Assembly (NCBI GenBank): GCA_048882505.1
Contig: JBHLRO010000002.1
Coordinates: 180,001 to 212,000, forward strand
Length of the DNA: 32,000 bases
Direction of reading: 5' to 3'
Source: Candidatus Thorarchaeota archaeon
Lineage (GTDB): Archaea; Asgardarchaeota; Heimdallarchaeia; Hodarchaeales; Hodarchaeaceae
Shown here: positions 1 through 32,000 of the stretch, in pieces
How positions within the stretch are numbered: position 1 is the stretch's first letter
Layout of the letters: the number at the start of each line of letters is the position of its first letter
Notes under the pieces: model-generated
The model's database searches: none
The model's input: only the letters and a program-made list of their open reading frames with translations
What the model was told of the DNA's origin: nothing
Position numbers and translations under genes: made by a program

Positions 1-727
1 TTTTTATCCCTCTCTTTCTCAAAATTTCGACAAGAAAGTTGGGAAGACTGAATTCAGTTATGGGAAGGGATAGGATGGGAAGTTTCTTTTTAGATGATTG
101 ATCTAACTTTTGAACCAAAGTTAGATCACTAACGACGGGCTCCTTACTAGTCAGAACTTTAATCACTTGTTCGGTGTTATGAAAACGATCCAGCAAAGAC
201 AATGCATACTTTTTAAAACCTGGGCTACTGAGAAAAGAGACTTTTCGGGCATTTAAATCTTTTTCAAGCTCCTGGATAGCGCATGTTTTACACACTTCGC
301 GCCTATATGCCAGGTACGTATTATTGGATTTGAGGATGGAATATTTATCGGAAACGGTGCAGAACGGGCATAGGAGAACCTCTCTAATAATGGTGGCAAT
401 TTTAAAATCCTTGCAGAACTCTCGAATCCCTTGTTTTTCTTCTGTTGAAAGACCTGCAGCCAACAGAATCGTACGAGATTTTTGAAGTAACTTCTGAATC
501 GTGTCTTTGTTGGGCGGATATGGTTTCCATTTTCCGTGTTCCTCCCAATGGATCCGCCAAGGTCGCCATAAATTTCCATGCTTAAATCTATACTCGATTT
601 TTCCACGAATTAATGGTTTAGATTGATTTATTCTTCCACGAGAAAATCCTAATACTATAACTGCTGATTTTTGGGATATTGGTGCAATGATGACCGAATA
701 AATTCGGTTTATGCTTTGTGATAACAA
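1..727 (-). CDS. Archaeal superfamily II DEAD/DEAH helicase (COG1202/MJ1401-like), N-terminal part; runs off the window edge
   Basis: Not in the ORF track; translated by hand. The frame is open from TTG at 727 (GAAGGA upstream) to position 2: MLSQSINRIYSVII...EVLLCPFC...CKTCAIQELEKDL...LLDRFHNTEQVIKVL...LPITEFSLPNFLVEILRKRGIK. The CxxC...CxxC-ELE-LL.RF pattern and the 'LP..L.E.L.KRGI' lead-in to the Q motif are typical of this family. The Walker motifs lie outside the window. Confidence 0.75.
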   Translation of the reverse strand, partial: MLSQSINRIYSVIIAPISQKSAVIVLGFSRGRINQSKPLIRGKIEYRFKHGNLWRPWRIHWEEHGKWKPYPPNKDTIQKLLQKSRTILLAAGLSTEEKQGIREFCKDFKIATIIREVLLCPFCTVSDKYSILKSNNTYLAYRREVCKTCAIQELEKDLNARKVSFLSSPGFKKYALSLLDRFHNTEQVIKVLTSKEPVVSDLTLVQKLDQSSKKKLPILSLPITEFSLPNFLVEILRKRGIK

Positions 728-795
728 TATAGATCCTTCTAATGAGCAGTAGAACTTAAAACTCGCAGATAGCGAAGGCTGTGCTTATTATCCAC

Positions 796-826
796 AATAT
801 AACGGAACGCTTAAAATATAACGGAA
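796..826. repeat. 12-bp direct repeat AATATAACGGAA (796-807, 815-826) in a divergent promoter region
   Basis: Exact repeat with a 19-bp period, between the helicase start (727) and the start of the zinc-ribbon/coiled-coil pair (889). Confidence 0.6.
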
Positions 827-888
827 AGGGATGGAAGGGTAGTTAGTAGCTGTACGAGAAACATCAAGTCCTATAAGAGGTTGAAAAG

Positions 889-1371
889 GTGCCAATTTGT
901 CCAAATTGCGGATCTTATTACAGTGAAAAAGTCTGTTCATGCGTGAGTGAAGAGGATCCAAACTCCCCTGTCAAAACTATCTCAAGTGAGCAGGAGCGTA
1001 CGGTACGGATCATTAATCCAATTGAGTTGCTAGATAAAATTGAAGAGGCCGAAACCAAACTGAAAGAGTTAGATGAGGTGAAAGGAGCCAAGATTAAGAG
1101 TATGACTGACGAACTCACCCGTGAGTCAAATAAGGAGGCAGAGTTACAAGAGGAAATTGATAAAATTCAGCTTGAGATTACCCGCCTTGAAACGACACTC
1201 AATAGTGTCCTGATGAAAAAGCAGGATCTTGTTCAACAAAATGCAGGCTTGAAACATGATTTAGAGGCCTCAAAAGTTAAATTTATTAAACTAGCTGAAA
1301 TTAAAACTCAGAAAAGAGTAGAAATCGAAGATCTAAGCACGATTCTGAAAGAACAAGAAGAGGTAGAATAG
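889..1371 (+). CDS. Zinc-ribbon plus long coiled-coil protein (paralog A)
   Basis: N-terminal CPNCGSYYSEKVCSC, then about 110 aa of E/K/L/Q heptad sequence. GTG start with GAGG upstream. Confidence 0.85.
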   Translation: MPICPNCGSYYSEKVCSCVSEEDPNSPVKTISSEQERTVRIINPIELLDKIEEAETKLKELDEVKGAKIKSMTDELTRESNKEAELQEEIDKIQLEITRLETTLNSVLMKKQDLVQQNAGLKHDLEASKVKFIKLAEIKTQKRVEIEDLSTILKEQEEVE

Positions 1372-1372
1372 C

Positions 1373-1942
1373 ATGCCCAAGTGTTCTCGTTGTGGTTCCT
1401 ACTACATACGGCCACCTTGTCCAGTTTGTTCCCCCCCAGGAACTACCGATCAAATAATTGTGGATTCGGAAGATGATAAAGGGAAAACCATTCATGAATT
1501 GCAGCAGGAATTAGAAAAAATTCTCGAAAAGGTTGGAAAAAGAAAACTTGAACTGGATAATAAATCCCAAGATCTTACAAACCAATTAGAATTAGTTAGG
1601 GGACGATTCAACGATTTGAAATTATCTAAGGTGTCTTTTAAGGAGAAAATCGATTCACTAAAGAAGCAGCTGTCAACGTTGAATGAGGAAATCGCCAGCC
1701 TCGAAACCGAAAGACGCTCTCTGTTTAATGAAAAGGCATCTCTCGACACAGAGATCCGATCAAGTGAAGATGAGGTAAATCAATTGGAGGAAGAGTTCTT
1801 TTTGCTTCGAAAACAAATGGAATCCCGACAACAGGCTCAGGTAGAAGCGGAACAGCAGACTCACGAAGACGAACCTCCGCACATCGAAGATCGACCCGAT
1901 TCTTCCTCTGGGACGTCTTCAGAACCACCTGAGGAAGGTTGA
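1373..1942 (+). CDS. Zinc-ribbon plus long coiled-coil protein with acidic/Pro tail (paralog B)
   Basis: N-terminal CSRCGSYYIRPPCPVC, heptad coiled coil, acidic low-complexity C-terminus. Starts 1 nt after the stop of paralog A. Confidence 0.85.
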   Translation: MPKCSRCGSYYIRPPCPVCSPPGTTDQIIVDSEDDKGKTIHELQQELEKILEKVGKRKLELDNKSQDLTNQLELVRGRFNDLKLSKVSFKEKIDSLKKQLSTLNEEIASLETERRSLFNEKASLDTEIRSSEDEVNQLEEEFFLLRKQMESRQQAQVEAEQQTHEDEPPHIEDRPDSSSGTSSEPPEEG

Positions 1943-2039
1943 GCGCTGTCTTTCTTAATTATTTTCACCATACAGGTTTATTCTTATCGTAGATATATCT
2001 TCAACGTTTAATCCAAGCAATTCAGGGCTGGATGTTTTT

Positions 2040-2456
2040 TTGCAGGAATTAGTAAAATTTCATAAAGAATTCTCTTCCTATGAATTTACCACTACCGTTT
2101 ATACAAAAGGCCGTTTTTCCGCAAAACAAGGCCTTATCATCAATATAACATCACCAAATGACCATTTGGGGGGACTTGGGATTGGAGTTCCCTATATTAG
2201 GAGTAATGGCAATGAAAGCGCGAATTGCAGTAGCTTTTCATTTCCTTCCCATCGTGATGGCGAGTTGGCCGGTAAAATCGCCCAGATCGTTGCGAAGTAT
2301 ACACGTCGGTATACCTTGGTCATACTTGGCATGACTCTCCCTCAGTTGAGTGTCTCTCGACTCCACGATTTGACACGTTTTTTTGAAGACTGGTTCCGAG
2401 ATATCTGTCAAAAATTGGTTAACGGAGCCTTTTTACGTTCAGATACAGGAGAATGA
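2040..2456 (+). CDS. LpdD-like / proteasome assembly chaperone 4 (PAC4)-fold protein
   Basis: Motifs HLGGLGIG, SFSFPSHRDGELA.KIA and VILGM match the family pattern HIGAV...PGHKD..LA...VV..GIH. TTG start. Confidence 0.6.
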   Translation: MQELVKFHKEFSSYEFTTTVYTKGRFSAKQGLIINITSPNDHLGGLGIGVPYIRSNGNESANCSSFSFPSHRDGELAGKIAQIVAKYTRRYTLVILGMTLPQLSVSRLHDLTRFFEDWFRDICQKLVNGAFLRSDTGE

Positions 2457-5400
2457 TTCCAATGATAGCGGCTCCAATGATAGCAGCCTCATGAAGTTGA
2501 ATGAAGCCTTGTGGTGAAAAGGTATCAACGACTTTGAAGCCTGGGGATAATTCTCCTATTTCAAGGTGATCATGAACAGCGGTCCATGTGAATATTGTAA
2601 TCTGATAGTCTCCTGGGTTAAGTGCGAAATATGGAACTGTGATCCTATAGGTCGTGATCCCACTGGTGCTTTGGCTGGTTGTAATACTAGGTAGAGATTG
2701 ATTTAGCACTCCCACACTCCCCTGAATGTCCAATATGCCATAAAGATTCAAATCAGAAACCGCTATGTCGGTCTCGAAAGCAATGTTGTAAACCTCAAAC
2801 TCAATTGTTAGAATTGTTGTTGAGTCACGGGCATAGGTAGGTAATCCGGAGGCCACTATGGTTTCCGGGTAGGCCACATTTCTCAGCGTCAAGTCTCCTA
2901 GTAAAGTAAAATTGTAGCCTGCATTTAAGGAATGATCTACAAAATCGTGTAAATTCACATATGAATTATTCCAGTCCGATTTAATCTGAAAGCGTGTTCC
3001 ATAGGTTCCGGATGCTAAATTTGGGTTAATAAGACCTTTAAAAACGATTAAATGATTGGAATAAGCAGTTTGGAATATTTGAAGATAAATTGAAGGCTGA
3101 GAATTGTTTACCAATCCTCCTTGAACCACAACAGTAGTGTTTGTGATATTATTAATGTTAGTAGGTGTTTTAAAACCTACCGTGATATTTAGTGAGATTT
3201 CTTCTCCAACATAGATATCATTACTCTTAAGCAAAGCCAAGCTGCGATAATCTGTCTGAAAGGATTTTGGAACCAGAATGGGGACGCCCCCGATGAATAC
3301 CGCTTGGAGACTTTCATTCCGTACAACCGTTGGTTGCACCGAAGTCGATGTGTTCCACGAGAAATGGACAGAAGTATTATACCAGCCATATAGTAAGCGA
3401 GTTGGACATGTTCCACTGGTAGAATAAACGTTACCTGCAAAATATTCCAAAGGAAGAGAAAAAACTTCCAAATTAGTAGAATTACTAGTAAAAACTAAAG
3501 TAGCATTGGCTTTGGGAGTAAACTGGCCATTAGTATACTTCAAGGAAATGTTCAGGTTCATTATTTGCCCAGGATAATATTTTGGAAGTTTCGAGATGTT
3601 GAAGAGGGACACAGTATCGGTAACTTCGATGAGCGTCGTTACAGAGAAATTGAAGGCAGCCTGAGCAAAAGTACTTGTAATCGTCCATGTGCCTAATAGA
3701 GCTTGCTTTGAAAAGTTCAGGAAGAAAGAAACCGCACCCGTTGTTACATTAATTAGTTCAGAGGTGATAATATTAGTTTGAAATTCATCAGGAGTTGTCA
3801 GATCTACGCTTATAGTTCCTGTAGTAATATTGTAGGTTTTAAAGTCTATTACGGACTGATTTTGGACGAAAATGGTGGTTGTAACGTTGTCACCAGGTTT
3901 AATGTCTGATATAGAGAATTTCACGTTAGGTAAATATCCTACAAAGACAGAGGTATTCAGAAGATACGTCGGAGCCCGGATAATGGGCAAATCTCTAATA
4001 GAAATCATATTAATCAGACGATGTATTCCTAAAGTCCAATTAAATGTACCAGCGGAATCATTTTCAAGATTGGAAATATATATTGCTTCTGTTTTTCCCG
4101 CAAAGGCTGGATTCGTTTCAGTGTAATCCCTGTGTGTAATATTCCAATTATCCAAAGTGGTACTCAAACTTAAAGCTCCATGACTTTGATAATTGTATAG
4201 CTTGAAGGTTTGTGTTAGTTCAGCCGTCTTTCCCTGAATGATGAAGTCAGATCTATTCAATATGGGATCGTTTTGAAAATGGGAGGTCTCTAAGGAGACA
4301 TCAATGGAATTGAAAATGTCTCCGGATAAGAGAAGAGTCAGGACGGCGTAAAATGTGTCATGAATGTTCACCAATTTATTAGATTGTCCGATGCCAAATG
4401 TGAGATTATTTGGGGCAAACCCCCCAATCTGATTCAATTCTAATTCTGAATATGTCCGGTTTTCTCTCTGCAGAAACTGGGAGGAATTGATAAAGATCAT
4501 GGTATTTGTGTGATTGATTTCATTAGTGGCATTAAATAGATTCAAAATAGCATATCCCAGCCCCGTTTCTGCCATTGTAGCATGTTCTGAATTCCCAAAA
4601 CCACCTTTGGTGGGGCCGCTTGTCTTTATCTGAGTCTTTAACCAATTTTTGGTTGAGCTTTCAAAAGTCGCAAGTGCGGCTGGTAACGGCGGACCAACAA
4701 TTTTTGAATAATACTCTAAGATCTCGATTGAACGGAGAGCATACCACGTGTCTTCTATGGGTGTTCTGTACGGATGAGACATGTGAAAAAATGAACTATT
4801 TATACGGTTACTTGAAATAAAATTGAAAATGTCAACAGAATAATTCGTCATGAAATCTAACACAGTCTGGTTGACAATGGGAGTAATTGTTGCATCGAAG
4901 AGCTCAGGCACAATGACAATTTTACGAATTAAATCCAAAATTGTCAGGGCCTGAAAAGTAGCCTTTAAGGAGGCATTTTGCCCCACCTCATGAAAACGAA
5001 TCGTGTCCTTATTGAAAGTTTTGTTGTATACGAAGTCTAGTAAACCCACGGCCCATTCTATCAACCTGGGTTCATCCATAATCCACAAAGATATTGTAAC
5101 CCCAAATGATCCCTCTAGGGTGGGAGTATCCACATCTGGGGTTAAACGAAAGCCTCCTGACTCAGCTTCGTCTTTAAGGTCGAGTGTAAGTTGAGTAGCA
5201 ATATTACTCTCTTCGTTCTGCCAATCTGAGCCATAAAAATAGTAATCCAGACCGAGATATCGGATGATGGCAAGACCATTATAGGTGGCAGTAGATGTCA
5301 AAAAGCCGTCTTTGGTTTCCGAAAACATCCCATTACTAAACTGGTACAACGTGTGCATATACTCATCTAGGCTTTCTATGTCAAAACTAGTAAAATTTTT

Positions 5401-5607
5401 ATTGGAATTCGATTGATGGCTTTGAATTTCTCTCCTAATAGCATTGGGAACGGGAGTGACAAGAGGTTTTTGTTTATACTGGTTTATTGGCGAGGATGAC
5501 CGTGAAATCCAGGTCTCGCCAGGGAACAAAGAAACAAGAAGCAGAAAAACGATGACCACCGTGATGAGCTCCTGAAAAGCCCTACGGGGAGCTTTAATCG
5601 CTATCAT
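2419..5607 (-). CDS. Large secreted, membrane-anchored protein: prenyltransferase/squalene-cyclase-like alpha/alpha toroid repeats, Ig-like beta domains and a C-terminal TM helix
   Basis: Signal-like hydrophobic segment (ITVVIVFLLLVSLFPG). Repeated GGF motifs (ESGGF, TKGGF, IGGF) with 'T..AL..L' helices. T/N/S-rich beta region with many N-x-S/T sequons. TM AAIIGAAIIGIILLYL followed by the basic tail VKRLR. Start moved from 5817 to ATG 5607 (or 5634) because of the signal peptide and the opposite-strand gene. Confidence 0.8.
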   Translation of the reverse strand: MIAIKAPRRAFQELITVVIVFLLLVSLFPGETWISRSSSPINQYKQKPLVTPVPNAIRREIQSHQSNSNKNFTSFDIESLDEYMHTLYQFSNGMFSETKDGFLTSTATYNGLAIIRYLGLDYYFYGSDWQNEESNIATQLTLDLKDEAESGGFRLTPDVDTPTLEGSFGVTISLWIMDEPRLIEWAVGLLDFVYNKTFNKDTIRFHEVGQNASLKATFQALTILDLIRKIVIVPELFDATITPIVNQTVLDFMTNYSVDIFNFISSNRINSSFFHMSHPYRTPIEDTWYALRSIEILEYYSKIVGPPLPAALATFESSTKNWLKTQIKTSGPTKGGFGNSEHATMAETGLGYAILNLFNATNEINHTNTMIFINSSQFLQRENRTYSELELNQIGGFAPNNLTFGIGQSNKLVNIHDTFYAVLTLLLSGDIFNSIDVSLETSHFQNDPILNRSDFIIQGKTAELTQTFKLYNYQSHGALSLSTTLDNWNITHRDYTETNPAFAGKTEAIYISNLENDSAGTFNWTLGIHRLINMISIRDLPIIRAPTYLLNTSVFVGYLPNVKFSISDIKPGDNVTTTIFVQNQSVIDFKTYNITTGTISVDLTTPDEFQTNIITSELINVTTGAVSFFLNFSKQALLGTWTITSTFAQAAFNFSVTTLIEVTDTVSLFNISKLPKYYPGQIMNLNISLKYTNGQFTPKANATLVFTSNSTNLEVFSLPLEYFAGNVYSTSGTCPTRLLYGWYNTSVHFSWNTSTSVQPTVVRNESLQAVFIGGVPILVPKSFQTDYRSLALLKSNDIYVGEEISLNITVGFKTPTNINNITNTTVVVQGGLVNNSQPSIYLQIFQTAYSNHLIVFKGLINPNLASGTYGTRFQIKSDWNNSYVNLHDFVDHSLNAGYNFTLLGDLTLRNVAYPETIVASGLPTYARDSTTILTIEFEVYNIAFETDIAVSDLNLYGILDIQGSVGVLNQSLPSITTSQSTSGITTYRITVPYFALNPGDYQITIFTWTAVHDHLEIGELSPGFKVVDTFSPQGFIQLHEAAIIGAAIIGIILLYLNVKRLR

Positions 5608-5853
5608 GCTAAATTTACACCGGATATCTATCATGGATCTGGTTAACTTTGTGAATCCAGCCCAAAAAAGTTGGCTTTCTTTGTGTTTATACAAGTTAAG
5701 GGCCAGGTGGTTAAAGTGAAAAATCTTAAGTAAATTGCCATTGTAAAGTAAAATGACCTGGTGGTCCAAAGTAATGCGGGACGAAAAGCCGTGAAAGGTA
5801 GAAATCTTGAAGAACAAATGCGATTGTCCTTGAGGGCGATTTTATCAAAACAA

Positions 5854-6195
5854 ATGACCAGCAATAATAATGATTCGCAAGCACATCGGGTCGTGGCCTC
5901 ATTTGTATCCGACGAGAGTGGGTTTCCTTTAACTGGGTTGAAAAGGAGTGAAAACAGAATTGTGGATATGGAACTGGATGAATTCGAACAAATGAGCGCA
6001 GTTATCCCTCAGATTTGGGAACAATGCCAACCCTCGCTACAAGGTCTAGATTTTTTATCCGAGGCAAATGAAGAAGGGGAGATCAACCATTTAACAATTG
6101 GGTTCAAGAGGAAAGAAGAGGCATCTCCTCTTCTTGAACTAATGGTGACACGCCTAGAGGAACTGTTTCTCTCCTCTGTATATTATGCCAAATAA
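5854..6195 (+). CDS. Roadblock/LAMTOR/profilin-like fold small protein
   Basis: VVASFVSDESGFPL beta-hairpin, EFEQMSAVIPQIWE helix and three further strands fit a Roadblock-type topology. Start at ATG 5854 preferred over 5761. Confidence 0.5.
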   Translation: MTSNNNDSQAHRVVASFVSDESGFPLTGLKRSENRIVDMELDEFEQMSAVIPQIWEQCQPSLQGLDFLSEANEEGEINHLTIGFKRKEEASPLLELMVTRLEELFLSSVYYAK

Positions 6196-6220
6196 CAAGT
6201 CGTTAGACGCAGGTGGTTAA

Positions 6221-7474
6221 ATGGCTGCCATTGACGAAATTACTGATCATATTCGGATAGTAGAAACTGAAAAGAAGGACGCGATAAAGAAAGGGTACGA
6301 ACAAAGCCGAAAACTGAGACAATCAATACAGAAAAATAACGAAAAAGTATTAGAAGGGATTGAGAAGAGTATCGAGGAGACTGATCCTCAGCTGACCGAG
6401 GAAGGTGTTCAAAGAATCACTAAAAAGGGAAAAATCTACTTTCGTTCTCTTCGAGCCATGAATAACCTAGTTCATTTCTTAAATGACCACTTTTCTAAAT
6501 TCCAAATTCCAGAAACGAACCTAGATCTGACTTATGCTGATTTATCGCAATTTATCAGGGTAATGTCACGACTACTGAATAACGTGAACGAAGAACAGGC
6601 GAAAGCAGATCAAATTATGGGCCTCGATTTTATGCTGAAGAAACGTTCTTTTTATGGACCAATAGGTAAACTCAGTGATGATTTAACAAAGCTTCGCGCC
6701 CTGAAAGATGAGGAATATCAAGCGATAAAGGCCTGCGAAGATCTAGAAGGCCTGAGGAATGATGTTGAGGATATTCTACGAAAGATCGAGGAGAAGAAAT
6801 CTGAGATTTCGATGCTACAAAAGGAAGTAGAGATATTACTAGAAGAAAAATCACAGATAGATCAGGAATATTCTTCTCTAATCGAGAATCCCGTCATCCA
6901 GGCATCACATCAACGATCTGTTCGTATGACCGAGCTGGAAATCCAGATGGGTAGACGTTTGAACTCTTTTAAGAAAGTATTTAAGAAATTTGCTCGGGAA
7001 AGTCAGCGAGGCTCAATTTCGAGCGATTTTGGGATAGTAAGTAGTGCTCTTGCTTATGAAGAAAATCCTGTGCATCAGTTTCTTCAGGAAGGCGAAGGAA
7101 ATCCAGAAATCATCGTCCTATTTGAAGAATTGATAAGTGTCGCCCCAGATCTTCGATTAAAACAAAAGGAAATCAACAACGTGCGTCAGATCCTCAAGGC
7201 CATTGAAACAGGAAAATTAGATTCAGACAAAAAAGAATGGCTTAAGCTGTCCGGTGAAAAACAAAAAGAAGCTACATCGGCAGAATTCAAAGAAGCTTAT
7301 AGCAAGCTAGAAGATACCGAAACCCGTATTAAAGATTTGGAAGAGAAATTATCAGCTAAAAATGACGAGATTGCGTTGAAAACCCGAGAAGCGGATCAAC
7401 TGTCTCAGGCGTTACAGGAGCGGAAAGAAAGGGCAGCCATAATAAGAGAAGAGGTTCTAGAGGGCACGATTTGA
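6221..7474 (+). CDS. All-helical coiled-coil protein of unknown function
   Basis: 417 aa, E/K-rich heptads, no catalytic motifs. AGGTGG RBS upstream; starts 25 nt downstream of the Roadblock-like gene. Confidence 0.8.
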   Translation: MAAIDEITDHIRIVETEKKDAIKKGYEQSRKLRQSIQKNNEKVLEGIEKSIEETDPQLTEEGVQRITKKGKIYFRSLRAMNNLVHFLNDHFSKFQIPETNLDLTYADLSQFIRVMSRLLNNVNEEQAKADQIMGLDFMLKKRSFYGPIGKLSDDLTKLRALKDEEYQAIKACEDLEGLRNDVEDILRKIEEKKSEISMLQKEVEILLEEKSQIDQEYSSLIENPVIQASHQRSVRMTELEIQMGRRLNSFKKVFKKFARESQRGSISSDFGIVSSALAYEENPVHQFLQEGEGNPEIIVLFEELISVAPDLRLKQKEINNVRQILKAIETGKLDSDKKEWLKLSGEKQKEATSAEFKEAYSKLEDTETRIKDLEEKLSAKNDEIALKTREADQLSQALQERKERAAIIREEVLEGTI

Positions 7475-7534
7475 ACTAATGGTTTTCTCTGATCTTTTTC
7501 ATCAGAAAATGCTTTGGAAAAACGGAAAGATCGC

Positions 7535-9931
7535 TTAAATTCCAATATATTTTGCCTGTACTCCCCTATTTAGTAGCTTGAATGCAATTATACTTCCAAG
7601 TCCCATTTCCTTCTTTATATTTAACATATGGAAAGGATAATCTAAGATTAGAGCATCTAGCTTGGTTATGGGAAGCTCTCGTTGAGTTCTCCCTTCCAAA
7701 ACATCAACAGAACTGTCTGTAGCGGCAGTAATCTTGATTGGTGCTCCTATATCAAAGTCTTCTTTATCGTATAGAATAACTGGCTCATCCAACCGTTTTA
7801 ATCTATCAAAGAATGCCTTTTCTTTTTTCCAATTCTTCTTTTTAATCATCTGGAGAAGTGGGGGTGTAAATACTACCAGTTCATTACCATTCATCCGATA
7901 TTGGGTTTGAGTATTATCTTCAAACAGGAAACCAGATTCTGAAAATGTTTTACCGATAGTCACCTCTTTTAGGATCCAAGGTTGGAGTACTCCCTCTTTG
8001 AAAACCAACCAATATTCTTTTCGATCCAGATCTGCCAAATCCAAGCCGAGGCCTGATCGCGTGGAAGATTTCTCTCCATTTTCATTTATAAAATGAAACT
8101 TCTTGAATTTACCATTGCGAAGCTCTATATTGTCTAAGATTACTTTACTCCCCTCCTTGGTAAAATATTCATGATTTGGCTCAGCAAAAGTAATGTAATA
8201 GTCACCTTTAGAAAGAGTGACCGTTTTTCCGTCCCTTGTCTCCATTTCCAGTTTAATGGGGGATACAATGTTATCTGTGAGCTGATACTCTGTGATCTTG
8301 CCCCAAAAAGTAGGTTCATCAACCAACCACGGTCTTGCGAGAACATAACGATCCACAAAATATCTCGCGGTCGATTCTTCGAAGGTGATTTCAAGGTAAT
8401 CATCAACAGTACCGAAATCCCGCATATACTTTTGTGACAGCAGCTCTGCGAGGGCCTCATGGCTCCTTTGGAGTTTCCTGATAGCACGTTTACGAAATCC
8501 AGGCAATAACAATAACCAAACTATCAGGCCTGCCTTGATAGCTCCAATGGAATGATCTATCTGCAGAGCCAGGCGGACACTGGTCAATGGGTGCGATGCA
8601 ATAAGATTCATTATACAAGTCATACGACTAGGGGCAAGATTACGATAGAGATAGTAAGCTTGGTCTCCCATGAAACGGATATTCTCATCCTTGGAACGAT
8701 TTTTTCCTGTCATCAATTGTGCATTAAATCCGATTTCTCCTGCAATCCCGTAATAAAATCCCTCCAGACGATAAAGTGATTCTGCTAAATCAATACCGTA
8801 ACCTAAGTCTCGGGTTACGCAATCAGCTTGGCCTTCTAACATCTTTACGAAAGTTAGTAGAAATGCAAAAAGAATAATGTTGAACAACCAAAAACTAAGG
8901 AAGTCCCACGTTTGATTTGATCCAAGTACATATTCCCAATAAGTTGAGGGCGCATCAATTAGCGCCTTTATGGCGAGTTCTACCGCAGTAATCACAAGCA
9001 GCATTAGTGTATGCCTTTTCTTCAGATGTGCAAGTTCATGGGCAGTGATTCCCCTGATCTCAGCATCCGTGAATTGAGAAAGATCCGTGGTGATATAAGC
9101 AATCCTTTGGTCAAACCATGGACCGTAAGCAAAAGCATTAAGGATTGGGGCTTTAACAACACCGATTTTTCGTATAGAAGTAGGTATCTTTTCCTGAACC
9201 TGCTTAATAATTTTTTTGGCACGTTCGTCGTCCAAAGGTTTTATTCCCAACAAAATGGTCAGTAAAGGACCAGAAAACAAGTAGATAAGAACATTAGTTG
9301 CGAAGATTGCAATATACTTTGCTAAGTCGGGAAGATTAAGTTGTAAAATGATGAATAATGCAACTAGATAAAGCACCAAATATACCATTTGAGGGCTGAT
9401 AAATCTGGTCACTATAATGAACTTTCGACCAAAAACAAGAAAGGCCGTCACCAACATAATCCAAATAATAAGATTATAACCAATACCAACAAAGAACTGC
9501 TGGATGTTGATTTCAGGATTAAATCCCCATCCTATCAGAATATTCTTGATCGCTATCCCCGTGGTGGGGAGTACTTTTGTGGTAATATATCCCAGAAGAG
9601 TCATCACAAAGAAAAATCCATAACTGATGGTAAACGTCCCCATCATCCGGGCCCAGATGGCATTTTCTCTCACTTCAAAGGTTCCAATCACCATTAAGCC
9701 AAGAATGGCGGCAAGTCCTGATAACAATAGATCTCCTGTCACAGTGAAAAATATGGTAGCCAAAAGGCCGATACCTGAGAGTTCTAAAAGATCGGGATAA
9801 CTATGGTACTTAAGGTATTTTCGCAATTCTAACACGAAAACGAGCATCAGTAAGAGACTTGCAAGGCCAGCCAGAAGTTGTTCAATTGAAAGGCTACCTA
9901 AAAATTCCTGTAACTCGTATTGATAGATCAA
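7535..9931 (-). CDS. M48 family (HtpX/Ste24-like) integral membrane zinc metalloprotease with long N- and C-terminal extensions
   Basis: LNAFAYG, HELAH (HExxH), EGQAD third zinc ligand and SHP motifs. About seven N-terminal TM helices and a soluble C-terminal extension of about 300 aa. Confidence 0.85.
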   Translation of the reverse strand: MIYQYELQEFLGSLSIEQLLAGLASLLLMLVFVLELRKYLKYHSYPDLLELSGIGLLATIFFTVTGDLLLSGLAAILGLMVIGTFEVRENAIWARMMGTFTISYGFFFVMTLLGYITTKVLPTTGIAIKNILIGWGFNPEINIQQFFVGIGYNLIIWIMLVTAFLVFGRKFIIVTRFISPQMVYLVLYLVALFIILQLNLPDLAKYIAIFATNVLIYLFSGPLLTILLGIKPLDDERAKKIIKQVQEKIPTSIRKIGVVKAPILNAFAYGPWFDQRIAYITTDLSQFTDAEIRGITAHELAHLKKRHTLMLLVITAVELAIKALIDAPSTYWEYVLGSNQTWDFLSFWLFNIILFAFLLTFVKMLEGQADCVTRDLGYGIDLAESLYRLEGFYYGIAGEIGFNAQLMTGKNRSKDENIRFMGDQAYYLYRNLAPSRMTCIMNLIASHPLTSVRLALQIDHSIGAIKAGLIVWLLLLPGFRKRAIRKLQRSHEALAELLSQKYMRDFGTVDDYLEITFEESTARYFVDRYVLARPWLVDEPTFWGKITEYQLTDNIVSPIKLEMETRDGKTVTLSKGDYYITFAEPNHEYFTKEGSKVILDNIELRNGKFKKFHFINENGEKSSTRSGLGLDLADLDRKEYWLVFKEGVLQPWILKEVTIGKTFSESGFLFEDNTQTQYRMNGNELVVFTPPLLQMIKKKNWKKEKAFFDRLKRLDEPVILYDKEDFDIGAPIKITAATDSSVDVLEGRTQRELPITKLDALILDYPFHMLNIKKEMGLGSIIAFKLLNRGVQAKYIGI

Positions 9932-10015
9932 CGGAGGAATTCACCTGTATTCTACCGAGACATCTAAAGCATGCTTTTCCCAGGGTATTTAAAAGCTAAA
10001 AAAAGGGGATTTAAA

Positions 10016-10936
10016 ATGGCTATTGAGGATATTATGGTGAAAAGTAAAACCAAGCCCTCATGGATCCGAGCAAAATTACCAACCCGCAGACAATATCGGA
10101 CCGTTCAAAAACTCCTAGAGCGGCAAAGTCTTCACACAGTTTGTGAAGAGGCGTTTTGTCCCAACATAACCGAATGTTGGGAATCTGGAACCGCTACATT
10201 TCTTCTCATGGGAGATGTCTGTACACGTGGCTGCAAGTTTTGTGATATTAAAGCCGGAAATCCACGAAAATGGCTGGATCGAGAAGAGCCACGGAAAGTA
10301 GCGGAAGTAATCAACAATCTTTCTTTGAAATATGTTGTACTAACCTCAGTTGATCGTGATGATCTAGAGGACGGTGGAGCAACGCATCTTGCCCAGTGCA
10401 TTAATACTGTTCGTGAGTTAAACCCTGATATCTTAGTAGAGATCCTTATACCAGATTTTAAGGGTAATCTTGCTTCTTTACGTACCATTGTGGAAGCAAA
10501 ACCAGATGTTATCGGCCACAACATTGAAACTACCGAAAAATTGACTCCCAAGGTTCGAGACAAAAGGGCAAGTTATAACCAATCATTATTTGTCCTAAAA
10601 AGTATCAAAAACATGAACCCGCATATTTTAACCAAATCATCGATAATGCTGGGATTAGGAGAGACCATGGCACAGGTTCATTCAGCCCTGCGAGACCTAC
10701 GGAAGAATATTGTGGACATCGTAACGTTCGGACAGTACCTACAGCCTTCCCGACGACATCTTCCGGTAGTTGAATATGTTACACCCCAGATGTTTAGGCA
10801 GTGGGAGCAAATCGCATCAGGAATGGGATTTCTATATGTGGTCTCCGGTCCGCTTGTTCGTTCTAGCTATAAGGCAGGAGAGTTCTACATAGAACGCTAC
10901 TTGAGGGGAAGGCAGCATCCACCAAACAACACCTAG
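10016..10936 (+). CDS. lipA: Lipoyl synthase (radical SAM)
   Basis: CEEAFCPNITEC (CX4CX5C), CTRGCKFC (CX3CX2C) and the C-terminal RSSY motif. Start probably ATG 10016. Confidence 0.97.
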   Translation: MAIEDIMVKSKTKPSWIRAKLPTRRQYRTVQKLLERQSLHTVCEEAFCPNITECWESGTATFLLMGDVCTRGCKFCDIKAGNPRKWLDREEPRKVAEVINNLSLKYVVLTSVDRDDLEDGGATHLAQCINTVRELNPDILVEILIPDFKGNLASLRTIVEAKPDVIGHNIETTEKLTPKVRDKRASYNQSLFVLKSIKNMNPHILTKSSIMLGLGETMAQVHSALRDLRKNIVDIVTFGQYLQPSRRHLPVVEYVTPQMFRQWEQIASGMGFLYVVSGPLVRSSYKAGEFYIERYLRGRQHPPNNT

Positions 10937-11108
10937 CAGTTGTATTCGTCCAATTCCCAAAAATTCCAGAATGATTTCGAACCTCGCAAGACGATGTTTT
11001 GTGACGCTGTCAAGCTAACCATCTAGTAGTACGATCTAGTAATTCTCTCCGTATTTCGGAGGATTTCTCTGGATAGATTTTAAAATTTTTTAATCCAATG
11101 AATCACTG

Positions 11109-12125
11109 ATGGTTATGCGAACACAACCGAATCAGTTTCCTGGCGAACCGAGAGGACAAAAATGTCCAGAGTGCGGGGCTGAGGGTGAAATTGTCTCGGA
11201 TCAAAGATCTGGCCAGGCTATATGTGCATGCTGCGGCGTCGTCATTAATTCTTTGATGATCGATCGAGGACCGGAATGGAGGGCATATGATTATTTTGAG
11301 GAACAGGATCGATCCCGAGGCGGATCGCCCTTAACCTTACTACAACCCGATTTAGGGATAAAAACCCAAATAAGTCGTAGTCGAAAGGACGGTAAAGGGA
11401 GGAAATTATCTTCATCCAAACGACTTGTTTTTAATCGGTTGAGCAATGTAGACAACCACGCTAATTCTGCTGAAATCCGAAATCTTCGTATCGCACTTCG
11501 TGAGTTGAAACGATTACGGAGTCAAATGGAGTTACCAGATCGAACAGCCCAGACCGCAAGTAAAGTATATCGTGAATGTCTGAAAAAGAATCTGATACGT
11601 GGTCGTTCGATTGACGGAATGATTGCGGCTAGTCTTTATCTAGCATGCAGGAAAACAAAAATCCCACTCACTCTCAAGGATGTTGCCATAAATGCTAATG
11701 TATCGTCTAAAGAATTGGGACGGTGTGTCAGGACAATCATACAACATCTTCAGACCAAACCAGATAGCGGTAGACATGAAGCTCTGATCCACCGATTAGG
11801 AGGGGAATTATCCCTGTCTATGCCCACTCGCATGGCAGCGGTGAAAATCGCAATACGAACCCGTGAATACGGGATTACGGTGGGCAAAAACCCTATGTCG
11901 ATTGCAGCCGCCTGCCTCTATATAGCAGGAGTTAAAACAGGGGAACGCCGAACACAACAACAAATCGCTCGTGCAGCTAAAACCACGCCCGTAACAATCC
12001 GCAATCGTTTCAAAGAGATCGTTCGAGTGCTAGAAATGCACGATATTGAAGTTAAACGAGGTGCTGCGGCTGTTCCAGTCTTTATTAAGGATCCTCGGGC
12101 CCATTTTGGTGTTTCTTCACAATAA
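11109..12125 (+). CDS. tfb: Transcription initiation factor IIB (TFB)
   Basis: Zinc ribbon CPECG...CACCG, B-reader GPEWRAY, and two cyclin repeats (GRSIDGMIAASLYLACR; GKNPMSIAAACLYIA...TQQQIA...VTIRNRFKEI). Confidence 0.95.
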   Translation: MVMRTQPNQFPGEPRGQKCPECGAEGEIVSDQRSGQAICACCGVVINSLMIDRGPEWRAYDYFEEQDRSRGGSPLTLLQPDLGIKTQISRSRKDGKGRKLSSSKRLVFNRLSNVDNHANSAEIRNLRIALRELKRLRSQMELPDRTAQTASKVYRECLKKNLIRGRSIDGMIAASLYLACRKTKIPLTLKDVAINANVSSKELGRCVRTIIQHLQTKPDSGRHEALIHRLGGELSLSMPTRMAAVKIAIRTREYGITVGKNPMSIAAACLYIAGVKTGERRTQQQIARAAKTTPVTIRNRFKEIVRVLEMHDIEVKRGAAAVPVFIKDPRAHFGVSSQ

Positions 12126-12152
12126 ATAATTCACTATCGCTTAGATTCCATA

Positions 12153-13457
12153 TCAGTTCGGTTTATTTTGGCCTAGCTGCGCGAATTTTATCCTTTGAAT
12201 TGATCCAGATCCCTTTATTTCCATGATGACCAGAGGGCCCACCAATAATGCCAAAAGTTCCGTGAAAATGACAAATCCAATCGTGATTAAGCTAGGGATA
12301 ATCAATAACATTATCACTGGTACGATTTCAAACATGATAAAAAGGACAAGATTTGCTGAGAGAGAAAGAAAATCGGCGAAAGAAGGACGGGATAAGAATC
12401 TAATTCTCTCTTTCAAAAAGTGACGTTTAGAAAAACCAGCAACCAGTAGTCCACAAAATGAAGTTACTATGAGGATAATTATACTGGTATCAACTAGGAT
12501 CTGGAGGTCTGCGAGACTCGCAAGGGAAATGATCACTGAGAAAATATTCCACGCGCCGTGAAAAACTACAGCATAGAAAAATCCCCATCGTAAATATATT
12601 ATGCCCAGGATTAATCCTAAGATGAATGTGACCGAAAGATGGAGGATAATGTACCTGAGCGATCCAATCTGAAGATCTCCTGGAAGATGCATTAGACTAA
12701 AAATGAGCGCGCTCGTGACTACCGCAGATTCATCTGACTTAAGCTGAATGAGTAACATCGAAATCGCATATCGACGAAATACTAGTTCCTCAAAAATCGG
12801 GCCTATAAGTCCAGCTAAGATGGCAAACAATACGATATTTACTTGATCTAGAAAAAAGATGTCATATGGTGTTGTTTGAATCGGGTCGAACCTTAGCAAA
12901 TCCAGAGCGAGGTCGATAAGAGAAACGCTAATCTCAATAACCGAAACAGTGATACCAAACAGGATCCCAAGCAAAACTAGAGTTTGGAACTTGAGTCCAT
13001 GATGCTTTTCACGATCGAAGGAAATGGGGACCCCCCTCATGAGAAGAGCGATCATAACTAACGTACCTATGATCACTGTTAAGAGGATAGACAATCCTTC
13101 TTCTGGGGTATTTGGTGCGATAACTTCTGAAACCATACCAGACGCTACCAGGAGATAGCCTGCGATAAGTTGGATTAATGAACTAGCTGCAAGCAAAAAG
13201 ATGATTAGGAGGCTGGGGTAAACAATTCTCATCTTCCTGATTAGCTTTTGAATTCGAGATGGAGTCGTAGGTTGGGAGATGTTTTCGTTCAACGCGCCAC
13301 AGAACGGACAAAATCCCACCCACAATGGGATTTCCTGGTAACATTGGTGACATTGTTTGTTTTCGGGTAGTTTATTGCCACAAAAAACGCAAAATTTACC
13401 TGGCGGAGTATAACGTCCACAATGCTTACATAGATGCATGGACAACTGTTGGTTCAT
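12153..13457 (-). CDS. Double-zinc-ribbon domain fused to a CPBP (Abi/Rce1-like) intramembrane glutamic endopeptidase
   Basis: Four CxxC pairs at the N-terminus, then EELVFR, FSLMH and FHGAWN motifs within multiple TM helices. Confidence 0.88.
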   Translation of the reverse strand: MNQQLSMHLCKHCGRYTPPGKFCVFCGNKLPENKQCHQCYQEIPLWVGFCPFCGALNENISQPTTPSRIQKLIRKMRIVYPSLLIIFLLAASSLIQLIAGYLLVASGMVSEVIAPNTPEEGLSILLTVIIGTLVMIALLMRGVPISFDREKHHGLKFQTLVLLGILFGITVSVIEISVSLIDLALDLLRFDPIQTTPYDIFFLDQVNIVLFAILAGLIGPIFEELVFRRYAISMLLIQLKSDESAVVTSALIFSLMHLPGDLQIGSLRYIILHLSVTFILGLILGIIYLRWGFFYAVVFHGAWNIFSVIISLASLADLQILVDTSIIILIVTSFCGLLVAGFSKRHFLKERIRFLSRPSFADFLSLSANLVLFIMFEIVPVIMLLIIPSLITIGFVIFTELLALLVGPLVIMEIKGSGSIQRIKFAQLGQNKPN

Positions 13458-13811
13458 CCAATACCATTTTAAATGATCAGGATTTAAAAAAACACTTACA
13501 AAAACTTCGCACTCTTAATAAATGTCTGTAAGTCCTATACCGAGTATTCAAATGCTAGATCAGATAATTTTAATGTTTACTTCTTCTAGCAGATATAGAG
13601 CACTTGAAAACGACGTTCTTTGTAATAACAGAAGAACAATGTGTAGGAAAACCAGTAAGATTGCGGAATATTTGAAAGAAACTTTTATGACAAAAAAAAC
13701 GGCCAAAAACAACTTAAATATCGAAGGGTAATTAACCCCGTTCCGAACCCATTCCAAAGAAATTGACATAGATATCCATATGCATTCCCTTATTCAGCGA
13801 ATCTGTCACAG

Positions 13812-14843
13812 ATGGGCATGAGGTTTTTTTCCGTGTCACTATTGGCCAATTTTATTGATGACGAGATCATGACGGTTCTTAACGTCAAGCTCAATGAGGC
13901 TATCAATGGAATGACCAGTCCTACCCGCGAACGAATTCGTGAATTTATTTTCAACTCCAAAGGAAAGCAGCTGCGCCCTGCTCTAATCGCGGTAACCACT
14001 AAGATTTTGGTAGATAATGTAGATTATCGGGAGGAAGCTATGGAGCGATCGTACAATGCAGCGATAGCCATAGAACTCTTGCATAATATGACCCTAATCC
14101 ACGATGATCTGATTGATCGTGCACCGCTACGACGAGGGCGTAAAGCGTTCCACATTGTACATGGAACGGATCGTGCACTTCATGACGGGGATATCCTTCA
14201 TGCGTACGCCTTAACCCTCCTGAAAGAGGAACCTACATTGGACTTGGTACTCGATTACTCTTATCAGGTTAGCCTAGGTAACGCGATCGAATTAGAGGAT
14301 CGCTTAGATCAAAACTTTGGGTTCGACCTGGATCATGTGATCCGTATCATGGAGTTAAAGACTGCGATCGTATTTGCAGGATGCGTGAAGCTCGGATGTT
14401 TTGCTGGTCGTCGTGAAGATCTCTTCACCGAACGCGTTCATGATGCCATAGTCGCCGCAGGGATAGCGTTTCAGATTCAAGATGATTTTTTAGACATTCG
14501 GGGCGATCAAGAGCAATTTGGTAAAATTGCTTACTGGGATATCCAAGAGAGTAAACGAAATCTCTTTCTATACTTCGCATTACAGACAGATCATGCAGAA
14601 CGGGTTAAAGAGATCTATAACAAGCCTGTTGGTGAAAAAACCGAGGAGGAGGTGCGTGAAATCCTAAAGATTTTTCGTAGTGCCAGTCTCCAGGTTCAAG
14701 AGGTGCGAAACAAATACCTGGAATTTTCACTACGTGAATTGGCCACTATTCAAGATAATCTAGATGCAGAAGATACGGCCGCGCAGGAACTCTTCGATTT
14801 CCTTCAGATTCTTGTACGAATCTTGGTTGAAAGAGAAAAATAA
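13812..14843 (+). CDS. idsA: Polyprenyl diphosphate synthase (GGPP synthase-like, trans-IPPS)
   Basis: GKQLRP, first Asp-rich motif HDDLID..RRG, KT motif and second Asp-rich motif QIQDDFLD. Product chain length cannot be determined from sequence alone. Confidence 0.88.
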   Translation: MGMRFFSVSLLANFIDDEIMTVLNVKLNEAINGMTSPTRERIREFIFNSKGKQLRPALIAVTTKILVDNVDYREEAMERSYNAAIAIELLHNMTLIHDDLIDRAPLRRGRKAFHIVHGTDRALHDGDILHAYALTLLKEEPTLDLVLDYSYQVSLGNAIELEDRLDQNFGFDLDHVIRIMELKTAIVFAGCVKLGCFAGRREDLFTERVHDAIVAAGIAFQIQDDFLDIRGDQEQFGKIAYWDIQESKRNLFLYFALQTDHAERVKEIYNKPVGEKTEEEVREILKIFRSASLQVQEVRNKYLEFSLRELATIQDNLDAEDTAAQELFDFLQILVRILVEREK

Positions 14844-15089
14844 TCATGTACCAAGCGTATCAAAGATGAACGTCAGTTCTTCGGCACTCTCTTTGTTAAA
14901 CAGCGGGAAGAGTGAGTTTTTCATTCACTAATCTGTGTACCTTTCCTCCTTTCCACACAACATTTTTAATACGTGAAATAGACTGGAGTCCGACTTGTAA
15001 TAAGATCCTGACCTGCGAGATCCGAAGCCGCAAAGACGGTTGCTTCCGCCTCCTAGCGCATTTGGTGAATATTTTCTACCACTGTTCAT

Positions 15090-15116
15090 AAAAATGAGTC
15101 AAGAAAAATGAGTCAA
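15090..15116 (+). repeat. 13-bp direct repeat AAAAATGAGTCAA overlapping the start codon; creates the uORF MSQEK* (15094-15111)
   Basis: Copies at 15090-15102 and 15104-15116. The uORF stop TGA (15109-15111) overlaps the ATG at 15108. Confidence 0.6.
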
Positions 15117-15971
15117 CGCACACCTACACATAAGTACACTATTGAATTCGATCAAAGTTTATGGACAAACCTCGTTGATGTCGCAGGACACGGTAACATC
15201 AAGCAGTTTATTATCCAAGCCCTTACAGTTGCTTTAGAAGCTTACACAGTGAAAGCTATCATCTTATGTGGAGGGAAAGGGACTGGATTTCGACCATTTT
15301 CAATAGCTACTCCTCCCGTGATGCTACCAATAGGTTATAAGCCCATAATAGAGTATTCAATTGATTTACTGCGTAAGCACGCGTTAACTGACATCTTTCT
15401 GGCAGTAGGTTATCTTCGGGAGCATATTCGCACTCAATTTTCAGAACATACCATCCCTGAGGTCAACATGCGCTATGTGATTGAAGATAAGCCTCTTGAT
15501 ACCGCTGGTGCGCTGCTAAATGTGAAAGCCCAACACAAATCTAAATTTCAAACTACTTTTCTTGTAATGAATGGTGATTTGGTCACCAATTGTAATTTAA
15601 CGGAGTTGTTAAAATTCCATCGTGCGGTCGTGGATAAGAGTGGAGTTGGTTCCATGTTTATCTTGAAAACAGAACAAGGCGGCCAAGTTGAAATTGGAGA
15701 TGAAGATGAACAAGTAGTTCGATTTGCCGCGGGTGGGAAGAAGAACTACACACTAACTAACGCTGGAATCTATGTATTTGAGCCCGAAATATTTTCCTAT
15801 ATTGAAAAAGACGTTTCCTCCTTAGAAAAAGATGTGTTTCCGGCCCTGGCTAAGGATGGAGTACTATATGGGTATGTCCCCGATACTCCAGTCTATTGGA
15901 ACCATATCAATTCTCTAGAAAAGTACACCCAAGGTTGGGCAGATTTCTTGGCTGGCAAGCTTAATTTTTGA
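15108..15971 (+). CDS. Ribbon-helix-helix domain fused to a degenerate sugar-1-phosphate nucleotidyltransferase (GMPP-like)
   Basis: The N-terminal ~45 aa show an RHH pattern (KYTIEF-DQSLWTNLVDVA-G-NIKQFIIQAL). Nucleotidyltransferase motifs follow: ILCGGKGTGFRP, LDTAGAL, VMNGD and NAGIYVF. There is no LbH domain. Confidence 0.8.
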   Translation: MSQRTPTHKYTIEFDQSLWTNLVDVAGHGNIKQFIIQALTVALEAYTVKAIILCGGKGTGFRPFSIATPPVMLPIGYKPIIEYSIDLLRKHALTDIFLAVGYLREHIRTQFSEHTIPEVNMRYVIEDKPLDTAGALLNVKAQHKSKFQTTFLVMNGDLVTNCNLTELLKFHRAVVDKSGVGSMFILKTEQGGQVEIGDEDEQVVRFAAGGKKNYTLTNAGIYVFEPEIFSYIEKDVSSLEKDVFPALAKDGVLYGYVPDTPVYWNHINSLEKYTQGWADFLAGKLNF

Positions 15972-17527
15972 TTTTTCTCTGCAGGCTGAAAACCTTGCTC
16001 ATTTTATGGCTAAACCGTATTATTTCATGGATAACTTTAGGGATATCCCTTCTAGTCTTAGGTTTTATCCCAATTTACCTAGTATTCAGTTTTGTGGAGA
16101 TCGTAACATACCCTGATTATTTAGGTATTGTTTTAAATTTCCTCCTCCTAGCCATTGAAGCATTTGGTTATCTTTTTGCCTTCTACCTACTTTATATGAT
16201 TTCTGGAGCCTTCAAATTTCGGTCTCAACCCCCGTTCCCCCAGACAGTTACCTCGTTTCACCCTTCGTTTAGTATCATAGTTCCATCTCATGGCACTCCA
16301 TTCCCAATATTGAAAGAGACCCTGCTTGGGACCCTCGCCTTAAAGTATGATGACTATGAGATAATTGTAAGTGACAACGGAGTTGATCCGAAAGTTACAG
16401 ATCAATTACGTGAGTTTTGTGAGGAACATCAAATCCCGTTTCATTGGAAGCCGGATTCACGGGGGTTTAAGGCGGGGAATATAAATGCGGTACTTGAAAA
16501 AACTCATGGGGATCTGATCGTAATCCTAGACTCAGATCATATTCCAGTGCCTGATCTGCTAACACTGTTCGCAGAAGTCATGGGAGACGAAACTATAGGG
16601 TACATTCAAACTAAAGTATCTTACAGAAATTTAACAAAAATTTATCAGGCTGCAAACTCGATTCTTTATTCTCAATTCTTTGAAGTGTTTGAGGCGGCAA
16701 AAGACCCTCGTGGTGTGGCTTTGTTCAATGGAACCACAGGTTGTTTTCGTCGGGATGCTTTGTTAGCGGTTGACGGATTTTCGGAAGAAACGCTGATCGA
16801 AGATATTGATACATCCATGAAAATTCTAGCACGAGGCTACACTGGCCGTTTTCTCAACGTGGTAGGATCTCGTGGTCTGGTTCCCGAATCCGCAAAGGGA
16901 CAGATCATTCAATTGTGGCGTTGGGCCCATGGAGCATGTAGCCTCCTTCGGCTTCGGTTTCGGGAATTGTTTAAATCACCCCACTTGAGCTGGCCGAAAA
17001 AATTAGAACTCATCCTCAATACAATGGCCTTTTTCTCTGGAATTAGTATTGTTCTGTTGATCTCATTGCTTGCGCTTTTAGTTTTGTTCGATATGCCCTT
17101 TATCCGACCTGTCATTTTCGAATTTCATTTGGGATATCTACTACCCAGTTTAGTAGGTATTTCCTATTCCATGGCAGCTTTCTTGGCCATACTTTGGGAA
17201 CCTCGACAGCAGCATCTCGTGATCCGACTTCTTCAACTGATTCCTTTCTATTTATTCTCTTTAGGAACGTTTCTCTATTTGATCTCGGGGATAGTGGAAG
17301 GTCTCCTGTTAAAGAACACTCCACTAACTGAAGGCAGTGTTTGGAATCGAGAGATTCGAGTTGTCCGGAATTCATTGTTTGCACTCCTCTTCTGTGGAAT
17401 CTTAGTCCTGATTGGCATCTTCGGAGCAACTCATAGCTTCGGCCTTTTTGTTGCAGGTGGCGCTGCATTCTGGATGTTGGCACCCCTTGTTCTAATCTAT
17501 GAAGAAGTTAACCCCCCCGAACAATAG
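15968..17527 (+). CDS. Processive GT2 glycosyltransferase, cellulose-synthase (BcsA/CesA)-like
   Basis: FKAGNIN, DSDH (DxD), IED catalytic-base motif and QLWRW (QxxRW). Two N-terminal and several C-terminal TM helices; no PilZ domain. Overlaps the upstream gene by 4 nt. Confidence 0.9.
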   Translation: MIFLCRLKTLLILWLNRIISWITLGISLLVLGFIPIYLVFSFVEIVTYPDYLGIVLNFLLLAIEAFGYLFAFYLLYMISGAFKFRSQPPFPQTVTSFHPSFSIIVPSHGTPFPILKETLLGTLALKYDDYEIIVSDNGVDPKVTDQLREFCEEHQIPFHWKPDSRGFKAGNINAVLEKTHGDLIVILDSDHIPVPDLLTLFAEVMGDETIGYIQTKVSYRNLTKIYQAANSILYSQFFEVFEAAKDPRGVALFNGTTGCFRRDALLAVDGFSEETLIEDIDTSMKILARGYTGRFLNVVGSRGLVPESAKGQIIQLWRWAHGACSLLRLRFRELFKSPHLSWPKKLELILNTMAFFSGISIVLLISLLALLVLFDMPFIRPVIFEFHLGYLLPSLVGISYSMAAFLAILWEPRQQHLVIRLLQLIPFYLFSLGTFLYLISGIVEGLLLKNTPLTEGSVWNREIRVVRNSLFALLFCGILVLIGIFGATHSFGLFVAGGAAFWMLAPLVLIYEEVNPPEQ

Positions 17528-17582
17528 AAAGTTAGTTCTATAAATTCACAGCCAAAGCATCTTCGTAGGTTGTACAATCAAT

Positions 17583-18197
17583 TTACTGCACATTATTCCT
17601 TATGTGGCGATAATTACTAGCCCCAATGAAATGAGCGATTCGTAAGGCTTCTGGAATGGTTCCAATAGCCGTGCACTTTTCGGTCAACAATATTGCATCC
17701 TTTCTATGTATTCCAGCTACTTGAAGAAAGATCAACGGATCCTTTTGGATCTGTATCGGGTTTCCAGCACGTTTAATGCTTATCCAGCGTTGTTCTGCGT
17801 CAGGAAAAGTTCTCTCAAGGGCCTCCCTAATCCGAGGGTAATCGGGATATTTCCGGAGGAGGACAACAACCGGAATCTCCGTAAGACGATATAGCTGATC
17901 AATGTCAATTACACCAAACCCTCCAACCGTGATTCCCTGGAGAAAGATGGCCTGGAGCTGGGGTTTATGAGAGGACTTCAGAATCATTTCGCTGATTTTA
18001 TATGTAGCCTCCGAATCATCCCGTTGAATTTGGCATTGTATGATACCATCGACATAGGCACGTCCCTTCATAATAACACCAAACACCGGAACTTCCAGAT
18101 ATTCTTGAGGATCAAATCGGTCAAAGCCACCATCATCGATTCCAATTATAGGGGTCTTCGATTTTACGATCCGCCAGCGTTTGAGTGGTTTTGACAC
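17583..18197 (-). CDS. DUF99 family protein (endonuclease V-like / endonuclease dU)
   Basis: IIGIDDGGF, GITVGGFGVID and PEALRIAH motifs. Confidence 0.88.
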   Translation of the reverse strand: MSKPLKRWRIVKSKTPIIGIDDGGFDRFDPQEYLEVPVFGVIMKGRAYVDGIIQCQIQRDDSEATYKISEMILKSSHKPQLQAIFLQGITVGGFGVIDIDQLYRLTEIPVVVLLRKYPDYPRIREALERTFPDAEQRWISIKRAGNPIQIQKDPLIFLQVAGIHRKDAILLTEKCTAIGTIPEALRIAHFIGASNYRHIRNNVQ

Positions 18198-18453
18198 CTA
18201 GCTATCAACTTCTGTGTTCGTTTTGTCGAGACAGGCAGGTCACGGTCTCGATATTCAATCTGTTGTTTTCAAATTGTACGAACTAAAAAATGCTGTCTGG
18301 TTGTGAAATTGAAGCATGATGGTTTTCTCCGGACTAATCGCGCGTGCTCTAGACAAAAAAGGGGAGGAGGGGGAGGATACCGTCTATATTGTCTTGATAT
18401 TCCTCTGTATTATCATAGCGACATTCTCATAATTTGGCCGAACTACAGTATAG

Positions 18454-18633
18454 CTAGAATGAGTCCCGGGAATGAGATATCAGAGTTCCCTGAAGGCTCC
18501 AGAGCTCATCTTTCAACATATCCCGAATGGCAAAACGGATGGCTTCACTGCGATTCGGATAACGACCAGAGCGAACTAGTTCGTCTAGTCCTTGTACAGC
18601 TTCCGGTGGTAGGTGGACCGTGATCAGTCTCAT
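18454..18633 (-). CDS. Small ribbon-helix-helix transcription factor, CdrS/aCcr1-like
   Basis: MRLITVHLP...GLDELVRSGRYPNRSEAIRFAIRDML is the signature of the conserved archaeal CdrS/aCcr1 RHH family. GGAG RBS upstream of ATG 18633; alternative start at 18663. Confidence 0.85.
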   Translation of the reverse strand: MRLITVHLPPEAVQGLDELVRSGRYPNRSEAIRFAIRDMLKDELWSLQGTLISHSRDSF

Positions 18634-18692
18634 GTAATTTACATCTCCAGTAGGATCTGACATTCATGATAATTCTATTTTTTTAATAAAGG

Positions 18693-18773
18693 GATATTAT
18701 CAACGTATTACGTTCATCGCTGGATATTACGGAAGTAATACATCTCCCAAGAGATATTACGGAAGTAATACAT
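18693..18773. promoter_or_regulatory. Three palindromic putative operator sites TATTAC-N4-GTAATA with an exact 30-bp period
   Basis: GATATTACGGAAGTAATACAT is identical at 18723-18743 and 18753-18773. A degenerate copy GATATTATCAACGTATTAC starts at 18693. The sites lie just upstream of an AT-rich TATA-like element (about 18680-18690) of the RHH gene. Confidence 0.7.
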
Positions 18774-19612
18774 TGCGGCATATTTCCAAACATATCTCAG
18801 GATCAAAAAAAGCATCGTTTTTTAATTCACCCTGCTTCGTTGAGGTTCTTATGGTGTGAACGGAGATGATTCGACTCAAAGATCGTTTTGGAGATTCTAA
18901 ATCACTGGTCTCTTTCTTTAAGGCATTGTTGTGATGATTACTGAGAAAAGTTACATTACAACCAGTAAACATTTCATCTCCTCCTATAAATGACACATGA
19001 ACACCACTGATCAGTTTGTTATAGTATTTCACATGAGTTATAAGAAATAATAATTTGACAAAGCAGATACGAATCTTTTTAATACCACCCTTCTAATCTA
19101 GGGGTGTAAAACTAGACACTCTTGAAACATCCCCCTTTATTATCCCGTATCCTTTGGTAACAGTCCAAAGATATGTTCAAAGATCGAAAAAAAACCTGGT
19201 GACTCCAATAAACGTCTTCATACCAGTTATTGGCGCGATAAAGGTAGGAGGTATGATGATTCCTCACGTTAAAATATAAAGGAACTATCTCGATCTGTAA
19301 GGATTTGATTTGTGGGTACTTCGCTCCTATTTGGCCAATAAGTGACTATTGAAAAATCTAATGGATTTTGTCGGATTTTCCCGTCGCTGTGAACCCCACA
19401 GGAGAACCTAAATAAACGCTATAGTGATACCATGAAGTATTGTCTAAAAGGGATAGATCTTCTCGTGAGAGGATTAATTATTGGGTTTTGAAGTAACTTT
19501 TCCATATAACGAGATGACATCCTCCGAATTAAGGGGGCCGAGACATACGATCTCTTCATCCTCTTAACCGACAAAATCCCGCCCTCAAAAGCATCAAGTA
19601 AAGTGACTAATC

Positions 19613-21973
19613 ATGACTGCTATATCAACCGCCACAGAGAAAAAACCAGACGAAGAACTTGTTTTGACACCTAATGCCAAAATTGTCCTCGAAAAACGGT
19701 ATCTCCTGCAAAACGAGCGGGGAGAAATTATTGAAACTCCTGGCCAACTATTCCGTCGAGTTGCGCGGGCAATTGCCGTAGTAGAGGCCCAGTATGGGGG
19801 AAATCCTGCGGAGTATGAAGAACAATTTTATGATATGATCGCCAGATTGGAATTTCTTCCTAATTCCCCCACCTTGATGAACGCGGGAACAGCCATCAAT
19901 CAACTTTCAGCCTGTTTTGTACTTCCAGTTGAAGATGACATGGATAGCATATTTAATGCAATCAAGAATGCTGCTATCATTCACAAATCTGGTGGAGGAA
20001 CTGGATTTTCTTTCTCGCGGCTTCGTCCTGCGAACGATAAAGTCCAAACCACGGGTGGAGTAGCTAGTGGCCCCATTTCGTTTATGACAGTTTTCAATTC
20101 GGCTACTGAAATCATTAAACAAGGAGGACGCCGACGGGGCGCGAATATGGGTGTTTTACGAGTAGATCATCCAGATATTCTTGATTTTATTGAATGTAAG
20201 ACTGATTTAACAGCTCTAAATAATTTCAATATATCAGTCGGTGTCACCGAAGAATTTATGGAAGCTGTTCGCAACGACACTGATTATCCATTGATTAATC
20301 CCCGAAATAACCAAGAAGTGGTAAGGTTGCAGGCCCGTCATGTGTTTGAAAAGATTGTGAAGATGGCGCATGCCACGGGAGAACCTGGAATCATTTTTCT
20401 CGATCAAATCAATGCAGCAAATCCAACTCCCCAAATAGGTCTCATTGAATCGACTAATCCGTGTGGAGAACAACCCTTGCTCCCCTTGGAGTCGTGTAAT
20501 CTAGGTTCGATTAATCTGGGGCGAATGCTTAAACAGGATGCCTTGAATGCTAGCAAGTATGAGATTGATTTCGAAAAGCTCGAACGTACAGTCTCACTAT
20601 CAGTTCGTTTTCTTGATAATGTAGTCGACGCTTCAACTTTTCCGTTAGATGAAATCGGTGAAATGACACGTGCCAACCGTAAAATCGGCCTTGGGGTTAT
20701 GGGATTTGCTGATCTTTTAATCAGACTGGGTATCCCGTATGATTCAGAAGAGGGCCGAGGAATTGGCAAACGTCTGATGAAATTCATTCATACGGCCGCA
20801 CTTCGCGAGTCCCAACAGCTGGCACAGGAACGTGGATCATTCCCAAATTTTAAGAATAGTATTTTTGCAGAAAAGTATTCTGGTTTACGTAATGCAACCT
20901 TAACTACTGTAGCACCCACAGGTACCCTTTCTATCATTGCAGGGTGTTCTAGTGGAATTGAACCATTGTTTATGCTCACATATGAACGACGAGTTTTGGA
21001 TGACGACATTCTTGTTGAGGGTTATCCTTTCTTTGTAGAGACAGCTAAAAAGCGGGGATTCTTCTCTTCAGACCTAATGGCAAAGGTAGCAAAGACGGGC
21101 TCTATTGCGAATCTCGCTGAGCTCCCCGAAGACGTACGGAAAGTTTTTGTCACTTCTCATGACATTTCTCCAGAAGCGCATGTAAAAATGCAAGCCGTTT
21201 TTCAAACATCTGGCGTAGATAGCGCTGTTAGTAAAACTATAAACTTTCCTGAATCTGCCACCGAAGCCGAAATAGAAGAGGCCTACTTACTCGCCCACCA
21301 ACTGGGATGTAAGGGCATCACCGTTTATCGATCCGGCTCCCGCACTTATGATGTGCTATCGAAAAAAGGGACGAATGCCACCGAAACCGTCGAAAGAGCT
21401 CCTACGATTGAAACACCGCTGCCAATCGCTAAAAAGAAACCGCGATATCGTCCCGATGTTACACGAGGAATTACCGAGCGGCTTCGCGTAGGTTGTGGTA
21501 CCAATCTTTTCATCACTATGAATGAAGAAGACGAAGAAGGGCTTACAGAGGTATTCTTATCTCTTGGAAAGTCAGGGGGGTGTGTTGCCTCACATGTCGA
21601 AGCCCTAGGCCGTATGATTTCCCTTGCTTTACGGAGTCGGATTGAACCTGAAGAGATCGTCCTACAGTTGAAATCGATCCGCTGCCCTAGTCCCACATTT
21701 GGCTCGGATGGTCCAATCCTTTCGTGTGCAGATGGAGTAGCAAAATCCGTAGAACGATTTCTTGCACAATACAGTACCAACGGGAACCACAAGAACCGTT
21801 CAATCACAACCCAGTCGATACCTCAACTGACACCAAAGGAACAAAATGAAGCTGTGTACCTCACACATAGCACTGCAGGGCTTCGTCCAGAATGTCCAGA
21901 ATGCGGTAACATTGTCGAGCACGGTGAAGGCTGCGTGTTGTGTCGGGTTTGTGGATATTCTAAGTGTGGATAG
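19613..21973 (+). CDS. nrdJ: Adenosylcobalamin-dependent (class II) ribonucleotide reductase with TSCPD domain and C-terminal zinc ribbon
   Basis: NSPTLMNAG, LSACF, GGGTG, RRGANM, TNPCGEQPL (thiyl Cys), SCNLGS and APTGT motifs. C-terminal CPEC...CVLCRVCGYSKCG; no ATP cone. Confidence 0.95.
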   Translation: MTAISTATEKKPDEELVLTPNAKIVLEKRYLLQNERGEIIETPGQLFRRVARAIAVVEAQYGGNPAEYEEQFYDMIARLEFLPNSPTLMNAGTAINQLSACFVLPVEDDMDSIFNAIKNAAIIHKSGGGTGFSFSRLRPANDKVQTTGGVASGPISFMTVFNSATEIIKQGGRRRGANMGVLRVDHPDILDFIECKTDLTALNNFNISVGVTEEFMEAVRNDTDYPLINPRNNQEVVRLQARHVFEKIVKMAHATGEPGIIFLDQINAANPTPQIGLIESTNPCGEQPLLPLESCNLGSINLGRMLKQDALNASKYEIDFEKLERTVSLSVRFLDNVVDASTFPLDEIGEMTRANRKIGLGVMGFADLLIRLGIPYDSEEGRGIGKRLMKFIHTAALRESQQLAQERGSFPNFKNSIFAEKYSGLRNATLTTVAPTGTLSIIAGCSSGIEPLFMLTYERRVLDDDILVEGYPFFVETAKKRGFFSSDLMAKVAKTGSIANLAELPEDVRKVFVTSHDISPEAHVKMQAVFQTSGVDSAVSKTINFPESATEAEIEEAYLLAHQLGCKGITVYRSGSRTYDVLSKKGTNATETVERAPTIETPLPIAKKKPRYRPDVTRGITERLRVGCGTNLFITMNEEDEEGLTEVFLSLGKSGGCVASHVEALGRMISLALRSRIEPEEIVLQLKSIRCPSPTFGSDGPILSCADGVAKSVERFLAQYSTNGNHKNRSITTQSIPQLTPKEQNEAVYLTHSTAGLRPECPECGNIVEHGEGCVLCRVCGYSKCG

Positions 21974-22027
21974 AGTCTTCTAGTACAATTATACATAGAA
22001 AAAGGGCCTGGTTCCTGTTCAGTTTTT

Positions 22028-22681
22028 TCACGGATTTCCATCAACGATTTTTTGGTTTGGTTTTTCACAGACAAGGAACTTCAATATGTCTGTTTTGGTT
22101 AGGTTCTGGTCTTTCAAGATTAGTACGTTCTCTTGCTTCAGAATCTCAAGCGTATCGCGATCGATATTAAAACCAAAAATCCCTCTCGTAAATGGATTGG
22201 CAATTTTTTGGAGGTATGCAATGAGAGACATTTTGCTTAACACGTGTTCTAGTAGAATTAAGCGTCCTCTGGACCTTAGTACCCGGAGCATCTCCTGAAT
22301 TGCATTAGCAGGATTAGGAACAGAACATAAAACAAAGGTACACAAAACGATATTAAAGGTTTCATCCTTAAACGATAGTTCCTCCGCATCCATCAGTTTT
22401 AGCTCAATCTTATTTCCGTGAAAAGAAGAAATCTTCTGTTTGGCCTTCTTCAGCATATTAGGACTAATATCCACCCCTATAACTTGGGTATGGGACTGAT
22501 AATATTGTATGTTTTTGCCTGTACCTACTCCCACCTCAAGTATTTTCCCCTTCAGTGCTCCAATGATAAGGCTCCTTAGGTCTCTGAAGACCATCTGTTC
22601 CATTGGTTGTTCAAACTTATCATAAAATCTTGAATACCAATCATATCTTTTACGGACACTACTTATATTCATATTTAACAC
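22028..22681 (-). CDS. Class I SAM-dependent methyltransferase (type 11)
   Basis: ILEVGVGTG, GVDIS, MDAEEL and FVLCSVP..RVLR.RG..ILLEH motifs. Confidence 0.92.
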   Translation of the reverse strand: MLNMNISSVRKRYDWYSRFYDKFEQPMEQMVFRDLRSLIIGALKGKILEVGVGTGKNIQYYQSHTQVIGVDISPNMLKKAKQKISSFHGNKIELKLMDAEELSFKDETFNIVLCTFVLCSVPNPANAIQEMLRVLRSRGRLILLEHVLSKMSLIAYLQKIANPFTRGIFGFNIDRDTLEILKQENVLILKDQNLTKTDILKFLVCEKPNQKIVDGNP

Positions 22682-22708
22682 TGAGTTCTTTATTGAAAGA
22701 ACAAAAAG

Positions 22709-25111
22709 TCAAAGTTTTTGCCTCCTTAACAAGAGCGCGTTGATGACAACAATGATAGAGCTGGCAGCCATTGCCAAAGCGCCCCATTCAGGACGTAAAA
22801 AGATTCCAAGCGGTGCTAACAATCCCGCCGCAATGGGAATGGCGATAGTATTGTAACCCGTTGCCCAAACGAGATTTTCTTTCATTTTTCGGGTTGTCGC
22901 CTGACTGAGGGATATTAATTTGGCTATATCGAAAGGATTGTTTTTGATAAGTACAACATCTGCAGATTCCACGGCCACATCTGTTCCCGCACCAATTGCA
23001 ATACCAATATTCGCCTGTGTCAGTGCAGGAGCATCATTAACTCCATCGCCCACCATTGCAACCGACATTCCTTGGTTTTGGAGTTCTTTGACTTTTGTTG
23101 CTTTATCACCGGGTAATAATTCCGCAAAATAATAATCTAGGCCTAATTGATCAGCAACATACTTGGCGACTTTCTCATTGTCCCCTGTAAACATAGCAGT
23201 CTTAACTCCCATGCGTTGTAAAGCTCCAATCGCTTGAAATGACTCTTTACGGATAATGTCCGCTAATGCAATAATTCCCTTTAGACGGTTCTCGGACGCA
23301 AGCAAAACAACCGTTTTACCTTGCGCAGATAAAGCGTTTACATTTTTTTCATATTCTCTTAGTTCTATTTGGAGCTCATTCATCAATCGTGAGTTACCAA
23401 TGTGAAGGGTTTGGTTCTCCAATTGAGCTGTTGCTCCCTTTCCTGTGATACTTTGAAAATTGGATACACTGGGAAGGGACAAGCCTTCCTCTTCTGCTTT
23501 CTTAACGATACCCTGGGCAATGGTGTGCTCAGAATTTTGTTCTAGAGCGGCGGCCTTCGTTAGTAAGGTTGCTTCATCCCAGTCATCCGTCAAAATAATA
23601 TCTGATACCCCAAATTCACCTAAGGTCAAGGTTCCCGTTTTATCAAATACAATTGTGTCGATTTTTCGTGCATCCTCAAATGTGTTCCCTGTTTTGATCA
23701 ACATTCCTGATTTGGCCGCCAAATTGGTGGCGATTGAAGTCACAGTCGGAATCGCTAATCCTAATGCATGTGGACAGGCAATTACAATGACCGTAATTGT
23801 TAGAGTTAAGGCAAACGCTAAGTCTGCCCCCATCAGTACCCACCAAAAGACAAATGTTAAGGAACCCACGCCTAACGCTGCTATGGTTAGATAATTAGCT
23901 GCCCGATCAGCAAGTTTTTGGCTCTGTGGTTTGGAGCTTTGAGCTTCGCGAACCATTCGAGAAATTTGGGAAAGAGTCGTATCAGCACCTGTTTTTGTTA
24001 CCTGCACACGTAATGATCCTTGTCCATTTATGGTTCCCCCTATAACATTATCTTTTACGCCTTTTGGTACAGGTACTGACTCTCCCGTGATCATGGCCTC
24101 ATTAACAGAACTTCGTCCTTCTAAAATTACGCCATCAGTTGGAATACTCTCTCCAGGTTTCACTAAGATGATATCATCGACTTTTAGAGTATGCGTTAAC
24201 ACTTCTATTATATTTTCCCCTTTTACCATATTGGCTTGCGAGGGAACGAGCTTGACTAGTTCAGATAATGCGCCTGAAGCGCCAGTAACTGCTCTCATCT
24301 CCATCCAATGGCCAAAGAGAAGAAATACTACGAGAGTAGAAATTTCCCAATAAAAATCCGGGGCTTCAGAGAGGAAGGGAAGAAATGTGGTTCCAAGAGA
24401 ATACAAATAGGCAGCAATGACTGCAACCGAGACCAATACCATCATATCAGCCTGGCGATTCTTGAGTGATTTCTTGGCTCCTAGATAGAAAGGAAGGCCT
24501 CCATAAAATACAATAATACTGGAGAATGCCAATAACAACAGTTCGTTAAAAAATTCATTATCCAAGAATGTTGGGAGGGTCACCCCAAGCCAGGTTTGAA
24601 TTGTGGGAGATAACAATAGCACGGGGATGGTCACGATTCCGGTAATGAAAAAGCGGGTCCGCATATCTTTGGCCATCATTCGATGGTGCATTGATGGATC
24701 CATCCCCGCATGATCCATGTCTCTATGAGCCGTCCCTTCATGATCCATTTCGTGACCCATGGATTTTCGATCGGCAGGTTCAGCAGGATGATGCCCCATT
24801 TCCATCTTATGTATAGGGGATATAGAAGAGCATTCATACCCACATTGTGCTAAGATTTTCTTTATTTCATTAGATGAAATATTCTGACTATCATACCTTA
24901 CATTGATAGTATGTGCCAACGTGTTTACATGAACTTCGACGATGTGTTGACTTTTATTCTTGAGAACATCCTCGATGTGACAGGAACAATCAGGCCCCAT
25001 ATATACTTCTGAGGCGAACATTTCTGATATATATCGTTGATTCTGGTTCTTAAGATCCTTCTCGGAAAGTGTTGAATCTGAATTCACGGCGAAAAAATCT
25101 CCTACTATCAA
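22709..25111 (-). CDS. copB: Copper-exporting P1B-type ATPase, CopB (P1B-3)-like
   Basis: CPHALG in TM6, DKTGT, TGES, SEH, GDGVND, YN and MAASS motifs. His/Met-rich N-terminal linker plus an HMA-like domain. Exact start uncertain. Confidence 0.9.
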   Translation of the reverse strand: MIVGDFFAVNSDSTLSEKDLKNQNQRYISEMFASEVYMGPDCSCHIEDVLKNKSQHIVEVHVNTLAHTINVRYDSQNISSNEIKKILAQCGYECSSISPIHKMEMGHHPAEPADRKSMGHEMDHEGTAHRDMDHAGMDPSMHHRMMAKDMRTRFFITGIVTIPVLLLSPTIQTWLGVTLPTFLDNEFFNELLLLAFSSIIVFYGGLPFYLGAKKSLKNRQADMMVLVSVAVIAAYLYSLGTTFLPFLSEAPDFYWEISTLVVFLLFGHWMEMRAVTGASGALSELVKLVPSQANMVKGENIIEVLTHTLKVDDIILVKPGESIPTDGVILEGRSSVNEAMITGESVPVPKGVKDNVIGGTINGQGSLRVQVTKTGADTTLSQISRMVREAQSSKPQSQKLADRAANYLTIAALGVGSLTFVFWWVLMGADLAFALTLTITVIVIACPHALGLAIPTVTSIATNLAAKSGMLIKTGNTFEDARKIDTIVFDKTGTLTLGEFGVSDIILTDDWDEATLLTKAAALEQNSEHTIAQGIVKKAEEEGLSLPSVSNFQSITGKGATAQLENQTLHIGNSRLMNELQIELREYEKNVNALSAQGKTVVLLASENRLKGIIALADIIRKESFQAIGALQRMGVKTAMFTGDNEKVAKYVADQLGLDYYFAELLPGDKATKVKELQNQGMSVAMVGDGVNDAPALTQANIGIAIGAGTDVAVESADVVLIKNNPFDIAKLISLSQATTRKMKENLVWATGYNTIAIPIAAGLLAPLGIFLRPEWGALAMAASSIIVVINALLLRRQKL

Positions 25112-25157
25112 TGTAAGGCGATATTAGTCATTCATTTGTTTTGTATTTTGCCCTTAA

Positions 25158-25613
25158 CTAGATTTGCTTACCTGCCTTCACTGGACTTCCACATTTCGGA
25201 CAGAAGCTATCGGTTGCCTCAAGCTTGGCACCACAGACCTCGCAAAAGTTTGTACCATAGCGTGAAATGGGCGTGCGCTCAATGGGAGGGGCATATTGAA
25301 CTTTTGTTGAAGAACCGTATGAGACGGGTTGAGGTTCACTAGGATAACTTCTGCCTACAGGGGCTGGATGTTCCGCAGCTCTAAAAATGAGGTACAGGAT
25401 GATACCCATCCCCATAGTAAAGAAAATCACAATTATCCATAACGCTACATTCTCATCTCGATGATTTGCATCTCGATAGACCCAGATAGCGAGCAGGGGT
25501 AACAATATCATCATGCCAATCATCAAAATCAACATTGCGCCTGGGTTTTCGAAGATCCCAAAGATTCCGTGATCTTCTCCATTATGAAATACATTCTGAA
25601 CATCAAGTATCAA
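25158..25613 (-). CDS. Small membrane protein (PLDc_N-like two-TM hairpin) with C-terminal zinc ribbon
   Basis: LAIWVYRDA.HR...LWIIVIFF..GIILYLIFR, a Pro-rich linker and FCEVCG...FCPKCG. Confidence 0.8.
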   Translation of the reverse strand: MILDVQNVFHNGEDHGIFGIFENPGAMLILMIGMMILLPLLAIWVYRDANHRDENVALWIIVIFFTMGMGIILYLIFRAAEHPAPVGRSYPSEPQPVSYGSSTKVQYAPPIERTPISRYGTNFCEVCGAKLEATDSFCPKCGSPVKAGKQI

Positions 25614-26434
25614 TTAGAAAGACCTCCTTTTTTTTCGATAGTTTTTTTTTACTTTCTATTTACGGAAAAACGTACGTTTTAACCTCGCAAGCAACAGGTG
25701 TTCCGACAAGTCAGCTTTCAGATCCGTTGTTTTCATCTTTCTACGTTTTTTGAAATAAGTACGTAGGACATGATTCGGGGAGTCCATAACACTGATACTT
25801 TTGTTTATTTTATAGATTGGGGGTTCCTAAGCGAGATTTTCGATACGTTAAACCAAAATCTGGCCGCTCCACCATTTCCTTTTTCTATGCCGCTTTAAAA
25901 ATTAAAGTGGCTATGGTGAAACCTGAAAAAGAAGTCCATTTTTCTTCCCATGATGTTCTAATTTTGCATTCGAGGGACTTGTATCCTCCAATGAGAAATA
26001 GGTTGCAGGTAATGATCGCCTGTAAGCTTACTATCCACGAAGTATTCGTTTGAAGTGAGGTACGCCCAATATGTGAATAGGTTCATACCCAGGCGTAACG
26101 ATCAATTCTGGATCATAGTAGCGGTGAAAATAGTTTGGGTTTTCTAGGAAACTGGCTTCAATGCCACCTAGAACTAGGATCAAATAGAGAACAAAATCCT
26201 TTGAGTCATGAAGCTACGCAGGAACTTGTAAAATCGTTGGAAAAAATGTGGCTTCCACAAAAAGCATAAGCCCATCGCCTCCAGAATCAGTTTACCCTTA
26301 TCTATCACTATCCTTAATCGGCATTCTGACTGTAAAATGTTGCAACTGCAGCGACTTGATTTAGAAAATGTGAAGCTCTTCTATCGGTATGATGGATTAA
26401 GTTTGAAATTGGAGTATTATATTTACTTAATTCA

Positions 26435-26530
26435 TATATAGACAAGTTTATAATGGTCTGACAAAGGCTTATGATTCGTTCCTAAAATATCTCTTTTATT
26501 AAATTCTTTATTACTATATAGACAAGTCTA
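26435..26530. promoter_or_regulatory. Paired 13-bp sites TATATAGACAAGT, 80 bp apart; the second extends to the inverted repeat TAGAC-AA-GTCTA
   Basis: Copies at 26435-26447 and 26515-26527, in AT-rich DNA upstream of the wHTH gene at 26558. Confidence 0.55.
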
Positions 26531-26557
26531 AGTGCCTTTTCAATATGTACCGAGTGG

Positions 26558-27268
26558 TTGACAATGCCCAAAGGTTTTGGCGGAGATTCCGAGGTAACCG
26601 ATTTTCAACTCATTTCTAGATTGGAACGGCTAACTCACCCTGTGACCGTAAGAAACCTTGCAACTCGACTGGAATGGTCGCGGGGAAAGGTAGATGGGGC
26701 CCTCACCCGTAGGCAAGATCAGGTAGCGGTTGTGAAGGTTTCATCTCCCAAGGGACAATCTCGGCGCTTCGTGGGTCTCCCTAATCAACCATATTGGCGA
26801 GAATTTTATGAACAGAAGATCGAAAAAGAACAAAACATCATTGTGAATGATTCACAGGGAGTTTGCAGTGATTACACTCGTTCAGGAAGCTCATTGGATG
26901 ATTCGAGGCTCTTCGACTATCAACAATCCGTACAAAACCTAACTACAAGGCTAAAAGAGAAAAACATCTACATAGAGAATTTAGAAAAACAGCTAGCTGA
27001 AATCCAAGTCTTCGATCCGCAACTATTAGATATTATTAATCAGAATATGCCAGCAATCAACAAGGCCGCACTTCGACGTAACATCACTCCTAGTGAACTT
27101 CTTGAAGCTGGTGTTCGCTATTTTATCAATCCATCCTTTGAAGCCCTTGTAAAAATGGTAGCTATTATAATTGATGATTCAAAGAAGGGAACAGATTCGT
27201 TCGAGGGAATGGCCGCGCGCTCTATTATGAAAAGGGCGGGATTGGAAATTCCAGATCGTGGTGAGTAG
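26558..27268 (+). CDS. Winged-helix, coiled-coil and helical C-terminal domain protein of unknown function
   Basis: LISRLERLTHPVTVRNLATRLEWSRGKVDGAL is an HTH pattern followed by a beta-wing. Heptads YQQSVQNLTTRLKEKNIYIENLEKQLAEI. TTG start after GAGTGG. Confidence 0.75.
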   Translation: MTMPKGFGGDSEVTDFQLISRLERLTHPVTVRNLATRLEWSRGKVDGALTRRQDQVAVVKVSSPKGQSRRFVGLPNQPYWREFYEQKIEKEQNIIVNDSQGVCSDYTRSGSSLDDSRLFDYQQSVQNLTTRLKEKNIYIENLEKQLAEIQVFDPQLLDIINQNMPAINKAALRRNITPSELLEAGVRYFINPSFEALVKMVAIIIDDSKKGTDSFEGMAARSIMKRAGLEIPDRGE

Positions 27269-27271
27269 TAA

Positions 27272-28348
27272 ATGTCAGATGGTTTAGAAAAAGAAACAAT
27301 CAAACGTCTCACCTCGGTCGGGAATGTTCTCAAAAATCCCTTTCAGCTGGTTGATGAAGTTCTCGCTGAATTAGGAAGTTTACAATCGTCTCACATCAAG
27401 ACAAGTGTTTCTGGGAGTCCTAGTATTGGCCCTAAGAAGCCCAAGAAAGGGCAAACTAAGCGAAAAAGACGTTCTCAAACAAAAAGCAAAACCAAACCAA
27501 GAACAGGTAATCGATCGGGCGGCATGCTTTCTGATTTAGCTAGTATGGTTCAAAGCTGCAGAACCTGTGGTCGCGGGGCTTTTCAAGATGAGCTCATTGA
27601 TGGAATGTGCGACTCGTGTATAAAGCAATTGAGTTTGGTAAGTACTGGTGTGGATGAGGGTCTTTCAAACCGTCTTAAAACGCTAGAAGCACAGATCAAA
27701 GAAATGAAATCGAAAAACGCAAGCCAAAGGCGAATCTCTTTGAACGATATTCGGAGGGAGATTCTGGCCACCATCCGTAAGGATTTACGGTTCGAGATTC
27801 AATCAGTAGCAAAGGGGATGAACGCGAATAATCCCCCTTCATCGCAGGGAATTTCAGGAGTTCCTCCCCCGCCCCCTCTGCCCCAAACAAATTCCGTGGG
27901 TATAGCATCTAGTTTAGATGAAATCGATTTTACCACCATGAATTTGACAGATCTAGCCAATTTTACGCCAGAATTCCTTGACTCGTTATCCCTTGCTAAA
28001 AGAAATCAATTTCGGGCTCGATTGAGAGAATTGCAACAGTTGGAACGAATGACGCCAAAACAACGAACAGAATACTACGAGCATAAGAAGCGAGAAGCAG
28101 AGGAGCAAGCAAAATTCTCAGATCTTCAATCCACCTTGAAAAATTTAGAGGAATTAGCAAATCCACTTTTCATGAAAATGAAAGAACAGGCGGAGGGTTC
28201 AACATTATCAGGAAAAGGCACGCTAGGAAGATTTGACGATGTGAATGTTTACATCCTTTGTCACAACTGCAAAAACACTAACGAGGTACAAGAAGGGAAA
28301 GATCAACCTGTGTGTGCTTTTTGTGGGACCTCATTGGAAATGAGATGA
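27272..28348 (+). CDS. Modular protein: K/R-rich patch, Zn finger, coiled coil, polyproline motif, helical region and C-terminal Zn ribbon
   Basis: PKKPKKGQTKRKRRSQTKSKTKPR; CRTC...CDSC; GVPPPPPLP; CHNC...CAFC. Starts 3 nt after the upstream gene. Confidence 0.8.
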   Translation: MSDGLEKETIKRLTSVGNVLKNPFQLVDEVLAELGSLQSSHIKTSVSGSPSIGPKKPKKGQTKRKRRSQTKSKTKPRTGNRSGGMLSDLASMVQSCRTCGRGAFQDELIDGMCDSCIKQLSLVSTGVDEGLSNRLKTLEAQIKEMKSKNASQRRISLNDIRREILATIRKDLRFEIQSVAKGMNANNPPSSQGISGVPPPPPLPQTNSVGIASSLDEIDFTTMNLTDLANFTPEFLDSLSLAKRNQFRARLRELQQLERMTPKQRTEYYEHKKREAEEQAKFSDLQSTLKNLEELANPLFMKMKEQAEGSTLSGKGTLGRFDDVNVYILCHNCKNTNEVQEGKDQPVCAFCGTSLEMR

Positions 28349-28474
28349 TTTTCAAGGATTTGATATCATAATCTAGGCTATAGACTGTACTGTGAGTAGC
28401 ATAATGGACAGAGAGGATCCTACTCGTTAATAACAGTGTCTGAACATTTTTTGAACCCTTGCTGGTTGTGAAAC

Positions 28475-28490
28475 AATAACAAATGTTATT
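28475..28490. promoter_or_regulatory. Perfect inverted repeat AATAACA-AA-TGTTATT (possible operator)
   Basis: 7-2-7 palindrome in the intergenic region upstream of the gene at 28672. Confidence 0.35.
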
Positions 28491-28671
28491 TGGGTGTGAG
28501 TGCAGATCTCTGAGTGAAATAGAAGGGCTAATAAGCCAACTTGCTCCCTCTATGGAGCATTAATTGGTCATCCCGGACATTAAACAAACCGCTTCTTCGT
28601 AGGGATGGGTTTTTAGGAAGTGGTTCTGCAAGGGTATCCCAGCCAGACAGTCATAGGTTGGATGAACTCTC

Positions 28672-29562
28672 ATGAATTGGACAGACAATGAAAGCTCCAA
28701 AACTGCACAGGGCTTCTTAAACCGGGTATCTGGCGTTACACTCTGGGAGGAAATGGTTCGGGATCGGAAGGAGTTTTGTCTTAAACAATGTCAGAATAAC
28801 AAAGTTGTGAACATGCTCCGGCCGAAATGCACAGAAAGGCGATATTTAGACGTCCTATTACTGAAACGCGAACCTAAGAAGGGGATGCCTATGTTCTGTT
28901 ATTCACAACGAGTGAAGGAACTCACCCGTTCGTTCAAAGAAGGGCATACACTGCTGGCCGATGTTTATGTGTATATAGATGATTTTTACTCGATCATTCA
29001 CGAGAAACATTCGAAATCCCGTCGTGCAGCCTCAGATTTGTTGAAAAGATCGTTTAGCAGGAAGCCCGCTGAGGTTGTAGGTAGTCAGGATTACCTTATC
29101 GAAACACATTACGTTCGAGGAATGCTTTTTATTCTCTGGCCCAAGCTAGATCTCTGCTTGGTCAATGCACAAGACACTAGTATTCATAGTTTGACTATGT
29201 TCCAGTCTATTGCAGAAATCCTGGCGGAATCTTTTGCGCTTGAGGTAGAGATGGAGAGCGAAGGCAATTTTATCGAGCTTCGCTTTGCCAACCTGACCTT
29301 AACGGACTCAGTAATTATCGAAGAGAAACTGCAGATGCATTCTGCATTCACGGGGTATTCAGGAAATGAAGTTTGGGCGGAAGTTCATTTACCAACAATA
29401 ATTGAAGAAGAAGAACATGAATTCCGAGTCAAAGATCTTCATAGCATTTTCCAGACAGTGGCTGAGGTAACTGAGATCCGAGAGGTCCAGGAAGGGGAAA
29501 CTGGAGAAAAAGAAGCGGAAGAAGTTCCGCTCGCAGATTTATCGGAAGAACTCGATACCTGA
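28672..29562 (+). CDS. Hypothetical protein (alpha/beta, acidic C-terminal tail)
   Basis: 296-aa ORF with protein-like composition and no recognised motif. Converges on the Mnd1-like gene with a 10-nt gap. Confidence 0.75.
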   Translation: MNWTDNESSKTAQGFLNRVSGVTLWEEMVRDRKEFCLKQCQNNKVVNMLRPKCTERRYLDVLLLKREPKKGMPMFCYSQRVKELTRSFKEGHTLLADVYVYIDDFYSIIHEKHSKSRRAASDLLKRSFSRKPAEVVGSQDYLIETHYVRGMLFILWPKLDLCLVNAQDTSIHSLTMFQSIAEILAESFALEVEMESEGNFIELRFANLTLTDSVIIEEKLQMHSAFTGYSGNEVWAEVHLPTIIEEEEHEFRVKDLHSIFQTVAEVTEIREVQEGETGEKEAEEVPLADLSEELDT

Positions 29563-29572
29563 CAAATCGCCT

Positions 29573-29980
29573 TCAATATTCATCAAGTGGAGCATTGAAA
29601 TAACCAAGCACCTCCCGCATTGATATCCCTTTTTGCTCGGCTAGGGTTTGAGCCATGGTCAGCGCCGCCTCTTTCCACGGGTCATCAACTCCATCTTGAA
29701 TTTCAAGCCGGCGTACCTTTTCACGTTCAGATTGCAGCTCGCGTTTCATTTCTTGATTCTCTAATTCCAATCGATTAACTAAGGAATCAAGGCCCGTTGT
29801 AGCTTCGGGTGTCACCGAAGGATGATTCCAATAAATGGTCATTCGGCCTATCTTTTTACTCATCAGTTTCCCTTTTTTTACAAATTGTGCTAGATCCGAC
29901 CGTTTAATGCTCAGACCTTTCTTTTCTAATTCCGTAAACGAAAAAGGCTCCTGAAGTGAGAAAATCTCGTTATTCACCAC
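29573..29980 (-). CDS. Mnd1/Hop2-like winged-helix, coiled-coil and Swi5/LZ3wCH-like protein (candidate eukaryotic signature protein)
   Basis: EIFSLQEPFSFTELEKKG...KIGRMTIYWNHPS and WKEAALTMAQTLAEQKGISMREVLGYFNAPLD align by eye with the Mnd1 N- and C-termini (eukaryotic sequences recalled from memory). GTG start with GGGGT RBS. Confidence 0.7.
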   Translation of the reverse strand: MVNNEIFSLQEPFSFTELEKKGLSIKRSDLAQFVKKGKLMSKKIGRMTIYWNHPSVTPEATTGLDSLVNRLELENQEMKRELQSEREKVRRLEIQDGVDDPWKEAALTMAQTLAEQKGISMREVLGYFNAPLDEY

Positions 29981-30160
29981 AAATAAACCCCATACTAAGT
30001 TTGCGAGAATATGATCGCCAAGAACTTATTGCGAACATACTTTAAAAAACACTCTCCGCACCTCTGTCCAAATGTTTCTTGGGTGAAATTTTGATTCCCT
30101 AAGTTTTGGAAGTCTACATCGTTCGTTCTTAACGTTAGTATCAGGAAATTGGTTTTTAAA

Positions 30161-31579
30161 ATGGATTTAGAAGAATTTCGTAAGAATGGTCATATGCTAG
30201 TTGATTGGATGACTGATTATTTAGGGACAGTTGAACAATATCCAGTGAAATCACAGGTTAAACCTCGTGAGATCTATAATCAGATCCCAGATGAACCACC
30301 AACCGTGGGTGAGGATTTCAATCACATATTCAGTGAATTCGAAAACAAAATCATTCCTGGAATTACTCACTGGCAACATCCCTGTTTTTTCGCATATTTT
30401 CCTGCAAATAGTAGCCGACCATCTATTTTGGCTGAAATGTTGACAGCTACTCTTGCTGCACAGTGTATGATTTGGGATACCTCCCCTGCAGCCGCAGAGC
30501 TAGAAGAAAAGATGATGAATTGGTTGAGGGATATGATTGGATTACCCAAGTCCTTTTCTGGGGTAATTCAAGATACAGCATCGACTGCAACTCTCTGCTC
30601 ACTTTTGACGGCAAGAGAGAAGGCTACTCACTATGAGGTCAATGCTACTGGATTGTATAGCAAAAGAGCTTTTACAATATATTGTTCAAGTGAAACACAC
30701 TCGAGTATTGAGAAAGACGTCAAGATCGTTGGGTTAGGAAAGAACAATTTAAGGAAGGTTTCCGTGGATCAGAATTATGCCCTACGACCTGATAAACTAG
30801 AAGAAATCATTAAAAGGGATCTTAATGATGGATTTACTCCACTGGCCGTTGTGGCTACGATCGGAACGACTGGATCTACCGCGATTGATCCAATAAAGCA
30901 TATCGGGGAAATTTGTAGAAAGTATAAGATATGGCTTCATGTGGACGCAGCTTTGGCAGGAACCGCCCTACTTCTCCCTGAAAAGCGGTGGATGATTGAG
31001 GGGATAGAATATGTTGACACATTCACATTCAATCCTCATAAGTGGATGTTTACAAATTTTGACTGCAACGCTTACTTCATAAAGGATTCCGAGGCTCTTG
31101 TACGGACATTTGAGATCACTCCCGAATATCTTAAGACGCAGGCCAGAAATGTGAATAACTATCGAGATTGGGGGGTTCCACTTGGCCGAAGATTTCGGGC
31201 ATTGAAGTTATGGTTTGTTATCAGGCATTTTGGTGTTTCTGGATTGCAAGAAAAAATCCGATATCATTTAGATATGACAGACATGCTGAGAAAAAAAATC
31301 GAACAAGCAGATGATTTTGAATTATTAGCACCAGTTCCGTTGAATACAATTTGTTTCAGATATAAGCCCTCATCCATTAGGGATATGGAGAAACTCAATA
31401 GAATGAATGAGGAATTGCTTGTAAGAACGAATCAAACGGGAAAACTCTATCTAACTCATACGAAACTGAATGGAAACTATAGTCTACGATTCGTAGTAGG
31501 CCAAACCGATACTCAAGAGAGACATGTCAACCAGGCATGGGAAATAATTCAAGATTTAGCCAAAAAAATAAACTTTTAA
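30161..31579 (+). CDS. Group II PLP-dependent decarboxylase (aromatic-L-amino-acid/tyrosine decarboxylase-like)
   Basis: THWQHP.FFAYFP, HSSIEK, HVDAALAG, FNPHKW (PLP lysine) and LGRRFRALKLW motifs. Start at ATG 30161. Confidence 0.93.
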   Translation: MDLEEFRKNGHMLVDWMTDYLGTVEQYPVKSQVKPREIYNQIPDEPPTVGEDFNHIFSEFENKIIPGITHWQHPCFFAYFPANSSRPSILAEMLTATLAAQCMIWDTSPAAAELEEKMMNWLRDMIGLPKSFSGVIQDTASTATLCSLLTAREKATHYEVNATGLYSKRAFTIYCSSETHSSIEKDVKIVGLGKNNLRKVSVDQNYALRPDKLEEIIKRDLNDGFTPLAVVATIGTTGSTAIDPIKHIGEICRKYKIWLHVDAALAGTALLLPEKRWMIEGIEYVDTFTFNPHKWMFTNFDCNAYFIKDSEALVRTFEITPEYLKTQARNVNNYRDWGVPLGRRFRALKLWFVIRHFGVSGLQEKIRYHLDMTDMLRKKIEQADDFELLAPVPLNTICFRYKPSSIRDMEKLNRMNEELLVRTNQTGKLYLTHTKLNGNYSLRFVVGQTDTQERHVNQAWEIIQDLAKKINF

Positions 31580-31617
31580 ATGGGAAAGCTAGCATTTCAG
31601 AGAGGAAACGGCATCTT

Positions 31618-32000
31618 ATGTATACTATTCGGAAAAAAGACGGGTGGGGTCGCATAGGCATGCTAGAAACCAACCATGGCAAGATGATGACCCCAGTGTT
31701 ACTTCCAGTCATCAATCCTAATCGTCAAATGGTTTCTCCTCAAGAAATGGTTCGGCTAGGTGCGGAAGCATTTATCACTAACGCATATCTCTTGTTCCGT
31801 AACGCTGACAACCGAGAAAGTGTCCTTCAATCAGGATTACATAAATATCTAGAGTTTTCGGGCCCCATAATGACTGATTCGGGGGCATTTCAACTAATGC
31901 AATACGGGGATGTCGAAGTATCCAACCTTGAGATTATACAATTTCAGGAACAAATAGGAAGCGACATCGGGGTATTTTTGGACGTTCCGGTCAAAACTGA
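31618..32000 (+). CDS. tgtA: Archaeal tRNA-guanine(15) transglycosylase, N-terminal part; runs off the window edge
   Basis: Not in the ORF track; translated by hand: MYTIRKKDGWGRIGMLETNHGKMMTPVLLPVINP...ITNAY...GLHKYLEFSGPIMTDSGAFQLMQYG...FQEQIGSDIGVFLDVP. The MTDSG catalytic motif is in its archaeal context. Confidence 0.92.
   Translation, partial: MYTIRKKDGWGRIGMLETNHGKMMTPVLLPVINPNRQMVSPQEMVRLGAEAFITNAYLLFRNADNRESVLQSGLHKYLEFSGPIMTDSGAFQLMQYGDVEVSNLEIIQFQEQIGSDIGVFLDVPVKT

What the first reader, a model, noticed from the sequence alone, without database searches (positions are those of the whole stretch)
15108..17527. RHH fused to a pseudo-nucleotidyltransferase: a candidate nucleotide-sugar-sensing transcription factor coupled to a cellulose-synthase-like GT2
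Seen: an N-terminal ribbon-helix-helix pattern. The signature GGxGTRLxPLTxxxPK reads GGKGTGFRPFSIATPP, so both the conserved Arg and Lys are lost, while NGD and the rest of the fold remain. The gene overlaps a QxxRW processive synthase lacking PilZ. Established: that Arg and Lys are needed for pyrophosphorylase catalysis in RmlA/GlmU/GMPP enzymes, and eukaryotes use non-catalytic versions of this fold as regulators (GMPPA, eIF2B gamma/epsilon). Inference: a one-component regulator that senses NDP-sugar or NTP and controls exopolysaccharide synthesis, possibly in place of c-di-GMP control.
Basis: partly seen in the sequence, partly recalled or inferred. Interest (0 to 1): 0.72.

Follow-up and report, generated by a model that had tools for sequence, protein, structure and literature searches.

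The report
DNA-binding domain fused to dead sugar-nucleotide enzyme
In an Asgard (Hodarchaeales) archaeon, a gene annotated as a sugar-activating enzyme has lost four catalytic motifs and carries a very conserved DNA-binding-type domain, so it is most likely the sensor and regulator of a three-gene module that also holds a polyprenyl synthase and a cellulose-synthase-like membrane enzyme; nothing has been tested at the bench.

Summary
ORF 15108-15971 (287 aa) has a 47-residue N-terminal domain that is predicted with confidence as strand-helix-helix. In an exhaustive fold search it matches almost only ribbon-helix-helix (RHH) proteins such as PutA, NikR and Arc. The rest is a sugar-nucleotidyltransferase fold, closest to GDP-mannose pyrophosphorylases.

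All 52 orthologues lack the catalytic Arg, the Lys, the EKP motif and the WxDxG Asp. They keep the glycine loop and NGD. Seven of eight paralogues in the same genome keep Arg and Lys. The N-terminus is real: its ATG is conserved in 20 of 20 genomes, and the RHH core is the best-conserved part of the protein.

The module is present in 20 of 22 genomes of the genus (the window's included), and all three genes are absent from the other two.

Loss of Arg and Lys does not track the RHH fusion. Fused relatives in Heimdallarchaeaceae and DPANN keep both, and a sister form is intermediate.

I found no operator, so DNA binding, the ligand and the product remain inferred. The scan has noted this family before on other DNA; I found no paper on it.

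The parts
13708..13723 (+). BRE/TATA-like element (CTTAAATAT), about 91 nt upstream of the polyprenyl synthase ATG. It is the candidate promoter of the module.
   Evidence: It aligns with the block gAAAAAGGCTATyGGTTtAGGAAACcTATTAAATA that is conserved upstream of the synthase in the orthologous loci. The window copy is partly diverged. No function has been shown.
13812..14843 (+). Trans-polyprenyl diphosphate synthase (343 aa), first gene of the module. It is a dedicated paralogue, not the only one in the genome.
   Evidence: Pfam polyprenyl_synt, E 2.4e-51. GGPP-synthase-like, but below the equivalog cut-off. It lies upstream of the pseudo-enzyme in 20/20 genomes. The genome has a second PF00348 gene. 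G058 and G068, which lack the other two genes, have only a 30-32% identical paralogue.
15090..15116 (+). Direct repeat AAAAATGAGTCAA x2, 14 nt apart, holding the palindrome TGAGTCA twice. The second copy contains the start codon. The first copy opens a 5-codon mini-ORF whose stop overlaps the ATG.
   Evidence: (family D1). It is also present in the 95% identical orthologue L018. Function unknown.
15108..15248 (+). N-terminal ribbon-helix-helix domain (aa 1-47): a basic arm, strand HKYTIEF (aa 8-14), helix 16-26, a GHGN turn and helix 31-47.
   Evidence: AF2 models. The exhaustive fold search returns RHH proteins. Column identity is 93% among 52 orthologues, and 99.7% for the strand. The ATG is conserved in 20/20 genomes. 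This is the only copy of this RHH subtype in the genome.
15249..15971 (+). Degenerate sugar-1-phosphate nucleotidyltransferase-fold domain (aa 48-287) without a C-terminal hexapeptide domain. Presumed ligand-binding module.
   Evidence: Pfam PF00483. Foldseek and phmmer place it nearest to GMPPB, VTC1, tlr0611 and Leishmania GDP-MP.
15270..15317 (+). Degenerate signature loop GGKGTGFRPFSIATPP. G60 replaces the catalytic Arg and P70 replaces the Lys.
   Evidence: Position 60 is S/G in 52/52 orthologues and R in 30/31 other homologues. Position 70 is A/P/S in 52/52 and K in 31/31.
15570..15578 (+). Retained NGD motif (D157).
   Evidence: D157 is invariant in all 98 aligned sequences.
15729..15737 (+). 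AGG in place of the EKP motif, whose Lys binds the sugar phosphate.
   Evidence: None of the 52 orthologues has EKP; 30/31 other homologues do. This is the least conserved segment of the protein.
15897..15911 (+). WNHIN in place of WxDxG. H266 replaces the metal-binding Asp.
   Evidence: H in 52/52 orthologues against D in 31/31 others. The new motif is 97% conserved.
15968..17527 (+). BcsA-like membrane GT2 (519 aa) with intact D, KAGN, DxD, ED and QLWRW motifs. It has 2-3 N-terminal and about 5 C-terminal hydrophobic segments and no PilZ domain.
   Evidence: Pfam GT2 families. Best PDB match is BcsA 7lby, E 4.9e-26. TIGR03030 CelA scores 141 bits, far below its 699-bit cut-off. The motifs are invariant in the orthologues. 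It co-occurs with the pseudo-enzyme in the same 19/21 other genus genomes.

Best explanation
The 287-aa protein is a non-catalytic, ligand-sensing regulator built from an RHH domain and a remodelled sugar-nucleotidyltransferase domain. It is dedicated to the three-gene module polyprenyl synthase / pseudo-enzyme / BcsA-like GT2.

Proposed mechanism, all of it inferred:
1. The RHH domains of two chains pair into a DNA-reading beta-ribbon.
2. The enzyme-derived domain keeps the glycine loop, the LDTAGA segment and NGD, so it still binds a nucleotide or NDP-sugar. It cannot turn it over, because the Arg, the Lys, the EKP Lys and the second metal Asp are gone.
3. Ligand occupancy changes DNA affinity and so tunes transcription of the module. 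Synthesis of the GT2 product is thereby matched to precursor supply.

Shown by computation: the two folds, the loss of the motifs, the conservation pattern and the linkage of the module.

Inferred: dimerisation, DNA binding, which ligand is bound, and the target promoter.
For: (1) RHH fold. The N-terminal model has pLDDT 89.8. Against 48,161 chains, nearly all of the top 50 matches are RHH proteins, among them PutA-RHH 2rbf, NikR 1q5v and 2bj1, Arc and omega, at Z 4-5.8.

(2) The RHH core is the most constrained part of the protein: 93% column identity against 79% for the enzyme domain. The strand HKYTIEF is 99.7% conserved, and a Lys/Arg-rich arm precedes it.

(3) The N-terminus is translated. 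The ATG is conserved in 20/20 genomes, and most orthologues have no alternative start near the V48 position.

(4) Four catalytic motifs are lost in 52/52 orthologues, while G55, G56, G58, P63, P69, T132, G134 and D157 stay invariant. The replacement WNHIN is itself 97% conserved. That points to a remodelled site rather than a decaying one.

(5) Seven of the eight other PF00483 genes in the same genome keep the Arg and Lys, so sugar activation does not depend on this gene.

(6) The module synthase / pseudo-enzyme / GT2 has the same order and strand in 20/20 genomes. All three genes are missing together from G058 (96% complete, one contig) and G068.

(7) Family context. The RHH-fused nucleotidyltransferases group together on a tree of the enzyme domain alone (SH-aLRT 87). 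Other members sit next to sugar-metabolism genes: GAPDH, FBPase and PGM/PMM. A Woesearchaeota member has two tandem ATCATA(C/T) boxes 10 bp apart between a TATA-like element and its own start.

(8) No GGDEF or PilZ domain was found in this genome, so a BcsA-like synthase here must be controlled by some other means.
Against: No operator was identified.
- The GTATGA boxes reported for DPANN/CPR relatives are absent from the module's non-coding DNA.
- A matrix built from the Heimdallarchaeaceae upstream element does not pick out the module promoter.
- The conserved promoter block shows no sign of a regulon.

In 14 of 20 genomes the gene lies only 34-49 nt behind the synthase, inside an operon. 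That is an unusual position for an autoregulator.

Sequence methods do not certify the RHH. Pfam gives no hit, and hhalign to a bona fide RHH_1 family aligns in register but with probability 6.8%. Z of 4-6 is modest for any fold search.

An RHH can also serve mainly as a dimerisation device.

The neighbours (a polyprenyl synthase here, UbiA next to sister form P0124) leave open that the ligand is not an NDP-sugar.

There are no experimental data of any kind.
Confidence: 0.5

Rival explanations
1. Protein-level regulator or accessory subunit of the GT2. The pseudo-enzyme binds the donor NDP-sugar, or another nucleotide, and docks on the cytosolic face of the synthase to gate it or feed it. This would resemble GMPPA acting on GMPPB, or the degenerate GGDEF receptor PelD in Pel synthesis. 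In this reading the RHH only makes the dimer and does not read DNA.
For: The gene and the GT2 are strictly adjacent and are present or absent together. The stop and start codons overlap or abut in about 9 of 20 genomes, which suggests translational coupling and matched stoichiometry. The gene lies inside the operon rather than at its head. No operator was found. The extreme C-terminal motif GW.D...GKL.F is conserved and could be a docking element.
Against: The RHH strand and the residues expected to face DNA (K9, T11, E13, plus H8) are almost invariant, and a basic arm precedes them. That is hard to explain by dimerisation alone. RHH-fused relatives in Heimdallarchaeaceae and DPANN have no adjacent GT2, so the family's conserved function does not depend on this partner.
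Confidence: 0.2
2. It is still an enzyme, as the databases annotate it ('NDP-sugar synthase'). It would make the donor for the GT2 with an unusual active site, using for example R62, K211 or H266, or it would catalyse a different nucleotidyl transfer. The RHH would add feedback control, as in PutA or BirA.
For: The cluster logic fits: an activating enzyme next to a glycosyltransferase. The fold, the glycine loop and the Asp of NGD are intact. R62 (49/52) and K211 (42/52, R in 6) are conserved close to the lost residues. DPANN fused relatives keep a complete catalytic signature and sit next to PGM/PMM. An ancestral fused protein that was both enzyme and regulator is therefore plausible.
Against: Four separate motifs are lost at once in 52/52 orthologues. 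From published work on RmlA, GlmU and ADP-glucose pyrophosphorylase, recalled and not re-read here, these motifs bind the NTP phosphates, the sugar phosphate and the second metal. The ex-EKP segment is the least conserved part of the protein, as expected when a sugar-phosphate site is abandoned. Eight other family members are available in the genome.
Confidence: 0.15
3. Annotation artefact. The true start is the GTG at V48 (VKAIILCGG...), the upstream 47 codons are not translated, and the gene is simply a short, divergent nucleotidyltransferase.
For: A GTG sits exactly where canonical family members start. Pfam sees nothing in aa 1-48.
Against: That GTG exists only in the window and its 95% identical relative. 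Most of the other orthologous loci have no start codon near the position equivalent to V48, and several (e.g. L020, L024, L030, L036) have none anywhere close. The 47 residues are more conserved than the enzyme domain. The same extension is found in Heimdallarchaeaceae, Nitrososphaeria and DPANN homologues.
Confidence: 0.02

Closest known systems
NikR (nickel-responsive repressor; PDB 1q5v, 2bj1, 2ca9)
   Same: Architecture: an N-terminal RHH DNA-binding domain joined directly to a C-terminal small-molecule-binding domain, a one-component regulator. NikR RHH domains are among the best structural matches of the N-terminal model (Z 4.9-5.2).
   Different: The sensor domain is a nucleotidyltransferase (GT-A-like) fold, not the ACT-like metal-binding tetramerisation domain. 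There is no sequence-level relation. The ligand and the operator are unknown.
PutA (RHH fused to proline-utilisation enzymes; RHH-DNA complex PDB 2rbf)
   Same: An RHH is fused to a metabolic-enzyme body, and transcription is tied to the state of that body. The PutA RHH is the fourth-best structural match (Z 5.6, rmsd 2.0 A, 42 residues).
   Different: PutA is a fully active bifunctional enzyme. Here four catalytic motifs are gone. The enzyme family and the pathway are unrelated.
GMPPA (non-catalytic paralogue that regulates GDP-mannose pyrophosphorylase GMPPB; PDB 7d72-7d74), eIF2B gamma/epsilon, and Arabidopsis KJC2 with VTC1 (8yre)
   Same: The same nucleotidyltransferase fold is reused as a non-catalytic regulatory module. 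The window protein matches GMPPA at E 6e-15 and eIF2B epsilon at 1e-9.
   Different: The match to the catalytic GMPPB-type enzymes is better (E 1e-22 to 4e-29). The protein lacks the C-terminal left-handed beta-helix domain. It carries an RHH that those proteins lack. There is no evidence that it pairs with a catalytic paralogue. This looks like an independent loss of catalysis, not ancestry.
RHH-nucleotidyltransferase fusions of DPANN archaea, CPR bacteria, Methanobacteriota, Nitrososphaerota and Bathyarchaeota (database clusters; no paper found)
   Same: The same two-domain architecture at about 280 aa. ESM Atlas clusters carry PF00483, and some also carry PF01402 (RHH_1): 18% of members in a mostly CPR-bacterial cluster and 80% in a Methanobacteriota cluster. 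Two clusters align structurally over residues 5-286/287. These proteins group with the window protein on the enzyme-domain tree.
   Different: The Hodarchaeales clade has the most complete catalytic erosion (four motifs). Its RHH subtype is not detected by Pfam. Its gene context, a polyprenyl synthase plus a BcsA-like GT2, is not seen in the other lineages I examined.
BcsA, bacterial cellulose synthase catalytic subunit (PDB 7lby, 4hg6) - for the neighbouring gene
   Same: Membrane-embedded GT2 with D, KAGN, DxD, ED and QxxRW motifs. E 4.9e-26 over aa 28-396.
   Different: It is 519 aa with fewer N-terminal helices. It has no PilZ domain, TED reads IED and FFCGS reads LFNGTT. It scores far below the CelA equivalog cut-off (141 against 699 bits). 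The product is unknown. The Glyco_transf_21 hit and the dedicated polyprenyl synthase allow a lipid-linked product.

Membership tests
Sugar-1-phosphate nucleotidyltransferases (Pfam PF00483; RmlA/GlmU/GMPP-type enzymes) | Family HMM match and Rossmann-like GT-A fold | tested here: met
   PF00483 E 3e-27, 96 bits against a 21.2-bit cut-off. Foldseek E 1.5e-20, TM 0.73 to 8x7s, and GMPPB 7d74.
Sugar-1-phosphate nucleotidyltransferases (Pfam PF00483; RmlA/GlmU/GMPP-type enzymes) | Catalytic Arg in the G-x-G-T-R loop | tested here: not met
   G60 in the window. S or G in 52/52 orthologues, R in 30/31 other homologues.
Sugar-1-phosphate nucleotidyltransferases (Pfam PF00483; RmlA/GlmU/GMPP-type enzymes) | Catalytic Lys of the xxPK motif | tested here: not met
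   P70 in the window. A, P or S in 52/52 orthologues, K in 31/31 other homologues.
Sugar-1-phosphate nucleotidyltransferases (Pfam PF00483; RmlA/GlmU/GMPP-type enzymes) | EKP motif (the Lys binds the sugar phosphate) | tested here: not met
   AGG at aa 208-210. Absent from 52/52 orthologues, present in 30/31 other homologues.
Sugar-1-phosphate nucleotidyltransferases (Pfam PF00483; RmlA/GlmU/GMPP-type enzymes) | Asp of WxDxG (second metal ligand) | tested here: not met
   H266 in 52/52 orthologues, D in 31/31 other homologues.
Sugar-1-phosphate nucleotidyltransferases (Pfam PF00483; RmlA/GlmU/GMPP-type enzymes) | Glycine-rich nucleotide loop and Asp of (N)GD | tested here: met
   G55, G56 and D157 are invariant in all 98 aligned sequences; G58 in 51/52 orthologues and 31/31 others.
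Sugar-1-phosphate nucleotidyltransferases (Pfam PF00483; RmlA/GlmU/GMPP-type enzymes) | Pyrophosphorylase activity | not testable with these tools
   Needs an enzyme assay.
Ribbon-helix-helix (Arc/MetJ/CopG/NikR) DNA-binding domains | Strand-helix-helix topology of about 45 residues, with a turn before helix 2 | tested here: met
   AF2 gives an extended aa 1-15, H16-26 and H31-47/49 at pLDDT about 90. Nearly all of the top 50 of 48,161 chains are RHH proteins, Z 4-5.8.
Ribbon-helix-helix (Arc/MetJ/CopG/NikR) DNA-binding domains | Significant match to an RHH sequence family | tested here: inconclusive
   No Pfam hit for the Asgard or Nitrososphaeria N-termini. DPANN fused forms reach RHH_1 at E 0.001-0.12, below the cut-off. 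hhalign to a true RHH_1 family aligns in register, but with probability 6.8% and E 0.005. Stand-alone 45-74-aa relatives exist; one has weak RHH_5 and RHH_1 hits.
Ribbon-helix-helix (Arc/MetJ/CopG/NikR) DNA-binding domains | Obligate dimer forming a two-stranded antiparallel ribbon | not testable with these tools
   Needs a solution or structural experiment.
Ribbon-helix-helix (Arc/MetJ/CopG/NikR) DNA-binding domains | Sequence-specific binding to repeated operator half-sites | tested here: inconclusive
   No convincing conserved repeat was found in the module's non-coding DNA. Binding itself needs EMSA or DAP-seq.
GMPPA / eIF2B gamma-epsilon type pseudo-nucleotidyltransferase regulators | Nucleotidyltransferase-like domain followed by a left-handed beta-helix domain | tested here: not met
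   The protein ends at aa 287 with no Hexapep or GMPPB_C hit. Matches to GMPPA and eIF2B cover only the N-terminal domain.
GMPPA / eIF2B gamma-epsilon type pseudo-nucleotidyltransferase regulators | Acts in a complex with a catalytic paralogue | not tested
   No adjacent catalytic paralogue. The eight paralogues are elsewhere in the genome.
BcsA-type cellulose synthase (neighbouring gene) | D, DxD, (T)ED and QxxRW motifs in a membrane GT2 | tested here: met
BcsA-type cellulose synthase (neighbouring gene) | C-terminal PilZ domain; score above the equivalog cut-off | tested here: not met
   No PilZ hit. TIGR03030 scores 141 bits against a 699-bit cut-off.

The most novel reading that the evidence does not exclude
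The protein is a dual-output sensor. One NDP-sugar-binding (or isoprenoid-linked nucleotide-binding) pseudo-enzyme represses the module's promoter through its RHH. It also docks on the BcsA-like synthase to gate polymerisation. This would be a substrate-sensing control circuit for a processive glycan or glycolipid synthase in a lineage where no c-di-GMP machinery was found. The stepwise path from enzyme to sensor would still be visible in living relatives: full signature in DPANN, Lys lost in P0124, all four motifs lost in Hodarchaeales.
Probability: 0.12. Interest if true: 0.8.

Novelty: new variant of a known kind. Interest (0 to 1): 0.55.

Why it matters
If the reading is right, three things follow.

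1. Genome annotation is wrong for a whole family. These proteins are named 'NDP-sugar synthase' or 'nucleotidyltransferase family protein', while the Hodarchaeales members almost certainly make no sugar nucleotide.

2. It would add an enzyme-derived sensor type to the small set of understood archaeal one-component regulators. It would also give a concrete handle on how Asgard archaea control a cell-surface or lipid-linked glycan module: a dedicated polyprenyl synthase plus a BcsA-like synthase that travel together.

3. The family preserves intermediates between active fused enzymes and fully degenerate sensors. That makes it a tidy natural series for studying how enzymes become regulators.

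The practical limit is that Hodarchaeales are uncultured, so tests must use recombinant protein.

Tried and rejected
- Homodimer prediction of aa 1-52 (complex prediction). Score 0.38 against a mark of 0.42, controls 0.00. The tool's verdict is 'no answer', so it counts neither for nor against dimerisation.
- Pfam on the N-termini. Nothing for the Asgard and Nitrososphaeria forms.
- Profile of the N-terminus against PDB sequences. No hit up to E 10.
- Foldseek of the 50-residue model against PDB. Nothing significant; ParD2, a TCP domain and ParD1 at E 6-8. The exhaustive VIA search was needed.
- hhalign against a genuine RHH_1 family. In register but probability 6.8%.
- Operator hunt, GTATGA boxes, a lead from earlier scan notes. 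None between 11743 and 16344, and no enrichment in the window (21 found against 14.3 expected).
- Operator hunt, repeats in 13458-15130. Only the start-codon direct repeat was found.
- Operator hunt, the conserved promoter block upstream of the synthase. It is not enriched elsewhere in five relatives' genomes compared with a reversed control.
- Operator hunt, apparent resemblance between the Heimdallarchaeaceae upstream element AAAAAAYCTATTGGT and the Hodarchaeales block AAAAAGGCTATYGGTT. It failed a matrix scan: coding-sequence hits scored higher, and the block ranked first in only 1 of 20 loci.
- Hairpin or inverted repeat just upstream of the ATG in orthologues. RNAalifold predicts no consensus structure. 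It probably reflects a Shine-Dalgarno-like GGTGATCC-type element.
- Expression. No RNA holder was listed among public runs.
- Toxin-antitoxin reading (RHH antitoxin plus nucleotidyltransferase toxin). Rejected, because the domain is the sugar-nucleotidyltransferase fold PF00483, not the Pol-beta-type fold PF01909.
- Specific ancestry of GMPPA or eIF2B. Rejected, because catalytic GMPPB-type enzymes match better and the beta-helix domain is absent.
- Literature. Five full-text searches found no paper on an RHH-sugar-nucleotidyltransferase fusion.

Full report
WHAT IS THERE

The window is archaeal. It holds a TFB gene, an endonuclease dU gene and a class II ribonucleotide reductase gene. Source names of the closest homologues place it in Hodarchaeales, within the Asgard archaea (Heimdallarchaeia).

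ORF 15108-15971 encodes 287 aa. ORF 15968-17527 encodes a 519-aa GT2 and overlaps the first by 4 nt. Pfam places NTP_transferase on aa 49-275 (E 3e-27) and finds nothing on aa 1-48.

IS THE N-TERMINUS REAL?

The obvious rival is an over-extended ORF, because a GTG at V48 would give a canonical MKAIILCGG start. Comparative data reject this.

- About 50 orthologues of 281-290 aa cover 98-100% of the query.
- In 20 genomes of the same genus the upstream ATG is always present. The internal GTG occurs only in the window and its 95% identical relative, and most other loci have no start codon near that position.
- The RHH core (aa 8-47) is the most conserved part of the protein: 93% column identity against 79% for the enzyme domain. 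The strand HKYTIEF is 99.7% conserved.

IS IT AN RHH?

Sequence methods are weak here.

- Pfam gives no hit. Only DPANN fused relatives graze RHH_1, at E 0.001-0.12.
- hhalign against a genuine RHH_1 family, built from the window's own 18454-18663 gene, aligns strand to strand and helix to helix. The probability is only 6.8%.

Structure prediction is clearer.

- The full-length model (pLDDT 90.4) and the isolated domain (pLDDT 89.8) both give an extended segment, helix 16-26, a GHGN turn and helix 31-47/49.
- Foldseek found nothing significant.
- The exhaustive comparison with 48,161 PDB chains returned almost only RHH proteins in its top 50. They include TacA, CopA(SO), the PutA RHH with operator DNA, AmrZ, ORF56, NikR, Arc, omega, ParG and SvtR, at Z 4-5.8 with 40-50 of 50 residues aligned. 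Z is modest, as it must be for 50 residues. What persuades me is that the list is so uniform.

A profile of the domain searched against 1.84 billion representatives found more fused nucleotidyltransferases. It also found stand-alone proteins of 45-74 aa with the same pattern.

The pattern K/R9, T/S11, E13 alternating with hydrophobic Y10, I12, F14, after a Lys-rich arm, is what a DNA-reading RHH strand looks like. That last point is my own reading.

IS THE ENZYME DOMAIN DEAD?

Alignment to solved GDP-mannose pyrophosphorylases maps the residues directly. In the table, 'orthologues' are the 52 Hodarchaeales proteins and 'other homologues' are 31 further family members.

| Canonical element | Window | Orthologues | Other homologues |
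|---|---|---|---|
| Arg of G-x-G-T-R | G60 | S or G in 52/52 | R in 30/31 |
| Lys of xxPK | P70 | A, P or S in 52/52 | K in 31/31 |
| EKP | AGG, aa 208-210 | absent in 52/52 | present in 30/31 |
| Asp of WxDxG | H266 (WNHIN) | H in 52/52 | D in 31/31 |

Retained and invariant or nearly so: G55, G56, G58, P63, P69, T132, G134, G156, D157 and W264.

WNHIN is itself 97% conserved, while the ex-EKP segment is the least conserved part. The site has been remodelled and part of it abandoned; the gene as a whole is not decaying.

The genome carries eight other PF00483 genes, and seven of them keep the Arg and Lys.

From published work on RmlA, GlmU and ADP-glucose pyrophosphorylase, which I recall and did not re-read, the lost residues bind the NTP phosphates, the sugar phosphate and the second metal. 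I therefore consider catalysis of the canonical reaction very unlikely, though not excluded.

DOES THE LOSS TRACK THE FUSION?

No.

- RHH-fused homologues in Heimdallarchaeaceae read GGEGARLKP...IPK and WIDV: they keep Arg, Lys and Asp.
- Woesearchaeota forms P0073 and P0076 keep the full signature.
- Nitrososphaeria forms lose the Arg but keep Lys, EKP and Asp.
- P0124 keeps Arg, EKP and Asp but has lost the Lys.

On a tree of the enzyme domain alone, the Asgard and Nitrososphaeria fused forms group together (SH-aLRT 87). P0124 is sister to the Hodarchaeales clade (SH-aLRT 93). The fusion is therefore old, the erosion is stepwise, and it is complete only in this clade.

The ESM Atlas shows that the architecture is widespread. 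Clusters occur in Nitrososphaerota, Bathyarchaeota, Methanobacteriota (80% of members with Pfam RHH_1), Woesearchaeota and CPR bacteria.

CONTEXT

In all 20 genomes of the genus that have the gene, the order and strand are polyprenyl synthase, pseudo-enzyme, GT2.

- The spacer between synthase and pseudo-enzyme is 34-49 nt in 14 of 20 genomes. It is 264 nt in the window.
- The pseudo-enzyme and the GT2 abut or lie up to about 140 nt apart.
- Orthologues of the pseudo-enzyme and the GT2 occur in the same 19 of 21 other genus genomes. G058 (96% complete, a single contig) and G068 lack both.
- Those two genomes also lack the synthase orthologue. They keep only a 30-32% identical paralogue.
- The window's genome has two PF00348 genes.

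The synthase is therefore a dedicated member of the module.

The GT2 is BcsA-like (E 4.9e-26 to 7lby). Its D136, KAGN, D188xD190, ED278-279 and QLWRW motifs are invariant. It has no PilZ domain and scores far below the CelA equivalog cut-off. No GGDEF or PilZ domain was found in the genome, which is 94.6% complete.

Other fused lineages have different neighbours.

- Heimdallarchaeaceae: an aminotransferase and L7Ae.
- Nitrososphaeria: divergent from GAPDH, with a GT2 and a TackOD1 protein nearby. That GT2 is only 23% identical to the window's.
- Woesearchaeota: divergent from FBPase and followed by PGM/PMM.
- P0124: directly after a UbiA prenyltransferase.

MECHANISM

The best-supported reading is a one-component regulator: RHH dimer on DNA, enzyme-derived pocket as sensor, target the module itself. 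I give it a confidence of about 0.5.

Its weakest point is that I could not find an operator.

- GTATGA boxes, reported in earlier scan notes for DPANN/CPR members, are absent here. I did see two ATCATA(C/T) boxes 10 bp apart in an independent Woesearchaeota locus.
- The conserved promoter block upstream of the synthase is specific to that locus and gives no evidence of a regulon.
- A tempting resemblance to a conserved Heimdallarchaeaceae upstream element failed a matrix test.

Rivals:
- A protein-level partner of the GT2, with the RHH used only for dimerisation (0.2).
- A still-active or differently active enzyme (0.15).
- A mis-called start (0.02).

COMPARISON WITH KNOWN SYSTEMS

The protein works like NikR (RHH plus a ligand domain) and PutA (RHH plus an enzyme body). 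It parallels GMPPA and eIF2B gamma/epsilon as a non-catalytic reuse of this fold. It is not a member of any of those families; see the membership rows.

Five full-text searches found no description of an RHH-sugar-nucleotidyltransferase fusion.

The scan has noted the family before on other DNA. That includes an orthologue with the same four changes and a reading of the same three-gene cluster as a plain polysaccharide pathway. My motif data contradict that second reading for the middle gene.

VERDICT

It is a new variant of a known kind: an RHH one-component regulator with a pseudo-enzyme sensor, in an Asgard-specific module with a dedicated polyprenyl synthase and a BcsA-like GT2.

Interest is moderate to good, limited by the lack of an operator, a ligand or any experiment.

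Noticed in passing
window 15090-15116: Tandem direct repeat AAAAATGAGTCAA x2, 14 nt apart. Each copy holds the perfect palindrome TGAGTCA. The first copy opens a 5-codon mini-ORF (ATG AGT CAA GAA AAA TGA) whose stop overlaps the real ATG. It is shared with the 95% identical relative L018 but not with more distant orthologues. It could be a small duplication, a coupling uORF or a binding site.
   Followed up: partly
L019 / L001 (genome G056, a 3.2-Mb single contig; record CP070760.1): The GT2 orthologue is split here. aa 8-308 lie next to the pseudo-enzyme and aa 347-518 lie about 31 kb away. Gene calls in L001 also show a shortened polyprenyl synthase of 206 aa. The pseudo-enzyme itself is intact. 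The module may be breaking up in that genome.
   Followed up: no
L020-L035, about 100-130 nt upstream of the polyprenyl synthase start; window 13690-13723: A block of about 35 nt, gAAAAAGGCTATyGGTTtAGGAAACcTATTAAATA (BRE/TATA plus upstream sequence), is conserved across subclades whose proteins are only about 61% identical. The first CTAT/GTAT copy changes together with the second one 15-16 nt downstream. In each genome the best match is at this locus only.
   Followed up: partly
L022, L024, L025, L027: about 26 nt downstream of that TATA element: An ATG opens a short reading frame with a conserved beginning, M-(I/T)-E-(G/S/C)-H-(T/S)-(A/T)-(V/I). It is placed as a leaderless transcript would start. 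In L024 and L026 the same stretch forms the palindrome GGTCACA-N4-TGTGA(T/C)C. It could be a leader peptide or a regulatory hairpin of the module.
   Followed up: no
L020-L035, 3-20 nt upstream of the pseudo-enzyme ATG: Short inverted repeats whose arms change together (TGGGAT..ATCCCA, TGGAA..TTCCA, TGAGAA..TTTTCA) overlap a Shine-Dalgarno-like element in the 34-49-nt spacer. RNAalifold gave no consensus structure.
   Followed up: partly
L002, L037-L043, L046 (Heimdallarchaeaceae), 95-158 nt upstream of their RHH-nucleotidyltransferase gene: The element AATTAAAAAAAYCTATTGGT is conserved in the spacer shared with a divergent aminotransferase gene. In four loci the perfect 12-nt palindrome AGATGTACATCT follows it. 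It is a candidate operator for that catalytically better preserved branch.
   Followed up: partly
L006 5926-5946 (Woesearchaeota): Two tandem boxes, ATCATAC and ATCATAT, lie 10 nt apart between a TATA-like element and the start of an RHH-nucleotidyltransferase that keeps its full catalytic signature. The gene is divergent from FBPase (glpX) and followed by PGM/PMM. This fits the GTATGA boxes of earlier scan notes.
   Followed up: partly
contig of P0124 (ENA ERZ23498361, no DNA available): The sister form of the Hodarchaeales clade keeps Arg, EKP and Asp but has lost the Lys. It lies 44 nt behind a UbiA prenyltransferase and faces a UbiE-like methyltransferase. This is a second link between this protein family and polyprenyl metabolism.
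   Followed up: no
L004 / L005 (Nitrososphaeria): The RHH-nucleotidyltransferase is divergent from GAPDH. An inverted repeat TACATA-N7-TATGTA lies just upstream of its start. A GT2 plus a TackOD1-domain gene pair lies two genes away.
   Followed up: no
window 18454-18663 (-): A small bona fide RHH_1 protein (PF01402, E 5.7e-9) is widely conserved in Hodarchaeales as a form of about 60 aa that starts at the internal Met. I used it only as an RHH reference.
   Followed up: no

Follow-up and report, generated by a model that had tools for sequence, protein, structure and literature searches.

The window (the whole stretch of DNA that was analysed, 32,000 nucleotides in length) encodes, on the minus strand at positions 29573-29980, a 135 amino acid protein which is, on balance, probably a compact Asgard member of the Swi5/Hop2/Mnd1 superfamily of recombinase accessory factors. 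In this protein, a Hop2/Mnd1-type winged-helix head appears to be followed immediately by a complete Swi5-type module, made up of one leucine zipper and fold-back capping helices. The presence of one zipper rather than three, the single-copy status of the gene and the lack of a detectable Sfr1 or Hop2 partner suggest that it represents a new variant, rather than an orthologue of Hop2, Mnd1 or Swi5.

Hop2 and Mnd1 count among the textbook components of the meiotic toolkit, and Swi5-Sfr1 has, to our knowledge, been studied in eukaryotes only. Hop2 and Mnd1 have been portrayed as seemingly confined to eukaryotes, or as diverged beyond recognition from their prokaryotic ancestors (PMC2488364). Both proteins match Swi5 by HHpred, and the LZ3wCH region, which by itself binds the Dmc1 filament, resembles Swi5-Sfr1C (PMC4402518). 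A preprint of October 2026 lists an Asgard-eukaryote structural cluster for Swi5/Sae3 without describing it, and mentions neither Hop2 and Mnd1 nor a winged helix.

Structure of the gene and its predicted protein product

The gene is complete, comprising 135 codons, the first of them a GTG start codon (29978-29980), and a stop codon (29573-29575), as determined from the open reading frame list, its translation and the alignment of the N-terminus with those of homologues. The GTG start is credible since the starts of close homologues coincide with it, and one of these homologues likewise begins with a valine (GTG). The preliminary description had recognized a winged helix-turn-helix (wHTH), one short coiled coil and a C-terminal helical cap in this reading frame, and the AlphaFold2 (AF2) monomer model of the 135 amino acid protein (mean pLDDT: 81.8) reproduces this arrangement. 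The wHTH head (residues 1-55; 29816-29980, minus strand) consists of three helices (residues 2-7, 15-20 and 27-35) and a β-hairpin wing (strands 39-44 and 47-52) carrying the motif KKIGRMTIYW. It is followed by a single long helix (residues 60-98; 29687-29803, minus strand), which in the AF2 models and alignments shows the heptad character of a leucine zipper and a strongly conserved ELQ.EREKVR.. motif.

The C-terminal capping module (residues 99-135; 29576-29686, minus strand) contains two helices (residues 101-117 and 121-127), which form a two-helix cap. The AF2 models represent the monomer, so that a long helix and two short helices can be observed while the bundle packing of the cap is not visible. 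The protein ends in the tail YFNAPLDEY (residues 127-135; 29576-29602, minus strand), which in the HMM alignment is the counterpart of the C-terminal F-x-L/V-x-x-x-D/E motif of Swi5. The cap carries the family signature DDPWKE.A..MA..LAE.KG.S..EVL.YFNAP, in which W102 is invariant (25/25 family members), and the alignments show that the zipper and cap, rather than the recognition helix, are the best-conserved part of the family. The two segments which had previously been aligned by eye to MND1 and SWI5 coincide with those selected by the Pfam models, namely residues 12-53 (Mnd1 HTH) and 103-128 (Swi5).

Relationship of the C-terminal module to Swi5

The family is related to Swi5 in sequence and probably also in fold. 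Comparison against 24,736 Pfam models, with gathering scores of 22.1 bits for Swi5, 23.5 bits for Mnd1 HTH and 26.1 bits for LZ3wCH, showed that 19/21 family members match the Swi5 model (PF07061). Four relatives reach the curated Swi5 cut-off (P0014: 28.3 bits; P0011: 24.5 bits; P0018: 23.9 bits; P0019: 22.1 bits) and cover positions 1-79 of the 80 positions in the model, with the zipper helix corresponding to approximately positions 1-49 in those relatives that match it from end to end. The window protein itself, when compared singly, scores below the cut-off (Bitscore: 15.9 against 22.1; e-value: 0.014), with profile positions 50-75 aligned to residues 103-128. A phmmer search of 1.8 billion proteins links it to the Swi5-scoring relatives (e-values: 3e-15 to 5e-13). 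The single-sequence matches of the window protein to Swi5 and Mnd1 HTH are not beyond chance when taken alone and, judging by the profile scores, are significant only at the level of the family. The Pfam comparison proposed in the preliminary description gives Swi5 matches at or above the cut-off in four relatives, whereas the window protein, and all members with respect to Mnd1, TBPIP and LZ3wCH, fall below the respective cut-offs.

When the coiled coil was removed, the remaining 41 amino acid cap fragments still matched Swi5 in 16/21 members (best e-value: 2.5e-5), while no non-Swi5 family was matched by more than two of the 21. The persistence of the match in these fragments argues that the Swi5 signal does not arise from coiled-coil composition. 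A search of 400 Asgard genomes with the Pfam Swi5 model returned five matches above the cut-off, four of which are end-to-end matches, located in genomes G005 (29.8 bits), G078, G006 and G007, and all four fall on loci of this family; none of the 14 control genomes contains a match. In the genome from which the window derives, the best match to the Swi5 model is the 29573-29980 reading frame, yet with an e-value of 1.2, and the Mnd1 HTH model matches the same gene with an e-value of 0.49.

When a profile of the C-terminal half was compared against the PDB, Schizosaccharomyces pombe Swi5 ranked highest among the natural proteins and was the only match from end to end (e-value: 0.0043), with profile positions 4-73 aligned to residues 5-82 of the 85 in Swi5. 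A single-sequence phmmer search of the PDB with the window protein yielded nothing relevant, and a profile of the cap only (41 positions) returned only designed repeat proteins and noise, as it lacks the length needed to pick up the single Swi5 sequence present in the PDB. When the C-terminal profile was used in a large protein search, matches with e-values up to 10 were restricted to family members, with no eukaryotic Swi5 among them.

The tail provides a further point of comparison. In the HMM alignment the family yFgAp motif is placed on rFGVn of S. pombe Swi5, and across the family the phenylalanine is present in 19/25 members and an A, V or I residue in 25/25, while an acidic residue is found in most. 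Through the alignment to S. pombe Swi5, residues F128, A130 and E134 of the window protein occupy the positions of F83, L85 and D89 of mouse SWI5. These belong to a C-terminal motif on which RAD51 binding depends, and F83 and L85 are themselves required for it (PMC5291256). As judged from these alignments, the Asgard family thus largely retains the tail motif that Swi5 requires to bind RAD51. The two differ in that the position of mouse L85 is taken by alanine in the window protein, and in that the invariant tryptophan (W102) is a signature specific to the Asgard family.

Relationship to Hop2 and Mnd1

The family is likewise related to Hop2 and Mnd1 in its overall architecture. When the whole-protein family profile was compared against 177,635 PDB sequences, the first match was Mnd1 of Giardia (4Y66_A; e-value: 2.1e-4) and the second was the Hop2 winged helix (2MH2; e-value: 0.0024). 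In this alignment, the wing motif KIGR..IYW parallels KIG...YYW in Mnd1. The Pfam Mnd1 HTH model is matched by 18/21 members (best e-value: 6.9e-5) and by the window protein over residues 12-53 (Bitscore: 13.3 against a cut-off of 23.5; e-value: 0.1). The best score observed in any member is 22.7 bits as opposed to the cut-off of 23.5 bits, and no member exceeds the cut-offs for Mnd1 HTH, TBPIP or LZ3wCH. LZ3wCH (PF18517) is matched weakly, by P0014 only (Bitscore: 17.7 against 26.1; e-value: 0.0038) and by one cap fragment (e-value: 0.0072).

Taken by itself, the winged helix is generic, and not specifically Mnd1-like. A profile of the head only placed BlaI (e-value: 7e-4) above Hop2 and Mnd1, and the heads of some members pass or approach the cut-offs of HTH_11, IclR and TrmB. 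In the rigid-body alignment (VIA-align) of the whole model, which re-ranked the winged helix only, PadR, HypR, ArsR and MarR proteins take the lead (Z: 7.0-7.6), Z-alpha domains are also returned, and Hop2 and Mnd1 are absent from the top 50. For the Mnd1-like N-terminus that had been described from the sequence, the results point in two directions: Mnd1 and Hop2 are the top PDB matches of the whole-protein profile, while BlaI, PadR, ArsR and MarR proteins lead when the head is considered alone.

Comparison of the whole AF2 model against 550,129 Swiss-Prot models gave 17 top matches, all of which are Hop2 or Mnd1 proteins aligned over query residues 2-135 (e-values: 5e-4 to 3e-2). With the C-terminal half alone, SWI5/Sae3 proteins make up eight of the top nine Swiss-Prot matches, though with e-values of 0.6-1.6. 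Foldseek comparison of the whole model against the PDB ranked 4Y66 first, with TM-scores of 0.32-0.35 and no match at an e-value of 1e-3 or below, while Foldseek comparison of the C-terminal half with the PDB gave nothing significant, 3VIQ_D being placed at rank 8. In VIA-align of the C-terminal half, 3VIQ_B ranked first among 48,161 chains (Z: 5.3), tied with plain coiled coils. Sso10a-2, GvpE and ArsR-type proteins are also found among the fold matches, and the language-model look-alikes in the ESM-Atlas are generic bacterial HTH clusters with chance-level scores (0.84 or lower). The homology to Mnd1, Hop2 and Swi5 proposed in the preliminary description is supported by the relatives that attain the Swi5 gathering score from end to end and by Mnd1 and Hop2 as the top PDB matches of the family profile. 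Furthermore, the matches are not confined to generic wHTH proteins, given the Hop2 and Mnd1 folds recovered with the whole model and the SWI5/Sae3 folds recovered with its C-terminal half.

Distribution, copy number and genomic context

The family is small, and all of its taxon-labelled members are Asgard archaea. A scan in which nine candidates per genome were scored located it in 20/400 Asgard genomes and in 7/21 genomes of the same genus. Such patchiness would not be expected of a core recombination factor, although the scan was limited to nine candidates per genome. The family includes a natural head-less archaeal member of 80 amino acids, similar in size to Swi5, in the same syntenic slot. 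Its existence suggests that the conserved functional core of the family is not the DNA-binding head. The sequencing runs listed with the 32,000-nucleotide stretch are exclusively DNA runs from sediment or other metagenomes, with no RNA run among them.

The gene is the sole copy in the 4.3-Mb genome, with the family profile matching 29573-29980 at an e-value of 2.9e-51. No paralogue was identified in the genome by this profile, the next match being a prefoldin-β-type reading frame (e-value: 0.16); this second-best match was considered as a partner or paralogue and discarded on account of its prefoldin-β-like nature. No match to Mei5 (PF10376) was found at an e-value of 10 or below in the genome, which is 94.5% complete. 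LZ3wCH and TBPIP searches of the genome returned no matches of note, with no LZ3wCH match on the 29573-29980 gene. A neighboring gene (26558-27268) coding for a 236 amino acid wHTH and coiled-coil protein appeared by eye to carry a similar cap, but was rejected (hhalign probability: 0.9%; no BLAST match). The genome does encode four RadA/Rad51-type proteins, which represent candidate clients.

The gene is monocistronic, and neither an operon nor a conserved association with RadA, Mre11/Rad50 or further genes of recombination is seen at the family loci. Their only conserved neighbor is the gene for the archaeosine TGT. A gene for a Hef-type helicase-nuclease is located 1.5 kb from the family gene in one Hodarchaeales locus, and NucS is encoded approximately 2 kb from it in the Baldrarchaeia loci. 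A neighbor of approximately 378 amino acids in loci L033 and L034 was set aside as a functional clue, as this enzyme resembles a sugar isomerase and has no relationship to the neighbors in the window; these two loci share 74% identity in this region and as such do not represent independent lineages.

Comparison with known systems

Among the characterized proteins, Swi5/Sae3 (PF07061; S. pombe Swi5, 3VIQ chain B; mammalian SWI5) corresponds in its entirety to the C-terminal approximately 80 residues of the Asgard protein. Common to both are a leucine zipper and an F-x-hydrophobic-...-acidic tail and, probably, fold-back capping helices between them. Swi5 lacks a winged helix, whereas the Asgard protein has one ahead of the Swi5-type module. 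Furthermore, Swi5 is an obligate heterodimer with Sfr1/Mei5, while the Asgard gene is present in a single copy in a genome lacking a Mei5/Sfr1 match.

Hop2-Mnd1 (PF03962; PF07106, TBPIP/Hop2 WH; PF18517; structures 4Y66 and 2MH2) shares with the Asgard protein the order of winged helix, coiled coil and capped C-terminal bundle. Hop2 and Mnd1 are approximately 200-230 amino acids each, as opposed to 135 amino acids, and their three leucine zippers and two kinks form a rod of approximately 150 Å (PMC4402518), while the Asgard protein contains one zipper of approximately 39 residues (residues 60-98). Hop2-Mnd1 is also a heterodimer of two paralogues, whereas the Asgard genome is without a paralogue. 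Archaeal and bacterial wHTH proteins of the Sso10a and PadR/ArsR types are likewise small and consist of a winged helix and a subsequent long dimerising helix, but have neither the Swi5-type cap nor its signature, the best-conserved part of the Asgard family.

Alternative explanations

The gene could instead code for a conventional archaeal regulator that binds DNA, or for a chromatin protein, of the Sso10a, PadR, TrmB or GvpE type, in which a winged helix dimerises through a coiled coil, the C-terminal helices serve as a dimer-stabilising cap and the likeness to Swi5 reflects convergence of a short helical motif. This would agree with the head, which best matches generic regulators (BlaI, e-value: 7e-4; PadR, HypR, ArsR and MarR, Z: 7.0-7.6) and in some members passes or approaches the HTH_11, IclR and TrmB cut-offs, with the Sso10a-2, GvpE and ArsR-type proteins in the fold lists and with a gene that is monocistronic, patchily distributed and unlinked to repair genes. 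It leaves unexplained, however, why the cap alone matches Swi5 in 16/21 members and nothing else consistently, why all end-to-end Swi5 matches in 400 Asgard genomes fall on the family with 0/14 in the controls, and why SWI5/Sae3 proteins account for eight of the top nine fold matches of the head-less half. The conservation of the zipper and cap above the recognition helix and the natural head-less member of 80 amino acids also speak against a regulator, which we consider unlikely. That the similarity arose by chance or from the composition of a short helical protein, with no relation to Swi5, Hop2 or Mnd1, is disfavoured as highly improbable. Every single-sequence match of the window protein is sub-threshold, the cap-only profile found nothing meaningful in the PDB, the language-model look-alikes are at chance level, and coiled coils are known from the PDB-profile and Pfam results, where many are present, to draw spurious matches. 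Against this, independent lines drawn from 24,736 Pfam models, 177,635 PDB sequences and 550,129 Swiss-Prot models all lead to one set of three related families, both for two parts of the protein and without the coiled coil, while relatives pass curated cut-offs and the negative controls are clean.

A further explanation accepts the Swi5 homology while assigning it to a target other than a recombinase. The capped zipper would then be a general docking device for another DNA transaction, such as replication restart, repair by nucleases such as Hef or NucS, or chromosome organisation, with the winged helix as its DNA anchor. Nothing ties the gene to RadA, the family is patchy as opposed to the universal RadA, and the Hef-type gene in the one Hodarchaeales locus and NucS in the Baldrarchaeia lie close by. 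These neighbors are, however, located on other strands or behind unrelated genes and differ by lineage, and are as such anecdotal. The characterized carriers of the module, Swi5-Sfr1, Mei5-Sae3 and Hop2-Mnd1, all act on Rad51 or Dmc1 (PMC4402518), and the Rad51-contacting tail motif is conserved in the Asgard family. A true Swi5-domain protein with a non-recombinase target thus appears decidedly improbable.

Proposed function and evolutionary origin

For the favored assignment to the recombinase accessory factors, a mode of action may be proposed by analogy with the LZ3wCH bundle of Hop2-Mnd1 and the C-terminal core of Swi5-Sfr1, which act on Dmc1 and Rad51. From this analogy we infer dimerisation, binding to DNA and to RadA, and an effect on strand exchange. 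The zipper would pair two chains in parallel, and the resulting pair is proposed to be a homodimer since the genome contains one copy of the gene and a partner of the Sfr1, Mei5 or Hop2 kind could not be detected. An uncontrolled complex prediction with two copies of the 135 amino acid protein scored 0.28 against a mark of 0.42, which weighs in neither direction. The paired winged helices may hold duplex DNA, while contact with the RadA-ssDNA filament would be made by the capped helical bundle and its conserved F-x-A-P-acidic tail. Such docking could either stabilise the RadA filament or bring the donor duplex to it, with at least one of the genome's four RadA/Rad51-type paralogues as the client.

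We further raise, as a tentative possibility, that the family retains the form ancestral to the recombinase cofactors of eukaryotes, namely a homodimeric protein encoded by a single gene which combined a winged helix with a Swi5 module and worked with RadA. Hop2 and Mnd1 would then be derived from it through duplication and an expansion of the zipper, and Swi5 through losing the head. In the Hodarchaeales, at least one of the four diverged RadA/Rad51-type paralogues would be assisted by the protein. Loss of the head does occur naturally within the archaeal family, as seen in the 80 amino acid form at the same syntenic position.

A compact Asgard protein that unites a Hop2/Mnd1-type head with a complete Swi5 module would give the eukaryotic cofactors an archaeal root, and would physically link two eukaryotic families which have so far been joined only by HHpred and structure (PMC4402518). 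Should the ancestral-state reading be true, part of the "meiotic toolkit" would have been in place before eukaryogenesis, in the archaeal lineage closest to eukaryotes. The origin of these cofactors becomes directly testable with a 135 amino acid protein and an archaeal RadA.

Gene, neighbourhood and protein architecture

The ORF under study (29573-29980, minus strand) encodes a 135-aa protein from a GTG start and stands alone amid plus-strand genes in the window (contig C2:180001-212000; genome size: 4.3 Mb; completeness: 94.5%). Its AlphaFold2 model (21-sequence alignment; mean pLDDT: 81.8) comprises a winged helix (residues 1-55; the head), one long helix (60-98; the zipper) and two short helices (101-117 and 121-127; the cap). 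The zipper and cap, together termed the module, are the most strongly conserved parts, and the wider family shares the signature DDPW[KR]E.A..MA..LAE.[KR]G.T..EVL..F[GN]AP, followed by acidic residues, in which the Trp is invariant. The wHTH, coiled coil and helical cap proposed in the preliminary description are correct by both model anatomy and conservation, and we regard the ORF and this layout with confidence as real.

The gene is convergent with a 296-aa ORF (28672-29562, plus strand) whose C-terminus is acidic and for which no Pfam match was found at E<=0.1; 11 nt separate the two stop codons. On the opposite flank, a 168-nt spacer is followed by a PLP-dependent decarboxylase gene (30149-31579, plus strand; PF00282; e-value: 3e-108), the 3′ end of which runs 43 nt into the start of a gene for an archaeosine-type tRNA-guanine transglycosylase (TGT; 31537-31998, plus strand). 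In related Hodarchaeales loci the TGT gene directly adjoins the Swi5-like gene, and the decarboxylase gene in the window therefore looks like an insertion into this arrangement. The TGT gene, divergently placed, is the only neighbour conserved across lineages. Genes for a Hef-type helicase-nuclease (Hodarchaeales locus L033) and for NucS (Baldrarchaeia loci) occur within 1.5-2 kb of the family gene, but form no operon with it and vary from lineage to lineage. Two further plus-strand genes in the window, 3 nt apart, code for proteins without a Pfam family, namely a 236-aa wHTH and coiled-coil protein (26558-27268) and a 358-aa basic protein (27272-28348) with Cys pairs resembling a zinc ribbon at either end and weak A2L_zn_ribbon and HypA matches at residues 320-354. 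The former, suspected by eye of having a similar cap, is unrelated and not a paralogue (hhalign probability: 0.9%; no BLAST match).

Distribution and variants of the family

Searching 1.8 billion representative proteins exhaustively with phmmer recovered 18 relatives at E<=1e-3, eight of them at E<=1e-10, with a common layout of head, variable linker, zipper and cap. The close homologues, from Hodarchaeales MAGs, are 53-81% identical, 135-140 aa long and share the same start position. All named members are from Asgard archaea (Hodarchaeales, Baldrarchaeia, Promethearchaeota and one labelled Odinarchaeota), and some already carry an automatic PF07061 tag. The family profile detected members in 20 of 400 Asgard genomes and in 7/21 genomes of the window's own genus; scoring covered only nine candidates per genome, so that an apparent absence carries little weight. 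The locus labelled Candidatus Odinarchaeota at NCBI (L034) has its gene order in common with Hodarchaeales locus L033, one neighbouring enzyme being 74% identical. The label of this MAG contig is thus doubtful, and the two loci do not represent independent lineages.

One member (P0048; L035:3001-3243, plus strand), to which P0015 is near-identical, is 80 aa long and consists of zipper and cap only. It lies on a 17-kb contig, where its reading frame closes two codons before the ATG; no winged helix is encoded in the 130-nt spacer between it and the divergent TGT gene, and it occupies the same syntenic slot. This head-less member is genuine; within the archaeal family itself, then, losing the head gives a protein of Swi5 size. 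Other layouts were also observed. In P0013 (274 aa) the head is duplicated in tandem ahead of one zipper-cap module, and genome G397 (C40:11069-11638) has a 282-aa ORF with two partial family matches. In P0010 (246 aa), encoded on a 2-kb contig, the module follows an unrelated 170-aa N-terminal region, which could reflect a fusion or an assembly artefact.

Probable relationship to the Swi5 module

Segments of the protein had been aligned by eye to MND1 and SWI5 sequences. Pfam matches fall on the same segments, with Swi5 at residues 103-128 (Bitscore: 15.9, cut-off 22.1; e-value: 0.014) and Mnd1 HTH at residues 12-53 (Bitscore: 13.3, cut-off 23.5; e-value: 0.1), but for one sequence these do not exceed chance. 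Searches of its own genome with the two models recover the protein at E=1.2 and E=0.49, respectively, and phmmer of the single sequence against the PDB found nothing. By itself, the sequence proves nothing.

Across the family, Pfam Swi5 matches 19 of 21 members, and four reach its gathering score over nearly the whole 80-position model (P0014, 28.3 bits; P0011, 24.5; P0018, 23.9; P0019, 22.1). When cap-alone fragments (~41 aa) were cut out to exclude coiled-coil composition, 16/21 still matched Swi5 (best e-value: 2.5e-5), while every other Pfam family was matched by at most two. A profile of the head-less half retrieved Schizosaccharomyces pombe Swi5 (3VIQ_B; e-value: 0.0043) as the best natural protein in the PDB and the only end-to-end match (profile 4-73 to Swi5 5-82 of 85), the remainder being leucine zippers covering the coil only. 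In the reverse direction, the Pfam Swi5 model gave five matches above cut-off in the 400 Asgard genomes, four of which run end to end and fall exactly on family loci (G005, at 29.8 bits, G078, G006 and G007), while the fifth is partial, covering only the coil of a 459-aa ORF. None of 14 control genomes was matched at the same threshold, so this family is the Asgard target of the model.

Modelled separately (pLDDT: 82), the head-less half retrieved SWI5/Sae3 proteins as eight of the top nine Swiss-Prot fold matches, each aligned to its C-terminus and individually weak (e-values: 0.6-1.6). An independent aligner placed Swi5 first of 48,161 chains, tied with plain coiled coils (VIA Z-score: 5.3). 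HMM alignment places the family yFgAp on rFGVn of S. pombe Swi5, making F128, A130 and E134 of the protein the counterparts of the mouse SWI5 tail motif that RAD51 binding requires (F83, L85 and D89; Su et al., PMC5291256). Of 25 members, 19 have the Phe and all have a small hydrophobic residue, while the tail is acidic in most. In our assessment, the family is probably genuinely related to the Swi5 module.

Resemblance to Hop2 and Mnd1

A whole-protein profile searched against 177,635 PDB sequences matched Giardia Mnd1 first (4Y66_A; e-value: 2.1e-4), over the wing and the start of the coil, and the Hop2 winged helix second (2MH2; e-value: 0.0024). Foldseek comparison of the whole model with 550,129 Swiss-Prot models returned Hop2 or Mnd1 as all of the top 17 matches (e-values: 5e-4 to 3e-2), from animals, plants, fungi and Dictyostelium and covering query residues 2-135, with generic regulators ranking below them; in the PDB, 4Y66 likewise ranked first (e-value: 7e-3; 137 columns). 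A head-only profile placed BlaI (e-value: 7e-4) above Hop2 (0.0043) and Mnd1 (0.016), and rigid-body alignment of the whole model superposed residues 1-55 only, on PadR, ArsR, MarR and Z-alpha domains (Z ~7). The head by itself is generic, no family member passes the Mnd1 HTH, TBPIP or LZ3wCH cut-offs, and the whole-length fold match is partly one of architecture. The specific evidence is thus the Swi5-type module, the Hop2/Mnd1 likeness consisting of domain order and sub-threshold head similarity.

Given such a head, the protein could instead be a conventional wHTH regulator or a protein of chromatin. We regard this main alternative as unlikely, as it leaves unexplained both the Swi5-specific signal in the cap and the existence of a head-less member.

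Recombinases and potential partners

The family profile detects only this gene in the host genome (e-value: 2.9e-51); the next-best match, a prefoldin-beta-like ORF, was rejected as a paralogue. No Mei5/Sfr1, TBPIP or LZ3wCH matches were found in the genome (94.5% complete). With a single copy and none of these partners, the protein would pair with itself, if it works like its eukaryotic relatives. Four full-length Rad51/RadA-type genes are present (C2:354335-355075, minus strand; C15:48949-49689, C11:46840-47547 and C7:43807-44490, plus strand; L023-L026), with PF08423 scores of 316, 302, 233 and 223 bits; having so many recombinase paralogues is unusual in an archaeon. At least three of the encoded proteins are mutually only 35-42% identical and have an N-terminal HhH. 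None of the four genes is near the ORF, the closest lying ~145 kb off on the same contig. Two weak RadB/KaiC-like matches also occur in the genome.

A variant form in Asgard archaea

Hop2 and Mnd1 have been listed among the meiotic genes apparently limited to eukaryotes (Malik et al. 2008, PMC2488364), and full-text literature searches turned up no description of an archaeal homologue of either. A preprint of October 2026 names a Swi5/Sae3 Asgard-eukaryote structural cluster, with no description and no mention of Hop2, Mnd1 or a winged helix. The protein lacks the three zippers and paralogous heterodimer that define Hop2/Mnd1, as well as the Sfr1 partner that defines canonical Swi5; we therefore class it as a variant and not an orthologue of Hop2, Mnd1 or Swi5. 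Hop2 and Mnd1 each match Swi5 by HHpred, the C-terminal LZ3wCH bundle of Hop2-Mnd1 is structurally similar to the C-terminal core of Swi5-Sfr1, and LZ3wCH alone is sufficient for Dmc1 filament binding (Kang et al. 2015, PMC4402518). Because of these kinships, a Hop2/Mnd1-type head on a complete Swi5 module makes sense as an intermediate form and involves no contradiction. On balance, we favour the reading that the protein combines a Hop2/Mnd1-like head with a Swi5 module and may act, as predicted, as a dimeric RadA cofactor in these archaea.
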